This document shows, piece by piece, positions 1-64,000 of a stretch of DNA of 64,000 nt. How positions within the stretch are numbered: position 1 is the first letter of the stretch; the number at the start of each line of letters is the position of its first letter. The translations under genes and the position numbers were made by a program. This DNA is from an uncultured Pseudomonadota bacterium (GTDB lineage: Bacteria > Pseudomonadota > Alphaproteobacteria > Rs-D84): NCBI GenBank assembly GCA_900320405.1, contig OOHM01000002.1:236461-300460 (forward strand), written 5' to 3'. The notes beneath the pieces were generated by a model. That model was not told where the DNA came from. It ran no database searches and saw nothing but the letters and a program-made list of their open reading frames with translations.

Positions 1-850
1 ATCGGGTGATTCGTTGGTCGTGTCCAGTGGTCGCGCCGTTTTCCATTTGCCAACATTACCGGCGGAAAATTTCCCGGCCATGGCGGGCAGTAATTTGACC
101 ACAAAATTCCAAATGACAACGGGTGATTTGGCGCACCTTATTAACCAAACAAAGTTCGCAATTCCAACGGACGATGTGCGCTATCATTTGGGCGGAATTT
201 ATTTCCATATTTCAAATGATGATGGCAAGGCCAAATTGACGGCGGTTGCAACCGATGCCCAACGTATGGCACTGTGCGCGATGGATGCGCCGGCGGGTTC
301 GGCCGAAATGCCGTCTGTGATTTTGCCGCGTCGCGTGATTGGCGAATTGTCCAAATTGTTGGAAGATGCGACCGTTGACGATGTTAATGTTGAATTGTCC
401 GATACCAAGGCGCGCTTTACAATTGGTGCCGCCATTTTGACCAGTAAACTGGTTGATGCCCAGTATCCAAATTATCGCGTTGTTATTCCAAAGGGTAATG
501 ACAAGATTGCGATTATGGACCGCAAACAATTCTTGAACGCGGTTGATTTGGTGTCGGTCGCCAGTATCGATAAGACAAAATCTGTTCAGTTGACATTTTC
601 AATGAACAAATTGGTTGTTAACGCGTCCAGTCCGGATGCCGGTACGGCAACCCAAGAATTGGATATTGAATATAACGGCGATGCGTCATTCAGTGTGACA
701 TTTAATGTAAAATTCCTTATGGATGTCGCAGGCCAGGTTGAAGGTGAAAAATTCCAGATGGAAATGCAAGATCCACTTTCACCGACAATTATTCAATCGA
801 CAAACAAAGATACCGATGCATTGTTCATCCTTATGCCAATGCGGATGTAG
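1..850 (+). CDS. dnaN: DNA polymerase III beta sliding clamp, 3' portion (5' end lies outside the window)
   Basis: Translation ends ...LFILMPMRM, typical of the beta-clamp domain III. Internal motifs such as 'HLGGIYF' fit the beta clamp. The ORF is open to the window edge. Confidence 0.8.
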   Translation, partial: SGDSLVVSSGRAVFHLPTLPAENFPAMAGSNLTTKFQMTTGDLAHLINQTKFAIPTDDVRYHLGGIYFHISNDDGKAKLTAVATDAQRMALCAMDAPAGSAEMPSVILPRRVIGELSKLLEDATVDDVNVELSDTKARFTIGAAILTSKLVDAQYPNYRVVIPKGNDKIAIMDRKQFLNAVDLVSVASIDKTKSVQLTFSMNKLVVNASSPDAGTATQELDIEYNGDASFSVTFNVKFLMDVAGQVEGEKFQMEMQDPLSPTIIQSTNKDTDALFILMPMRM

Positions 851-869
851 GGTATAGTGGTTAGTAAAA

Positions 870-895
870 AAACGGTCGCATCCTTGCGACCGTTT
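870..895. terminator. Bidirectional rho-independent terminator between convergent dnaN and the 917-2203 gene
   Basis: Hairpin 'acggtcgca tcct tgcgaccgt' followed by 'tttgtgtt'. Confidence 0.5.
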
Positions 896-916
896 TGTGT
901 TCCTTAAATAACTAAA

Positions 917-2203
917 TTATGGGCAAACCGCGATTTGATCCAGAACATTTTGGACATCGTCATTTATTGACACGGTTATCTCACGATTTAACCCATCACG
1001 ATATGTCCAATAAAATGGCGAATTTGCAAATTCTGGTGATGCGCGCCATGCATCTACAAACGGTGCCAACATCGCCGTGAACCATTGGCGGCCGCGACAC
1101 AGACACCCGTTGCGAACATCTGCGATAACCGCGGCGGTTGCCGTTTCTGGGTATTTTTCGTCCAATTCTGTGTCGTTCATCATCAAACAACGATTCCCAA
1201 TGTTATAGAAATTTGCATCATCGGACATAAATTTATAGATTAAACCATCCGATGCGCCCGCGTTCCGTAATGAATACTTCATACCTTCGATGCAACATGC
1301 GCGCGCAGAATTCATTAACATTTTATACCGTTCAACCAGTGGCGCCGCCGCGGGTGAATTCGCATCCAATTCGCCGTTGCAATTTGCCGCCGACAATAAT
1401 TCATACATTTTGTCTGTGCGGATTTTTGGACTGCGCGGGGATACCGTTTCACGAATAATCGGTTTGCGTCGCCAAATGTTGCATTCGGTTTCGGTTTCAA
1501 ACGGACATCCGTCGTCACCAAATGCGGTACGAATCGGTGCAGACATATCCTGGGCCACATATTTTGGATCCGGTGCAAATGTCGGTTGTGCCGGTGTGTC
1601 GCACGGGGCACTTGCGTCCACAATTTCGGTTGTGGGCGTGTCCAACCACAGGTTCCCAGACGGTTTCTGGGGATTTAACAATTCTTCGATGCGGGCGCGT
1701 GTTTCGGCGGCATCGTTCATCGTGTCGTTATACAATTCAACCAATTCTGTGTCGTCGGATTCCCGCAGATAAAGTTCCGGCAGGTCGCTTAACATCCAAT
1801 CGCGAAAATCTTTCTTTTCATAATTTGATATGGAATCATCCCAAATTGGTACACCGTTTTTCCAACTGACGGTCTTGGGATATGTGCGGGATTTATATTT
1901 TCCGTTCGTCCCGTCCCACAGTGGTGCACGATTGTCAATCGGTGCCGGTTTGATAGACAACAATTTAACATTGCGCATCGGTGTCAGGTTTGATGTGGTT
2001 TCCACCGCCATCGTGTCGTATTCGACAATCGGTGTGGCCGGCGTGTCCGGCGCATCATAATCAAACCATGAATATTCCGTGTCCGTTGTTTCATATACCG
2101 GTTCGGGTTCATAGCAGGCGTCGCCCGTACATTCGGACGCGACCGCGGTCGCCATGCTGCATACGCAAACCATAGACGACAAAAATAAAATCTTTGCTTT
2201 CAT
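917..2203 (-). CDS. Secreted cysteine-rich hypothetical protein (428 aa)
   Basis: N-terminal signal peptide MKAKILFLSSMVCVCSMATAVASE. Acidic/Pro-rich N-terminus and many Cys (CTGDAC, ARACCIEG, GCLCRG). No recognisable family. Confidence 0.55.
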   Translation of the reverse strand: MKAKILFLSSMVCVCSMATAVASECTGDACYEPEPVYETTDTEYSWFDYDAPDTPATPIVEYDTMAVETTSNLTPMRNVKLLSIKPAPIDNRAPLWDGTNGKYKSRTYPKTVSWKNGVPIWDDSISNYEKKDFRDWMLSDLPELYLRESDDTELVELYNDTMNDAAETRARIEELLNPQKPSGNLWLDTPTTEIVDASAPCDTPAQPTFAPDPKYVAQDMSAPIRTAFGDDGCPFETETECNIWRRKPIIRETVSPRSPKIRTDKMYELLSAANCNGELDANSPAAAPLVERYKMLMNSARACCIEGMKYSLRNAGASDGLIYKFMSDDANFYNIGNRCLMMNDTELDEKYPETATAAVIADVRNGCLCRGRQWFTAMLAPFVDAWRASPEFANSPFYWTYRDGLNREITVSINDDVQNVLDQIAVCP

Positions 2204-2313
2204 GATTTGAATTATATCACAAATCGCACTTGAAAAAAAGAATAAAAAACTTGCGTTTTGGGGTTGTTTTTTATAATCTTAACCCGTTATAAGTAAAACC
2301 AAGAGGATTTAAT

Positions 2314-2883
2314 ATGGCATCTGTGACAGCAAATGATATGCGGGTCGGTTGGGTTATTTCCCATAATGGCCGCCGTTATACCGTGACATCAATTACCAAA
2401 GTGAAACCGGGCAAGGGCGGTGCGTTTGTTCAGGCCGACCTGCGCGATATCGATTCGGGAAACAAGGGTGGCGACCGTTGGCGCGCCGAAGACAAGGTTG
2501 AAAAGTTGATGGTTGAAGACCGCGATTGTCAATACCTGTATTCCGATGGTACAGACGCATATTTTATGAATTTGTCTGATTATGAACAATTTACTATGCC
2601 GATGGATTCGTTGGGCGAACAGGTTAAATTCTTGGCACCCGATATGACCGTTAAAACAAATTTTGTCGAAGGTCAACCGGTGTCTATGTCTTTGCCGAAA
2701 ACAGTTGTCGCAACCGTCGAAGAAACCGAACCGGCGTTAAAGGGTCAAACCGCAACCGGCAGTGGCGGCAAACCTGCAATTTTGGATAACGGCGTCCGTG
2801 TCCAGGTTCCGGTCTTTATTGAACAGGGTGAAAAGATTGTTGTAAATACTGAAACCCTGGAATACGTCGAACGGGCAAAATAG
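2314..2883 (+). CDS. efp: Elongation factor P
   Basis: 189 aa. 'KPGKGGAFVQADLRD' carries the conserved EF-P loop lysine. Typical length. RBS 'aagagga' upstream. Confidence 0.9.
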   Translation: MASVTANDMRVGWVISHNGRRYTVTSITKVKPGKGGAFVQADLRDIDSGNKGGDRWRAEDKVEKLMVEDRDCQYLYSDGTDAYFMNLSDYEQFTMPMDSLGEQVKFLAPDMTVKTNFVEGQPVSMSLPKTVVATVEETEPALKGQTATGSGGKPAILDNGVRVQVPVFIEQGEKIVVNTETLEYVERAK

Positions 2884-2943
2884 TGGATAGTGTAAGTGGT
2901 TGTGTTTAGTGAAAACGGGTGCAGAAGTGCACCTGTTTTTATG

Positions 2944-3059
2944 CGTCATCCCGGCGTAGGCCGGGATCTCTTTGATTTACGACGAGACTGAAGGGGTCCC
3001 GACTGTATCACCCAAAAAATGCTGTGCATTTTTCGGGACCCGATGTCGTCGGGATGACG
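2944..3059. repeat. Palindromic repeat element, family 1 ('CGTCATCCCGGCGTAGGCCGGGATC...GACGAGACTGAAGGGTCCCGAC...GTCGGGATGACG')
   Basis: Termini 'cgtcatcccg'/'cgggatgacg' are inverted repeats. A second copy lies at 53611-53686. It sits between convergent efp and the aldolase gene. Confidence 0.6.
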
Positions 3060-3068
3060 GTGTAATTG

Positions 3069-4022
3069 TTAGTCACTAATCAATCTGTTTGCCGAATTCA
3101 TAATGTTAATTATTTCTCCAACCGTATTTTCGTATACGGCGGATTTTGCGGCGTCCAGATATTCGCGCGGATTAAACATTTCTGGATTTTGATTTAACAT
3201 TTCACGAACGGCGGCCGTGAACGCAAGACGATTATCACTGTCTACATTTATTTTGCATACGTTCATTTTTGCGGCGCGTTGCAGTTGTTCAATTTGTATT
3301 CCGCGCGCACCCGAAATATTTCCACCATTTTGATTTATTATATTTATCAACACATCCGGAATACACGACGCCCCGTGCAGCACGATTGGAAAATTCGGCA
3401 TCAATTTACTTATTTCGTCCAATATGTCAAATCGTAAACTTTCATCCCCAGATTTTCGTTTGTATGCGCCGTGTGATGTGCCGATTGCAACCGCCAAAGA
3501 ATCAATACCTGTACGTGACACAAATTCCGTCGCCATATCGGGGCGTGTAAAAATTTCTGTATCTGAATTTGTGTTATCGTCTTCGAATCCGGCCAGTGTC
3601 CCCAATTCCGCCTCGACCGAAACACCACGCGGGTGCGCATATTCGGCAACGCGTGTGGTGATTGCGACATTTTTATCAAATGATAAATTACTGGCGTCTA
3701 TCATAACGCTGGAAAATCCCAAATCTATGGCGCGTGCGCAGGATTCAAAACTGTGTCCATGGTCCAAGTGCAGTGCGATTTGTTCATTGGGTTTGATGCA
3801 CGCACCGCGTATCATAGACATTAACATATTTTCGCCCATATAATCCAGTGCGGATTCCGATACGGCCAATATAATGGGACTGAGCGTGTTGCGCGCCGCC
3901 GCCAAAATTGCGGACAAAGTTTCCATATTATAAAAGTTAAATGCACCCACGGCATAGCCGCCCGCATTGGCGTCGGCAAACATTTTGCGCGTATTTACCA
4001 AACCGAATTGTTCGTATTTCAT
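3069..4022 (-). CDS. fba: Class II fructose/ketose-bisphosphate aldolase
   Basis: MKYEQFGLVNTRKMFADANAGGYAVGAFNFYNMETL...HLDHGHSFE... matches class II aldolases. Real start taken at the internal Met (cat at 4020-4022). The 134-aa upstream extension of the ORF is non-homologous. Confidence 0.8.
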   Translation of the reverse strand: MKYEQFGLVNTRKMFADANAGGYAVGAFNFYNMETLSAILAAARNTLSPIILAVSESALDYMGENMLMSMIRGACIKPNEQIALHLDHGHSFESCARAIDLGFSSVMIDASNLSFDKNVAITTRVAEYAHPRGVSVEAELGTLAGFEDDNTNSDTEIFTRPDMATEFVSRTGIDSLAVAIGTSHGAYKRKSGDESLRFDILDEISKLMPNFPIVLHGASCIPDVLINIINQNGGNISGARGIQIEQLQRAAKMNVCKINVDSDNRLAFTAAVREMLNQNPEMFNPREYLDAAKSAVYENTVGEIINIMNSANRLISD

Positions 4023-4183
4023 AATGAAAAATCTGTCCTGTGCCACAATTATATCATATTTTTCCGTTTTCGCCCAGTGGATAAAAACCGGCGATAAAAT
4101 AATTGACACCGGGGGCATTTGTGCCACAATGTGATTGAACGAATCGGGAGTGTGATAGAGGCAACAAACATAAGGATTATGCG

Positions 4184-4549
4184 ATGAAAAAACTTCTGGT
4201 TTATGCAATTGCGATGGCGGGATTGGCCGGATGCACATACTATGATTACTACAAAGGTGGTGTCCGTTATACCCAGGATGGCAAGGATTGTGTTTATTAC
4301 AGTGACGAATATGCGCGTCATTATTCGGCAAATATTGATGGTATTGACGGCAATAACCGTATTGTTTATAAAAATACAAAATGCGAAGATTTGTTCGCAC
4401 GCGATAATGCGGGTCGTGTTGCACGCAATGATCGTAAAATTATCGTTCCTGCGGCGGTTGAAAGTGTTCAGACAATTAAAGCCGCGGATTGCGGGTGCTG
4501 TCGCGCAGAACCGATTTCCCGTCGTTTCTATACGATTTCTGGAAAATAA
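4184..4549 (+). CDS. Small lipoprotein, hypothetical
   Basis: MKKLLVYAIAMAGLAGC lipobox. 121 aa. Followed by a terminator. Confidence 0.55.
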   Translation: MKKLLVYAIAMAGLAGCTYYDYYKGGVRYTQDGKDCVYYSDEYARHYSANIDGIDGNNRIVYKNTKCEDLFARDNAGRVARNDRKIIVPAAVESVQTIKAADCGCCRAEPISRRFYTISGK

Positions 4550-4562
4550 TACCAAGTTAAAA

Positions 4563-4590
4563 TGCCGCCCCGGTTTGGGGCGTTTTTTTT
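4563..4590 (+). terminator. Rho-independent terminator
   Basis: 'gccccggtttggggcg' hairpin plus T8. Confidence 0.6.
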
Positions 4591-4649
4591 AATTTTGTTT
4601 GAAATGTGAGTATTTTTGTGATAGAATGCCAGGGAAAAGGAGATTTAAT

Positions 4650-4994
4650 ATGAAGAAGATTTCGAATTATTTTTTAATGGCGTCCGTTTTTGTGATGGCA
4701 AGTATGCCCGCATTCGCAGACGAAGCGGTATGTAAATTGATTACCGGGTTGAAACCGGTTATCAACACTTTGCGAACATTGGCGTTTGTTGGTGCCGCGT
4801 TCGTTTTGATGGATTGGGCATGGGGATATATTAAAAGTGGTAAGGCGGAAATGAAAGATATTGAAGCCAAGGGTATTGGTATGTTGGTTGGATTCTTTCT
4901 GTTGTTCGGTGTTGGACTTATTCTGCAATTTGTCGGGTCACGGAGTGGTGCGGAATTCTTTAATTGCCCGATTGATTTCTTGGGTGGTATTTAA
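4650..4994 (+). CDS. Small membrane protein, VirB2/TrbC pilin-like (signal peptide plus two hydrophobic helices)
   Basis: RBS aaggag, then MKKISNYFLMASVFVMASMPAFA signal. 'CKLITGL...TLRTLAFVGAAFVLMDWAWG...GIGMLVGFFLLFGVGLIL' resembles T4SS pilin topology. Assignment by pattern only. Confidence 0.4.
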   Translation: MKKISNYFLMASVFVMASMPAFADEAVCKLITGLKPVINTLRTLAFVGAAFVLMDWAWGYIKSGKAEMKDIEAKGIGMLVGFFLLFGVGLILQFVGSRSGAEFFNCPIDFLGGI

Positions 4995-5016
4995 TGAACC
5001 ACAATGTAAAAAATTG

Positions 5017-5041
5017 AAAGGCGTCAATTTGACGCCTTTTT
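5017..5041. terminator. Bidirectional terminator between convergent genes
   Basis: 'aaaggcgtcaatttgacgccttttt' hairpin plus T-run. Confidence 0.5.
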
Positions 5042-5044
5042 GTT

Positions 5045-5974
5045 TTATTGAACTTTTGTATTTATATATCTTTTTGCAAATTCAAATTCGCGTTTATTGT
5101 GCCATTTTTCGACTTCGTCCACCGATGCGCGGTCGAAATTGACCTCTGGACGGCCGAATTTCTTTTTCATATCTTCGCGTGCCGCAATCATTTCATTGTA
5201 CACGATGCCGCGCAGTATGCTGTATTCGCGTGCAGGTGCTTCAAAGTCCCATTTGTATACAATGTTTTTTAATGCCGTGCCGTACGCCGCCAATAAATGC
5301 GCATTCATAAAATCGGCCAATGGTTTGTTTTCGTGTAATCTGTATTCTTCCCGAATATCACCCGCATTCAGGTTTCCAAACAACCATTTTACCATTTCGC
5401 GATTTAATTCTGCATAGTGTTGGTTATGCGCGTGCAATTTGTTCATAATGCCGTTCAATTGTTTTTGATATTTTCTAACATCGCTGCGCAGACCGATGCG
5501 TTCGGCTTGGTTGGTTAATCTGTACAAATCAATTATTGATGTGTTTGGATTAGGGGTCATAAAATATTCTTGATGAAATATTGTTGGTTTGCTTTTACCG
5601 ATTTCTTTGACCAACGCCCACGCGGCAAATCTTGATACCTCGGCATCAAAGTTTTTATCATCAATGACGCGGAAGTGTCCAGATGCCAATTTTGACATAC
5701 GTTCCGGATTGTTTTCTTTTAGTTTATTTGGTGTGTATGCACGCACAGCGTTATCCAATGTTATGGTGCTTTTATACGGTTCACCGTTAAGTCCGTCAAC
5801 GGTATTTAACAATTCGGATAATTTCCAGAAATCATTTGCGCCCGCCGCAATTTGTTGATCTGGGGCCCAATCTGGCCATATAGATAATTCGCGCCAGATA
5901 CGGGTGGTATTACGCCCGTTATTCAATTTGTCGAAGGTTTCCATATATTTATTCGGAATGATAATGTTTTCCAT
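5045..5974 (-). CDS. Hypothetical protein (309 aa), probably co-transcribed with the upstream RHH gene
   Basis: Long ORF 20 bp downstream of the 5994-6224 gene. No family recognised. An R-x5-H (REEYRLH) motif is noted but not diagnostic. Confidence 0.5.
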   Translation of the reverse strand: MENIIIPNKYMETFDKLNNGRNTTRIWRELSIWPDWAPDQQIAAGANDFWKLSELLNTVDGLNGEPYKSTITLDNAVRAYTPNKLKENNPERMSKLASGHFRVIDDKNFDAEVSRFAAWALVKEIGKSKPTIFHQEYFMTPNPNTSIIDLYRLTNQAERIGLRSDVRKYQKQLNGIMNKLHAHNQHYAELNREMVKWLFGNLNAGDIREEYRLHENKPLADFMNAHLLAAYGTALKNIVYKWDFEAPAREYSILRGIVYNEMIAAREDMKKKFGRPEVNFDRASVDEVEKWHNKREFEFAKRYINTKVQ

Positions 5975-5993
5975 TTTTATTCCTTTTGGTTTT

Positions 5994-6224
5994 TTATTGT
6001 TTGTTGTTGTCTTCGGTATTCGCCAATGAAAACAGTACAGACGAAATTAGCGACTGGTACGGGACATGTTGCGTTGCCGCCAATTCTTTTAACCGGTCCA
6101 GTATCGGTCGGGGAATGCGCATATTGATAACCGCATCCGATTTATTGAATGCACGGTATGCAGCATATTCCCGCAGAAGGGATTCTATGTTCATAACAAA
6201 AAGTTGTTGCATAACGTTTGGCAT
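5994..6224 (-). CDS. BrnA/CopG-like ribbon-helix-helix antitoxin-family protein
   Basis: 'MRIPRPILDRLKELAATQHVPYQSLISSVL' matches the BrnA-antitoxin pattern (R-I-x-L...pYQtlI). 76 aa. No BrnT-like ORF upstream. Confidence 0.5.
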   Translation of the reverse strand: MPNVMQQLFVMNIESLLREYAAYRAFNKSDAVINMRIPRPILDRLKELAATQHVPYQSLISSVLFSLANTEDNNKQ

Positions 6225-6517
6225 TTTTACCTCTATACATTACTCAATACAACCGTCTTCACAAGCCACTATACCATTGTATTTACAATTGTCAATACAT
6301 TTGTATAAACACCAGTATTTACGGGCGTGTTGGCGTGTGTATAGTGGTTTGTATGGCGCAGAAATCCGGGAAAAAATTATGATACAAAAATTTTTATTGT
6401 GTTGGTTTTCTGGGTGGTGTTTTACGATGAATTTTGGCTATTTGGGGGCTTGCACTTTGTGTATGTATGTTCTAAAATGCGAATCGGTTTAAGGAAATAT
6501 ACAGGAAAGGATTTCTT

Positions 6518-7840
6518 ATGTTTAGAAAGGTTTTATATATGGCGGCGGCCATATTTGCGTTTTGTATGCCGGTGGCGCGTGCGGAATTAAAGGTTGATAT
6601 TGTTGCCGGTGCGGCGGACCCCATTTCGGTTGCAATTCAAAAGTTTGAGGTTGCCGGTGGCGCATCCACCGCCGATGCGGCGACGATACGCAGTGTGGTC
6701 GAGGCGGACCTGAAACGGACCGGATTATTTCACATTGTTAACCACGATGCGTTCCCGGAATTTGTAAAGATGGACGCGATGCCGGCGTTTAAGTCTTGGG
6801 CGGCCATCAAAGCGGCGGTGTTGGTGCAATCCAAATTGACCAAGAAATCGGATGGTAAATACCAATTAGATTTCTATGTTTGGGATGTTGCGGGCCAAGA
6901 ACAGATAGAAGCGCAAAGTCTGGCCGCATCAAAGAAGTCTGTACGGCGGTTGGGACATATTATGGCGGACGCCATTTATGAAAGATTAACGGGCGAGGTT
7001 GGATATTTCGATACCCAGATTGTATTTATTGCCGAAACTGGCCCGATTGACCGGCGCACTAAGCGTATGGCGATTATGGACCAAGACGGATATGGTATGC
7101 GGTATCTGTCGGATGCGAAAACATTTGTTATGTCGCCGCATTTTTCGCCGAATATGCAATCGATAGTGTTCTTGTCATACTATAACGACGACCCGATGGT
7201 TTGGATTTTGGATTTGAACACGGGTGCGCAACGCAGGTTAGGGCAATTTGGTGGTATGAACTTTGCGCCACGGTTTTCCCCAGATGGATCGCGTGTGGCG
7301 TTGTCTTTGGTGAAAAACGGGATTACACATATATATGAATACGATATAGAAAACAATTACTTGAAACAGTTGACGACGGGCAATTCGATTAACACCAGTC
7401 CGTCTTATTCCCCGGACGGTCGAAAAATCGCGTTCAATTCAGACCGCGGCGGGTCCCAGCAGATTTATGTCCTGGACGTGGAGTCCGGCGCGGTAGAACG
7501 CATTACATACGGGGCGGGGCGGTATGCGACCCCGGCGTGGTCACCGGACGGGCAATTTATTGCCTTTACGAAAATGGCGGATGACACATTCTATGTTGGG
7601 GTGATGGATCCGCGGGGCAAAAACGAAAAGATTTTGGCGGGCGGTTGGTTTATGGAGGCTCCGTCTTGGGCGCCGGGTTCGCGTCGTGTGGTATATTATG
7701 AAACCGAACGGACGGACGACAATATGGAACGCGTCAGTCACATTCGCAGTGTCGATATCACCGGGCAAAATATATATGACATAGATTTGCCGGACGGTGT
7801 GAATGGTTTGGAACCAACATGGTCGCCACGGTTGCCGTAA
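6518..7840 (+). CDS. tolB: Tol-Pal system beta-propeller protein TolB
   Basis: Signal peptide. Repeated 'SPDG..IAF' beta-propeller blades (SPSYSPDGRKIAFNSDRGGSQQIYVLDV; TPAWSPDGQFIAFT). 440 aa. Confidence 0.9.
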   Translation: MFRKVLYMAAAIFAFCMPVARAELKVDIVAGAADPISVAIQKFEVAGGASTADAATIRSVVEADLKRTGLFHIVNHDAFPEFVKMDAMPAFKSWAAIKAAVLVQSKLTKKSDGKYQLDFYVWDVAGQEQIEAQSLAASKKSVRRLGHIMADAIYERLTGEVGYFDTQIVFIAETGPIDRRTKRMAIMDQDGYGMRYLSDAKTFVMSPHFSPNMQSIVFLSYYNDDPMVWILDLNTGAQRRLGQFGGMNFAPRFSPDGSRVALSLVKNGITHIYEYDIENNYLKQLTTGNSINTSPSYSPDGRKIAFNSDRGGSQQIYVLDVESGAVERITYGAGRYATPAWSPDGQFIAFTKMADDTFYVGVMDPRGKNEKILAGGWFMEAPSWAPGSRRVVYYETERTDDNMERVSHIRSVDITGQNIYDIDLPDGVNGLEPTWSPRLP

Positions 7841-8250
7841 TGCAGAAATTTTTGGTTGCGTTTTTTGGAATTTTGTGTGCGGGCGTGGCGTTTGCCACGC
7901 CGGCGCGCGTAGACTATATTGTTGACGGCGATACTTTTGGTGCGACGGTTATGTTGGACGGGGATATTCGTGTTCCGGTGCGTGTTCGTATTCGGGACAT
8001 TGACACACCGGAAATTCACGGAAAATGTGCGGCGGAACGGGAAAGGGCGGCCGCGGCCCGGGCGCGTTTGGGGGAAATATTGCCACCCGGTTCGATTGTA
8101 GAATTAACGAACATCAAAGACGACAAATATTTGGGTCGCATTGATGCCAATGTTGCGGATGCGCGTGGCGCGGATGTTTCGGCGAATATGGTTCGTGCAG
8201 GATTGGGTCGCCCGTACAACGGCGGCAAAAGGGCAGGTTGGTGCCGGTAA
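7840..8250 (+). CDS. Secreted thermonuclease (SNase-like) family protein
   Basis: Signal peptide MQKFLVAFFGILCAGVAFA. 'DGDTF...VRVRIRDIDTPE' is an SNase motif. The ATG overlaps the tolB stop. Confidence 0.6.
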   Translation: MQKFLVAFFGILCAGVAFATPARVDYIVDGDTFGATVMLDGDIRVPVRVRIRDIDTPEIHGKCAAERERAAAARARLGEILPPGSIVELTNIKDDKYLGRIDANVADARGADVSANMVRAGLGRPYNGGKRAGWCR

Positions 8251-8422
8251 ATTTTTAATTATAGTTGTTTATAGTTATTTGCATAAGTTTTAATCTAATT
8301 ATAATTTTTCTTGATTTTTTATAGTTAGAACACATTACATATAACAAATTACTAACAGCGAATTTCATATTGCATTTCTCAGGATTTTTGTCATAATACC
8401 GCCAATAATAAAGGTTTTATGA

Positions 8423-9052
8423 ATGTGCAGAGTAGTTGATTTTTTGTCTGAAAAACGCTTATCAAAGTATGGTGATCCAAACGAGCCTCAAACGGTTGAA
8501 GAATATTTTTTTAATGTGGAACTTTGCGAAAGCCTGTATCCGCTGTTAAGTCAATTTGAAGTGGCGTTGCGCAACAAGGTAGATTCTGTATTTTCTAAAT
8601 ATATGGGCGAAAATTGGATATTCGAATTTGTTCGACAGGATGAAAAATTGACTGAAGAAAAAAATATAACTGATCGTAATGAATTGATAGATTCTTTGAC
8701 TTTTGCGTTTTGGTCGCGTTTGTTTATGGCGGAACGCAAAGAACAAATATGGAATCATTATCCAAAGGTTTTAACCGATATATTTTCAAAACGTCGCGAA
8801 TTTATAAGTAGGGAAAAAGTTTCGTTTGAAATAGATCAGATACGCCGTTGTCGCAATCGGTTTTCTCATAATGGTTCATTATTGATATGTCCCAAGAAAC
8901 AAATGCCATGTCATAAAATACATAATTTGTTGTTGCGTATGATGCGTGAGCTTGGTGCAGACCCCTTATTGGAACACATTAAACCCATGGACAGGTTTGA
9001 TGATGTATTTAAACGTGGCCTGAACCTGGGGTTTATTACATGCAAGATATAA
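8423..9052 (+). CDS. Abi_2 (AbiD/AbiF-like) HEPN-domain abortive-infection-family protein
   Basis: 'IRRCRNRFSHNGSL' gives an R-x4-H HEPN motif in an Abi_2-like context. Preceded by about 170 bp of very AT-rich DNA. The gene is AT-richer than its neighbours. Confidence 0.55.
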   Translation: MCRVVDFLSEKRLSKYGDPNEPQTVEEYFFNVELCESLYPLLSQFEVALRNKVDSVFSKYMGENWIFEFVRQDEKLTEEKNITDRNELIDSLTFAFWSRLFMAERKEQIWNHYPKVLTDIFSKRREFISREKVSFEIDQIRRCRNRFSHNGSLLICPKKQMPCHKIHNLLLRMMRELGADPLLEHIKPMDRFDDVFKRGLNLGFITCKI

Positions 9053-9189
9053 AAAAGAGGCAATCACCACACGAACACCCAAGGGCTGCATAGACATGCT
9101 AAACGTGGGATATAGCCTCTTTACCTAACGAACATTTTATCATAAAAGTATATCAAAAGTCAACAAAAAAGATAAAAACGGCAAAAAGC

Positions 9190-9229
9190 GTGAAAAAAAC
9201 ACCCCCGAAGGGTGTTCAAGGACACAAGC
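9190..9229. repeat. 40-bp direct repeat copy 1 (contains GC hairpin 'acacccccgaagggtgt')
   Basis: Near-identical to 9447-9487. Confidence 0.7.
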
Positions 9230-9275
9230 GGTTTTTTTTAGATGATGCACCGGTTGGTGCCGGTAATTAAATTCA

Positions 9276-9395
9276 AGAAAGATTGTCATTCCGGACTTGG
9301 TCCGGAACAGGGTCTATGAAATTGTGACGGATTATTCGAATTTATTCTGAAACCCGCGTCACAACTGTAAAGCCCTGTTGCGGCCTGCGCCGCAA
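9276..9395. repeat. About 120-bp palindromic (MITE/RPE-like) element
   Basis: The left half 'ttgtcattccgg...ccggaacagggtct...gtgacgg' is the reverse complement of the right half '...ccgcgtcac...agccctgttgcggcctgcgccgcaatgacaa'. Confidence 0.6.
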
Positions 9396-9446
9396 TGACA
9401 ATTCTTTTTTTGTATTAAATTTTGTAAAATAATATGAACTATCTGG

Positions 9447-9487
9447 GTGAAAAAAACACCCCCGAAGGGGTGTTCAAGGACACAAGC
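9447..9487 (-). terminator. Direct repeat copy 2, acting as a rho-independent terminator for the 9503-10579 gene
   Basis: On the minus strand it reads 'acacccc ttcg ggggtgt' plus T7, immediately 3' of the stop at 9503. Confidence 0.6.
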
Positions 9488-9502
9488 ATAATTTTATTTA
9501 GA

Positions 9503-10579
9503 TTAGTCGCCCTCTACCTGAGCAATACGTTTCCAAACTGGCTTGCCATCTACATCACTGGTGACCAACGCACACGGATGCGATGCATCGCAATAGTCGT
9601 CAGGATTGTCAGTTGAGTTTGGCATCTCCGGGATTACGTTACCACCGGTTTGCGCTTGAACATATTCATAAACTGCGGCACCGGTTGTCAAACCTGTATC
9701 GTTAGATGTAACATCTGTTCCGGCATTTGTTATATCAGTAACAGCAATTTCAACATTATTACCATTTGTGGTTATGCTGACGTGATCCGTGCCGGTTGCC
9801 GTTTTCCATGTACCACCCGCCATACCGATTTGATAATCAGCAGCAGAGGTTTTTGGTTGATATGTATTTCCAAGGTCAAGGTTGGTAATTTGACCGGTTA
9901 CGTAATCTGCGACTTGATCACCGCTTACCAAACCTGCTTCATCGTCGGCAACGCCGTTTGTGGCAAGGCCTGCACCGGCAGCGGCACCTAAGTTAACCGT
10001 TTTGTCGCTGGTATCGATAGTCACAGGAGTGCCATTAACCTTAACGCCTTTAAGGGTTACGTATTGATTAACAGCGTTTTCCGACGGTGCTTTATCCGTT
10101 GCTGTACCTACCTGGTTTGAAATAAAATTCGTAACTTGTGATGCGTTGGCAATTGCCTGTTTGATAACACCTTCGGTAACAAGATTCGAGGATTCGCTGT
10201 TCAATCCGTTTGCTGGAAGAGCAGTTGTCATCTTAGTTGAATCAAGGTTAAGTATAGCCTCGCCATTGGTGCCTGCGGTGACATCAACATAACCGTTTGT
10301 TGCCTCTGTAACGGCACTGGTCATAGCCGCCCAAGAGCCGCCTTTGCCAACTTTATAGTCTGTAGAGTCTTGAATAGCCTGTTTCTGTGCCAATGCGTCG
10401 CTTACAGCGGCCCCAGAAGGTGCTTTATCGCTATCCCCTGACGAAACGATACCCGCGATTTTTGCATCAACGTATGATTTAGATGTAACTGTGTTATCTG
10501 GATCAGCCAAAGCCGCGTTTGCAGACAAGATTGCCGCCGCAAAGCCCACGAACACCAGTCCACGTACTTTAAATTTCAT
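9503..10579 (-). CDS. Secreted Thr/Gly-rich tail-fibre/adhesin-like protein, member of the 'VTSKxYVD' family
   Basis: Start at MKFKVRGLVFVGFAAAILSANAALA (signal peptide), then 'DPDNTVTSKSYVDAKIAG'. C-terminal 'YCDASHPCALV'. Paralogous to 23168, 29351 and 29775. Confidence 0.6.
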   Translation of the reverse strand: MKFKVRGLVFVGFAAAILSANAALADPDNTVTSKSYVDAKIAGIVSSGDSDKAPSGAAVSDALAQKQAIQDSTDYKVGKGGSWAAMTSAVTEATNGYVDVTAGTNGEAILNLDSTKMTTALPANGLNSESSNLVTEGVIKQAIANASQVTNFISNQVGTATDKAPSENAVNQYVTLKGVKVNGTPVTIDTSDKTVNLGAAAGAGLATNGVADDEAGLVSGDQVADYVTGQITNLDLGNTYQPKTSAADYQIGMAGGTWKTATGTDHVSITTNGNNVEIAVTDITNAGTDVTSNDTGLTTGAAVYEYVQAQTGGNVIPEMPNSTDNPDDYCDASHPCALVTSDVDGKPVWKRIAQVEGD

Positions 10580-10719
10580 TGTTTGTTCCTTTTGCTTGTT
10601 TGTTTGTTGTTGTCTTGCGACGGGTGCATACAACAATTGTTTGTATAAATCCGTTGCATTCTTTCTTGTGATTGCCGCCTTGCATTATCCCCCTTTGATT
10701 TTGCAAAGCGGCTATCTAA

Positions 10720-10930
10720 GCCCTCTGTTTTCACCGTCTGCGACGCAGGTCTCGCTATCGCTCGACTGGGTCCCGCGCTTCCGCGGGATGACGCTTTTGC
10801 AATTTGTTGATTTTTTGCCTGAATTTAACAAATTGCCCCCCAAAAGCATTTGTCGCAATCCCTCTTTGCGACCGGTGTCTTTGGCGACACCCCGCCGGAT
10901 TTCATCCGGCACCCCTCTAGCCAGAGGGGA
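10720..10930. repeat. Mosaic GC-rich repeat region containing a family 3 element ('CTGCGACGCAGGTCTCGC...GGTCCCG...') and a 'cccctctagccagagggg' hairpin
   Basis: 10736-10795 aligns with 30802-30868. The 'cccctc.gccag.gggg' hairpin recurs at 29754 and 58941. Confidence 0.55.
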
Positions 10931-10945
10931 ATTTTTGCGACACCA

Positions 10946-12208
10946 CTATGGTTCGTCCGGATTTGTACCGCCACCCGCGTTCGGATCATCATCCGCCGTG
11001 ATGACGCGGAACCATAACTGATTTCCGTCTTCGTCCACAGACATTACGTATTGACCTTCGCCCGGACGGTTTTCATCCCACCATTCTTTCCATCCTTCGA
11101 CCCATGTTAATGTGCCCGCGATGTCCGTTGCCAATTTCGCACGTTCAACCGCGCCATCGTTAATGAACGGTGCCGATACGGTATCTTCGTATGCCAAATC
11201 ACCCAGGTTATCCAAATCGGTCGTGGTTGCGAATTCTACGTCGGACGGAACAACGATGCCGTCTGCGCCAACAACCAATGCCTTGCCCGCGTTATCGGTG
11301 CCTTGGTCTTTGTCAACCTTTTTATCCAAATCGTCTGCGGTCACAATGGTGTTGTTAATGTTTTCAATTTGTTGGTCAATTTCCGTCTTTGAATAGAAAT
11401 CACCCGTTGGCGCCAAAATTCCGTCTTCGCCGACAACCAATGCCTTGCCTGCGTTATCGGTGCCTTGGTCTTTGTCAACCTTTTTATCCAATTCCGCCAG
11501 AATTTCAATGCGCAAGTTATTAATGCGTTGATTCAATGTTTCGGTCAATCCCGAAAAATCCAATTTATCACTGATTTCATCCCACGTAATCAGTATGTTC
11601 CATTCTTCGTCGCCGACATAGCGCCAGAGCAGTCCTTCGTCATTTGTGCCCATTTCAACCTCGCGACCGTCGGTGCCGTCTTCTAATCCCAAATCTTCTT
11701 TGATTTTTTCGATATCTAATATCAGTTCATCACCTTCAATTGTGATATAGGTGGAATCTTGCAATACATTCTGTTTGTTGGTTTCCAAAGATATAACCTC
11801 GGTTTCCAGACGTTCAACGCGTTCGGTCAAATCGACACCAACACCGCCGGATGAACTTATTGATTTTGGCGCACCAATGTATTTACCAATGGACAGACGC
11901 GGAGATGACGCCACACGGCCAACCGTCGCCGTGCCCGCAGATACAGAACCGCCCGTTGTTGTTGCCGTTGGTGTTGTCGTTGCCGCAGAATTTAATGCGG
12001 TATTCGATATGGATGTCATCGGGCGAACATATCCGCCCGTCGCACGCAACGAACCTGCACGCGATGCCGCCGTGGCCGCCGCCGCAGATTCATATGTACC
12101 CGTGCCACCAATCGTGCGTACCGTCGGTGCCGCAAATGCCGCGGATGTCGCCACAACGCACAATATTGATACCAATGATGTTTTTATTCCCTCTTTCATC
12201 TCTCCCAT
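10946..12208 (-). CDS. Secreted Thr/Ala-rich repeat protein, phage tail-fibre-like
   Basis: Signal peptide MKEGIKTSLVSILCVVATSAAFA. Two 54-aa tandem repeats 'DKKVDKDQGTDNAGKALVVG[EA]DGI', from a DNA repeat at 11251-11329 and 11413-11491. Coiled-coil segment and Trp-rich C-terminus. Confidence 0.55.
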   Translation of the reverse strand: MGEMKEGIKTSLVSILCVVATSAAFAAPTVRTIGGTGTYESAAAATAASRAGSLRATGGYVRPMTSISNTALNSAATTTPTATTTGGSVSAGTATVGRVASSPRLSIGKYIGAPKSISSSGGVGVDLTERVERLETEVISLETNKQNVLQDSTYITIEGDELILDIEKIKEDLGLEDGTDGREVEMGTNDEGLLWRYVGDEEWNILITWDEISDKLDFSGLTETLNQRINNLRIEILAELDKKVDKDQGTDNAGKALVVGEDGILAPTGDFYSKTEIDQQIENINNTIVTADDLDKKVDKDQGTDNAGKALVVGADGIVVPSDVEFATTTDLDNLGDLAYEDTVSAPFINDGAVERAKLATDIAGTLTWVEGWKEWWDENRPGEGQYVMSVDEDGNQLWFRVITADDDPNAGGGTNPDEP

Positions 12209-12279
12209 CCCTATGTGGTGTATTATATCACATTTTTGCCTATACACAAAATCCTTTTTTCAAATTTTTTTGTGCTTTG

Positions 12280-13149
12280 TTAAAATTCGTACCGCAGACC
12301 CAATGATAACGAATTGTCAATTACGAAACCAACCTTGGTTTCCAGTGATTCAAGTACAACGCCGTTAACGTCCTGAACCTTTGGGTCGGATACCAAGTTA
12401 CGTGTCCACTTTGGCCCGATAAAGCCGGACAGGCGATAACGGAAATCCAACGCAACCGATTTGGACAGGTTATATGAATAACCCGCCATCAACGCGCCCG
12501 TAAATGACAATTTGGTTTCAGATGCGGAATCTTTTTCAAAATATTCCCAATCCATTGTCGCACGTGGGAACGCCACACCCACACCTGCACCAAGATAGAC
12601 GCCAGATTCAAAATCGTAATATGCATTCGCCGTGATATACGGTGTTTGCAATTTGAATGTGAATCCATTGTCGGAATCACTGAATTGTGTCATATAACCG
12701 AATTCGACATCACCACGCCAATTTGGTGTGAAACGATAACCGGCGAAGATGTTTCCGCCAAAGACCGGTTCAAATGTATAATCGTCATGGTTTTCAGAAT
12801 TATCGAAAGCATAATTCGACGGTGCACCTTTATATTTATTCTTCCAAGATACCAGGTGCAGACCCACACGACCACCAACATACCAATTGCCTTCATAATC
12901 CGAACCACGTGCCGACGCAACCGATAACGTGGCCGGTTCGGCATATTCTGGATATTCAACAACCGTACCATCGGAATCCAGAACAGTTGTCGTATATTGT
13001 GTGTCGTCATACATTGTGTGCGGATCACCCGCAGTTATGTGAATAACGCGAATTTTTTTTGATTTGCAACCACCGTTGCATGTTTCGGCCGCCATGGTTG
13101 TGCCGACGGTTGCGATGATTGCAACTACACTGACTAATAATTTTTTCAT
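12280..13149 (-). CDS. Outer-membrane beta-barrel protein (OmpA-like/porin family)
   Basis: Signal peptide. Alternating amphipathic beta-strands. C-terminal 'LRYEF' ending in Phe. Confidence 0.7.
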   Translation of the reverse strand: MKKLLVSVVAIIATVGTTMAAETCNGGCKSKKIRVIHITAGDPHTMYDDTQYTTTVLDSDGTVVEYPEYAEPATLSVASARGSDYEGNWYVGGRVGLHLVSWKNKYKGAPSNYAFDNSENHDDYTFEPVFGGNIFAGYRFTPNWRGDVEFGYMTQFSDSDNGFTFKLQTPYITANAYYDFESGVYLGAGVGVAFPRATMDWEYFEKDSASETKLSFTGALMAGYSYNLSKSVALDFRYRLSGFIGPKWTRNLVSDPKVQDVNGVVLESLETKVGFVIDNSLSLGLRYEF

Positions 13150-13268
13150 AATTTTTTCTCCATTTCTTTTGACACCATTATATCACAAATTTGCACATAT
13201 ACAAAATGCAAAATTAAAATAGTGTAAAAAAAATTTATGCGTCCTTGACCACAAAAAGATTTTTTACT

Positions 13269-14072
13269 ATGGTGGACGGTATGGAAGACAATACCGTTAT
13301 TTCTTTTACAAATGTCGGCGCGCGATATGACCAAGACGAAGATGTGTTAACCGATGTATCGTTTAACATCGGTGCGGGGTCGTTCTTTTTTCTGTCGGGT
13401 GCGTCGGGTGCGGGTAAAACGACACTGTTGCGGTTGATGTACCAATTGCACAAACCGTGTCGCGGAATTATCAAGATTTTTGGAAAACAGACCAATAATA
13501 TGTCGCACGATGATATAACGGCATTGCGTCATAAAATGGCAATTGTGTTCCAATCTTATTCATTGCTGTCGCATATTTCGGTGTTCGATAATGTCGCATT
13601 GCCGTTGCGTGTGCGTGGTATGGACGAATCCAAGGTTAAAAAATTGGTCACAAAAACACTGGAATGGGTGGGGTTGGCAAAGTTCGCCGATGCAAACCCA
13701 TTGTCGCTTAGTGGTGGCCAGCAACAGCGTGTATCTGTTGCGCGGGCAATTATTGTGCAACCTGCGATAATGTTGGCCGACGAACCGACGGGAAACCTGG
13801 ATGATGAAAACGCATCGCGGTTAATGGAATTGTTTATACAAATGAACAAAATGTTCGGGACAACAATTATTCTGGCAACGCATAATTCGGGACTGATGGA
13901 AAAATACCATTTCCCGGTCATGCATGTCGAAAATCATCATGTGAACTTTGTTGTTGGGCGCGGTCTGGGGCACGAAAAATCCACCACCACAAAACGGCCA
14001 ACAATAAAAGCCGATGGTGTGGGGTATTTTGCAGAATTGTCAAAACAATTTAAGAATATTGGAAATGATTAA
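13269..14072 (+). CDS. ftsE: Cell-division ABC transporter ATP-binding protein FtsE
   Basis: Walker A '[13 protein letters not shown]'. ABC signature '[14 protein letters not shown]'. Walker B '[11 protein letters not shown]'. The start is ambiguous among 13245 TTG, 13269 ATG and 13281 ATG. Confidence 0.75.
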
Positions 14073-14919
14073 AATGAAGCGGCCAATTGTATTTTCTTTG
14101 TTTCGGGACCAGTCCGTGTTTATGACCGCGGTTATGGGAATAATGACTTTCTTGGCCGTGATGGCGTTGGGAATATCGTTGGCAATCGGGACCGGCGTAG
14201 TGCGATGGAATCGGCAATGGGATTCTTTTGCCACCGTTCAGGTGACAAACGCCGATAATGTTAAGGCTGTGCGCAGGGTGTTGGATGAAAATAAAGACAA
14301 AATCGAAAGTGTGCGCGAATTGTCGAATGATGAAATGGCGGGTTTAATGCGACCGTGGATTTCGGGGACTGGAAATGGGGCGCTGTTAAAATACCTGCCG
14401 ACTATGTTCGAAGTGCGATTCAAAACCACGGCCGATATGCGCGCCGTCGGCGATTCGGTAAAACAAAATGCACGATTTATTACGCACAACGATGCGTTGC
14501 GGCCGTCGGTTAGTGCGGGATGGAAAATGGTCGCGATTTTGACCGTTGTGTTGGCGTTGATTATCGCGACGATTGGAATTTGTGTGTCGTTTATCGCGCG
14601 CAATACTGCAATTCTGCACAAACGCGAATTGGAAATTTTGAACCAGGTCGGGGCCAGCGATTCGTTCGTCGTGCGCCAAATGCAGACAATTGTAATGCGA
14701 ATATGCGTGGTGGCGTGCGGGTGTGGATTCTTGGCGGCGGTACCGATTTTGGCGATTATGTTAATGGTGGCACATTCTGCGCGCGTGGGTTTGATGGCAA
14801 TGTTGGCCATTTCCGGGGCGGGGTGGGGCGCGTTAATAATGATGCCGATTGCGATAATTGTTTTCGCAATTGTTGTGACAAAAAAGACAACTTTGAAAAT
14901 TTTGAACAGTGAACAATGA
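14065..14919 (+). CDS. ftsX: Cell-division permease FtsX-like
   Basis: Four predicted TM helices. Overlaps the ftsE stop. Position after ftsE. Confidence 0.65.
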   Translation: MIKMKRPIVFSLFRDQSVFMTAVMGIMTFLAVMALGISLAIGTGVVRWNRQWDSFATVQVTNADNVKAVRRVLDENKDKIESVRELSNDEMAGLMRPWISGTGNGALLKYLPTMFEVRFKTTADMRAVGDSVKQNARFITHNDALRPSVSAGWKMVAILTVVLALIIATIGICVSFIARNTAILHKRELEILNQVGASDSFVVRQMQTIVMRICVVACGCGFLAAVPILAIMLMVAHSARVGLMAMLAISGAGWGALIMMPIAIIVFAIVVTKKTTLKILNSEQ

Positions 14920-15437
14920 AGATTTTGCGACCTTCTTTTTTATTGTTGGGGTTGTTTGTGTTGGGTGGTGTCGCGTTCAAGTTGACCGCACCGAACGATT
15001 GCGATTTTATTATGTCTAATGACAGTATATTCGTATTGACGGGGGATTTTCGCCGTATTCCGTTCGCAATAAAACAAATGGAAAAGTACCCGGATTCAGA
15101 TTTATATATAATTGGTGCGCCGGACGCCGCCGGGTATTCAAATACAGACCGGGCAATTATTGAATCCGATTCGAAATCTACATATCAAAATGCGGTGGCT
15201 ATAAGAAAAATTGTTGGTAAATCCGGTTTAGACCGAATCGTTGTTATCACGACCGAAGATCATATTCGTCGTGCAAAATATTTAATTCAATCGGAATTAC
15301 CGGAAACACGAATTGTCGCGTGCCCGGTGGCGTTGTCGGAAATGCCGCCTGCACGACGATTGGAACGTTGGGGAATCGAATATGTTAAATATATCGTGAC
15401 AATGTTCGGTATCAAAGAGGGGCCACAACACTTATAA
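14916..15437 (+). CDS. DUF218 (YdcF/SanA/ElyC-like) domain protein
   Basis: Signal/TM segment, then 'IFVLTGDF...RIVVITTEDHIRRA', a DUF218-like pattern. Overlaps the ftsX stop. Confidence 0.55.
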   Translation: MKILRPSFLLLGLFVLGGVAFKLTAPNDCDFIMSNDSIFVLTGDFRRIPFAIKQMEKYPDSDLYIIGAPDAAGYSNTDRAIIESDSKSTYQNAVAIRKIVGKSGLDRIVVITTEDHIRRAKYLIQSELPETRIVACPVALSEMPPARRLERWGIEYVKYIVTMFGIKEGPQHL

Positions 15438-15456
15438 CATAAAATGTGAGGATAAA

Positions 15457-16164
15457 ATGTTTAGGACAGTAGTTTTCAAAATAGTTTTGGCAATTTATTT
15501 TGTGCTTTGGGCACCAATATTGTTGGTCGGGTTGGTATCAAAGCGATTAAACACCAAATTGGTTTTGGCGGACGCCGCGGGCGTATTGGTGTTGGCGCGA
15601 ATTATATGCGGAATAAAGTATAAGATATTTTATCCACCAACCGAAGAAAACGGAATTCCCGAAACGCCAAATGAAAATGTGCGTTTGGATGGCAAGGCGA
15701 TAATTGCCGCAAAACATATGTCTATGATGGAGGTTGCGATTTTGGCGAATAATGTTCAAAATCCGTTCTTTATTTTGAAGCGGGAATTACTTTGGATTCC
15801 AATTTACGGTTGGGCGTTTTGGCGTATGGGATTGCAACCGGTGAATCGGGCGCGTGGCGCGACCAATATGAACAAATTGGCGGACGCGGTTGCAGAAAAA
15901 ATTATGAATGGGCAAACATTGATTATATTTCCCGAAGGTACCCGCACAAAACCGGGGCACCGAATACCGTTGAAACGCGGTCTGTTGTTTTTGGCGCATA
16001 AATTGAAATTGCCGATTATTCCGGTCGGAACCGATACGGGCGTTTATTGGCCAAAGCACGGTCGTATGAAGCCCGGTACGGCAAGTGTTTATTTTGAACC
16101 GATTTTACCGTCCACTGCATCATTGGAAGAAATTGGCGAAGCAATAAACCGCCACAGCGCATAA
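15457..16164 (+). CDS. plsC: Lysophospholipid (1-acyl-sn-glycerol-3-phosphate) acyltransferase family protein
   Basis: 'IFPEGTRT' acyltransferase block III. N-terminal TM segment. The HX4D motif is degenerate (AKHMSMME). Confidence 0.65.
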   Translation: MFRTVVFKIVLAIYFVLWAPILLVGLVSKRLNTKLVLADAAGVLVLARIICGIKYKIFYPPTEENGIPETPNENVRLDGKAIIAAKHMSMMEVAILANNVQNPFFILKRELLWIPIYGWAFWRMGLQPVNRARGATNMNKLADAVAEKIMNGQTLIIFPEGTRTKPGHRIPLKRGLLFLAHKLKLPIIPVGTDTGVYWPKHGRMKPGTASVYFEPILPSTASLEEIGEAINRHSA

Positions 16165-16169
16165 TTTTA

Positions 16170-16742
16170 TCAAAGGCAAAACATTAACAATATGCCGAGT
16201 CCGGCGATGATTATCGCCGCCGCGGTCAGGGGCCAAAAGAATTTTTTTACTATTTCGTTCGCGCGTTCTTGGAACCGCCACAGCAGGTATCCAACAATCG
16301 CAAATCGTCCGGTCCGAAATACCGCCGACAACCCCAAAAACAGCACCGCCGGAAACCCCATAAATCCCGCACACATTGCCATCAATTTATATGGTACCGG
16401 TGTCACCGCGGTTAAAAAGATTATGAATATGCCGTGTTTGATAAATAAACTTTGCGCCATTTCGAATTTTTCCATACTGGCGAAATTTTCAATTAACCAA
16501 ACACCAACCGAATCGAATAACCACAACCCGATGCAGTATGCAATTATGCCACCGACAATTGAACCCAATGTTGCCGCCATTACGACCGGAACCGCGCGTT
16601 TCTTGTTGGCAATAATTGGGGGGGTCATAAAAACCTCGGGCGGAATAAATAAAAATATCGATTCGCAAACGGTCATTAAAAACACAATCCAAGTATATGT
16701 TTTTGTTTCGGCGCGTGATAACAGATATTCAGACAATTTCAT
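16170..16742 (-). CDS. DedA/YqaA (VTT-domain) family membrane protein
   Basis: Start at MKLSEYLL. 'PPEVFMTPP', multiple TM helices and 'GRFAIVGYLLWR' are typical of DedA. Confidence 0.6.
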   Translation of the reverse strand: MKLSEYLLSRAETKTYTWIVFLMTVCESIFLFIPPEVFMTPPIIANKKRAVPVVMAATLGSIVGGIIAYCIGLWLFDSVGVWLIENFASMEKFEMAQSLFIKHGIFIIFLTAVTPVPYKLMAMCAGFMGFPAVLFLGLSAVFRTGRFAIVGYLLWRFQERANEIVKKFFWPLTAAAIIIAGLGILLMFCL

Positions 16743-16810
16743 AAAATTTTCCTTGATTGTGTTGGAATATATTATACATTGAGATTGTAAATAAAACAAT
16801 GGAAACATAA

Positions 16811-17161
16811 ATGCCAAAGATAAAAACAGATTCAAATCGTAATGAACGCGTCGCCGCCAAGGTGCAGACAATTGTGGCGGAAATTCTGCGGGATAATTAT
16901 GCCGATGACCCGGTTTTGTCGGGTGTGTCTTTGGTTGGTTCTGTCGCGCGTGGCGGTTTGCAATTTGTGCGATTGTTCTTTCATTGCCATACCGATGACA
17001 TAGATTCTGTACAGCGTCGGTTGGATATTGAAACAAAAACGATTCGTTTTCAAATGGGGCAAAGATTGGACCAAAAATATGTTCCGCAAATCAGATTTAC
17101 ATACGATGATACATTGGAACGTGCGGCAAAGATTGACACTTTACTGGATAATCTAAAATAA
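16811..17161 (+). CDS. rbfA: Ribosome-binding factor A
   Basis: 116 aa. 'RVAAKVQTIVAEILRD...VSLVGSVARGG...' matches the RbfA KH-like fold pattern. Confidence 0.7.
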   Translation: MPKIKTDSNRNERVAAKVQTIVAEILRDNYADDPVLSGVSLVGSVARGGLQFVRLFFHCHTDDIDSVQRRLDIETKTIRFQMGQRLDQKYVPQIRFTYDDTLERAAKIDTLLDNLK

Positions 17162-17241
17162 AAATTGTTGATTTTTCGCCTTGCTAAACACGATATACGA
17201 GTGTATCATTGCCGCATAGAGATAAGTCGTAAAGGCAAGGA

Positions 17242-19029
17242 ATGAAGCAGAGTCACATTCGAAATTTTTCAATTGTTGCACATATTGATCATGGGAAATC
17301 AACACTGTCTGATCGGTTGATTGAATATACGGGCGGTTTGGAATCGCGCGAAATGAAGGCGCAAGTGTTGGATTCTATGGACATTGAACGCGAACGCGGT
17401 ATCACGATTAAGGCTCAGACGGTGCGTTTGAATTACCGCGCAAAAAATGGTGAACTTTATCAACTGAATTTGATGGATACGCCGGGTCACGTCGATTTTT
17501 CTTACGAAGTGTCGCGCTCACTGGCCGCGTGTGAAGGTGCGTTGGTTTTGGTTGATGCGACCCAAGGGGTCCAGGCCCAAACATTGGCGAATGCGTACCT
17601 GGCATTGGATAATGATTTGGAAATGTTGCCGGTATTGAACAAGATTGATTTGCCGTCCAGTGATGTTGATGCCACGCGTGCGCAAATTGCAGATGTTATC
17701 GGTTTGGACGCGAATGATGCGTTGGCGGTGTCGGGCAAAACCGGTGCGGGTGTTCCGGAATTATTGGAAGAAATTGTACATAAATTGCCCGCCCCATCGG
17801 GTGATGAAGATGCGCCAACGCGGGCATTGTTGGTTGATTCTTGGTATGATTCTTATTTGGGCGTGGTTGTGTTGGTGCGCGTTGTTGATGGCACATTGCG
17901 CCGTGGGCAAAAAATAAAATTCTTGGCGACCGGGGCAGAATATACGGTTGAAAAAATTGGGTATTTTACACCAAAAATGGTAAATGTTGATGAATTGTCA
18001 ACCGGGGAAATTGGTTTTATCATCACGGGTATGAAGACGATTCATGATTGCCGTGTCGGTGACACAATTGCCGATTCGCGCGCGACGGTTGACGCGTTGC
18101 CGGGATTTAAGCCGTCTGTGCCGGTTGTGTTTTCTTCGTTCTTTCCGGTGGAATCTGATGATTACCCGGTGTTGCGTGAAAGCGCGGAAAAATTGGCATT
18201 GAATGATGCTTCGTTTGTGTTCACAACCGAAAAGTCGTCTGCGCTGGGGTTTGGATTGCGATGCGGTTTTTTGGGTCTGTTGCATATGGAAATTATTAGT
18301 GAACGTTTGGCACGCGAATTTAATTTGGCGTTGATAAATACGGTGCCAAGCGTGTTGTACAAGGTGCATTTGCGTAATGGCGAAGTAATCGATTTGGAAA
18401 ATCCCGCCGATATGCCCGATATCACAAAAATCGAATCTATTGAAGAACCGTGGGTTCGTGCAACAATTATGATGCCCGATAAATATATGGGCGGAATTAT
18501 GCAATTGTGTTCTGAACGCCGCGGGGTCCAAGAAAATATTTCCTATGTTGGGAATCGTGCGGTTTTGGTATATCAATTGCCGTTGGCGGAAATTGTATTC
18601 GATTTCTATGACCGGGTTAAATCTATATCGTCGGGATACGCATCGTTTGATTATGTCGTTCAAGATTACCGTCCGTCGGATTTGGTCAAGGTTTCAATTC
18701 TGGTCAATGAAGAAAATGTCGAACCGTTGTCATTTATGTGCCACCGGTCAAGCGCCGAAAAACGCGGTCGGGCAATTGTGGAAAAATTAAAAGATTTAAT
18801 TCCACGACATCAATTCAAAATACCGCTTCAGGCGGCAATTGGTGGAAAAATTATTGCGCGTGAAACGATTGCGGCATATCGCAAAGATGTGACTGCAAAA
18901 TGCTATGGTGGCGATATTACGCGTAAAAGAAAACTTTTGGAGAAGCAGAAAGAGGGAAAAAAGCGTATGCGGACATTCGGTAATGTTGAAATACCACAGT
19001 CTGCATTTATCAACGCACTGAAAGTGTAA
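17242..19029 (+). CDS. lepA: Elongation factor 4 (LepA)
   Basis: '[16 protein letters not shown]' G-domain. 595 aa. LepA-specific C-terminal domain. Confidence 0.95.
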
Positions 19030-19046
19030 AACCAAAGGAATGAAAA

Positions 19047-19418
19047 ATGAACAAATTGATGGAATATCGGGATATTTCAAAAGACCTGCGCCAAAAAAAG
19101 GCCGAGATGCGGGCGGCGCGCGCCAAGATAACCAGTTATAACAAAGAATATTTTTTGGACAAACCTGAAGATTTTGGAATTTCTGCCTGTATAAATAAAT
19201 TCGAACGGGTTTATGGTATATGTATGGATCCAAATGCGTATGAAGATGGTGAATTTACAAAATTCTGTCCGTTATTTGGTCCCGAATTGTGCGCAGACAG
19301 AAAATGTCCAAAGTATCCGGAAAATATGGACTATATTGTTGCACGTGAAAGATATGATATGGCGGTGGCGCGTCGTCGTCAATTTATACGAGAATTGTTT
19401 AATAAAAAATCAAAATAG
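19047..19418 (+). CDS. Small Cys-containing hypothetical protein, paralogue A
   Basis: Strong RBS aaggaa. 123 aa. Shares 'KLxEYR...CINxF...KFC...C...ARRRxFIxxLF' with 19434-19799. Confidence 0.45.
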   Translation: MNKLMEYRDISKDLRQKKAEMRAARAKITSYNKEYFLDKPEDFGISACINKFERVYGICMDPNAYEDGEFTKFCPLFGPELCADRKCPKYPENMDYIVARERYDMAVARRRQFIRELFNKKSK

Positions 19419-19433
19419 TAAAAAGGACACAAG

Positions 19434-19799
19434 ATGACAAAATTAGAAGAATATCGTTTGTTGAATCAAAAGGTACGTAATGCGCGTCGGGCGTTAAATC
19501 GCGCCATGGCGGAAATTTCGCTTTGGTGTGACGGATATAATCTTGAGGGCTCGAATCACACGATGTGTATAAATCGTTTTGATGGCGTTAGGGCGAAAAG
19601 TTTGAGTGCGGGTCTTTTAGATGATAATGGACTAGTTAAGTTTTGTGATAAATTTGATTGCCATAAACTGTGCCAAAATAATAATTGCGAATATGAAGAA
19701 TTAAATTGGGATGCGGTTGCGGCACAATTCGCGTACGATGATGCGCGTGCGGCACGTCGCGCATTTATCGGCAATTTGTTTCGGGTACGAAAAAAATAA
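19434..19799 (+). CDS. Small Cys-containing hypothetical protein, paralogue B
   Basis: Tandem paralogue of the preceding ORF. RBS aaagga. 121 aa. Confidence 0.45.
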   Translation: MTKLEEYRLLNQKVRNARRALNRAMAEISLWCDGYNLEGSNHTMCINRFDGVRAKSLSAGLLDDNGLVKFCDKFDCHKLCQNNNCEYEELNWDAVAAQFAYDDARAARRAFIGNLFRVRKK

Positions 19800-19817
19800 A
19801 ACCCAAAGGAGAGGGCG

Positions 19818-29350: not shown

Positions 29351-29749
29351 ATGAGGATTCCAATTTTAACATTCGGTGCAATTGCATCAATATTAACAAT
29401 CAATTCAGTTATCGCAGATACAACCGTCACATCAAAAAACTATGTTGATGCCGAAGTTGCCAAAAAACAAAACACGATACCGGTGGCGGGCACGAATACC
29501 GCGAACCCGGGGACATCGGTTGTTATGTATACCAATACGGCGGGGACGGTTGGCGAACGCGGAATATACAGTGGCGGAACATATACGGCCGGGACGGATG
29601 CGAACAATTTGGTGACGGCGTCTGCGTTAAATGGCGCGGTAAACAATATTCCGACAATTACGACATCAAAACTGACCTGTATGGACAGTCCCGATTGTAC
29701 ACTGTGGACGGTTGCCGACCAAGAAGTATATGGGGAAGGTAACAATTAA
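29351..29749 (+). CDS. Secreted 'VTSKNYVD' family protein (expression-type copy)
   Basis: The first about 75 nt and the leader are near-identical to 23168. 'ADTTVTSKNYVDAEVAKKQNTIP'. C-terminal 'KLTCMDSPDCTLWTVADQEVYG'. Confidence 0.6.
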   Translation: MRIPILTFGAIASILTINSVIADTTVTSKNYVDAEVAKKQNTIPVAGTNTANPGTSVVMYTNTAGTVGERGIYSGGTYTAGTDANNLVTASALNGAVNNIPTITTSKLTCMDSPDCTLWTVADQEVYGEGNN

Positions 29750-29774
29750 AGTTCCCCTCTGGCCAGGGGGGTGA

Positions 29775-30593
29775 TGTAGCGATAGCGAAAGCGGACGTGC
29801 GTGGGGTGCCAGTTCGACTGTGACCAGTCGGGATTATGTAGATAATGCACTTGCGACAAAGCAGGTAAAGATACCGTCCGCGGGGACGGCGGGTGCGACC
29901 GCGGGCGACAGTGTGATAACATACACGGCGTCATCTGGCGCAATTGGTGAACGCGGATTATTTACGGGTGGGAAATATAATGCAAATACGGACGGCGATA
30001 AAATGATAACCGCATCCGCATTAAATAATGCGTTTACGAACCTGCCGGAAACGGAAACCACAAAATTGACATGCACAGACAGCAATTGTTTACTGTATAA
30101 TATTATCACCCAAACCGCGTATGGCATAACGCCGTTTAACCCAGATGTCAGCATCCCCGGCACGTCGATGTGTTATCGCACACTAAGTGGTAGTGGCAGC
30201 GACCCTAATGGCTCATGCGGTGCGGATACATTATCATACCTGGGGTCGAGATATAATAAAAGTGGTAAATGGGGCGTTGTATTCCCCTATGGCGATATAA
30301 GCGGTATAAGCGTATGCAGTGCACAAAGTGGTACCTATCTGATCGCTGCGACGGATGCGCAAACCGCAATTCTTGATTCGGAATATGCGGCCCAGGCGGG
30401 TGTTGGCAAAGTGTACTCTGGCCAATTAGAGTGCTGGTGCAAGATGGAAAATCCTGTTGATTCGCGGTGGGTGTTCGAAAACTCGTACTCCGGGCATCCC
30501 ACTTCGGATTGTGTGGGCGGCTGTGCGAGCAGGTGCGCGTTCCAAGGCAAGAATGAAAAAAGATTCCGCGAGGCCGTCTTTGGGGCACAATGA
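29775..30593 (+). other. Start-less, signal-peptide-less paralogue of the VTSxYVD family (silent cassette or pseudogene)
   Basis: In frame after the stop at 29772-29774. No ATG; the only start candidate is GTG at 29820. Homology begins at '...STVTSRDYVDNALATKQVKIPSAG', the position just after the signal peptide in its paralogues. C-terminal 'KLTCTDSNCLLYNII' then a unique Cys-rich tail. Confidence 0.45.
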
Positions 30594-30639
30594 TGTTAAC
30601 GCAAACCGCTATAATCCAACCCCGCATCTGCGGGGTTTT

Positions 30640-30880
30640 GTTTTCCTATCACCCCGTCGAAAAAACCGTCACCCCGTGGAAACACGGGGGCTCTTTATTC
30701 TCGCCGCGGTCCCGTCATCCCGACAGCCAGGCCCCAAAAAATTTGAAAAATTTTGTGGGTGGCATGGGTCGGGCCCCAGACGGAGCGACAGCAAACATTT
30801 ATTGTCTGCGACGCAGGTCTCGCCGTTGGCTCACACTGGGCCCCGGCCTGCGCCGGGGTGACGGAAGTTTAAAAAGGTTG
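30640..30880. repeat. Mosaic repeat block: family 1 fragment, family 2 palindrome (30731-30762) and family 3 element (30802-30868)
   Basis: 'ggccccaaaaaatttgaaaaattttgtgggtgg' palindrome. 'tctgcgacgcaggtctcgcc...ggccccggcctgcgccggggtgacgg' aligns with 10736-10795. Confidence 0.55.
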
Positions 30881-30926
30881 CTAAATGCAACCTTTCTCAC
30901 TAGTACTAACCACTGGCCACTACTAA

Positions 30927-32612
30927 CTATTTCTCTTCTTCGTCTTTGCCCAGGCCGATTGTGTTTTTCACCGGTTCGATAATGGACTTCTTCGCACTGT
31001 CCAATGTGCGAATCAGTGCGCGGCGAATCTTGCCCGAAATGGTCATTGGCAAACTGTCCACAAATTCAATCACGCGTGGATACTTGTATGCCGCGGTGCG
31101 ATCGCGAACGTGATTTTGTAATTGGCGAACCAATATATCATTGCCTTGGAAATATTTGTTCAAAACAATTGTTGCCTTGACCGCCTGGCCACGGGATGGG
31201 TCGGGAATGCCGGTGACGGCAACTTCGCGTACCGCGGGGTGTTCCAGTAAGACAGATTCAACCTCGAACGGACTTATACGATAACCGGACGATTTAATCA
31301 AATCGTCATTACGGCCGACAAACCAATAATACCCATCCGAATCGCGATACGCGACATCACCGGTGTGATAATACCCATCGCGAAACGCCATTGCCGTCAG
31401 TTTTTCATTTTTGTGGTATTCTTGGAACATACCAACCGGGCGGCCGTTTTCAATTGATACGCAAATTTCGCCAACCTTGCCATCCGCGACGGGACGACCA
31501 TCTTCATCCAGTAATTTTATATCCCATCCGGCGGCCGGCATACCCATACTGCCGGGTTTGGGTTCAATCCATTGGTTGGTAAACAATTGAACGGTTGTTT
31601 CGGTTTGTCCGAAACCTTCGTGTAATTTAATTCCGGTCATATCAAGGAATCTTTCATAAACCTCGGGATTTAAAGCCTCGCCGGCGACATCGGCCTTAGC
31701 CAATTTCGAAAGGTCATATTTAGATGTGTCTGCGTGAATCAGCATTTTATAAACCGTCGGTGGCGCACAGAAAGATGTGACACCGTTTTCAGACATTACA
31801 TGCCATAAATCGTGCGCGGTAAATATGCCGGCAACATCAAATATAAATACCGTCGCGCCCGCCAACCATTGACCATACATTTTGCCCCACGAACATTTTG
31901 CCCAACCCGATTCGCTTAATGTGAAATGAATATCGCCATCTGTTAATCGTTGCCAAAACACCGCGGTGTTTATGTGTCCCAATGGATATGCGTAATTGTG
32001 CGCGACCATTTTCGGCATATCGGTTGTGCCGGATGTAAAGTAAATAACCATCGTGTCGGAATTTTCATTCGGGACGCGTTCGAATGTATCCGGCATAGTA
32101 TTTATCGAATCGGCAACTTCGTCATTAGATATTAACAAAACATCCGAATCGCCAATTGCGTTTTTTATTTCGTTCACAATGTGACCGTCGTCAAATGCAA
32201 TGATTGCACGCGATTCGGCCGTATCGATTCGGTATTTGATATCTTCGGCCTTTAACTGATTCGTTGATGGAATAGGGATAATTCCGGTCTTGTGCATTGC
32301 CATCATCAAAACCCAATATTCCCAACGACGGCGCAAAAACAACAATACTGTGTCGCCGCGTTTAAGTCCACGTGATGTTAAATAGTTTGCAACCGCGTTC
32401 GACATTTTCGACAAATCAGAAAATGTAAAAATCTTTTTATTACCGGCATCATCCACCCAAATAATTGCCGTTTTTTCGGGGGTTTCACGCGCCATAACAT
32501 CGATTACATCATATGCAAAATTAAAGTTATCGGGCACAATGGGTGCGCCATTTTGCCGATAGTCTTCATAATTTTCAAAATTTTTCTTGGCCAAAAAACG
32601 TGTTGCAAACAT
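30927..32612 (-). CDS. AMP-dependent acyl-CoA synthetase/ligase (medium-chain ACS-like)
   Basis: 'YFTSGTTDMPKMV' AMP-binding motif. 'GYRISPFEVE'. 561 aa. Confidence 0.8.
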   Translation of the reverse strand: MFATRFLAKKNFENYEDYRQNGAPIVPDNFNFAYDVIDVMARETPEKTAIIWVDDAGNKKIFTFSDLSKMSNAVANYLTSRGLKRGDTVLLFLRRRWEYWVLMMAMHKTGIIPIPSTNQLKAEDIKYRIDTAESRAIIAFDDGHIVNEIKNAIGDSDVLLISNDEVADSINTMPDTFERVPNENSDTMVIYFTSGTTDMPKMVAHNYAYPLGHINTAVFWQRLTDGDIHFTLSESGWAKCSWGKMYGQWLAGATVFIFDVAGIFTAHDLWHVMSENGVTSFCAPPTVYKMLIHADTSKYDLSKLAKADVAGEALNPEVYERFLDMTGIKLHEGFGQTETTVQLFTNQWIEPKPGSMGMPAAGWDIKLLDEDGRPVADGKVGEICVSIENGRPVGMFQEYHKNEKLTAMAFRDGYYHTGDVAYRDSDGYYWFVGRNDDLIKSSGYRISPFEVESVLLEHPAVREVAVTGIPDPSRGQAVKATIVLNKYFQGNDILVRQLQNHVRDRTAAYKYPRVIEFVDSLPMTISGKIRRALIRTLDSAKKSIIEPVKNTIGLGKDEEEK

Positions 32613-32707
32613 ATGTGTCCTTTTATTAAAAATCCAATAAATAATGCCATTTTCCCGGGAAAAAACAAGTATAAATATGATAGAAAATGAAAAAAGTTAA
32701 AAAAAAG

Positions 32708-32735
32708 TTGCAAATGAATATTACTGCTCTATAAT
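32708..32735 (+). promoter_or_regulatory. Sigma70-like promoter for tRNA-Pro
   Basis: TTGCAA-N16-TATAAT, 40 bp upstream of the tRNA. Confidence 0.5.
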
Positions 32736-32775
32736 CGAACCGTTCCTTCGAGAACGTTTGTTTGTTGTGTATGTT

Positions 32776-32852
<77 letters not shown>

Positions 32853-32895
32853 TAAATTTAAACCGCCGCTATCCCTCGTGGCGGTTTTAATTTAT
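32853..32895 (+). terminator. Terminator hairpin after tRNA-Pro; also the first copy of a 45-bp direct repeat
   Basis: 'aaaccgccgctatccctcgtggcggtttt'. The repeat recurs at 33176-33220. Confidence 0.55.
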
Positions 32896-33131
32896 TTGGT
32901 TCGGTGTTAAGGATGAGAACCGTGGTTCGAAACCAAGTAGATTTTGCAAGCATCGGGCCCCACAAAATTTGAAAAATTTTGTGGGTGATAAATAGCGTAG
33001 CGAAATCGTCACGGGTTGCGCGCAGCCGGCATATAGTGCCGCGCGAGCGAATACGAGAATACAAAATTAGCAAAAATTTAAAAATTTATTGGAAATAAAT
33101 TTTTTAATTTTGATTATTGTGTATCGAGGCC

Positions 33132-33220
33132 CCTGTTACTCCGATCACCCTTCGTTAAAACTTCGGGTGACAGGCCATAAATTTAAACCGCCGCTATCCC
33201 TCGTGGCGGTTTTAATTTAT
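33132..33220 (+). repeat. Duplicated tRNA-Pro 3' end (13 nt) plus second copy of the 45-bp repeat, an att-site-like scar
   Basis: 'cctgttactccga' equals the tRNA 3' end. 33176-33220 is identical to 32851-32895. Confidence 0.55.
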
Positions 33221-33268
33221 ATAATCATAATTTGCAAAATGATTTTTATTTGGCATAATGCCTCTGTT

Positions 33269-34288
33269 ATGCGGAGGCGAACCAAGAAAGTTTTTGCGCG
33301 CTATTTGACACTGATTGCGGTTGCGATGGTGGGCGTGATTTATTATGCGTTGTGTCTGCGTTCGCCGATTCGCGAATCGGTTATGTTTTCAATAAATTCC
33401 GGGGATACCGTCACATCGGTTGCGCGTCGATTGGATTCGCAAAAGTTGGTTTTTTCGGATATGGCATTCAAAATGTCGATTCGAATGCGTGGCGGGCGCG
33501 TGCAAAGCGGTGAATATGAAATTCCGCGCGGGGCGTCGGTTTGGGAAATTGCAGGTATGTTCGCAAATGGAAAAATTGCAACAACAAAAATTGTTATTCC
33601 CGAAGGTTTGACCATTCTGCAAATCAAAGATTTGTTGTTGAATTATTCGAAACTGACGGGTGATGTTAATTGTGATGATGGGCGCGCCGTTTGTGATTTG
33701 GCGGATGGTGATGTATTTCCCGATACATATTATGTTGCGCGCGGAACATCGCGTTTGGCGGTTTTGGAATTGGCGCGTAAAAAAATGGAGACAATAAAAA
33801 ATAATTGGATGCGAATGCATCGCAATCCACCGGCACCGCTGCGTGGGTGGGATGATGTTATAACACTGGCGTCTATTGTGCAAAAAGAAACGCCAAAGAC
33901 ATCCGAGATGAAAATTGTTGCCAGTGTTTATTTGAATCGTCTGCGTCGTGGTATGCGGCTTCAGGCCGATCCAACGGTGGTATATGCGTTAACCGATGGG
34001 TATGGTGATATGCGTGGGGAACCATTATTGCGGGGACATTTGAAAATAGACAGTCCGTATAACACATATCGCAATAATGGCCTGCCGCCGGCACCGATTG
34101 CAAATGTTGGCACGCACGCGATTCGTGCGGTGATGAATCCGGCCGATACAAAGTATCTGTATTTTGTCGCGGACGGGCGGGGCGGACATAAATTTTCGTC
34201 TGATTACGAATCGCATATGAGAAATCACGCCGACTGGCGCGAGATAAAAAAATTAAACAATCCAGAATTAAATTCCGACAATAATTAA
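33269..34288 (+). CDS. mltG: Endolytic murein transglycosylase MltG (YceG-like)
   Basis: Start at MRRRTKKVFARYLTLIAVAMVGV (TM). 'VIPEGLTILQI'. 'LQADPTVVYAL'. 'YNTYRNNGLPPAPIAN' is YceG-like. Confidence 0.8.
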   Translation: MRRRTKKVFARYLTLIAVAMVGVIYYALCLRSPIRESVMFSINSGDTVTSVARRLDSQKLVFSDMAFKMSIRMRGGRVQSGEYEIPRGASVWEIAGMFANGKIATTKIVIPEGLTILQIKDLLLNYSKLTGDVNCDDGRAVCDLADGDVFPDTYYVARGTSRLAVLELARKKMETIKNNWMRMHRNPPAPLRGWDDVITLASIVQKETPKTSEMKIVASVYLNRLRRGMRLQADPTVVYALTDGYGDMRGEPLLRGHLKIDSPYNTYRNNGLPPAPIANVGTHAIRAVMNPADTKYLYFVADGRGGHKFSSDYESHMRNHADWREIKKLNNPELNSDNN

Positions 34289-34525
34289 ATTGTTTAATAA
34301 TTTTGCCATTTAATTATTTTACAGAAAAAACAAAAAAACGCCAATTGGCGCGGTGTGCACGGTATAATAATTTTTTCCGAATCGCACAATGTGCAATTTT
34401 ATCATATTTTTTTCGGTTTCGCAAAAATCTTTTTTCTTGAAATTCTGTTTTTTCAATAGGACAATATGCATAACTAGATAAGCGATTTTCTAGTTTCCGA
34501 TAAACAAAAAAGGAAAGGATAAATA

Positions 34526-35293
34526 ATGAAAAAAATTGCTTTAACATCTTTATTGGCTGTATTCGCGGCGGCGGGTGCACACGCGGCAAACGCGATTGAC
34601 GGTAATCCGTTGTATATGCCACGCGCGGGCCATTTCTATAGCGAAACCGCATTGTCTTCACATTCTGAACATGGCGAAGATTGGGCGTTGGGCGAAGAAT
34701 TTGGTTATGGTATTAACGATAAATTGGCAATCAATGTCAAAACCGGTGTGTCCGAACATGATTCTTTTGATGGATATTCATGGGATGATATGTCATTCAA
34801 TGTGACTGCACGCGTTTTTGAAGACCGTGGTTGGGTTGCCGATATCTATGGCGGATATGGTGTTGCGCCGGTTTGGGGTGATCATAGACCGTTCTTGGCC
34901 GAAGAAGATACATTTTATACATGGACGGCGGGTATCCGTGCGGGTTATATGACACCGGAATGGACCGTTGCCGGCTTGTTCGACTTTAATTACATTGGTG
35001 ACGAATCGTTTAATTGGGGTGATGAAGGCGGACATATGTTGCGTGCAGGTGTTATGGGTCAATACGTGATTGATTCCAATTGGAACCTGGTTGCAGATGC
35101 AATTTATACGGGTTGGACAGATGATGGTCCGAAAAACCGTGGTTCATGGGAAGGTTCGTTTGGTGTAAACTATAACTTTGATGCAACCAAATACATTGGT
35201 GCATGGGTTTCTGCCGGACTGGATCATTCAACAGGTGATTGGGAATGGGTCGATGGTGTCGGTTACGGTGTTAAGTTCGGTATAGAATTCTAA
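34526..35293 (+). CDS. Outer-membrane beta-barrel protein, paralogue 1
   Basis: Signal MKKIALTSLLAVFAAAGAHA. C-terminal 'GVKFGIEF'. About 45% identical to the next gene. Confidence 0.65.
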   Translation: MKKIALTSLLAVFAAAGAHAANAIDGNPLYMPRAGHFYSETALSSHSEHGEDWALGEEFGYGINDKLAINVKTGVSEHDSFDGYSWDDMSFNVTARVFEDRGWVADIYGGYGVAPVWGDHRPFLAEEDTFYTWTAGIRAGYMTPEWTVAGLFDFNYIGDESFNWGDEGGHMLRAGVMGQYVIDSNWNLVADAIYTGWTDDGPKNRGSWEGSFGVNYNFDATKYIGAWVSAGLDHSTGDWEWVDGVGYGVKFGIEF

Positions 35294-35357
35294 TATTGGC
35301 TGATGCATTTATGACACCGCCCGATTGGGCGGTGTTATTCTTGGTTATTATTTTTTT

Positions 35358-35387
35358 CTTGAAAAGATTCCCATTTATGGGTTAGAA
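35358..35387 (+). promoter_or_regulatory. Promoter TTGAAA-N18-TAGAAT plus downstream AACTAGT/ACTAGTT palindrome for OMP paralogue 2
   Basis: The promoter-like hexamers and the 'tttttcttgaaa' context are also present upstream of paralogue 1 (34431-34442). The palindrome is at 35394-35410. Confidence 0.45.
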
Positions 35388-35444
35388 TAGGGTTAACTAG
35401 TTGTACTAGTTCATGAACTTAAACAAACAATGAAAGGATAAATA

Positions 35445-36263
35445 ATGAAAAAAATTGCTTTGACATCTTTGTTGGCCATCGTTGCGGCGGCCGGCGCACA
35501 TGCGGCAAACACAATGGATGGTAATCCGTTGTATATGCCAAAGGCGGGTCATTTCTATAGCGAAACGTCTTTGGAATCTGCGACAAGCGCAACAAACGCG
35601 GTCGCATTGGGCGAAGAATTTGGTTATGGTATCACCGATCGTTTGTCAATCGGTTTGACCACATCTGTTGCCGAAGCCGATTGGTTCGATGGTAATTCTT
35701 GGAACGAATTGGGTGTTGATTTGAAATGGCGCATTATCAATGACAATGCATGGAAATTGGATTTCGTCGGCGCATATGCTATGAACCCGGTTTGGGGCGA
35801 TCATCGTCCGTTTATGGATAAAGATGACACAATGTATGCATGGGTTGCCGGTCTGCGCGGTGGTTATGTAACCGAAGATTGGACATTGTCTGCACACGCA
35901 AACTTCATCTATATGAACACAGAATCCTTTAACTGGGGCGATGACGATGCAAAAGTTGTTATTGACGATGTTGAAGGTGAATTCTGGGCGAATCATATGT
36001 TAAACCTGGGTGTTACCGGTCATTGGACAATGAGTGATATGTGGAGTGCGGTTGCATCTGCAGATTACTTCAAAGTCTTGGATCATTACAATTCTGTCGA
36101 AAATCGTGGTCATTGGACAATCGCGGCAGGTTTGAATATGAACTTGGATGACACCAAATATGTTGGTGCGTATATCAGCAAAGACATTGAACATACAGCC
36201 GCAGGTGAATGGACCGTCGAAGACGGCTTTGGTTTCGGTGTCAAATTCGGTATCGATTTCTAA
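35445..36263 (+). CDS. Outer-membrane beta-barrel protein, paralogue 2
   Basis: Signal MKKIALTSLLAIVAAAGAHA. C-terminal 'GVKFGIDF'. Its leader is near-identical to that of paralogue 1. Confidence 0.65.
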   Translation: MKKIALTSLLAIVAAAGAHAANTMDGNPLYMPKAGHFYSETSLESATSATNAVALGEEFGYGITDRLSIGLTTSVAEADWFDGNSWNELGVDLKWRIINDNAWKLDFVGAYAMNPVWGDHRPFMDKDDTMYAWVAGLRGGYVTEDWTLSAHANFIYMNTESFNWGDDDAKVVIDDVEGEFWANHMLNLGVTGHWTMSDMWSAVASADYFKVLDHYNSVENRGHWTIAAGLNMNLDDTKYVGAYISKDIEHTAAGEWTVEDGFGFGVKFGIDF

Positions 36264-36284
36264 GTTGAAAACCATAGATATAAA

Positions 36285-36315
36285 AACGCCACCCGATTGG
36301 GTGGTGTTTTTTTTT
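36285..36315 (+). terminator. Rho-independent terminator
   Basis: 'cgccaccc gatt gggtggtg' plus T9. Confidence 0.6.
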
Positions 36316-36360
36316 ATATTAAATTTCTGCGATTTTTATTAATATTTTTGCTAAAATTCC

Positions 36361-36389
36361 TTGACAACGGCGGTGTTCGGGGTTATAGT
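36361..36389 (+). promoter_or_regulatory. Sigma70-type promoter of the str operon
   Basis: TTGACA-N17-TATAGT, about 150 nt upstream of rpsL. The leader hairpin 'ctttcc...ggaaag' follows. Confidence 0.55.
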
Positions 36390-36536
36390 AAGGGCGCTTT
36401 CCGTGTAATCAAGGAAAGTGAAAAGCACAAAAAACGCCGTAAATCTGGCAGATTTATAATTGCGGGTCGCCGTTAAAATAAGTCTGATACGGTGCTTTGT
36501 GTAAAAAAGGACATAAGGAAAACAAAGAGATTTTTA

Positions 36537-36908
36537 ATGCCAACAGTGAACCAACTGATTCGGAAACCTCGTAAAAAAGTTGTCGTGAAATCCACGGCGC
36601 CTGATATGATGGAAAATCCGCAAAAGCGTGGTGTTTGCACACGTGTGTACACAACCACACCTAAAAAACCTAACTCTGCGCAACGTAAGGTTGCCCGTGT
36701 GAAATTGGCCAATGGTCGCGAAGTAACCGCATACATTCCGGGTGAAGGTCATAACCTTCAGGAACACAGCGTTGTTATGATTCGTGGCGGCCGTGTTAAG
36801 GACTTGCCCGGTGTTAAATACCACATCATTCGTGGTGTATTGGATACCAAGGGTGTAGAAAGTAGAAAGCAGGGTCGTTCTTTGTATGGTGCAAAGAAGG
36901 CAAAGTAA
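36537..36908 (+). CDS. rpsL: 30S ribosomal protein S12
   Basis: [14 protein letters not shown]... canonical S12. Confidence 0.95.
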
Positions 36909-36980
36909 TAATTGAACATGCGGGTGCGCCCGTATGAGTAATCCGGTTCCCCGGGTGAAGAACAAAAAGGAATATAAGAT

Positions 36981-37454
36981 ATGTCAAGACGTAAAGCCGC
37001 AACAAAACGTGAAATTTTACCAGATTCTAAATATAACAATTTGGTCGTGGCAAAGTTTATAAATAATGTTATGTGGGATGGCAAAAAAGAAGTTGCCGAA
37101 AATATAGTTTATGGCGCAATGGAAAAATTAAAATCTGTTGCCAAAGATGGTGATGAATTGGCGTGCTTTTTAGAAGCCTTGGATGCGTTGAAACCGTCTG
37201 TTGAGGTTAAGGGTCGTCGTGTTGGTGGTGCAACATATCAGGTTCCGGTCGAAGTTCGCCCAGATCGTCAGCAAACTTTGGCGATTCGTTGGGCAATTAT
37301 GTTTGCGCGTAAACGTGGTGAACGCAGTATGACCGAACGCGTGTTTGGTGAATTGCGCGATGCGTTGAATGGTACCGGTGGCGCATTCAAAAAGAAAATT
37401 GATACACATAAAATGGCAGAAGCCAACAAGGCGTTTGCTCATTTCCGTTGGTAA
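36981..37454 (+). CDS. rpsG: 30S ribosomal protein S7
   Basis: [19 protein letters not shown]... S7. Confidence 0.95.
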
Positions 37455-37481
37455 TATAAAGAAAGATAAAGGAAAAGAAAA

Positions 37482-39563
37482 ATGTCTGTTGGAAAAACCG
37501 CACCTTTACATATGTACCGTAACATCGGCATTATGGCGCACATTGATGCCGGTAAAACGACAACATCTGAACGTATTTTGTTCTATACCGGTAAAACATA
37601 TAAAATTGGTGAAGTGCACGATGGTGCCGCCACTATGGATTGGATGGAACAAGAACAGGAACGTGGTATTACAATTACGTCCGCGGCAACAACATGCTTT
37701 TGGCGCGACCATCGTATTAATTTGATTGATACCCCGGGACACGTGGACTTTACAATGGAAGTGGAACGTTCTCTGCGTGTTTTGGACGGTGCGGTCGCAG
37801 TTTTTGAATCTGTGTCCGGTGTTCAGCCCCAAACAGAAACCGTTTGGCGCCAGGCAGACAGATATAATGTTCCGCGTATTTGCTTTATCAATAAGATGGA
37901 TCGTGTTGGTGGTAATTTCTTCCGCTGTGTGGATATGATTCGTGAACGTTTGGGTGCAAATCCGTTGGTTTTGAATTTCCCGATTGGTGCCGAAGCGGAT
38001 TTCAAGGGTGTTGTCGATGTCGTGGAAATGAAGGGTCTAATTTGGGAAGACGAAACAGGTTCCCACCCGGTGACAATTGAAATTCCCGAAGAATTAAAGG
38101 CCAAGGCCGAAGAATTGCACAACAAATTGATTGAAGAAGTTGTGACATTGGATGATGCCATTATGGAAGAATATATGGAAGGCAAAATCCCAGATCACGA
38201 TACAATCAAAAAATTGTTGCGCAAGGGTGTTATTGCACAGAACTTTGTGCCGGTGCTCTGTGGAACCGCATTTAAGAACAAAGGTGTTCAACCGTTGTTG
38301 GACGCAATTGTTGATTATTTGCCGTCTCCGTTGGATGTTCCGGCGATTAAGGGAACAAAAATGGACCGTGAAACCGTTGCAGAACGCCATCCGGATCCAA
38401 AAGAACCGTTCAGTGCATTGGCATTTAAGGTCGCAAATGATCCGTTTGTTGGTAATTTGATGTTTATCCGTATCTATTCTGGTAAATTGACATCGGGTTC
38501 ATACATCTATAATTCTACGCGTGACAAACGTGAACGTGTTGGTCGTATGTTGTTGATGCATTCCAACCAACGCGAAGAAATCAAAGAAGCATCCGCCGGT
38601 GACATTATTACATTGGTCGGTATGAAGGAAACAATTACCGGTGATACACTGTGTGATGAAAATAACCCGATTATTTTGGAAAACATTCATGTCCCAGAAC
38701 CGGTTATTTCTATTGCGGTTGAACCAAAGACCAAGGCGGACATTGAAAAAATGTCGTTGGGTTTGCAGGCATTGGCCAAAGAAGATCCTTCGTTCCGCGT
38801 GTCGGTTGACGAAGAATCCGGTCAAACGATTTTGGCGGGTGTCGGCGAATTGCACTTGGAAATTTTGGTTGACCGTTTGTTGCGTGAATTCAAGGTTGAT
38901 GTGAATGTCGGCGAACCGCGTATTGCATATCGCGAAACATTCCGCAAACCGGTCACCGAAGAATACACACACAAGAAACAATCTGGTGGTTCGGGTCAGT
39001 ATGCCCAGGTGAAAATTGAATTTGAACCGTTGGAACCGGGCAAAGGGTACGAATTTGAAAACAAGATTGTCGGTGGTGCGATTCCAAAAGAATACATCCC
39101 GGGTGTAGAAAAAGGATTAAAGATAGCCCAACAGACGGGTGTTCTGATTGGCTATCCAACTGTGGATTTCAAGGCAACATTGGTTGATGGTAAATATCAC
39201 GAAGTCGATTCTAATGTGTTGTGCTTTGAAATTGCGGCGCGCGCCTGTTTCCGCGAAGCGATGAAAAAGGCGTCGCCAAAATTGTTGGAACCGATTATGA
39301 AACTTTCGGTCACTACACCGGAAGAATACGTCGGTGACATTATTGGCGATTTGAACAGTCGTCGTGGACAAATCAATGGTATCGAAACCCAGTTTGGTAA
39401 TCAGGTGATTTCTGCCTTTGTTCCATTGGCAAACTTGTTCGGGTATGTCAAAACATTGCGTTCTTTGTCCCAGGGTCGTGCAAATCCGTATATGGAATTG
39501 TCGCACTATGATGAAGTTCCGCAAAATGTCGCAGATGAGGTTATCAAAAAGCTGACAAAATAA
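37482..39563 (+). CDS. fusA: Elongation factor G
   Basis: 693 aa. '[15 protein letters not shown]' and the EF-G domains. Confidence 0.95.
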
Positions 39564-39656
39564 AAAAAGATTGCGATTTCTGATTTTGGGTGTAATATCC
39601 AAAATCAGGAATCAAACAAAAAATAAATTAACAAACCAGAGCCCAAGGAGAAAACC

Positions 39657-40844
39657 ATGGCAAAAGAAAAGTATATAAGAACCAAGCCGCATGTCAATAT
39701 CGGTACAATTGGTCACGTTGACCACGGTAAAACGACATTGACCGCCGCTATTGTTCATTACTATGGCGTTGGTGCGGATGCACAGAAAGGTGTTGACCAA
39801 ATCGATAACGCCCCAGAAGAAAAGGCACGCGGTATAACAATTAATACTGCGCACGTTGAATATGAAACAGAACATCGTCACTATGCGCACGTTGACTGCC
39901 CGGGACACGCGGACTATGTTAAAAATATGATTACCGGTGCGGCCCAGATGGACGGTGCAATTTTGGTGGTTGCGGCAACTGATGGTCCTATGCCCCAGAC
40001 CCGTGAACACATCTTGTTGGCACGTCAGGTCGGTATTCCAAAAATCGTTGTTTATTTGAACAAATGTGATTTGGCAAATGATCCAGAATTGTTGGAATTG
40101 GTCGAAATGGAAATCCGTGAATTGTTGTCTGCAAACGACTTTGACGGTGAAAATGTGCCAATCATCCGTGGTTCTGCGATTTCTGCATTGGAAGGCAAGA
40201 ACGATGGTTTCGGTAAAGAATCTATCGATGCGTTGTTGAAGGCATGTGATGAATACATCCCGATGCCGGAACGCCCGGTTGACAAACCGTTCTTGATGCC
40301 GATAGAAGACGTATTCTCGATCACTGGTCGTGGAACCGTTGTTACGGGTCGTGTCGAAGCCGGTGTTATCAAAGTCGGTGATGAATGCGAAATCGTTGGT
40401 TTGAAACCGACACAAAAAACAACTGTTACCGGTGTTGAAATGTTCCGCAAATTGTTGGATCAAGGTGAAGCCGGTGATAACGTTGGTTTGTTGTTGCGTG
40501 GAACCAAGAAAGAAGAAGTTGAACGTGGTCAAATTATCTGCAAACCGGGTTCTATTACCCCGCACACAGATTTCGAAGCAGAAGTCTATATTTTGACCAA
40601 AGAAGAAGGTGGACGTCACACAGCGTTCTTTAGCAACTATCGTCCTCAGTTCTTCTTTAGCACAACCGACGTAACAGGTACTATCACTTTGCCGGCGGAT
40701 AAAGAAATGGTCTTGCCGGGCGATAACGTTCGTATCACGGTTGCATTGATTGCACCTATTGCTATGGACGAAGGCCGTCGCTTTGCTATCCGTGAAGGCG
40801 GACGCACAGTCGGCGCAGGTGTCGTATCAAAGATTATCAAATAA
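39657..40844 (+). CDS. tuf: Elongation factor Tu
   Basis: 395 aa. '[14 protein letters not shown]'. Confidence 0.95.
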
Positions 40845-40925
40845 CAATCGCATCTGTTGGTCGCCCGCGGGAAACCGTTGGGCGGCCGACAAGTGTAACA
40901 GACAATAAAATAAGGGAAACAAGCA

Positions 40926-41237
40926 ATGGTACCAGCATCAAAAATTCGCATCAAATTGACGGCTTTTGACCACAGAATTTTGGTGGAATCAGTGGAGGAG
41001 ATTGTCAAAACTGCTAAGCGCACCGGCGCAGATGTCGTTGGGCCTGTTCGCTTGCCGACATTGATTCAAAAATTTACGGTCAATCGTTCGCCGCACGTTG
41101 ATAAAAAATCGCGTGAACAATTCGAAATTCGCAATCATAAAGCGGTTGTCGATATTGTTAACCCAACCCCTCAGACAGTTGATGCACTGATGAAGTTGGA
41201 TTTGGCATCGGGCGTTGATGTAAAGATAAAATTGTAA
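40926..41237 (+). CDS. rpsJ: 30S ribosomal protein S10
   Basis: '[14 protein letters not shown]' S10. Confidence 0.9.
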
Positions 41238-41299
41238 AAGGTTGTTAGCGTTAGTTTATCGGGGATAGGCTAACCTCTGACATAAAAAAAGGCAAAAAA

Positions 41300-42007
41300 A
41301 TGAAACGTAGCGGATTGATTACAACAAAAATGGGAATGACACGTCTGTATGACGATATGGGTGTGGCGCATGCGGTGACGGTTTTGTCCGTCGGGGATTG
41401 CGCGGTTATCGGAAATCGGACAATGGATAAAAATGGTTATGTGGCAAATGTACTTGGCATTCGTGAAGCCAAGGCAAAACACGTCGCCAAACCTCAGGCG
41501 GTTGCGGCGGAAAAGGCGGGTGTAAAGCCATATCGTAAAATTGTGGAATTTCGTGTGTCTGATGACTGTGTTATTCCGGTTGGAACGCCGTTGGTTGCGT
41601 CTCATTTTGTTGCCGGACAATTCGTTGATGTCCAAGCGACAAGCAAGGGTAAGGGATTCCAAGGCGCAATGAAACGTCACAACTTTGGCGGTAAAGAAGC
41701 GACCCACGGTGTGTTAAAGGCGCATCGTTCATTAGGTGGTACGGGTATGCGTGAATGGCCGGGTCGTGTATTAAAAGGTAAAAAGATGTCCGGTCAGATG
41801 GGTAATGAAACCGTGACGGTTCAAAACCTGAAAGTGTTTGGCGTGGACGCGGGTGAAAATCTGATTTTCGTTGAAGGCGCGGTTCCGGGTTGTAATGGAA
41901 CATTTGTTCTGGTTACAGATTCGGTTAAAAAAGAGCACAAAGATTTACCTGTTCCGACATCTGTCAAAGAACCAACAGAAACCAAATCTGAATCTGTTGC
42001 AGAATAG
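41300..42007 (+). CDS. rplC: 50S ribosomal protein L3
   Basis: 'GLITTKMGMTRLYD' L3. Confidence 0.9.
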   Translation: MKRSGLITTKMGMTRLYDDMGVAHAVTVLSVGDCAVIGNRTMDKNGYVANVLGIREAKAKHVAKPQAVAAEKAGVKPYRKIVEFRVSDDCVIPVGTPLVASHFVAGQFVDVQATSKGKGFQGAMKRHNFGGKEATHGVLKAHRSLGGTGMREWPGRVLKGKKMSGQMGNETVTVQNLKVFGVDAGENLIFVEGAVPGCNGTFVLVTDSVKKEHKDLPVPTSVKEPTETKSESVAE

Positions 42008-42032
42008 GTTTTGAAAATTAAGGTGAAACACT

Positions 42033-42656
42033 ATGCAAGTAAATGTTATAAATTTTGATGGCAAAGCGGTCGGCAAGATTGATTTGCAAGATTCTATTTT
42101 TGGTTTGGATGCACGTGCGGATATTCTGCATCGTGTTGTGACATGGCAACGCGCCAAGGCACGCGCAGGCACACACGCGGTGAAAACCGTTTCTGATGTC
42201 GCCGGCAGTGGTAAAAAGGCGTTCAAACAAAAGAAAACCGGTAACGCACGTCAAGGTGAACGTTATAATGTTCATATGCGTGGTGGTGGTGTTGTTCATG
42301 GACCGGTTGTCCGTGACCACAGCATCGATTTGCCGAAAAAGATTCGTAGTCTGGGGCTTAAAATGGCACTTTCTTCGAAATTGAAAGAAGACAGTTTAAT
42401 CGTTATTGATTCGGAAAAACTGTCTGCGGCAAAAACGGGCGTGTTCGCGAAACAATTGAAGAAATTGAATATCGCATCTGCGTTGTTCGTCGGTGGCGAC
42501 ACTTTGGATGAAAATTTCAAGAAATCTGCATCTAATATTGTGAATATAGATGTTTTGCCAACGGTTGGGTTAAATGTGTTGGATATCTTGAAACACGAAA
42601 AATTGGTTTTGACGGCGGATGCAGTCAAGGCTATCGAAGCACGCCTGGCGGCGTAA
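42033..42656 (+). CDS. rplD: 50S ribosomal protein L4
   Basis: L4 pattern 'KQKKTGNARQG'. Confidence 0.9.
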   Translation: MQVNVINFDGKAVGKIDLQDSIFGLDARADILHRVVTWQRAKARAGTHAVKTVSDVAGSGKKAFKQKKTGNARQGERYNVHMRGGGVVHGPVVRDHSIDLPKKIRSLGLKMALSSKLKEDSLIVIDSEKLSAAKTGVFAKQLKKLNIASALFVGGDTLDENFKKSASNIVNIDVLPTVGLNVLDILKHEKLVLTADAVKAIEARLAA

Positions 42657-42687
42657 TGTCAATCGGTTTGAATAAAAGGTCAAAGAT

Positions 42688-43020
42688 ATGGCAGAAAAGA
42701 AAGTTAAGATGGAAAAGAAACCAGTTGTAACGGCCGGTCTTTATGATGTGCTGCGTTGCCCAATCGTTTCCGAAAAGGCGGTAAAGTTATCAGAAGCGGG
42801 CTCGGTTGCTTTTGAAGTCGATGCACGTGCAACCAAAGAAGATGTTGCGCGCGCGGTTCAGGCGATATACGGTGTTAAACCCACCAAGGTGAACATCGTT
42901 GTTGTCAAAGGTAAGGTCAAACAATTCCGTGGTCGTGGCAGTGGGGCACAACGCACAGTTAAAAAGGCGTATGTTTCTTTGCCGGCGGATGCGAAATTGG
43001 ATTTGGCGACAAATATATAA
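42688..43020 (+). CDS. rplW: 50S ribosomal protein L23
   Basis: 'YDVLRCPIVSEKA' L23. Confidence 0.9.
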   Translation: MAEKKVKMEKKPVVTAGLYDVLRCPIVSEKAVKLSEAGSVAFEVDARATKEDVARAVQAIYGVKPTKVNIVVVKGKVKQFRGRGSGAQRTVKKAYVSLPADAKLDLATNI

Positions 43021-43090
43021 CATTAATGCCCCCGGCAGAGAATCTGGATGTTCTGGACGTTAGTGTCGGGGTGAAAAAAGGATAGAAGAA

Positions 43091-43924
<834 letters not shown>

Positions 43925-43943
43925 AATAGGTTAGGAGTTATAA

Positions 43944-44225
43944 ATGTCTCGTTCAGTTTGGAAAGGTCCGTATGTTCATCCATCTATCTTGAAAAAGGTA
44001 GCGGTGGCAAATGAAAAAAATGATCACAAACCAATTAAAACTTGGTCCCGGGGCAGCACCATCGTCCCGCCAATGGTTGGTTTGACATTTGAAGTTCACA
44101 ATGGTAATAAATTTATCCCCGTGTCAATTGTAGAAGATATGGTTGGTCACAAATTGGGTGAATTTGCGCCAACACGTACTTTCAAAGGCCACGCGGCGAA
44201 TAAGAAGGCGGCAGCAGGTAAATAA
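43944..44225 (+). CDS. rpsS: 30S ribosomal protein S19
   Basis: '[11 protein letters not shown]' S19. Confidence 0.95.
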
Positions 44226-44240
44226 TAAAAGGTGTAGATT

Positions 44241-44657
44241 ATGACAAGATATGGAATAAAAGATAATCAAGTTCGTGCGTTCAATAAAATGATACGCGTC
44301 AGCCACCAGAAATTAAACCTGGTTTGTGCCATGGTTCGTGGTTTGCCGGTTGATCGTGCGGTTGATGTGTTGAAGTTTTCAAAGAAACGCGTTGCGGGTG
44401 AAGTTTTGAAAACTTTGCTGTCTGCAATTGCGAATGCGGAACATAATAAGAATTTGCCGGTTGATACTTTGTTCATCAAAGAAATTTGGTGTGGCAAGGC
44501 ATTGACAATGAAGCGCATTATGCCGGGACCACGTGGCAGTGCCCGTCCGATTTTGAAACCATTTTCTAATTTGACGATTGTTTTGGAATCTGGGGCGGCC
44601 CCGAAAAAGAAAGAACCGGCAAAAAAGAAAGAAACAAAAAAAGAAACTAAAAAATAA
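44241..44657 (+). CDS. rplV: 50S ribosomal protein L22 (with Lys-rich C-terminal tail)
   Basis: L22 core. C-terminus 'KKKEPAKKKETKKETKK'. Confidence 0.9.
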   Translation: MTRYGIKDNQVRAFNKMIRVSHQKLNLVCAMVRGLPVDRAVDVLKFSKKRVAGEVLKTLLSAIANAEHNKNLPVDTLFIKEIWCGKALTMKRIMPGPRGSARPILKPFSNLTIVLESGAAPKKKEPAKKKETKKETKK

Positions 44658-44744
44658 AAGAACCGTGTTGGGTGGTATGGGGGTGACCCCGGAATAAAAC
44701 CGTTTGGTTTCAAGAACACTCTGCACAAAACGTAAGGAAAAAAA

Positions 44745-45446
44745 ATGGGACAGAAAGTATCGCCAATTGCACAGCGTTTGTCTATCAATAAAATCCCGGA
44801 TTCCCGTTGGATTGTTGATAAAAAACACTATGCAGAATATCTGGCAGAAGATAATACGATTCGTAAATTTATCGAAAAGAAACTGAAAAAGGCCGGTGTG
44901 GCAAAGATTGTTATTGACCGTATCGCGAAAAAAGTCGTTGTCACGGTTCATACATCACGCCCGGGTATGATTATTGGTAAAAATGGCGCGGATATCGAAG
45001 CATTGCGTAACGATATTAAAAAATTGGTTCATAATGACCAGGTTGTCGTTAATATTTACGAGGTTCGTCGTCCAGATTTGAATGCACAATTGGTTGCCCA
45101 AGGCATTGCTCAACAAATTGAAGGTCGTGTTTCATATAAGCGCGCAATGAAAAAGGCGATTCAAAACGCCCAAAAGGCGGGTGCCCAAGGTGTCAAGATT
45201 ATGTGCAGTGGCCGACTGAACGGTGCGGAAATTGCGCGCAGTGAACAGATTCGTGAAGGTCGTATCCCATTGCATACTTTGCGTGCAGATATTGACTATG
45301 CCGCGGTTCAGGCCAAGACCACATACGGTGTCGTTGGGGTCAAGGTTTGGATTTACACCGGTGATGTCGTGAACAAGGAAAAGTTGGCGTCGGAAATGGC
45401 ACGTCCCACGGAATACGCCGGCACAAGCGATAGAAGAACAAAGTAA
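44745..45446 (+). CDS. rpsC: 30S ribosomal protein S3
   Basis: 'MGQKVSPIAQRL' S3. Confidence 0.95.
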   Translation: MGQKVSPIAQRLSINKIPDSRWIVDKKHYAEYLAEDNTIRKFIEKKLKKAGVAKIVIDRIAKKVVVTVHTSRPGMIIGKNGADIEALRNDIKKLVHNDQVVVNIYEVRRPDLNAQLVAQGIAQQIEGRVSYKRAMKKAIQNAQKAGAQGVKIMCSGRLNGAEIARSEQIREGRIPLHTLRADIDYAAVQAKTTYGVVGVKVWIYTGDVVNKEKLASEMARPTEYAGTSDRRTK

Positions 45447-45471
45447 TTCTTAGAAAGTTGAGGTTTGTATC

Positions 45472-45885
45472 ATGTTAATGCCAAATAAGACAAAATTTCG
45501 CAAACAGCACAAAGGCCGCATCCATGGCGTCGCCAAGGGTGGCAGTGAATTAGCGTTCGGTTCGTTTGGGCTTAAGGCTATGTCGCCTGAACGTATTACT
45601 GCGCGTCAAATCGAGGCCGCGCGTCGTGCAATCACCCGTCGTATGAGACGTATGGGTAAACTGTGGATTCGTGTTTTCCCGGATGTTCCGGTCACCGCGA
45701 AACCGGCCCAGGTTCGTATGGGTAAAGGTAAAGGTGCGGTTGAATACTGGATTTGCCGTGTTAAACCGGGTCGTATAATCTTTGAATTGGACGGTGTTAA
45801 ACCGGATGTCGCCATGGAAGCGTTCGCGTTGGCGGCCGCCAAGTTGCCGGTCAAAACCAAAGTTGTTGAACGTAAAGTTAACTAA
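45472..45885 (+). CDS. rplP: 50S ribosomal protein L16
   Basis: '[11 protein letters not shown]' L16. Confidence 0.95.
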
Positions 45886-45898
45886 TAAGGTGACAGAT

Positions 45899-46084
45899 AT
45901 GGCAGAAAAGAAAACAGAATCTTTGAAGAAAGAAGAATTGCAAAGCAAATTGGTTGATTTGAAAAAAGAACAAATGAATCAACGCTTTCAACACGCCGCG
46001 GGTCAATTACCTAAAACACATGTTTTGCGTAAAACCCGTCGCGAAATTGCGCGCGTGAAAACAAAATTGAACGCGGCACAGTAA
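45899..46084 (+). CDS. rpmC: 50S ribosomal protein L29
   Basis: Start at MAEKK within the longer ORF. 61 aa. L29 helical pattern. Confidence 0.85.
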   Translation: MAEKKTESLKKEELQSKLVDLKKEQMNQRFQHAAGQLPKTHVLRKTRREIARVKTKLNAAQ

Positions 46085-46177
46085 AATTACCGATTTTGGT
46101 TGCGATTTCCAAATTTTTGGTTATCATATACCAGGTTGGCCAGATGTAAACAAGAATAGTATATAAGGAATAAGGTT

Positions 46178-46447
46178 ATGCCAAGACGTATACTGCAAGG
46201 GACAGTTAGAAGTACCGCAAATGACAAGACGGTTGTTGTAGAAGTTGAACGCCGTTTCCGTCACCCGTTGTACGGAAAATTTGTTAAGCAGAACAAAAAA
46301 TACAAGGCGCACGATGAAGACAACAAATATAAAGTTGGCGACATTGTTGCGATTGAAGAACATCGTCCGATATCTAAAACCAAATCTTGGATTGTCAAGG
46401 GATTGGTTGGGGTATCCAAAGACAACGATGTGGAAGTAGCAGACTAA
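46178..46447 (+). CDS. rpsQ: 30S ribosomal protein S17
   Basis: '[18 protein letters not shown]' S17. Confidence 0.9.
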
Positions 46448-46563
46448 AAGTAAATCAACCCAGGGGCCTTTGAGGAAGTGTTGGTCTTCGTGACGGATGC
46501 TTCAGTCGGGTCCCATAACAAAGCGATGGGGAAACGCCCCATTCGCAGGACGAGGATAAGGTT

Positions 46564-46938
46564 ATGATTCAAAATGAAACAGTTATGACGGTTGCAGACA
46601 ACAGTGGTGCACGTAAAGCAATGTGCATCAAGGTTTTGGGTGGTTCACACCGCCGCTATGCCACCGTTGGTGATAAAATTGTTGTTGCCATCAAAGAAGC
46701 GATTCCGCGTGGTAAAGTTCAAAAGGGAACCGTTCAACGTGCGATTATCGTTCGTACGAAATTCCCAATCAAACGTGCGGATGGTTCGATAATTCGATTC
46801 GATGACAACGCGGTCGTTCTTATTAACAAGAACAACTTTGAACCGATTGGCACACGTATCTTTGGACCGATTGCACGTGAAGTTCGTCGCAAATATGATG
46901 TTCAAAAGATTGTGTCTTTGGCACCGGAAGTATTATAA
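46564..46938 (+). CDS. rplN: 50S ribosomal protein L14
   Basis: '[16 protein letters not shown]' L14. Confidence 0.95.
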
Positions 46939-46953
46939 CAAAAGGCGTGTAAA

Positions 46954-47256
46954 ATGAAAATTAAAAAAGGCGATGAAGTCGTAGTTATTTCGGGAAAATA
47001 CAAAGGCGTCAAAGGTGCGGTATTAGAAGCGCGCCCGACGGAATCCCGTGTCGTTGTTGCAGGGGTCAATCGTCACAAATGGCATGTGAAACCAACCCAG
47101 AACGAGGCGGGTCATATCGTTGATCGCGAGGCCCCGATTCATGTGTCTAATGTTGCGTTGGTCGATCCAAAAACCAAAAAACCAACCCGCGTTGGATACA
47201 AGGTTGAAAAAGGTAAAAAGGTTCGCGTTGCCAAAAAGTCTGGCACGGAATTGTAA
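46954..47256 (+). CDS. rplX: 50S ribosomal protein L24
   Basis: '[18 protein letters not shown]' KOW domain. Confidence 0.9.
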
Positions 47257-47296
47257 AAAAACATCCCGCTGTTACGGGAAATAAAAGGAAAAAGAA

Positions 47297-47842
47297 ATGC
47301 AAAGCAGATTGCGCGAAATTTATGAAAAAGAAATTGTTCCTGAATTGGTCAAAGAATTTGGGTACAAGAATATGTTGGCGGTGCCAAAATTGTCTAAAAT
47401 CGTTTTGAATATGGGCGTTGGCGAAGCCGTTTCGGATAAAAAGAAATTGGATGCGGCGGTCACAGATTTGACGGCGATTGCGGCGCAAAAACCAATTGTG
47501 ACACATGCGAAAAAGTCTATTGCGACATACCGTTTGCGTGAAGGCCAGGCGATTGGTACCAAGGTGACATTGCGTGGCAAACGTATGTATGATTTCTTGG
47601 ACAAATTGATTACGGTTGCGTTGCCGCGTGTTAAAGACTTTCGTGGTTTGTCGAAATCTAAATTTGATGGTCGTGGAAACTATGCGTTCGGTATCAAAGA
47701 ACATTTGATATTCCCGGAAATTTCCATTGATAAAATCGATTCTATCCGCGGTATGGATATCGTGATTGCCACAACCGCAAAAACAGATGATGAAGCGCGT
47801 GCATTGCTGACCAAAATCGGCCTGCCGTTGGTATTGAAATAA
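47297..47842 (+). CDS. rplE: 50S ribosomal protein L5
   Basis: L5 pattern '[13 protein letters not shown]'. Confidence 0.95.
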
Positions 47843-47856
47843 TAAAAGGGACAAAA

Positions 47857-48159
47857 ATGGCTAAATTGGCGTTGATAAATAAACAAGAAAGACGTAAAAA
47901 ATTGGTTGCCCAGTATGCAAAAAAGCGTGCCGCAATCAAAGAAAAAATGTCTGTAAACGCGACACCGGAAGAACGCAAGGAAGCAATGCTGAAATTGGCA
48001 AAGTTGCCGCGTAATTCTAACCCGACGCGTTTGCACAATCGTTGTTCGGTGACGGGTCGTGCGCGTGGTTATTCACGTATGTTCGGTCTGTGCCGCCAAC
48101 AGGTTCGTACCCAGGCATCCGAAGGTAAATTGCCGGGTGTTCGTAAATCCAGTTGGTAA
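47857..48159 (+). CDS. rpsN: 30S ribosomal protein S14
   Basis: Long-form S14 'NRCSVTGRARGYSRMFGLCR'. Confidence 0.9.
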   Translation: MAKLALINKQERRKKLVAQYAKKRAAIKEKMSVNATPEERKEAMLKLAKLPRNSNPTRLHNRCSVTGRARGYSRMFGLCRQQVRTQASEGKLPGVRKSSW

Positions 48160-48216
48160 ACAATTAAAAATAATGCCGATTGTGGACAATGCAGTCGGTT
48201 AAAATAGGAGTAAAAG

Positions 48217-48615
48217 ATGTCATTATCACACCCGATTGGGGATATGGTTGCCCGCATTCGCAATGGTCAAAACGCGGGTAAAGAAACAATTACCGTTCCA
48301 AACAGCAAATTGCGTGCCGCAGTTTTGTCTGTGTTAAAGGAAGAAGGTTTTATCGAAGATTTTCAAAAACAAGAAATTGACGAACATCGCTCTAATTTGG
48401 TCGTCACATTGAAATATGTTGGTGGTAATGGTGCCATCCAAGATATATCTGTGGTGTCAAAACCGGGTCGTCGTGTTTATTCTGGGTCGGCCAAGATGCC
48501 GCGTGTTTTGAATGGGTTGGGTGTTGCGATTGTGTCAACCCCGCATGGTGTTATGACGGATCACAAGGCGCGTTTGATGAATGTCGGCGGTGAAGTCTTG
48601 TGCAAGGTTATCTAA
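48217..48615 (+). CDS. rpsH: 30S ribosomal protein S8
   Basis: 'DMVARIRNGQNAGKE' S8. Confidence 0.95.
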   Translation: MSLSHPIGDMVARIRNGQNAGKETITVPNSKLRAAVLSVLKEEGFIEDFQKQEIDEHRSNLVVTLKYVGGNGAIQDISVVSKPGRRVYSGSAKMPRVLNGLGVAIVSTPHGVMTDHKARLMNVGGEVLCKVI

Positions 48616-48635
48616 TAAAAATAAGGATGTAAGTT

Positions 48636-49187
48636 ATGTCTCGTGCAGGAAAATATCCAGTTAAATTAAGCGATGGTGTGGTTGCATCAATCGCAGATGG
48701 TCAATTGGTCGTCAAAGGACCCAAGGGCGAATTGACGGTTCCATTAAACACCAAAAATGCCCATTTGGTTGATATCAAGGTTGAAGGCGCCGAAGTATCG
48801 GTTGAACCGAAAAACGCCGATGATAAAGATTCACGCGCAATGTGGGGAACAATGACACGCAATATTCGCAATGCGGTCGAAGGCGTGACCAAAGGTTTTT
48901 CCAAGGCCATGTATATGAAAGGTGTTGGTTACAAGGCATCGGTCAGCGGCAAAAAATTCACTTTGGTTGTCGGTTTTTCGCATGATGTTGTTATGGAAAT
49001 TCCAGATGGTTTGACCGTGACAATGGGTGATACCCCAACAGAATTTACCATCAGTGGTAATGACAAATGTGCGGTTGGTTTGTTTGCGGATAAAATTCAT
49101 AAAATTCGCAAAATGGATCCGTACAAGGCCAAAGGTATTTTCTATAAGGGCGAAAAAGTTCGTCGCAAAGAAGGTAAAAAGAAATAA
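48636..49187 (+). CDS. rplF: 50S ribosomal protein L6
   Basis: 'MSRAGKYPVKL' L6. Confidence 0.95.
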   Translation: MSRAGKYPVKLSDGVVASIADGQLVVKGPKGELTVPLNTKNAHLVDIKVEGAEVSVEPKNADDKDSRAMWGTMTRNIRNAVEGVTKGFSKAMYMKGVGYKASVSGKKFTLVVGFSHDVVMEIPDGLTVTMGDTPTEFTISGNDKCAVGLFADKIHKIRKMDPYKAKGIFYKGEKVRRKEGKKK

Positions 49188-49233
49188 TAAATAAATTTCC
49201 GCTGTTACGGAAATTGGAAAAAAGGAAAAACAA

Positions 49234-49590
49234 ATGTTGAAACATTTATCTACAGAGGAAAGACGCAAATTGGTCACACGCGTTGCGTTGAAAAAGAAAA
49301 ACCCGGGCAAAATTCGTCTGTCGGTTTTCCGCAGTGGTCGTCACATTGAAATCCAGGCTATTGATGATGTCAAAGGACACACAATCTGTGCGGCATCGTC
49401 CAAGGAAAAAGATTTCAAAGGCAAAGGTTGGAATATTGCCGGTGCCGAATTGGTTGGTAAAGCGTTCGCAGAACGCGCCGTCAAAGCGAAAATTGCAGAC
49501 AAATGCTATTTTGACCGCGGTGGCTATCGTTATCATGGTCGCGTCAAGGCACTGTGCGAAGCAATTCGTGCGGGTGGCGTTCGGATATAA
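49234..49590 (+). CDS. rplR: 50S ribosomal protein L18
   Basis: L18 pattern '[17 protein letters not shown]'. Confidence 0.9.
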
Positions 49591-49621
49591 AACAACATTA
49601 TAAGAATATACGGAGAATATA

Positions 49622-50179
49622 ATGGCACGTTTTGATGATAAAAAATTACAGACAGATAATTTGGTAGATAAACTTGTTTCTGTCAATCGCGTTTCTAAAA
49701 CTGTGAAGGGCGGTAAAAATATGTCTTTCTCGGCTTTGGTCGTCGTTGGTGACAAGGCCGGCAAAGTCGGTTTTGGTAAAGGCAAGGCATTGGAAGTTCA
49801 ATCCGCTGTACAAAAGGCAACCAAGGCCGCCAAGGCAAAAATGATTCGCGTCCCGTTGAAAGAAGGCCGTACGCTGCATCACGATGTCGCGGTGAAATAT
49901 GGCGCCAGTAAGTTGGTTTTACGCAGTGCGGTTCCCGGTACCGGTATTATCGCGGGTGGTGCGCTTCGTGCGGTGTTCGATTGCCTGGGGGTACAAGATG
50001 TCGTTGTGAAATCCCAAGGTGCAAACAACCCGAACAATATGATTCGCGCGGTATTTTTGGCATTTTCGAAAATGAATTCACCGAAAACGGTCGCGGCGCG
50101 TCGTGGTAAAACGGTTGCAGAAATCATCGCCGGCCGTGATGGTAAGAAAGTCGAAGAATCAACAACGGAAGACAAATAA
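49622..50179 (+). CDS. rpsE: 30S ribosomal protein S5
   Basis: '[26 protein letters not shown]' S5. Confidence 0.95.
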
Positions 50180-50185
50180 TAAAAG

Positions 50186-50377
50186 GTGATTGTTATGGCA
50201 AAAAAAATAATTGTAAAACAAATCAAAAGCGTTATCGGTCGTCCGGAAACACAACGTCGCACTTTGGCCGCGTTAGGTCTGGGTCGTATTGGTAAAACCG
50301 CGGAATTGGATGATAATGCATCTGTTCGTGGTATGATTGCCAAGGTTTCCCATTTGGTTAACATTGTGGAAAAATAA
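50186..50377 (+). CDS. rpmD: 50S ribosomal protein L30
   Basis: '[23 protein letters not shown]' L30. Confidence 0.9.
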
Positions 50378-50379
50378 AA

Positions 50380-50709
50380 ATGGCAAATTCGAATAAAAAA
50401 GATTATGTTGCACGTTTGAATATGGCCGATGTGGTACATGAACATCGTGTTTTTGATGTTTTTGTTAAGGTTGCCAAAATGTATCCAGATTTGGCGCCGG
50501 CTCTGTTCAATAAATATGTCGATTTTATTCTGAATAACAACAAAAGTGTTCTGGGTTACGCATTGGATAAACAACAATCGGTCGCAGAACGCATCGCAAA
50601 CGAAAATATCGGTTATTTTATCGGAAATTGTGAAAAGTTTGACGAACGCAAGTTCTTGTTCCAAATTTATCCGACAACATATCATCCGGTATTGGGTAGA
50701 GAGTTTTAA
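50380..50709 (+). CDS. Hypothetical 109-aa protein inserted in the spc operon between rpmD and rplO
   Basis: ATG 2 nt after the rpmD stop. No r-protein homology. Followed by small hairpins (tgcgga...tccgca; aactatatagtt). Confidence 0.45.
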   Translation: MANSNKKDYVARLNMADVVHEHRVFDVFVKVAKMYPDLAPALFNKYVDFILNNNKSVLGYALDKQQSVAERIANENIGYFIGNCEKFDERKFLFQIYPTTYHPVLGREF

Positions 50710-50780
50710 TAAATAAACCGAGTGTGCGGATACTTGTCCGCATGCGCAAACGAACTATATAGTTCATAGGAGTAAAAGAA

Positions 50781-51239
50781 ATGAAATTGAATGCTTTGAT
50801 GGATAATTTGGGTGCACGCGCGGGTATTAAACGCGTTGGTCGTGGTATGGCGTCGGGTTATGGTAAAACCGCCGGTCGTGGTACCAAGGGTCAAAAGGCA
50901 CGTGCGGGTTCACGTAAACAGGCAACTTTCCAAGGTGGTCAGATGCCGATTTTGCGTCGTTTCCCGAAATACGGTTTTACAAATCCGTTTGCAAAACGTT
51001 ATGCGACAATCAATTTAGGCGATATTGAAAAATTTATCGCATCGGGCAAAATTGATGCCAAAAAAGAAATCAATTTGGATTCTTTGATGGATGCAAAAAT
51101 TTTGAATCGCGCAATGTCGGGGTTGAAAGTTTTGGCCAAAGGCGAAATCAAAACCGCGGTGAACATTGTTGCCGACAAATGGTCCAAGGCCGCAGAAGCC
51201 GCAATTGTCAAGGCCGGTGGCAGTATCAAAAACAAATAA
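50781..51239 (+). CDS. rplO: 50S ribosomal protein L15
   Basis: 'RVGRGMASGYGKTAGRGTKGQKAR' L15. Confidence 0.95.
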   Translation: MKLNALMDNLGARAGIKRVGRGMASGYGKTAGRGTKGQKARAGSRKQATFQGGQMPILRRFPKYGFTNPFAKRYATINLGDIEKFIASGKIDAKKEINLDSLMDAKILNRAMSGLKVLAKGEIKTAVNIVADKWSKAAEAAIVKAGGSIKNK

Positions 51240-51273
51240 TTGCACAGGGAATTAAAACAAGAGAGACGGCGCC

Positions 51274-52593
51274 ATGAAATTTATATCAAAATATTTTGGT
51301 AAATTAACCGATTTGCAGAAACGCATTCTGTTTACATTGGGGGCGTTGATTATTTATCGTGTTGGGTCGTTTATTCCGTTGCCGGGTGTTAACGCATCTG
51401 CGGTTCTGCATTTGTTCACGGGCGAAGGCAGTGGTATGATGGGTATGTTCGATATGTTCACCGGTGGTTCGCTGTCGCGTATGTCGGTGTTGGCGTTGAA
51501 CATTTTCCCATATATCTCGGCGTCTATCGTGTTGCAATTGTTAACCGCAACCAGCAAATCGTTAAATGATTTGCGCAAAGAAGGCGAATCGGGTCGTGTA
51601 AAAATCAATCAATATACACGCTATCTGGCGGTGTTGTTGGCGGTGGTCCAGGGTTGGGCTGTTGTCCGCGGCTTGGAAATGATGGCGCCGGTAAATGGTG
51701 TGCGCGCGGTGGTAAATCCGGGATTTTCGTTTGAATTGTCGGCGATTATCGCGTTGGTTGGTGGAACCGTATTCGTTATGTGGTTGGCGGAACAGATTAC
51801 TGCACGTGGCATAGGACAGGGTGCATCACTGTTGATTTTCGCGGGTATTATCGCCCAGGTTCCCGAAGGTATTGCAAAAATCGTATCGTTGGGTTCGGTC
51901 GGACAAATGTCCCCGGCGATGATTGCGTTGGTTTTGGGATTTGTGGTTGGTATTGTCGCGTTGATTGCGTTCTTTGAATTGGCTCAGCGTCGTATTCAAA
52001 TTCTGTATCCGCGCCAGGTTATGGCGAACGGCGTTGTGAACACTAACGCGTCGTATTTGCCGATTAAGGTGAATATGTCTGGTGTTATGGGTCCGGTGTT
52101 TGCGTCATCTATTATGATGTTGCCGGCGTTTATTCAACGGTTTGCGCAAAGTGAAAATTTGGTTGTACAAAATATTATGGCGTTCTTTACCTATGGTGCG
52201 TGGTCGTACATTATTTTGTACACGGTTTTGATTGCGTTCTTTGCATATTTCCAAACCGCGGTTGTGTTCAATTCCGAAGAAACCAGTAATAATTTGCGTA
52301 ATGCCGGTGGCTACATCCCAGGTGTGCGTCCGGGTGAACAGACAATTACGTTCTTGGATTCTTTGGTGTCGCGTGTGACGGCGATTGGTGTTTTGTATTT
52401 GATTGTGGTTTGCGTGTTGCCAATCATATTGAATACTCATTTTGGTATGCCATTAATGATTGGCGGTACCAGTGTTTTAATCGTTGCGGGTGTTGTTTTG
52501 GATACCATGAACCAGGTTCAATCGTATCTGGTTGCGAAACAATATCACGGCGTTATGGGCGCCACCGCAAAGAAAGGGCGTTTCCGCAACTAA
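51274..52593 (+). CDS. secY: Preprotein translocase SecY
   Basis: 439 aa. Ten TM helices. 'RGIGQGASLLIFAGI' SecY signature. Confidence 0.95.
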   Translation: MKFISKYFGKLTDLQKRILFTLGALIIYRVGSFIPLPGVNASAVLHLFTGEGSGMMGMFDMFTGGSLSRMSVLALNIFPYISASIVLQLLTATSKSLNDLRKEGESGRVKINQYTRYLAVLLAVVQGWAVVRGLEMMAPVNGVRAVVNPGFSFELSAIIALVGGTVFVMWLAEQITARGIGQGASLLIFAGIIAQVPEGIAKIVSLGSVGQMSPAMIALVLGFVVGIVALIAFFELAQRRIQILYPRQVMANGVVNTNASYLPIKVNMSGVMGPVFASSIMMLPAFIQRFAQSENLVVQNIMAFFTYGAWSYIILYTVLIAFFAYFQTAVVFNSEETSNNLRNAGGYIPGVRPGEQTITFLDSLVSRVTAIGVLYLIVVCVLPIILNTHFGMPLMIGGTSVLIVAGVVLDTMNQVQSYLVAKQYHGVMGATAKKGRFRN

Positions 52594-52741
52594 GTACGGT
52601 TTGCGTGAAACAAGTGGTTTGACTTTTGCGATAATTTATATAGAATTATTCGACAAAGGTGAATGTTCGGTGGCGGGTGTCATCGGGCGAAATGGCGGGG
52701 CGGGGTCGTCCCAAGGTAAAAAATAAAAAGGAAAAGTAAAA

Positions 52742-53119
52742 ATGGCACGTATAGCAGGTGTAAACATTCCGACAGAAAAACGTATCGAGGCCGCGCTGCA
52801 ATATATTCACGGCATCGGTCCGGCCAAGGCCGCACAAATCTGCAAAGATTTGAAATTGCGTGATGGTCTGCGCGCGAAAGATTTGACTGACGAGGATGTT
52901 GTTAAAATTTCGAACTATATCGAACAAAATTTCAAGGTCGAAGGTGATGTTCGCCGTGAAGTTGCAATGAACATTAAACGTTTGCAAGATTTGAAAACAT
53001 ATCGCGGTATTCGTCATCGTAACCGTTTGCCCGTTCGTGGTCAACGGACCCAAACAAATGCGCGTACACGTAAAGGTAAACGCGTCGTCGTCGCGGGTTC
53101 TGCGGTCAAGGGTAAATAA
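52742..53119 (+). CDS. rpsM: 30S ribosomal protein S13
   Basis: '[14 protein letters not shown]' S13. Confidence 0.95.
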
Positions 53120-53183
53120 TAAAATTGGGTAGAGATTAACACGATAGTTAATTGAAGACATCTAATCAAAGGAAAAAATAAAA

Positions 53184-53561
53184 ATGGCAATAAATAAAAA
53201 GAAAGTTGTAAAAAAAGTATCTCATGGCATCGCACATGTCGTTGCCACGAACAATAACACACGTATAACAATTACGGATCAATCGGGTGCCGTGTTGACA
53301 TGGGCAACCGCGGGCGCAAATAATTTCAAAGGCGCCAAAAAATCGACCCCATATGCCGCGACGGTTGTTGCAGACGCCGTTGGTAAACGGGTTGCCGAAA
53401 TGGGCATGAAAACGGTTGATGTCCTTATGCGTGGTATTGGCCAGGGTCGTGAATCCGCCGTTCGTGGTTTGGCAAATGCCGGCCTGGTGGTACAGAGTAT
53501 TACCGATACAACACGTATTCCGCACAACGGATGCAGACCAAAGAAAGTCCGTCGTGTGTAA
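53184..53561 (+). CDS. rpsK: 30S ribosomal protein S11
   Basis: 'GIAHVVATNNNTRITITD' S11. Confidence 0.95.
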   Translation: MAINKKKVVKKVSHGIAHVVATNNNTRITITDQSGAVLTWATAGANNFKGAKKSTPYAATVVADAVGKRVAEMGMKTVDVLMRGIGQGRESAVRGLANAGLVVQSITDTTRIPHNGCRPKKVRRV

Positions 53562-53588
53562 AAAAATCCGCCAAACGGCGGATTTTTT

Positions 53589-53686
53589 CGTCATCCCGGT
53601 ATATTTATCTCGTCATCCCGGCGTAGGCCGGGATCTTTTTAGCCTTCGACGAGACTGAATGGGTCCCGACTTTCGTCGGGATGACG
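53589..53686. repeat. Palindromic repeat element family 1, second copy (plus a partial terminus at 53589-53599)
   Basis: 'cgtcatcccggcgtaggccgggatc...gacgagactgaatgggtcccgac...gtcgggatgacg' aligns with 2944-3059. Confidence 0.6.
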
Positions 53687-53724
53687 TTTTTTAGTAACCA
53701 TTAAATATTTTTGTCAAATAAAAC

Positions 53725-53752
53725 TTGACAACGAATTTTTGTGTCCTATAAT
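53725..53752 (+). promoter_or_regulatory. Strong sigma70-like promoter TTGACA-N16-TATAAT
   Basis: Drives the inserted gene at 53780. Confidence 0.5.
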
Positions 53753-53779
53753 ATTGACGAATAACCAAAAGGGACACAA

Positions 53780-54100
53780 ATGAAAAAAACAATTTTGACT
53801 TCTTTGTTTGCTGCGATTATCGCCGCGAATGCCAATGCATCTGATGGTGGTCTGTACGCAGAAACAGAAACATATACAAACCGCGTTCGTTACAATACGG
53901 TTGAATACACTGCACCGGTCGAACAACGCGTTGCCCCGGTGGCGACATGCAATTCTTGCGCGCAGCCGGTTCGCGTTAAAACCCATACCGAAGTAATTGA
54001 TCATTACCAGGTTTATCGTCCGGTCACAGTTTATGAACCGGCGGGTACATATGCGGAACGCCGTGTTGTTCGCAACACATGCAACCGTTGCAACTACTAA
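53780..54100 (+). CDS. Small secreted Cys-containing protein (106 aa)
   Basis: Signal MKKTILTSLFAAIIAANANA. CNSC...CNRC pairs. Followed by a terminator at 54131-54158. Confidence 0.55.
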   Translation: MKKTILTSLFAAIIAANANASDGGLYAETETYTNRVRYNTVEYTAPVEQRVAPVATCNSCAQPVRVKTHTEVIDHYQVYRPVTVYEPAGTYAERRVVRNTCNRCNY

Positions 54101-54130
54101 TTTAATTCAAGTTTGTGTAAGTAGTGTTCA

Positions 54131-54158
54131 TACGCGGGGCAAATGCCCCGCGTGTTTT
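54131..54158 (+). terminator. Rho-independent terminator ('acgcggggcaaatgccccgcgt' plus T-run)
   Basis: The same hairpin sequence recurs after rplQ at 58922-58950. Confidence 0.55.
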
Positions 54159-54230
54159 TATAAAATTTCCCTTTTATTTTTCCCTTTTATTTGTTTGTTT
54201 TTTATGTTAAAATTATGAGACATAAGAGAG

Positions 54231-56210
54231 ATGAAATTTTCATTGGGTATTTTGTGTGGTGTTTTGTGTGCCGCGTTTATTGCGCCGGCGGTGGCGAATG
54301 TTGCCACAACGGCGGGGTCTAATTTGACCGCATATCACGGTACGGGTTCAACGAACAACAATCAATGGAACACTTTGATGACCGGGCGTGGCGGAATGTC
54401 AGCGACCGCGGCGGATGCGAATTTTGGAAACTGTAATGCGGTGATTCTGCGGTGTGCGTCGCCAAAATGCAGTGGTGGCGGGTGTTATGATATGAATGTT
54501 GCGCGTCCGATTGTTGCGGGTTGTGTGAATTCGAACGCGTCGTGCAAGAAACATGGTGATGCGTTGATTGATTATATCACTGCCCAGATTGTGGCACAAT
54601 CAAACGCAAAGCAGCAAGAACAGGCGAACGCCGTCGCGTTGGCCCAGGCACAGGCCGAAGCCCAGGCCGCCGCATCTGCGGCCGCCGCCGCGCAAAGTAA
54701 TGCCCAAATGCAGCAAATGCAACAACAGATGCAGCAAATGCAGGAACAGATGGCGGAATCTATGTCCGCGATGCAGCAACAAATGGCGGCGCAAAGCGAA
54801 TCGCAAAACGCACAAATTCAATCTGCGTTGGACGCGCAACGCGAAAATATGGCGGCATATAATGCACCGGCAAATAATGGCGATACGGGTGCGGTGATTG
54901 CGGGACTGGAGGGTCTGTCGGTGGCGGAACAATTGGCGGCGAAAAACGGAATCAGTGCCGATATTTTGGTGCGCGAACAAATGGGTGGCAAAATTGAAAC
55001 CGCAATAGAAGACGCAATGACCGCGATGAAAGATTTAAAGGGTAAATTGGATGCGGTTTTGGAATACGCGGGTTGTGACCCGTCGGCAACGAACTGCACG
55101 GGGCCAAAGCGCGTGAAAAAATTCAAAGATTTGGCAAATGAATTCTTTGACCCGTATGAAAATGTTGTGGAAAATGTCTATGATGCGTTGATATTGGCAA
55201 TGACATTGGGTATAGATGTGAACGACGTTATTATGTTGTTGTCTGATTCATGTAATATGTGGGGTAAATACGTGTGTAATTCTTGTCAGTATAGCAATCC
55301 ATTGCCGGCGGGTTGTACATGCTTTGGTGAAGATGACAGAAGTAATTGTTATTATCGTGTTGAAACAGACAACGAAGGCAAGGTTTCCAAAAATCAAAAA
55401 AATTGCCGATTGGTTAGCATCTTAAATGAAAAAGATACGGTATGGCGCGAATGGATTGACGCGAACACCGGTATGACCGGTTCGACCCAGGTTGCATGTG
55501 CGTCTGATGTTGTTATGAATATACCAATGTTCCGCGGAATGAAGAAAAATGCAACAATGGATATTGATAACCTGCGCCGGTTGGTGAACCAAGATTCTTA
55601 TTCTTGCCGTGGAAAAATGGACAGTGGCAATTTTGTATTGACCAATCGTGATGCGATTGAAGATTGTGGTTTGAATATGTGCGCGGTAAATCCAAACGAA
55701 AATTCCGAGGCATATAAACTGCTGTACGATACTGTGCGCACCCGTAAATTACCCAAGGTTGACAAGACGGCAAAATCGTTGTGCTGGGAAACTTTCGATG
55801 ACGCCCCCCGCAGTGTTAAGAACATAGACCCGACGGTGGTTTCGATTTTGGATGCAGGCTGTGCTGTATTTAATTTCTCTCAGGAGTTGTGTGATAGCAG
55901 ACAAGACTGTATTTATGATTCCAATGCAAAAAAATGTGTTGCGAGTGCGGGATATAAAATAAGTGCTAAATCGATTTCCACTAGCGAAGCTATTGCAAAG
56001 TACGGTGTGGTAGATAAGTTAGAGGCACGAGATGTTGTTGTGGATAAGAATCTGTCTGCGGGTGATATGCCAGATATGTCGAAGTTTAGGAATTTTGCAG
56101 ATTGTTTAGCAAGTATGACGTTGTATTTTGCTGATATGAATGATGGGTATACGAATGCCAATGCGGGCAGTGAAGCGCAGGACTTTTGCAATCAATGGTA
56201 TAGTAGATGA
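54231..56210 (+). CDS. Large secreted Cys-rich protein with Q/A-rich coiled-coil segment (659 aa)
   Basis: Signal MKFSLGILCGVLCAAFIAPAVA. N-terminal C-x7-C-x4-C-x5-C module. 'QMQQMQQQMQQMQEQM' tract. About 35 Cys. Confidence 0.6.
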   Translation: MKFSLGILCGVLCAAFIAPAVANVATTAGSNLTAYHGTGSTNNNQWNTLMTGRGGMSATAADANFGNCNAVILRCASPKCSGGGCYDMNVARPIVAGCVNSNASCKKHGDALIDYITAQIVAQSNAKQQEQANAVALAQAQAEAQAAASAAAAAQSNAQMQQMQQQMQQMQEQMAESMSAMQQQMAAQSESQNAQIQSALDAQRENMAAYNAPANNGDTGAVIAGLEGLSVAEQLAAKNGISADILVREQMGGKIETAIEDAMTAMKDLKGKLDAVLEYAGCDPSATNCTGPKRVKKFKDLANEFFDPYENVVENVYDALILAMTLGIDVNDVIMLLSDSCNMWGKYVCNSCQYSNPLPAGCTCFGEDDRSNCYYRVETDNEGKVSKNQKNCRLVSILNEKDTVWREWIDANTGMTGSTQVACASDVVMNIPMFRGMKKNATMDIDNLRRLVNQDSYSCRGKMDSGNFVLTNRDAIEDCGLNMCAVNPNENSEAYKLLYDTVRTRKLPKVDKTAKSLCWETFDDAPRSVKNIDPTVVSILDAGCAVFNFSQELCDSRQDCIYDSNAKKCVASAGYKISAKSISTSEAIAKYGVVDKLEARDVVVDKNLSAGDMPDMSKFRNFADCLASMTLYFADMNDGYTNANAGSEAQDFCNQWYSR

Positions 56211-56944
56211 AACAAAAAATGAAAATTTTTAATGTTGTTTTTGGTGTGCTGATATGCCTGGCGCCGGTTGGTGCGCGTGCCGCCGGTGATTTTGAATGTG
56301 GTTATTTTAATCCGGCGTTTGGTCTGTGTTCAACTCATTCGCATAATATTGGTGCGATGGACGATAAAACAAATTTACCGGTGAATCCGACAAAGTCGGA
56401 AGAAACCGCACAAATGAATGATGTTATCGCGTTGAAGTCTACGGTTATTGCGCAACAATTAAAAGAACAATATGATGCGTTGAACGCCGTTATTAAACGT
56501 TTCAAAACCCAATTGGAAAAGGCCGTTTTGACCAGTAAGATAGAGGTCATCACCGGCAACACCGCATCCGGCAATTCTGGCGGTGGCGCATCTGCATCCA
56601 GTTCATATAACAACAATGGATTGGCCAATGCCGAAGATTGTGATAATGTTTTAGATATGGCGAATGTTTATGATTGTCTTAATCGTAATTTAACCAAGAT
56701 TTCCCAGGCGGTGGATAATGATTTATCTGGTGCACGTAAACAGTTGAAGAATGATATTAAGGTAATGGACGGTTACAAGGTTTGTGGTGATTCCACATCT
56801 GATTGTATTAGTGATGCAAGTTGCAAAAGTATAGATGGTAGTAAAAACAACATAAAAGAATGTGTCAAAGCGTTACAAAGAAGACTAAAGGTTGCAAAAA
56901 ACGATTTTGATAGAAAGAATGCCCAGGCGCGTTATGGCCGTTAG
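56207..56944 (+). CDS. Secreted Cys-containing coiled-coil protein (245 aa)
   Basis: Overlaps the previous stop (atga). Signal peptide. Gly/Ser tract. C-x4-C-x5-C motifs. Confidence 0.55.
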   Translation: MKQKMKIFNVVFGVLICLAPVGARAAGDFECGYFNPAFGLCSTHSHNIGAMDDKTNLPVNPTKSEETAQMNDVIALKSTVIAQQLKEQYDALNAVIKRFKTQLEKAVLTSKIEVITGNTASGNSGGGASASSSYNNNGLANAEDCDNVLDMANVYDCLNRNLTKISQAVDNDLSGARKQLKNDIKVMDGYKVCGDSTSDCISDASCKSIDGSKNNIKECVKALQRRLKVAKNDFDRKNAQARYGR

Positions 56945-56973
56945 AAAACCGCTGCTTAAAATTACACTATTTC

Positions 56974-57001
56974 TTGACTTTTCCTAAAAAACGCTATAAA
57001 A
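56974..57001 (+). promoter_or_regulatory. Putative promoter for rpoA (TTGACT-N15/16-TATAAA)
   Basis: rpoA is separated from rpsK by the 3.5-kb insertion and appears to carry its own promoter-like hexamers. Confidence 0.4.
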
Positions 57002-57072
57002 TGCGCGGGCACGTAAGGGTTTATGTGCGGCCGATTGGCGAAAATGATAAACTAAGCTAAAAGGAAATTTAA

Positions 57073-58101
57073 ATGATTGAAAAAAATTGGATGACTTTAA
57101 TCAAGCCAAAAAAACTGAATATCACAACCGATGAACACAATCCGAATATGGCGACATTGGTCGCAGAACCGTTGGAAAAGGGTTTCGGTTTAACACTGGG
57201 GACCGCGTTGCGTCGTGTGTTGCTGTCTTCACTTCAGGGTTGCGCACCGTTGTATGTCAAAATTGATGGCGTTCAACACGAATTTTCCAGTATCCAGGGT
57301 GTTCACGAAGATGTCGCGGATATCTTATTAAACCTGAAAGGTGTTTATTTCAAGGCAAATTCCGAAGGTCAGCACAAGGCCACACTGCGTGTGTCCGGTC
57401 CGGCCGTGGTCAAGGCGGGTATGATTGAAACATCCAGTGCAATCGAAATTATGAATCCGGATGCGGAAATCTGCACATTGGACAAAGGTGCCGAATTAGA
57501 TATGGAAATTACATTGGGTACGGGTCGTGGTTATGTTCCGGCGACCGCGCATGCCGATGGTTTGCCGTTGGGCGTAATTCCGGTTGACTCGATTTTCTCG
57601 CCGATTTTGAATGTGGCGTCTAATGTTTCCGAAACGCGTGTTGGCCAATCGACCGACTTTGATAAATTGGAATTGACCGTCAAAACAAACGGCAGTGTTT
57701 CACCCGAAGACGCAATCGCGTTTGCGGCACGCATTTTGACCGACCAATTGACCGTGTTTATCAACTTTGAAGATCCGGCACAAATCAATGCGCCGACCGA
57801 AGAAGAGGTTGCCAAAGATGCATTGCAATTCGATCCAAAATTGTTGAAACGCGTTGATGAATTGGAATTGTCTGTTCGTGCAAATAACTGTTTGAAGAAC
57901 GACAAGATTAATTGGTTGGGCGAATTGGTTCAAAAGACCGAGGCCGATATGTTAAAGACCCCGAACTTTGGACGCAAATCGTTGAACGAAATCAAAATCC
58001 AACTTGAGGCAATGGGGCTTGGCCTGGGGATGGAAGTTCCGGGTTGGCCACCAGAAAATATTGCGGAGTTGGCGAAAAAATACGAAGACCCATACAAATA
58101 A
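57073..58101 (+). CDS. rpoA: DNA-directed RNA polymerase alpha subunit
   Basis: 342 aa. '[12 protein letters not shown]...[22 protein letters not shown]' is the alpha NTD. The CTD is '[12 protein letters not shown]'. Confidence 0.95.
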
Positions 58102-58323
58102 AACAATTTATATGGGCTCTTGTCGCGATTGCCGGTTCTTATGTAGGTCGACTACACTGCGAACCGTCAATCGCATCCAATAACCTCATATAAATTGTTT
58201 TCTTGAAATTGGCAATTTATATGAGAAAAACGCGTGTTGCTGGGGCGCGCTCCGGGGCACGAAATCTGGTAAAATCCCACTTGTAAAAGAGCAGGGCGGA
58301 AACAAAATAAAGGAGTAACCGAT

Positions 58324-58899
58324 ATGAGACACCAGAAATCAGGTCGCACATTTAATCGCGACACAAATGCACGCAAGGCTTTGTTTATCGGCCTGGCGAA
58401 AAACCTTATTGAAAAAGAACAAATTAAAACAACTTTGCCCAAGGCCAAAGATTTACGCAGTGTCGTAGAAAAATTGGTTACCCGTGCCAAGGTTGATACC
58501 GTTGCAAATCGCCGGTTGGTTGCGGCCGAATTGGGTAATGCAAGTGCGGCAACCGTGAAAAAGTTGTTTACCGTTTTAGGACCGCGCTATGCCAAACGCC
58601 CGGGCGGATATACCCGCGTGTTAAAGGCTGGTTTCCGTTATGGTGATGCGGCACCGATGGCAATAATTGAATTTATTGACCGCGATGTGAATGCGAAAAA
58701 GCCGGTTGCAAAACCGACCGTCGCGGCGGCGGATGCAAAAGAAGCGGTGGCGACAGAAGCGGAAGCCAAGAAAGCCGACAAAGCGCCAAAGGCCGAAAAA
58801 GCGACAGCAAAAAAAGTCGCAACAAAGGAACCTGCGGCGAAAAAAGCAACCGGGGCAACAAAGACCGTTGCGGTGAAACGTCGCGCCACAGGCAAATAA
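58324..58899 (+). CDS. rplQ: 50S ribosomal protein L17 with Ala/Lys-rich C-terminal extension
   Basis: '[21 protein letters not shown]' L17 core of about 125 aa, plus about 65 aa of an AKKA-rich tail. Confidence 0.85.
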
Positions 58900-58921
58900 G
58901 TGTTAGTGTAATGATTAGTGA

Positions 58922-58950
58922 ACGCGGGGCAATCGCCCCGCGTGTTTTTT
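58922..58950 (+). terminator. Rho-independent terminator after rplQ
   Basis: 'acgcggggcaatcgccccgcgt' plus T6. Confidence 0.6.
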
Positions 58951-58970
58951 GTTGGGGGTGAAGTTCCCCT

Positions 58971-59010
58971 CCATCGGGCCCCACAAAATTTGAGAAAATT
59001 TTGTGGGTGA
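58971..59010. repeat. Family 2 palindrome 'CATCGGGCCCCACAAAATTTGAGAAAATTTTGTGGGTGATAA'
   Basis: Near-identical copies lie at 32951-32990 and 30731-30762. Confidence 0.6.
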
Positions 59011-59225
59011 TAATCGGAGGGGTGGCGCCGAACGGCGACGGGGTGGGGTATTAATTATGTAATGTGTTTTTATTAACCCCCACCTCTCGGCGTTCCGCCG
59101 TACTCCTCCGTGGGAGGAGAACTTGGTCTGTATCGGCGCATACCGTCATCTCTTCGGTCTCGTTGTTAATCAAAGAGACCCCGCTTTTCAGCGGGGTGAC
59201 GAACCGTAATGCGGGCAATTTTGTT

Positions 59226-64000: not shown

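What the first reader, a model, noticed from the sequence alone, without database searches (positions are those of the whole stretch)
8251..9052. AT-rich islet encoding an Abi_2/HEPN-like abortive-infection protein
After the tolB-nuclease pair there are 170 bp of very AT-rich DNA and a 209-aa ORF. The ORF has an 'R-x4-H' HEPN motif (IRRCRNRFSHNGSL) in an AbiD/AbiF-like context. Codon usage is noticeably AT-richer than in flanking housekeeping genes, consistent with horizontal acquisition. It is bounded downstream by a repeat cluster. This is a candidate phage-defence gene, and candidates are rarely reported from this kind of genome.
Basis: partly seen in the sequence, partly recalled or inferred. 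Interest (0 to 1): 0.6.

Follow-up and report, generated by a model that had tools for sequence, protein, structure and literature searches.

The report
Mini-AbiF toxin with convergent small RNA
The AT-rich islet is a mobile two-gene cassette, a miniature AbiF-like HEPN RNase plus a previously undescribed structured small RNA encoded tail-to-tail behind it; it looks like a new architectural variant of the RNA-antitoxin (type III) AbiF defence/toxin systems, found here in a reduced-genome gut alphaproteobacterium.

Summary
A 209-aa ORF (8423-9052, +) follows tolB and a thermonuclease gene after 172 bp of 21.5% GC DNA. It has the lowest GC of 45 long ORFs in the window, and R141/R144/N145/H149 are invariant across its family.

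The ~80 nt directly after the stop codon are more conserved than the ORF. They form a small RNA gene on the minus strand (9045-9128) with its own conserved TTGACT-N18-TGnTAAAAT promoter and a three-way-junction fold. Fifteen of its 22 base pairs show compensatory changes, and a U-tract abuts the HEPN stop codon.

This RNA travels with the gene into prophage tail modules and defence islands, and occurs in 1, 2 or 3 tandem copies. It is not the known abiF motif (RF03085), which lies upstream on the same strand.

Best reading: an AbiF-like type III toxin-antitoxin/abortive-infection module with a new RNA partner and a new layout. RNA binding, toxicity and phage defence are inferred, not shown.

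The parts
8251..8369 (.). Very AT-rich spacer between the nuclease stop codon and the cassette's own promoter
   Evidence: 8251-8422 is 21.5% GC. It is conserved only in the same species and in L011. DNA homology to cassettes in other contexts begins at about 8363-8441.
8370..8397 (+). Predicted sigma-70 promoter of the HEPN gene: TTGCAT (-35), 16-nt spacer, TG-extended CATAAT (-10)
   Evidence: The TTGnAn...TGnCATAAT arrangement recurs at the same distance from the ATG in most loci in different genomic contexts. Coordinates. Transcription is inferred, not measured.
8423..9052 (+). 209-aa mini-AbiF-like HEPN protein (candidate RNase toxin)
   Evidence: - ORF.
- 32 homologues, nearly all 209 aa.
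- PD-T4-5 E=1.1e-14.
- The wider family hits Pfam Abi_2.
- AF2 pLDDT 92.8.
8843..8869 (+). Codons for R141-x2-R144-N145-x3-H149, the HEPN R-phi-x3-H catalytic motif
   Evidence: R141, R144, N145 and H149 are invariant in A1. R144, N145 and H149 are invariant in the 49-sequence A8. The equivalent R/H pair is required for toxicity in AbiFCd and PbAbiF (PMC12373285).
9045..9128 (-). Small structured RNA gene (~80 nt; candidate RNA antitoxin). A 7-bp closing stem, 2 bp and a 6-bp stem enclose two hairpins. A U-tract then abuts or overlaps the HEPN stop codon.
   Evidence: - Covariance model R1 scores 105 bits, E about 1e-24.
- 22 pairs: 97.7% of cells paired against about 40-60% when slid; 15 pairs carry compensatory changes across 18 sequences.
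- G-U pairs on the minus strand are A-C mismatches on the plus strand, and the alifold energy is -21.9 against -16.1.
- The RNA stretch is 71-94% identical where ORF third positions are 49-57% identical.
- No Rfam family matches.
9134..9163 (-). Promoter of the small RNA: TTGACT (-35, 9163-9158), 18-nt spacer, TG-extended TAAAAT (-10, ends at 9134)
   Evidence: Found by the promoter scan. TTGAC is at a fixed distance in 15 of 16 copies, the other being TTGAT, and most copies have a TGnTAnAAT -10 element. Each tandem copy in L012 and L108 has its own.
9193..9229 (-). Terminator-like hairpin (repeat D1, copy 1) at the right edge of the islet
   Evidence: The second copy, at 9451-9487, terminates the surface-protein gene. 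In L106, L097 and L011 only one copy is seen.
9252..9266 (+). Second copy of a 15-bp direct repeat identical to the last 15 nt of the nuclease gene (8236-8250)
   Evidence: 0.02 expected per window. Its meaning is unresolved; it could be a target duplication or a recombination scar.

Best explanation
The islet is a self-contained cassette of about 790 bp (about 8370-9163) made of two convergent transcription units.

1. A 209-aa miniature AbiF-like HEPN protein, expressed from its own promoter. By homology it is a dimeric RNase toxin that uses the R144-N145-x3-H149 site.
2. An ~80-nt structured small RNA, transcribed from its own strong promoter on the opposite strand and ending at the toxin's stop codon.

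The most likely mechanism follows the characterised AbiF/AbiFr and AbiFCd/RCd22 systems, which are type III toxin-antitoxin systems.
- The abundant small RNA binds the HEPN dimer and blocks its active site.
- When RNA synthesis stops or RNA decay outpaces it, for example through phage-induced host shut-off or loss of the element, free HEPN cleaves cellular and/or phage RNA. That arrests growth, giving abortive infection or addiction.
- Convergent transcription probably adds a second, type I-like layer. HEPN mRNA has no terminator before the RNA gene, so its 3' end would be antisense to the small RNA.

Shown here: the gene and RNA anatomy, conservation, covariation, co-mobility and fold. Inferred: RNase activity, toxicity, RNA-protein binding and phage defence.
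For: **Protein**
- The HEPN motif is invariant.
- PADLOC PD-T4-5 gives 1.1e-14.
- 38 of 49 relatives hit Pfam Abi_2.
- The model has pLDDT 92.8.

**RNA**
- DNA homology between cassettes in unrelated contexts runs about 115 nt past the stop codon.
- That stretch is more conserved than the ORF.
- Covariation supports the fold, and the strand is assigned from G-U pairs.
- A promoter is conserved on the minus strand, and a U-tract follows the closing stem.

**Linkage of RNA and gene**
- Every homologue examined at 53-94% identity has the RNA.
- A 36%-identical homologue (L012) has two tandem copies, and a more distant homologue (P0153, loci L108/L109) has three.
- A metagenome-wide scan for the RNA sequence found true copies only beside the gene or its remnant.
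- The window holds one copy only.

**Toxin-antitoxin-like behaviour**
- The gene is frameshifted in L011.
- It is truncated in L097, where the RNA is retained.
- Contexts elsewhere: inside or beside P2-like prophage tail genes; next to KAP NTPase with a serine recombinase; next to an MmeI-like methyltransferase with a resolvase.

**Precedent**
- AbiF proteins are type III toxins neutralised by cognate ncRNAs through direct binding (PMC12373285, PMC12737573, PMC13064643).
Against: - There is no expression, toxicity, binding or phage data for this system.
- The window protein is below Pfam's Abi_2 cut-off. It lacks about 90 residues present in the 297-residue 8VZ6 chain and the 287-aa phiC2 AbiF, so its RNA-binding surface may differ.
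- The RNA does not match RF03085. Its position and strand are opposite to the known AbiF ncRNAs.
- One lineage (P0027, 48% identity; L088/L089) has the gene with an intact motif but no detectable RNA within 6 kb. The RNA is therefore not universally required, or is replaced there.
- About 75 more distant family members (23-35% identity) lack it.
- The single-sequence fold is only modestly better than shuffles (z = -1.77).
- A multi-branch structure closed by a long-range stem is an unusual intrinsic terminator.
Confidence: 0.6

Rival explanations
1. Pure type I-like antisense control. The small RNA acts only by base-pairing with the 3' end of the HEPN mRNA (cis-antisense) or by transcriptional collision. 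This triggers degradation or termination, with no RNA-protein complex.
For: - The RNA gene is convergent, and its U-tract abuts the stop codon.
- No plus-strand terminator was found between the stop codon and the RNA gene, so read-through mRNA would be fully complementary to it.
Against: - Cis-antisense pairs are complementary by construction and need no sequence conservation. Here unpaired nucleotides are nearly invariant and the fold is kept by compensatory changes. The RNA is also more conserved than the ORF.
- Tandem arrays of 2-3 independently promoted copies suit dosage of a binding partner better than 3' antisense control.
- No consistent complementarity to the 5' UTR or ribosome-binding site was found.
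- The homologous AbiF toxins are neutralised by direct RNA binding (PMC12373285).
Confidence: 0.2
2. Stand-alone single-gene Abi protein. The conserved downstream element would be only a terminator or 3'-UTR stability element, or an unrelated hitch-hiking sRNA.
For: - PD-T4-5 and many Abi_2 entries are treated as single-gene systems (PADLOC hit).
- P0027 and the distant ~220-aa relatives lack the RNA.
Against: - The promoter is conserved on the opposite strand.
- G-U evidence assigns the fold to the minus strand.
- The structure is a three-way junction rather than a simple hairpin.
- Copy number varies from 1 to 3, each copy with its own promoter.
- The RNA is retained after toxin truncation in L097.
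Confidence: 0.08
3. The RNA is a sensor or guide-like cofactor that activates or directs the HEPN RNase rather than inhibiting it. That would be a Cas13-precursor-like ribonucleoprotein.
For: - AbiF is reported as the evolutionary ancestor of Cas13, with its ncRNA as the precursor of crRNA (PMC12737573).
- After PbAbiF, the model's best structural matches are Cas13 HEPN domains.
Against: - The RNA has no variable, spacer-like segment. Variation is confined to compensatory stem changes and small loops.
- No repeat-spacer arrangement is present.
- The orphan RNA beside a truncated toxin (L097) fits an antidote better than a cofactor.
Confidence: 0.07
4. The conserved 3' element works at the DNA level, as a recombination or mobility site folding as single-stranded DNA (like integron attC sites or IS200/IS605 ends). 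It would explain how the cassette moves, and would not be an RNA gene.
For: - The cassette sits in many unrelated contexts with sharp homology boundaries.
- Strand-specific G-T wobble is also compatible with folded single-stranded DNA.
- A 15-bp direct repeat flanks the islet in the window.
Against: - An extended sigma-70 promoter is conserved at a fixed distance, and a U-tract follows.
- No matching element is present at the left end of the cassette.
- No recombinase is consistently linked.
- Each tandem copy carries its own promoter.
Confidence: 0.05

Closest known systems
AbiF/AbiFr and AbiFCd/RCd22 type III toxin-antitoxin (abortive-infection) systems (PbAbiF-ncRNA structure 8VZ6; C. difficile phi027/phiC2 AbiF)
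   Same: - HEPN protein of the Abi_2/AbiD/F lineage with the R-N-x3-H site.
- A small conserved structured RNA is encoded next to the gene, sometimes in more than one copy (RCd22 carries two abiF motifs).
- Found in prophages and defence islands.
   Different: - The protein is about 30% shorter: 209 aa against the 287-aa phiC2 AbiF and the 297-residue 8VZ6 chain. It falls below Pfam's Abi_2 cut-off, and BLASTP against phiC2 AbiF is not significant.
- The RNA lies downstream and is transcribed convergently from its own promoter, rather than upstream on the same strand and co-transcribed.
- The RNA is an ~80-nt three-way junction rather than a 36-37-nt hairpin.
- It does not match RF03085. The same tool detects RF03085 upstream of phiC2 abiF (37.6 bits; negatives).
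PD-T4-5 (PADLOC PDLC04038), an E. coli anti-T4 system with an Abi_2-type protein
   Same: Best defence-library hit, E=1.1e-14.
   Different: Only parts of the 309-position profile align (two stretches, the best covering residues 3-69). That the system is described as a single gene is my recollection, not checked here.
Type I toxin-antitoxin systems with 3'-overlapping convergent antisense RNAs (e.g. txpA/RatA, bsrG/SR4; from general knowledge)
   Same: A convergent small RNA gene whose 3' end meets the toxin gene's 3' end, with its own strong promoter.
   Different: - The toxin is a 209-aa HEPN enzyme, not a small membrane peptide.
- The RNA's structure and unpaired bases are under strong selection, which antisense pairing does not require.
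ToxIN/AbiQ/CptIN/TenpIN type III systems
   Same: A protein RNase toxin with a tandemly repeated RNA antitoxin; 1-3 copies here.
   Different: - The toxin fold is unrelated (HEPN rather than ToxN-like).
- The repeats are about 110-130 bp units, each with its own promoter on the opposite strand. They are not 34-36-nt repeats upstream that the toxin processes from a single transcript.

Membership tests
Pfam Abi_2 (PF07751) | Profile match at or above the gathering score (25.6 bits) | tested here: not met
   The window protein scores 16.9 bits, E=0.0079, over residues 22-96 only. However, 38 of 49 members of its aligned family match at E<=0.01, best 4.8e-12, so it is a divergent, shortened branch.
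HEPN superfamily / AbiD-F group | R-phi-x3-H motif (phi = N/H/D) on a helix, conserved across the family | tested here: met
   R144-N145-R-F-S-H149 is invariant in A1 and A8. The motif definition is from PMC12373285.
HEPN superfamily / AbiD-F group | All-helical HEPN fold superimposable on a solved AbiF | tested here: met
   - AF2 model, pLDDT 92.8.
- Foldseek probability 1.0, TM 0.55.
AbiF type III toxin-antitoxin (AbiF + AbiFr/RCd22) | Cognate ncRNA carrying the abiF motif (RF03085), encoded upstream on the same strand | tested here: not met
   - No RF03085 hit at E<=10 on either strand.
- Positive control works: RF03085 is found upstream of phiC2 abiF.
- The RNA found here is downstream, on the opposite strand, and structurally different.
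AbiF type III toxin-antitoxin (AbiF + AbiFr/RCd22) | A conserved structured ncRNA stably linked to the gene | tested here: met
   - Found in all 16 examined loci with homologues at 36% identity or more, except the P0027 lineage.
- Co-mobile with the gene, in 1-3 copies.
- Supported by covariation.
AbiF type III toxin-antitoxin (AbiF + AbiFr/RCd22) | The protein is toxic through its R/H site, and the RNA neutralises it by direct binding | not testable with these tools
   Needs expression, mutagenesis and co-purification experiments.
Type I toxin-antitoxin | Antisense RNA base-pairs with the toxin mRNA | tested here: inconclusive
   The convergent layout predicts a 3' overlap if the mRNA reads through. 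No conserved complementarity to the 5' UTR was found. No transcript data exist.
Type I toxin-antitoxin | Small hydrophobic or membrane peptide toxin (typical members) | tested here: not met
   The ORF is a 209-aa soluble helical HEPN protein.
HEPN-MNT (type II/VII) toxin-antitoxin | Adjacent MNT nucleotidyltransferase antitoxin gene | tested here: not met
   The neighbours are a thermonuclease gene and a surface-protein gene. Between the stop codon and 9300 there are only short ORFs of 21-49 aa, none in a conserved stretch.
Anti-phage defence system (functional class) | Protects against phage infection | not testable with these tools
   Only contextual support: prophage moron positions and neighbours linked to defence and mobility.

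The most novel reading that the evidence does not exclude
A subclade of miniature (~210-220 aa) AbiF-like HEPN RNases has swapped the canonical upstream abiF-motif RNA for an unrelated ~80-nt three-way-junction RNA. That RNA is expressed from its own promoter on the opposite strand, in arrays of 1-3 copies. This would be a new RNA family and a hybrid type I/type III toxin-antitoxin architecture. It would show that protein-RNA partnerships in the AbiF-to-Cas13 lineage were re-invented more than once, and it would provide one of the smallest HEPN ribonucleoproteins.
Probability: 0.5. Interest if true: 0.75.

Novelty: new variant of a known kind. Interest (0 to 1): 0.62.

Why it matters
- AbiF-type HEPN toxins neutralised by ncRNAs were characterised only in 2025 and are proposed as the ancestors of Cas13.
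- All described cases have an upstream, same-strand abiF-motif RNA. This cassette keeps the protein fold but has a different RNA (new structure, opposite strand, own promoter, variable copy number) and a protein about 30% smaller.
- If the RNA is the antitoxin, it broadens what an RNA antitoxin for HEPN toxins can look like, and it gives Rfam a new family with a clear protein partner.
- It offers a compact RNA-controlled RNase for mechanistic and engineering work.
- It also documents mobile toxin/defence cassettes, and a cargo-swapping hotspot behind tolB and the nuclease gene, in ~1-Mb gut/rumen alphaproteobacteria (Candidatus Enterousia-like).
- Some of these genomes are deposited as 'uncultured Rickettsiales bacterium' or 'Rickettsiales bacterium'. 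A recent survey reported the order Rickettsiales as lacking abiF/Abi_2 genes (PMC12373285).

Tried and rejected
- **NCBIfam, PHROGs and PDB sequence searches with the single protein.** No useful hit. Rescued by the family profile and by structure.
- **tRNA/tmRNA scan of the region.** None found.
- **Rfam at permissive thresholds.** Only chance-level hits: BTnc201 E=0.65 and a plastid psbA 3'UTR motif.
- **Small protein antitoxin downstream.** Only 21-49-aa ORFs, none in a conserved stretch. Rejected.
- **Does the RNA extend to the wider ~220-aa Abi_2 family?** Models R1 and R2 found nothing in about 75 loci with 23-35%-identical homologues. No shared downstream non-coding element appeared; the shared downstream sequence in Dehalococcoidia reads as a conserved protein-coding gene. 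No RF03085 was found in 19 such loci.
- **Trans-antisense pairing of the RNA with the HEPN 5' UTR or ribosome-binding site.** No consistent site above shuffles. Rejected.
- **Viral-contig scan for the RNA sequence.** No hits. The metagenome scan gave 3 true and 4 chance matches.
- **The 15-bp direct repeat as a clean target-site duplication.** Not resolved. Relatives have different sequences at the nuclease gene's stop codon, and the second copy lies inside a variable repeat unit.
- **Alignment A8 for structure prediction.** A1 was used instead.
- **The original Cell 2025 paper on PbAbiF.** Not held. Its content is cited through PMC12373285, PMC12737573 and PMC13064643.

Full report
**1. Observation**

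The ORF is real: 8423-9052 on the plus strand, 209 aa, ATG start. It follows TolB (6518-7840) and a signal-peptide thermonuclease (7819-8250). The 172-bp gap, 8251-8422, is 21.5% GC. The ORF is 36.2% GC (GC3 33.5%), the lowest of 45 ORFs of at least 200 aa in the window (mean 45.5%, sd 2.8).

The motif IRRCRNRFSH is present. Its weight comes from conservation. R141, R144, N145 and H149, plus E46/R50/N51 in the first long helix, are invariant in 29 close relatives. R144/N145/H149 remain invariant when 40 distant relatives are added.

The downstream 'repeat cluster' is also real. It has three parts:
- a 37-nt terminator hairpin present twice (9193-9229 and 9451-9487);
- a perfect 15-bp direct repeat (8236-8250 and 9252-9266);
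- a segment flanked by inverted repeats (9275-9409).

**2. What the protein is**

Direct library hits are weak:
- Pfam Abi_2: E=0.0079, 16.9 bits against a cut-off of 25.6.
- Pfam HEPN_Swt1: E=0.0053, 17.5 bits, also below its cut-off of 27.5.
- NCBIfam: nothing.
- PDB by sequence: nothing.
- PADLOC PD-T4-5: E=1.1e-14.

Family-level evidence is stronger:
- A profile of the close family finds 5085 cluster representatives at E<=1e-3, mostly 215-240 aa.
- 38 of 49 aligned members hit Pfam Abi_2, best 4.8e-12.
- Distant homologues on plasmids and phages are annotated 'Abi family protein' or 'AbiD/AbiF-like'.
- The AlphaFold model is confident (pLDDT 92.8, pTM 0.88, all-helical).

The protein is therefore a shortened, divergent AbiF-like HEPN protein.

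**3. Organism and distribution**

Identical or near-identical loci come from rumen and gut metagenomes. Species representatives carrying homologues are labelled Candidatus Enterousia, 'uncultured Rickettsiales' or 'Alphaproteobacteria bacterium'; one is a circular 0.96-Mb MAG. NCBI places Enterousia in Alphaproteobacteria incertae sedis.

The gene is accessory. Only 32 clusters of the protein exist, against 1220 hits at E<=1e-10 for the adjacent nuclease. The tolB-nuclease context is kept only in the same species and in two close relatives. In species 57-78% identical, the gene lies elsewhere:
- between gpU and tail X/gpD of a P2-like prophage (L099);
- after a PLD-like nuclease gene beside P2-like tail genes (L090);
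- after a 962-aa KAP NTPase gene, with a serine recombinase gene nearby (L087);
- next to thymidine kinase or CorA genes (L102, L103).

A more distant homologue, P0153 (L108), sits between an MmeI-like methyltransferase gene and a resolvase gene.

The site behind the nuclease gene is a cargo hotspot:
- L106 is empty there: stop codon, about 55 nt, then the terminator.
- L104 carries a zeta-toxin-like module instead.
- L097 carries that module plus only the last ~38 codons of the HEPN gene.
- L011 has a +1 frameshift in an A-run.

**4. The missed component: a convergent small RNA gene**

DNA homology between cassettes in unrelated contexts does not stop at the stop codon. It runs about 115 nt further. 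That stretch is 71-94% identical to the window, where the ORF is 61-76% identical and third codon positions 49-57%.

Read on the minus strand, the stretch has three features:
- An invariant TTGAC(T) box, an 18-nt spacer and a TG-extended TAnAAT box. In the window these lie at 9163-9134. The TTGAC box is present in 15 of 16 copies, TTGAT in the other.
- About 80 nt that fold into a 7-bp closing stem, 2 bp and a 6-bp stem, enclosing two hairpins.
- A U-tract that abuts the HEPN stop codon.

Evidence for the fold and the strand:
- RNAalifold favours the minus strand, -21.9 against -16.1 kcal/mol. Pairs that are G-U on the minus strand are A-C mismatches on the plus strand.
- On a MAFFT alignment of 13 sequences, 97.9% of cells pair, against about 40-63% when partners are slid. 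Six pairs carry compensatory changes.
- With five more divergent copies, aligned by the model (which leans towards the structure), 15 of 22 pairs carry compensatory changes and 97.7% of cells pair.
- The single-sequence fold is only modestly better than shuffles (z = -1.77).

Covariance model R1 finds exactly one copy in the 64-kb window, at 9045-9128 (-), 105 bits.

It also finds a copy behind every homologue examined at 53-94% identity. It finds two tandem copies behind the 36%-identical L012 gene and three behind P0153 in L108/L109. Each copy has its own promoter-like elements.

A metagenome-wide scan for the RNA's conserved core returned three true copies. All are next to the gene or its remnant.

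There are exceptions. The P0027 lineage (48% identity) has no detectable copy within 6 kb. P0164 has no room for one. About 75 loci with 23-35%-identical homologues have none, even with the broadened model R2.

**5. The HEPN gene's own promoter**

A TTGnAn-16/17-TGnCATAAT arrangement, about 25-55 nt upstream of the ATG, recurs across most contexts (8370-8397 in the window). The mobile unit is therefore two convergent transcription units spanning about 790 bp.

**6. Comparison with what is known**

Abi_2/AbiF proteins were shown in 2025 to be type III toxins.
- C. difficile AbiFCd is toxic through its R/H site. It is neutralised, in cis and in trans, by the ncRNA RCd22. RCd22 carries two abiF motifs (Rfam RF03085), lies upstream on the same strand, and binds the protein directly (PMC12373285).
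- PbAbiF was solved as a dimer with two ncRNAs that block the active site, and AbiF is proposed as the ancestor of Cas13 (PMC12737573).
- A 2026 review likewise places the ncRNA upstream of abiF (PMC13064643).

The RNA found here is not RF03085. No hit appears at E<=10 on either strand. The same tool finds RF03085 upstream of phiC2 abiF at 37.6 bits, and R1 finds nothing at that locus. No other Rfam family matches. The module therefore works like an AbiF/ncRNA system but fails the 'abiF-motif RNA upstream' criterion. It is a new variant, not a plain member.

**7. Mechanism**

The best-supported model is that the small RNA is the antidote and binds the HEPN dimer, as in type III systems. Four points argue for a protein-recognised RNA rather than a mere antisense transcript:
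- strong selection on unpaired nucleotides;
- compensatory maintenance of the fold;
- dosage-like tandem copies;
- retention of the RNA beside a truncated toxin gene.

The convergent layout, with no plus-strand terminator before the RNA gene, probably adds antisense or collision control of the toxin mRNA. No conserved complementarity to the 5' UTR was found.

RNase activity, toxicity, binding, the trigger (loss of the labile RNA on transcription shut-off) and phage defence are all inferred from homologues and context.

**8. Verdict**

The interesting feature is the cognate RNA. This is a new variant of a recently established kind. Interest is moderate to high for specialists in toxin-antitoxin systems, phage defence and Cas13 evolution. 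It also shows mobile defence/toxin cargo in ~1-Mb gut alphaproteobacteria.

Noticed in passing
window 9230-9450 (segment 9275-9409 flanked by 20-nt inverted repeats); L002/L003/L005 about 8830-9010: The ~130-bp segment flanked by inverted repeats, between the two terminator copies, is in the opposite orientation in other strains of the same species (L002, L003, L005). In L005 the terminator-plus-segment unit is tandemly amplified. It could be an invertible element or a MITE. It lies 3' of the variable surface-protein gene, so it is not an obvious promoter switch.
   Followed up: partly
window 8236-8250 and 9252-9266: A perfect 15-bp direct repeat, GGTTGGTGCCGGTAA. The first copy is the last 15 nt of the nuclease gene. 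The second lies just beyond the islet's terminator. It may be a scar of insertion or recombination, but relatives do not give a clean empty-site junction.
   Followed up: partly
window 5045-6224 (-): A 309-aa gene hits DinD (NCBIfam 1.2e-13), PADLOC candidate PDC-S13 (9e-16) and a type I specificity-subunit model. It lies next to a 76-aa CopG/BrnA-like antitoxin gene. Between close relatives the 76-aa gene is 98.7% identical but the 309-aa gene only 34-37% (L011, L097). This suggests a hypervariable or swapped partner and a second candidate toxin/defence module.
   Followed up: partly
L097 3285-3976 and L104 5416-6106 (same site behind the nuclease gene): Relatives carry a zeta-toxin/AAA_33-like P-loop protein gene (183 aa in L097) plus a 47-aa gene at the site occupied by the HEPN cassette in the window. 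In L097 it replaces the first ~170 codons of the HEPN gene but leaves the small RNA intact.
   Followed up: partly
L011 6761-7388: The 94%-identical orthologue has an extra A in a homopolymer run (A8 against A7 at window ~8663-8669), which breaks the frame near codon 81. It may be a pseudogene, phase variation or an assembly error.
   Followed up: no
window 9503-10636 (-) and 10946-12247 (-): Two large Ala/Thr/Gly-rich surface-type proteins with no Pfam hit. The first varies strongly between strains whose flanks are ~100% identical: about 82% identity over residues 1-246, and only 57% in the C-terminal ~70 residues, in L002/L003. Candidate antigenically variable surface proteins.
   Followed up: no
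L088/L089 6001-6624: The 48%-identical homologue P0027 keeps the RN...H motif but has no detectable small RNA. It follows a 1408-aa unknown protein gene and is followed 7 nt later by a convergent HNH_5 gene. It may use a different antidote.
   Followed up: partly
L108 3658-3986 and L012 3737-3928: The small RNA gene occurs as three (L108/L109) or two (L012) tandem copies, each with its own promoter-like elements. The copies within an array have diverged from each other with compensatory stem changes.
   Followed up: yes

Follow-up and report, generated by a model that had tools for sequence, protein, structure and literature searches.

The spc operon of bacteria carries several non-ribosomal passengers, namely secY, adk, map, and infA. 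All four are old, essential, and widely conserved, and their functions are known. Few gene arrays in bacteria are as conserved as the ribosomal protein operons, and genomes below 1 Mb tend to shed dispensable genes. Two further kinds of small gene are relevant here. Accessory genes of phages, including those of the moron type, are small and patchily distributed, and classical morons reside in prophages with their own promoter and terminator. Lineage-restricted ribosomal proteins, such as Thx/bTHX, bS22, and bL25, are basic and ribosome-bound, and belong to the non-ubiquitous ribosomal proteins (PMC3353972). At the RNA level, ribosomal protein operons are known for leader RNAs, for example, the S8 site in the E. 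coli spc operon. To our knowledge, no leader of rplO (L15) has been described, and our literature search returned neither a gene nor a leader at the position between rpmD and rplO.

Here, we analyzed the rpmD-rplO junction in a DNA stretch of 64,000 nucleotides from an uncultured alphaproteobacterium of the Rs-D84 lineage (the whole stretch is referred to as the window). An extra gene, named X here, is located at this junction. With a probability of about 0.6, we regard X as an accessory gene of phage ancestry, carried as a passenger cistron in the spc operon of part of Candidatus Enterousia/Rs-D84. Similar to secY, adk, map, and infA, X is a non-ribosomal gene inside the spc operon and probably co-transcribed with it, but it is lineage-confined, apparently dispensable, fast-evolving, and phage-related. 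It resembles the accessory genes of phages in being small, all-alpha, patchy, low in GC, and free of conserved phage neighbors. Unlike the classical morons, it sits in a chromosomal housekeeping operon in apparent coupling to rpmD, and neither an X-specific promoter nor an X-specific terminator was found at the locus. With the lineage-restricted ribosomal proteins it shares the small size, the narrow phyletic range, and the place beside ribosomal genes that some of them have. However, X is near-neutral and absent from sister genomes whose L15 is 87-91% identical. Non-ribosomal passengers of the spc operon are nothing new in themselves, and a dispensable, fast-evolving passenger from a phage family is an unusual variant of them. 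A phage-related gene at this place is notable because ribosomal operons are so highly conserved and small genomes lose what they can dispense with.

Re-reading the layout agreed with an earlier note on this DNA, which had placed a 109-aa ORF 2 nt past the stop codon of the L30 gene (Table 1). The GTG at 50186 that is listed as the start of rpmD is probably unused, because the ATG at 50195 agrees with the 60-aa homologues; homologous genes of 59-60 aa in related loci carry the Pfam Ribosomal_L30 domain. The spacer that the note described before rplO exists and holds both of its palindromes, although it measures 71 nt and not 70. The minus strand also contains an ORF of 268 aa (49879..50685), which we dismissed because it is antisense to rpsE, rpmD, and X, a spurious reading-frame artefact opposite highly constrained genes.

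Table 1. Coordinates of the features at the rpmD-rplO junction, and loci of the X subtypes and of the cultured phage member.
Feature	Position or locus	Strand	Remarks
rpmD (ribosomal protein uL30, 60 aa)	50195..50377	+	ATG at 50195; TAA stop at 50375-50377
Coupling junction TAAAAATG	50375..50382	+	rpmD stop, 2 nt (AA), X start
X (109 aa)	50380..50709	+	ATG at 50380; predicted all-alpha; NIGYFIGNC at residues 76-84, YHPVLGR at residues 101-107
rplO leader (71 nt)	50710..50780	+	kept in relatives with and without X
Leader hairpin 1	50722..50745	+	10-bp stem, ACUU loop; includes tgcgga/tccgca
Sigma-70-like match TTGTCC-18-TATAGT	50734..50763	+	9/12, background level; overlaps both hairpins
Leader hairpin 2	50752..50765	+	A/U-rich 5-bp stem; includes aactatatagtt
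rplO Shine-Dalgarno AGGAG	50768..50772	+	2 nt past hairpin 2
rplO (uL15, 152 aa)	50781..51239	+	downstream order: secY, rpsM, rpsK
Bacterial X, subtype B109/B107	window, L001-L010		
Bacterial X, subtype B94	L012, L013, L021 (P0018, P0085, P0016)		both family motifs lost
Bacterial X, subtype B99	L011, L020		rpmD absent
X family member of Xanthomonas phage JGB6	OQ436456.1 77691..78143 = L030 4833..5285		in a block of small hypothetical genes

Among 5.8 billion proteins searched, 12 clusters were related to X at 65-99% identity, all from metagenomes or MAGs and without a protein name. Homologues with 63-99% identity occupy the rpmD-X-rplO slot in independent assemblies from ENA, Logan, NCBI, and JGI, 3 loci being contributed by the JGI metagenome scan. 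The order rpmD-X-rplO was seen in every examined homologue (L001-L007, L008-L010, and L019), and the S10-spc cluster is otherwise collinear. The earlier note had left it to related genomes whether the reading frame is conserved. The frame is kept at all related loci having X, which include more than 12 independent Ca. Enterousia/Rs-D84 metagenome and MAG assemblies, and the ORF is intact in all carriers. Searching the window with family members by tblastn matched X alone, revealing no paralogue.

Pairwise Nei-Gojobori comparison of the window with three diverged loci gave dN/dS values of 0.08-0.28 for X, at a dS of 0.75 to >3, and values of the same order for rpmD (0.11-0.25). Between the same loci, X is 63-74% identical and S5, L15, SecY, S13, and S11 are 86-99% identical, so that X has changed more in amino-acid sequence than any neighboring gene. 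Among 13 sequences, 49 of the 109 positions are invariant. Using the ribosomal and elongation-factor genes of the window as the reference set, the codon adaptation index (CAI) of X is 0.71, within the range of the ribosomal genes (0.59-0.77) and above 13 of the 14 other ORFs tested. Judged by these patterns of substitution and codon use, X is a real protein-coding gene under purifying selection.

The distance from the upstream stop codon to the start of X is 2-11 nt in all carriers, the stop being that of rpmD or, in L011, that of rpsE. Shine-Dalgarno-like AGGA or AAGGA motifs precede X in several carriers, and no more than a weak GGA is present 11-12 nt upstream in the window. X fits exactly between the rpmD stop and the pre-existing leader of rplO. 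The simplest reading is that X is co-transcribed with the spc operon and translated by termination-reinitiation coupling to rpmD, with which its ribosomal-like codon usage agrees. The earlier description of a tightly coupled extra gene is well founded in this respect, since the 2-nt junction positions X for co-transcription and for coupled translation with rpmD. The gene order and the codon adaptation also make its further proposal plausible, according to which X and the ribosomal proteins are made stoichiometrically.

The matches of X in genome collections are MAGs of Candidatus Enterousia sp. and of 'uncultured proteobacterium RUG...' from the rumen. Enterousia belongs to the uncultured alphaproteobacterial order Rs-D84, found in the gut of farm animals, with genomes of ~0.75-1.0 Mb that lack the TCA cycle and the respiratory chain and show no accumulation of pseudogenes (PMC12306168). 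L15 is represented by at least 120 clusters with ≥85% identity, far more than were obtained for X. From these, we inspected three loci on long contigs (L022, L023, and L024) at the rpmD-rplO slot, and X was absent there without a remnant. The L15 proteins of these loci are 87-91% identical to that of the window, and rpmD is followed by a conserved spacer of 74-82 nt and then by rplO. The earlier statement that rpmD and rplO normally abut is thus wrong for this lineage. In a neighbor-joining tree of S5, L15, and SecY (778 positions), carriers and X-negative genomes are intermingled, and L024 is sister to the carriers L007, L009, and L010 with a bootstrap of 1.0. Neither direct repeats nor remnants that could represent insertion scars were detected at X-positive or X-negative junctions. 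The consistent presence across close relatives that is expected of a ribosomal protein is not seen for X. Because close relatives do without it, X is by its distribution a dispensable, optional passenger rather than a part of the ribosome.

The bacterial copies fall into three subtypes that are mutually 28-37% identical, in hosts whose SecY proteins are 85-97% identical. The extreme case is L012, whose SecY is 97% identical to that of the window and whose X is only ~30% identical, compared with 95% and 67%, respectively, for L007. The B94 proteins are encoded by intact ORFs of 90-94 aa and are 48-60% identical to one another; NIGY is replaced by NIWV, NIET, or NIST, and HPxFG is gone. This pattern suggests a functional shift rather than simple decay. 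In the B99 lineage, the gene order is rpsE-X-rplO without rpmD on two independent contigs (L011 3434..4833 and L020 168..1051), and L023, the X-negative relative nearest to this lineage, still has rpmD. The GC content of X is 6-9 points below that of its operon in all bacterial loci (36.7% for the gene in the window), a foreign-like composition.

The protein encoded in the window has a mass of ~12.6 kDa, a pI of 7.8, and a net charge of +0.8. The pI values of nine neighboring ribosomal proteins are 9.6-11.4 and those of the bacterial X family members 5.9-9.9, and X does not have the strongly basic, RNA-binding composition of ribosomal proteins. That X has no similarity to ribosomal proteins, as first noted from the ORF, was borne out by Pfam and NCBIfam, in which no ribosomal family matched; the Pfam scan covered 103 X family members, and X itself had no match in NCBIfam. 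At threshold, X and its distant relatives gave zero matches to Pfam, NCBIfam, PHROGs, and PADLOC. Solved structures in the PDB, searched with the single sequence and with the profile, gave nothing below E = 0.02, and eight representative members had no meaningful match to anti-phage defence or anti-defence components in PADLOC-DB. Where X is annotated, it is as 'hypothetical protein' only. The X family is new, having no curated model, PHROG, or structural relative.

Two sub-threshold matches were considered and rejected. The first, to Cas12a REC1 (PF18501), scored 20.5 bits against a cut-off of 37.4 and covered 40 residues of a 250-position model; it occurs in just 4 of the 103 family members, Cas12a scored 16.8 bits in PADLOC, and the match is treated as compositional. 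The second, to PoNi_C (PF08929, the C-terminal domain of PoNe immunity proteins), had a best E of 0.0039 and 18.4 bits against a cut-off of 25, and was found in 9 of the 103 members, all of the phage type. Both were rejected because they are below threshold and limited to subsets of the family.

Structure prediction, suggested at the outset as a way to examine the ORF, produced a confident all-helical model. AlphaFold2 modeled the X protein of the window with a pLDDT of 85.3 from 13 sequences and the phage member P0061, also all-helical, with a pLDDT of 94.7 from 103 sequences. The models of the family have 5-7 helices and describe an all-alpha bundle of ~90-130 aa. The conserved Asn, Gly, Tyr, His, and Pro residues are located at the end of helix 3 and just past helix 4 of the model, a placement more in keeping with a binding surface than with an active site. 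X revealed neither a motif of catalytic type nor the fold of an enzyme.

Two profile searches, one exhaustive and one word-indexed, extended the family beyond 100 clusters, with lengths of 88-130 aa. Members share two motifs, N-[IFL]-G-Y-x-x-G-[YN]-[YC] and H-P-x-[FL]-G, and the X of the window carries both, the second as HPVLG (102-106). Membership is supported by E-values of 1e-10 to 1e-56 (hmmsearch, phmmer). Profiles of the bacterial and phage subfamilies align by HHalign with a probability of 99.5% and E = 3.8e-22, by which the two subfamilies are homologous. The majority of the members and of the diversity is found on phage contigs of 86-410 kb. Phage-type proteins have an added C-terminal helix, DKPFxVSPEEAFKKG. 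Bacterial-type proteins have an N-terminal extension and a YPNQ...LFNKYV signature, stop just past HPxxGR without the PEEAF helix, and are always at the spc slot of Enterousia-like genomes. By these features, the bacterial copies are a derived subgroup of the family.

Phage-type X was found on contigs of 164-277 kb, surrounded by small unknown genes and by genes for T5orf172, Phage_30_3, RtcB, NAD-ligase, NUDIX, and radical-SAM proteins, as well as on IMG/VR viral contigs of 86, 178, and 410 kb; the viral scan with the broad family alignment gave 1 locus. The deepest branches are in phage or mobile-element blocks with Phage_L5_gp82, SNF2 helicase, MazG-like, and LPD38 genes. The phage loci span 25-61% GC and therefore represent many hosts. 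Comparison of three phage loci revealed no gene common to their neighborhoods besides the X homologue, so no clue from guilt by association is available. One member comes from a cultured phage, Xanthomonas phage JGB6 (WEU67432.1, 150 aa, 'hypothetical protein'), and has the motifs NIGYLAGY...HPVFGR...PE..F.KTG. It is the sole experimentally tractable relative found and gives experimental access to a family that is widespread in large phages. Searching INPHARED by tblastn with P0061 and P0100 gave no match. A fusion protein was also observed: P0110 (169 aa, on a 747-bp ENA contig) has a phage-type X domain at its C-terminus, and its N-terminal ~100 aa have a precomputed match to Pfam PF21189, a partner domain that might hint at function.

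Taken with its patchy distribution, this family points to X as an accessory, non-structural protein. This is the reading we favor, based on the fact that X is optional, fast-diversifying, foreign in composition, non-basic, and homologous to phage proteins. The bacterial subtypes share derived features relative to the phage forms, and for this reason we infer one acquisition from phage, which would have been followed by diversification and by repeated loss or exchange. The direction from phage to bacterium is suggested by the breadth of the phage diversity and the derived features of the bacterial forms, in a tree that is unrooted. After acquisition, X may have gone through episodic fast evolution and several losses, or old alleles may have been exchanged by recombination, for which the near-identical ribosomal flanks could serve as arms. 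Transcribed with the operon and coupled to rpmD in translation, X would be expressed at a high and constitutive level. The protein would act by binding a partner rather than by catalysis, and it may take part in conflicts between phage and host or protect the translation machinery, as an immunity, exclusion, or anti-defence type of protein. Such a role appears most likely because phages of many hosts keep the same X core. What makes X notable is that it is under selection and codon-adapted to the ribosomal level, yet gained or lost among close relatives in three very different versions. This pattern suggests that a housekeeping operon can be used as an expression platform for an accessory protein of the conflict or translation-related type.

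Among the rival explanations, the one that survives best is that X is a ribosome-associated protein specific to this lineage and produced in parallel with the ribosomal proteins. It could be a new accessory component of the ribosome, help in ribosome assembly or hibernation, or accompany or replace uL30, and its phage homologues would serve to manipulate the ribosomes of the host. The position inside the spc operon at 2-11 nt past rpmD and the codon adaptation on par with ribosomal genes would suit such a protein. RtcB is encoded near a phage homologue, and huge phages are known to carry translation genes. Purifying selection also keeps X in genomes of only ~0.75-1.0 Mb (PMC12306168). However, the gene is missing from close relatives, evolves much faster than the neighboring ribosomal proteins into three types with ~30% identity, and, in the B94 type, no longer has the two family motifs; the charge of the protein is near-neutral and variable, with a pI of 5.9-9.9 in the bacterial members. 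The two independent B99 contigs (L011 and L020), in which X directly follows rpsE and rpmD is absent, would also agree with a link to uL30. However, uL30 is among the bacterial ribosomal proteins most often lost, with several independent losses that leave 145 of 995 genomes without it (PMC3353972). The absence of rpmD beside X therefore needs no compensation, and the co-occurrence in B99 is weak evidence. We consider a ribosome-associated function unlikely on balance, and the implication of the earlier note that X is made for the ribosome finds no support: absence in close relatives, near-neutral charge, and relatives that are mostly phage genes.

A more specific form of this explanation is that X is a new ribosome-binding protein common to reduced-genome gut alphaproteobacteria and jumbo phages. 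The bacterial protein would be made in step with large-subunit proteins and could replace uL30, and the phage homologue, with its added C-terminal helix, would reprogram or protect host ribosomes. A stand-in for uL30 is conceivable because one lineage keeps X and has lost rpmD. As a whole, the proposal is more doubtful still than the general one.

Returning to X as a selected accessory gene of phage ancestry, we also weighed the view that it is a functionless hitchhiker, that is, a phage fragment in a permissive spot that is slowly decaying. Patchy presence, low GC, rapid divergence, and the motif loss of B94 would be expected of such a fragment. The B109/B107 type, however, shows dN/dS values of 0.08-0.28 where dS is saturating, in 13 sequences 49 of its 109 positions are invariant, the ORFs are intact in all carriers with adapted codon usage, and the reduced genomes of this group are without pseudogene accumulation (PMC12306168). 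Slow decay thus seems a poor account of X, and we give it little credence.

The 71 nt between X and rplO contain a structured element of their own. Its components are ACCGAGU, hairpin 1 (9-10 bp), GCGAAACA, hairpin 2 (5-7 bp, A/U-rich), and AUAGGAG, and this series was found upstream of rplO at all loci, whether X is present or not (L001-L013 and L022-L024). The conservation of the element is well above that of synonymous sites in the adjoining genes, and within the window it is unique. All 8 of the 8 distinct variants of hairpin 1 are fully paired. Between the common form and that of L011/L023, both sides have changed at five stem positions, and each variant includes 1-3 G-U wobbles, which would be A-C mismatches if read on the opposite strand. 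RNAalifold recovered both hairpins, with double-sided changes in 7 of the 15 pairs. The folding energy of the sense strand is -19.2 kcal/mol (z = -2.5), and that of the antisense strand is -14.9. The compensatory and wobble changes therefore support a conserved sense-strand RNA structure of the rplO leader. By its occurrence, the element belongs to rplO and not to X. The supposition that the spacer and palindromes result from the extra gene is accordingly not upheld, the same structured spacer preceding rplO in relatives that lack X.

The proposal that the two palindromes are a terminator or attenuator of X itself, or insertion scars, draws on their position immediately 3' of the X stop codon. 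Against it, the same element directly follows rpmD in the X-negative loci L022-L024, which refutes the proposal; in addition, no U-tract is present, and the compensatory and wobble changes mark the RNA structure of an rplO leader; we see hardly any room for it. Hairpin 1 was also examined as an intrinsic terminator. Its stem is followed by GCGCAAACGAAC instead of a U-tract, which rules this reading out, and the terminator scan left hairpin 1 unreported.

The element shares with ribosomal-protein leader RNAs that it is short, conserved, structured, placed before the Shine-Dalgarno sequence, and marked by compensatory changes. It differs from the Rfam families of such leaders in matching none of them: no match at gathering score was found in the whole window, and nothing relevant at E ≤10 around the locus. 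A sigma-70 geometry fits the same sequence, with TTGAAT-16-TATAAT in the leader of L011 and TTGAAT-17-TATAAA in that of L023, and the TTG and TATA parts that overlap the hairpins are conserved. Three roles are compatible with the element, namely that of a regulatory leader, of a site for RNA processing or stability, and of an internal promoter. With each of them, the two-hairpin leader is a candidate for a new cis-regulatory element of the rplO-secY part of the operon.

Last, an enlarged intergenic region between rpmD and rplO with a spurious ORF in it, or an assembly artefact, would explain the weak Shine-Dalgarno motif in the window and annotations that never go beyond 'hypothetical protein', but frame, length, and motifs are kept across many independent assemblies, substitutions are mostly at synonymous sites, structure prediction is confident, and there are more than 100 homologous clusters; frame conservation, dN/dS, and codon adaptation together therefore refute this scenario, to which we assign practically no weight.

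Other departures from the usual gene order were observed in the window. secY is followed directly by rpsM (52594..52741), and unlike in many bacteria, adk, infA, and rpmJ do not end the spc operon. The cluster is broken between rpsK and rpoA (53562..57072), where rpsD is absent and three ORFs of 106, 659, and 245 aa without Pfam match are located. These ORFs lie downstream of terminator-like hairpins at 53615 and 53663 and of a perfect TTGACA-16-TATAAT promoter at 53725..53752. Related loci have different large unknown ORFs (482-636 aa) at this position, so that the ribosomal super-operon has a second site of variable insertion here. The 106-aa ORF (53780..54100) has a signal-peptide-like N-terminus and two CxxC pairs, and is provided with its own consensus promoter and a strong terminator at 54130..54155. 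Its CAI of 0.76 is the highest among the non-ribosomal ORFs tested, and the gene is conserved at the same length of 106 aa in L001, L003, and L004. It probably encodes a highly expressed, secreted small protein.

Follow-up and report, generated by a model that had tools for sequence, protein, structure and literature searches.

In the 64,000-nt stretch of DNA analysed here (the window), which comes from an uncultured rumen alphaproteobacterium of Candidatus Enterousia (order Rs-D84; genomes <1 Mb), rpsK and rpoA lie 3,511 nt apart with three genes, o106, o659 and o245, between them, and neither rpsD nor rpoA directly follows rpsK. The flanking genes, open reading frames, gene overlap, promoters and palindrome named in the original prediction were all found in place (Table 1). 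rpsK itself is 96–99% identical in relatives. Upstream of rpsM, the S4-binding leader of the alpha operon (RF00140, Alpha_RBS) was matched at 52678–52774 with 28.3 bits (E 0.0016), below its gathering score of 38, and no Rfam match (E ≤ 1) over 52.5–59.3 kb exceeded gathering.

Table 1. Features of the rpsK–rpoA region and related elements elsewhere in the window (promoters, terminators and export are predictions)
Feature	Position	Strand	Description or basis
Palindromic element, further copy	2944–3004		89% identical
rpsK (ribosomal protein S11)	53184–53561	+	Pfam Ribosomal_S11, E 1e-37; closes the upstream ribosomal-protein transcription unit
Intrinsic terminator after rpsK	53563–53590	+	12-bp stem between A-run and U-run; sequence and fold
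Palindromic repeat element	53611–53686		~75-nt near-perfect hairpin, REP/MITE type; fold z = -9.0
o106 promoter	53725–53752	+	TTGACA-16-TATAAT; sole 12/12 match in an 11-kb scan
o106	53780–54100	+	ORF; 106 aa, 4 Cys, small exported protein, orphan family
Intrinsic terminator after o106	54130–54155	+	11-bp stem with 8 GC pairs, then T-run
Extended -10 element of o659-o245	54205–54213	+	TGnTAAAAT; conservation, function inferred
o659	54231–56210	+	ORF; 659 aa, 28 Cys, exported, orphan family
o245	56207–56944	+	ORF; 245 aa, 9 Cys, exported partner
rpoA-rplQ promoter	56974–57002	+	TTGACT-17-TAAAAT; consensus match and conservation
rpoA 5' leader	57009–57064	+	Variable hairpin 57009–57028, stem-loop 57031–57064; alignment A3, fold
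rpoA	57073–58101	+	Pfam RNA_pol_A_bac, RNA_pol_A_CTD, RNA_pol_L
rplQ (L17)	58324–58899	+	ORF; annotated Ribosomal_L17 in L001; same strand as rpoA
Palindromic element, copy beyond the far end of the o106...rplQ block	59152–59201		
o977	59226–62159	-	Large exported Cys-rich orphan, 38 Cys; no Pfam match

Promoters and terminators are taken here as consensus matches backed by conservation. On that basis, the alpha operon would not be an uninterrupted transcription unit in the window, with a putative terminator behind rpsK and a promoter-like site ahead of rpoA, both conserved. The rpsK terminator, which is possibly bidirectional, is conserved in L003, L004, L005 and L013, where the changes in its stem are compensatory, while a hairpin equivalent to the o106 terminator occurs in L003, L005, L013 and L084. 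Both terminators were absent from the original prediction. The palindromic element just downstream of rpsK forms a stable hairpin and is present in three copies in the 64 kb, all intergenic, which are the properties of REP- or MITE-like repeats. BLAST searches found it in the same species only, plus one 23-nt match, and it does not occupy the corresponding place in the sister species. The idea that such elements are recombination substrates common to several species was rejected, as the copies are confined to one species, and for the same reason any role of the element in recombination is conjecture. An Rfam match of the element to RAGATH-10 (31 bits against a threshold of 41.2) was dismissed as hairpin similarity.

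The three genes form two units. The consensus promoter of o106, of which about 0.004 chance occurrences would be expected in the scan by our estimate, is kept at the orthologous place in eight loci. An identical promoter and leader accompany o106 in L003, L004, L005 and L013, in L011, where the unit is inverted, and in L084, where it lies away from ribosomal genes. The o106 family has 137 homologues, every one a hypothetical protein from Alphaproteobacteria MAGs, and is defined by the core PVRVKTHTEVIDHYQVYxPVTVY and a C-terminal CxxC (alignment A5). In the second unit, a TGnTAnAAT element about 20 nt upstream of AGAGAGATG, 5' of o659, is kept in all contexts examined (L001, L003, L004, L005, L013, L084, L014 and L011). 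At least 1,359 homologues of o659 were retrieved; the protein combines an invariant motif at its N-terminus, a Cys-rich domain, a coiled coil rich in Ala, Gln and Met, and a C-terminal region that is again Cys-rich, and 66 columns of its alignment (A1) are invariant, 13 of them Cys. The stop codon of o659 and the start codon of o245 overlap by 4 nt (ATGA, 56207–56210), suggesting translational coupling. o245, with 165 homologues, corresponds to the C-terminal domain of fused homologues of 735–858 aa (for example, residues 546–707 of P0110, E 3e-29). Because nearly all of 80 metagenome loci have o659 and o245 side by side or fused, we tentatively propose that the two proteins act together.

Searches of Pfam, NCBIfam, PHROGs and PADLOC with o106, o659, o245, o977, o760, o316 and a 109-aa ORF returned nothing useful, no characterised family homologous to o106, o659 or o245 was found, and BLAST among the window proteins revealed no paralogy between o659, o977 and o760. 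Matches to TFIIA, ZorA and Cas12a (E ~3e-4) were rejected as low-complexity or coiled-coil noise. The AlphaFold2 models are too poor for fold assignment (o659, mean pLDDT 57 and pTM 0.28; o245, pLDDT 63), the best E was 0.13 when alignment A1 was searched as a profile against solved structures, and Foldseek against the PDB gave coiled-coil matches only, with E >1. On inspection, o106, o659 and o245 each have a typical signal-peptide-like N-terminus. Their earlier description as surface proteins is unproven, export having been judged from these N-terminal sequences. At distant o659-o245 loci, lpxD-fabZ, PagL and OmpA-family genes are recurrent neighbours, arranged in several different ways, and an o977 homologue adjoins rplQ or rpoA in most loci throughout the genus, in either orientation. 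From N-termini judged by eye and gene neighbourhoods in partly redundant loci, our tentative guess is that o106, o659 and o245 contribute to an outer-membrane or periplasmic structural complex.

On the other side of the inserted genes, TTGACT-17-TAAAAT lies about 100 nt (77–109) 5' of rpoA in nearly all of ~75 Enterousia loci, whatever the content upstream. The stem-loop of the following leader carries a 16-nt loop inside the 21-nt motif GGYGAAAATRATAAACTAARC (57037–57057), which is unique within the window and invariant in 78 loci save for three degenerate (Y/R) positions (alignment A3). In its closing stem, a short one of 3–5 bp compared among related sequences, pairing reaches 86–88%, and the pair counts gave 85.9% pairing and 23 double-change cells versus 10.5 in shuffles. 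The leader had no Rfam match at E ≤ 1. A tiny ATG-ATA-AAC-TAA within it was rejected as a conserved upstream ORF, since ATG becomes ATA in ~40% of species. rpoA and rplQ remain together in 77 of the 78 loci while their flanks differ, and thus behave as a single movable module. The interval between o245 and rpoA has no terminator-like site; therefore, some read-through into rpoA may occur.

The rpsK/rpoA junction varies widely among relatives. Among 50 species-level representatives with both genes in view on one strand, the gap measures 28–208 nt in eight and 0.5–9.7 kb, with heterogeneous content, in the other 42. Members of the o106 family, in one orientation or the other, are among the intervening genes, as are other Cys-rich families, rpsB-tsf and a glycosyltransferase; in four further loci rpsM-rpsK is inverted downstream of rplQ. 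The neighbouring junctions are constant: 47–194 nt for rpsM-rpsK, and ~80 nt for rpmD-rplO in 31 of 35 loci. Since rpsK directly adjoins rpoA in the outgroups and in some members of the order, the 3.5-kb gap is derived, as originally proposed. The order seen in the window was found only where RpoA is ≥94% and o659 ≥56% identical (L003, L004, L005, L013, L086, L088, L091, L094, L095, L100 and L163), so the genes are far from universal at this position, being carried there by the closest relatives only. Elsewhere, o659-o245 follows rplQ in L011, stands 2.5 kb after rplQ in L030 and belongs to an o760-o106-o659-o245 series in L084; where homologues are ≤46% identical, the surrounding 7 kb contains no ribosomal genes.

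The rpsK terminator, rpoA promoter and leader are all present in L033, L072 and L015, in which the two genes are adjacent (gaps of 138, 113 and 208 nt), only the leader motif occurs in L071, L077 and L079, and the outgroups L078 and L081 have neither promoter nor motif. The original prediction is supported in that rpoA has a promoter of its own; acquisition of that promoter because of the insertion is not supported. The presence of promoter and leader where rpsK and rpoA still adjoin indicates that the transcriptional split probably preceded the insertions. This order of events is weakened by the rpoA tree (neighbour-joining, rpoA alone), in which L015 and L033 are embedded among insertion-bearing species, so that their contiguity may reflect secondary losses. 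An attempt to retrace the inversions one by one from the gene maps was abandoned, as the events were too numerous and a reliable species tree was lacking.

Gene maps, signal conservation and native composition are observed directly; from them we infer an order of events, a mode of recombination, the transcription and a protein role, which together probably amount to the relocation of two self-contained native units into a pre-split, permissive junction in one rumen sub-clade. The alpha operon would have been cut between rpsK and rpoA in an ancestor of the lineage, with rpsK gaining a terminator and rpoA-rplQ its own promoter and conserved 5' leader. Breaks at the junction would then no longer disturb expression, making it a permissive breakpoint, at which different species now have different genes or inversions that end there. 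The units, o106 with a consensus promoter and a terminator of its own and o659-o245 with its extended -10 promoter and 4-nt overlap, would both stem from a lineage-specific set of genes for exported Cys-rich coiled-coil proteins, conserved throughout Rs-D84/Enterousia. In other species they lie a few kb off, beside rplQ, o977 and o760; in the rumen sub-clade, local inversions or translocations would have carried them between rpsK and rpoA, possibly aided by the species-specific palindromic repeats at the module borders.

That an assembly or binning chimera produced the gap is exceedingly improbable: all data derive from metagenome assemblies, but an identical 659-aa protein is encoded on 13 contigs, some of 0.2–1 Mb, and independent studies of several hosts (RUG cattle, water buffalo, yak and JGI rumen metagenomes) show the same gene order. 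It is also very unlikely that the accessory insertion first suggested was a horizontally acquired island of foreign surface-protein genes. The position is limited to a few close relatives, a palindromic repeat marks the left border and the proteins are orphans. However, GC (0.40–0.48), GC3 (0.37–0.47) and synonymous codon likelihood of o106, o659 and o245 all fall within the range of the other window genes. No mobility, phage or defence genes were detected by Pfam, NCBIfam, PHROGs or PADLOC, integrases and transposases included; no att-like direct repeats flank the segment, and the sole tRNA gene of the window, at 32776, is 20 kb away. Nor is gene presence patchy, only position: the three families have homologues down to 32–41% identity across the order and beyond, co-occurring in the same MAGs, and sister species carry the same genes with the same promoters elsewhere in this neighbourhood. 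Of the proposed accessory insertion, the derived position is thus supported, and a foreign or accessory origin is not.

Two further readings keep the genes native. An ancestral, lineage-specific operon component co-transcribed with the ribosomal protein genes would fit the location of every gene on one strand and the stable order inside the rumen sub-clade; it is nonetheless highly improbable, given the conserved terminators after rpsK and o106, a promoter for each unit and the absence of the genes from this position in most of the genus and all outgroups. The highly transcribed context once envisaged for the genes is similarly at odds with the strong conserved terminator that ends rpsK and with the conserved promoter that each unit retains wherever it is located. 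Alternatively, the position may have been selected, either for read-through from the o659 promoter into rpoA-rplQ or for coupling of envelope expression to growth rate, which is compatible with native relocation. The lack of a terminator-like site from o245 to rpoA, the presence of the Cys-rich genes o106, o977 and o760, variously arranged, as neighbours of rpoA-rplQ across most of the genus, and the persistence of the order in many independent rumen assemblies favour such selection; we still consider it unlikely, as rpoA retains its conserved promoter and leader in every context and the content of the junction differs greatly from species to species, a pattern more suggestive of neutral turnover than of selection for any one neighbour. 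A bolder combination, which we find rather doubtful, would make the junction an insulated landing pad and, at the same time, the GGYGAAAATRATAAACTAARC leader an autoregulatory RNA that replaces the lost operon control. The pad would lie between a bidirectional terminator and the conserved promoter and leader, with Rs-D84 genes for exported Cys-rich envelope proteins repeatedly shuffled through it; the leader would be a previously undescribed RNA whose stem-loop partly covers the ribosome-binding site and is bound by L17 or the alpha subunit.

Under the favoured relocation of native units, the rpsK–rpoA cassette is a real but fairly ordinary change of gene order. Few bacterial gene orders are as stable as that of the S10-spc-alpha cluster, and a rearrangement hotspot at one internal junction throughout an order of gut symbionts with reduced genomes shows how that stability may be lost: the halves would first be insulated transcriptionally, after which anything can land between them. 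As a possible new regulatory RNA, the conserved rpoA leader is open to testing. The cargo is of more consequence than the gene order for understanding these uncultured organisms, in that o106, o659-o245, o977 and o760 are conserved and without known relatives, are probably expressed at a high level and are predicted to be exported. A life at the expense of partner cells has been proposed for the lineage (PMC12306168), and these proteins are therefore obvious candidates for envelope or contact structures.

Several known systems offer comparisons. Like REP, RPE and MITE-like repeats, the window element is short, hairpin-forming, intergenic and multi-copy, and sits just after a terminator; its copies are species-specific, and the likeness drawn here is one of form. 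The chlamydial cysteine-rich envelope proteins OmcA and OmcB, cited by analogy only, likewise pair a small and a large exported Cys-rich protein side by side in a host-associated bacterium with a reduced genome. o106, o659 and o245 have no sequence similarity to them, none of the three reaching the threshold of any Pfam family, and the prediction is largely helical or coiled-coil; they are not members of OmcA/OmcB. A further difference is that the Enterousia lineage is reported to carry cell-wall and cell-shape genes, namely those for RodA, MreB and MrdA, a peptidoglycan transpeptidase (PMC12306168).

The typical alphaproteobacterial alpha operon, rpsM-rpsK-rpoA-rplQ without rpsD, is represented by the outgroups L078 and L081. 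The window retains all four of these genes, with order and strand unchanged and likewise without rpsD, but differs in its rpsK terminator, its new rpoA promoter and leader, and the 3.5 kb of intervening genes. The L17 ribosomal-protein leader that Eckert and Weinberg (2020, PMC7247131) describe in Alphaproteobacteria and Actinobacteria is likewise a candidate cis-regulatory RNA of the rplQ transcription unit; it sits directly 5' of rplQ, whereas the motif in the window, which matches no Rfam family at E ≤ 1, sits 5' of rpoA. Finally, a published study of ribosomal clusters found that insertions and rearrangements do occur in these otherwise conserved genes, that the inserted genes are usually native rather than horizontally acquired and that the new order is often not retained by every descendant. 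Its detailed cases lie between operons (rpoBC-str, str-S10 and rplL-rsmC) in Gammaproteobacteria and Bacilli, whereas the break described here interrupts the alpha operon itself, in an alphaproteobacterial order and at a junction that is hypervariable (42/50 species).

The segment between rpsK and rpoA was described in the original prediction as an accessory insertion of about 3.5 kb that splits the alpha operon, and the ORF list and the sequence bear out its description of the segment. Three genes for Cys-rich proteins, o106, o659 and o245 (hereafter, the cassette), are found there, encoding 4, 28 and 9 cysteines, respectively (3.7-4.2% of residues). By eye, their N-termini resemble Sec signal peptides (MKKTILTSLFAAIIAANANA/SD, MKFSLGILCGVLCAAFIAPAVA/NV and MKQKMKIFNVVFGVLICLAPVGARA/AG). 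The reported TTGACA-N16-TATAAT promoter is present and is the sole perfect match across an 11-kb scan, and the 4-nt overlap of the last two genes corresponds to a shared ATGA. Further copies of the palindromic element are found elsewhere in the window, as is a second palindromic family (GGCCCCACAAAATTTGAAAAATTTTGTGGGTG), one copy of which lies directly 3' of the rplQ terminator. Upstream, rpsM lies directly 3' of secY, without adk, infA and rpmJ there, and a sub-threshold Alpha_RBS match (RF00140; 28.3 bits versus a gathering score of 38, E 0.0016) is located just 5' of rpsM. rpsD is not in this operon.

Features of the rpsK-rpoA segment and other elements of the window
Feature	Position	Strand	Remarks
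Repeated upstream region (about 430 nt) and signal-peptide-bearing gene	23003-23695; 29184-30593		6.2 kb apart, 82-91% identical
Second palindromic family	30730-30761; 32956-32987; 58978-59009		
Two tandem paralogues	34501-36263		255 and 272 aa, 50% identical, near-identical 5' ends
109-aa ORF	50380-50709	+	Starts 3 nt past the rpmD stop
secY-rpsM spacer	52594-52741		148 nt
Alpha_RBS match, sub-threshold	52678-52774	+	
rpsM	52742-53119		
rpsK	53184-53561		Pfam S11, E 1e-37
Terminator hairpin	53563-53590		12-bp, directly 3' of rpsK
Palindromic element	53611-53686		About 75-nt hairpin, fold z = -9
Further copies of palindromic element	2944-3004; 59152-59201		
o106 promoter	53725-53752		TTGACA-N16-TATAAT
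o106	53780-54100		106 aa
Terminator	54130-54155		3' of o106
o659	54231-56210		659 aa
o245	56207-56944		245 aa
rpoA promoter	56974-57002		TTGACT-17-TAAAAT
rpoA 5' leader	57009-57064	+	Stem-loop with GGYGAAAATRATAAACTAARC, conserved 5' of rpoA in loci L003-L082
rpoA	57073-58101		
rpoA-rplQ spacer	58102-58323	+	222 nt, z = -4.7
rplQ	58324-58899		
o977	59226-62159	-	38 Cys
o760	62336-63985	-	Cut by window end

An rpoA-anchored scan using one genome per GTDB species retrieved 80 loci, whose titles mostly refer to uncultured Alphaproteobacteria or proteobacteria (14 to "Candidatus Enterousia") and, where they give a source, to rumen or gut. Candidatus Enterousia, of the order Rs-D84, has genomes smaller than 1 Mb that lack most biosynthetic pathways, and a dependence on partner cells has been proposed (PMC12306168). 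The identical 659-aa protein was present on 13 metagenome contigs. The products of rpsM, rpsK, rpoA and rplQ and the cassette proteins were placed in all loci by tblastn, and junctions were counted in 50 species-level representatives with rpsK and rpoA on one strand. The two genes were contiguous (28-208 nt) in 8 out of 50, among them L078 and L081, the most distant of the loci, and the window order, rpsK-o106-o659-o245-rpoA, occurred in 5, namely the window species and four others. In 16 loci, an o106 homologue was oriented opposite to rpoA at a distance of about 200 nt, in 6 it was on the same strand without o659, and 15 held unrelated content of 0.5-9.5 kb. Beyond these 50, rpsM-rpsK is inverted and lies past rplQ in four loci. 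The large Cys-rich orphan genes o977 or o760 stand immediately 5' of rpoA in several loci. Clustering of the ORFs in the gap gave dozens of families, including two other Cys-rich ones (7% and 8% Cys), rpsB-tsf and a glycosyltransferase. Even genes with other roles in translation have thus entered this junction, since one species (L026, 5891-7745) has rpsB and tsf there.

The neighbouring junctions are constant: rpsM and rpsK are separated by 47-194 nt, the distance between rpoA and rplQ, with the exception of a single locus, is about 100-640 nt, and the rpmD-rplO gap measures about 80 nt (11-107) in 31 out of 35 loci with both genes. Given this constancy and the locus comparison including the most distant L078 and L081, rpsK-rpoA contiguity is taken as ancestral. 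The state found in the window is derived and clade-specific, and the rpsK-rpoA junction alone is a genus-wide hotspot.

A 109-aa ORF interrupts the spc operon of the window between rpmD and rplO. Among the 35 loci with both genes, it was found in just two, those of the window species and of L013 (66% identical), and it also occurs in metagenome loci L086 and L100. No signal peptide or family match was detected for it. Rarer than the cassette at the rpsK-rpoA junction, this ORF is a genuinely sporadic insertion within an operon.

One part of the insertion reading that does not hold is the accessory or foreign origin of the cargo. In GC, GC3 and synonymous codon usage, the three genes stay within the limits set by 18 other genes of the window, the cassette proteins matched no mobility, phage or defence families, and no tRNA was found near the cassette. 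The homologues amount to at least 1359 (o659), 165 (o245) and 137 (o106) clusters, all unnamed and from Alphaproteobacteria MAGs, with adjacency in other MAGs evident from locus tags (e.g. J6T57_02630/02635 and IJQ90_04810/04815). An o659-anchored metagenome scan revealed an o245-like sequence 3' of o659, separate or fused, in nearly all of 80 loci, and this pairing holds down to 32% identity. Flanking rpsK/rpoA appeared only when o659 was at least 56% and RpoA at least 94% identical, and no ribosomal genes were found within 7 kb of o659 homologues with 46% identity or less. Other Enterousia species carry the cassette genes elsewhere in the same neighbourhood, as in L084 (<o316 o760> o106> o659> o245>, o316 being membrane-protein-like), L011 (rpsK> <o106 ... 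rpoA> rplQ> o659> o245> <o977) and L030, where the o659-o245 pair lies 2.5 kb past rplQ. The commonest layout in the genus is rpsM> rpsK> [variable] rpoA> rplQ> o977> <o316 o760>. On these grounds, the window arrangement is best read as a local reshuffling of native modules, and the cassette is not foreign.

The genes o977 and o760, which encode large exported Cys-rich orphans, form with o316 a conserved rplQ neighbourhood in most of the genus. This block is also found at L001 (14996-21560), and its order and orientation vary. In sister species L004, L011, L013 and L084, a different intergenic repeat, with runs of TAGTGGTTAGTG / CACTAACCACTA around a hairpin, sits at the same module borders as the palindromes of the window. 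L004 additionally carries a 127-aa ORF (5852-6235) between duplicated copies of the rpsK terminator.

The two features absent from the original prediction that matter most are the terminators following rpsK and o106. The former is conserved among relatives, with compensatory stem changes. The o106 promoter and leader (CTTGACAAC...TCCTATAAT...TTGACGAATAACCAAAAGGG) are near-identical in L003, L004, L005 and L013, as well as in L011, where the gene is inverted, and in L084, where it has no ribosomal genes nearby; of 34 o106-family members, 29 have a TTGACA -35 as their best promoter match. Likewise, an extended -10 (TGnTAnAAT) plus AGAGAGATG is kept 5' of o659 in all 8 contexts examined. Given these conserved signals, which travel with the modules, and the terminator after rpsK, the proposal that the cassette borrows a highly transcribed ribosomal context is unsupported. 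The scan found no terminator between o245 and rpoA, so read-through from the cassette into rpoA could occur.

The prediction that rpoA has its own promoter was correct, but the insertion is not its cause, as the promoter is also present where rpsK adjoins rpoA. A TTGACT/TTGACA-17-TAnAAT promoter is found about 100 nt 5' of rpoA in nearly all Enterousia loci, regardless of upstream content, and in L033, L072 and L015, where the genes are adjacent, a terminator hairpin abuts it. More distant loci (L071, L077 and L079; RpoA 80-84%) have the leader motif and no clear promoter, and both are absent from L078 and L081. This distribution suggests, without proving it, that the operon was insulated first and received insertions later, an order that depends on a single-gene tree, and some of the species with contiguous genes may owe this state to secondary loss.

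Downstream of this promoter, GGYGAAAATRATAAACTAARC is unique in the window and, in 78 loci, invariant save for three degenerate (Y/R) positions. A 3-5-bp stem closes a 16-nt loop and, with two more pairs, reaches the Shine-Dalgarno GG. In the stem, 85.9% of cells are paired, compared to 12-53% in slid controls, and 23 double-change cells were counted versus 10.5 ± 2.8 in shuffles (0 of 500). The leader has no Rfam entry. Though suggestive, these results are not proof; the leader is a candidate for a new cis-regulatory RNA that would act on the rpoA-rplQ unit of the order Rs-D84. The rpoA-rplQ spacer is also strongly structured, with two long hairpins and no Rfam match, including to the published L17 leader.

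The cassette proteins matched no family, solved structure or fold, and the AlphaFold models of o659 and o245 are poor, the sole better part being a helical bundle at the C-terminus of o245 (residues 140-245, pLDDT 66-89). In the alignment of the o659 family (A1), the mature N-terminus (NVATTAGSNLTAYNG..NNN.WN) is invariant, and both cysteines and a central block (EYAGCD...C.GPKRVKKFK...SCN.WGKY.C) are conserved; a coiled coil rich in Ala, Gln and Met is also seen. The conserved parts of o106 are a His-rich core, PVRVKTHTEVIDHYQVYxPVTVYxPAGTYxERRV, and a CxxC at the end of the protein. Fusion of the o245 domain to the o659 core occurs in many homologues, which are 735-858 aa long (e.g. P0110, residues 546-707 versus o245, E 3e-29), and by the Rosetta-stone argument this suggests that both proteins act together. 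In distant lineages, o659-o245 is found, in a variety of arrangements, beside lpxD-fabZ (10 and 9 loci), PagL (8) or an OmpA-family gene (7), and also beside large orphan proteins. An exported envelope complex, either outer-membrane or periplasmic, is a tentative reading, somewhat on the unlikely side. The chlamydial proteins OmcA and OmcB offer a resemblance by analogy only; the cassette proteins had no Pfam match, and membership of those families fails.

The main value of this locus lies in the hotspot behaviour of the junction, in the candidate rpoA leader and in the orphan proteins as candidate envelope components. In reported cases of this kind, genes that were inserted are mostly native, and the resulting order is often not retained (PMC8046335). 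The window shows the same kind of gene-order change; here, however, it occurs inside the alpha operon, and the junction is hypervariable.
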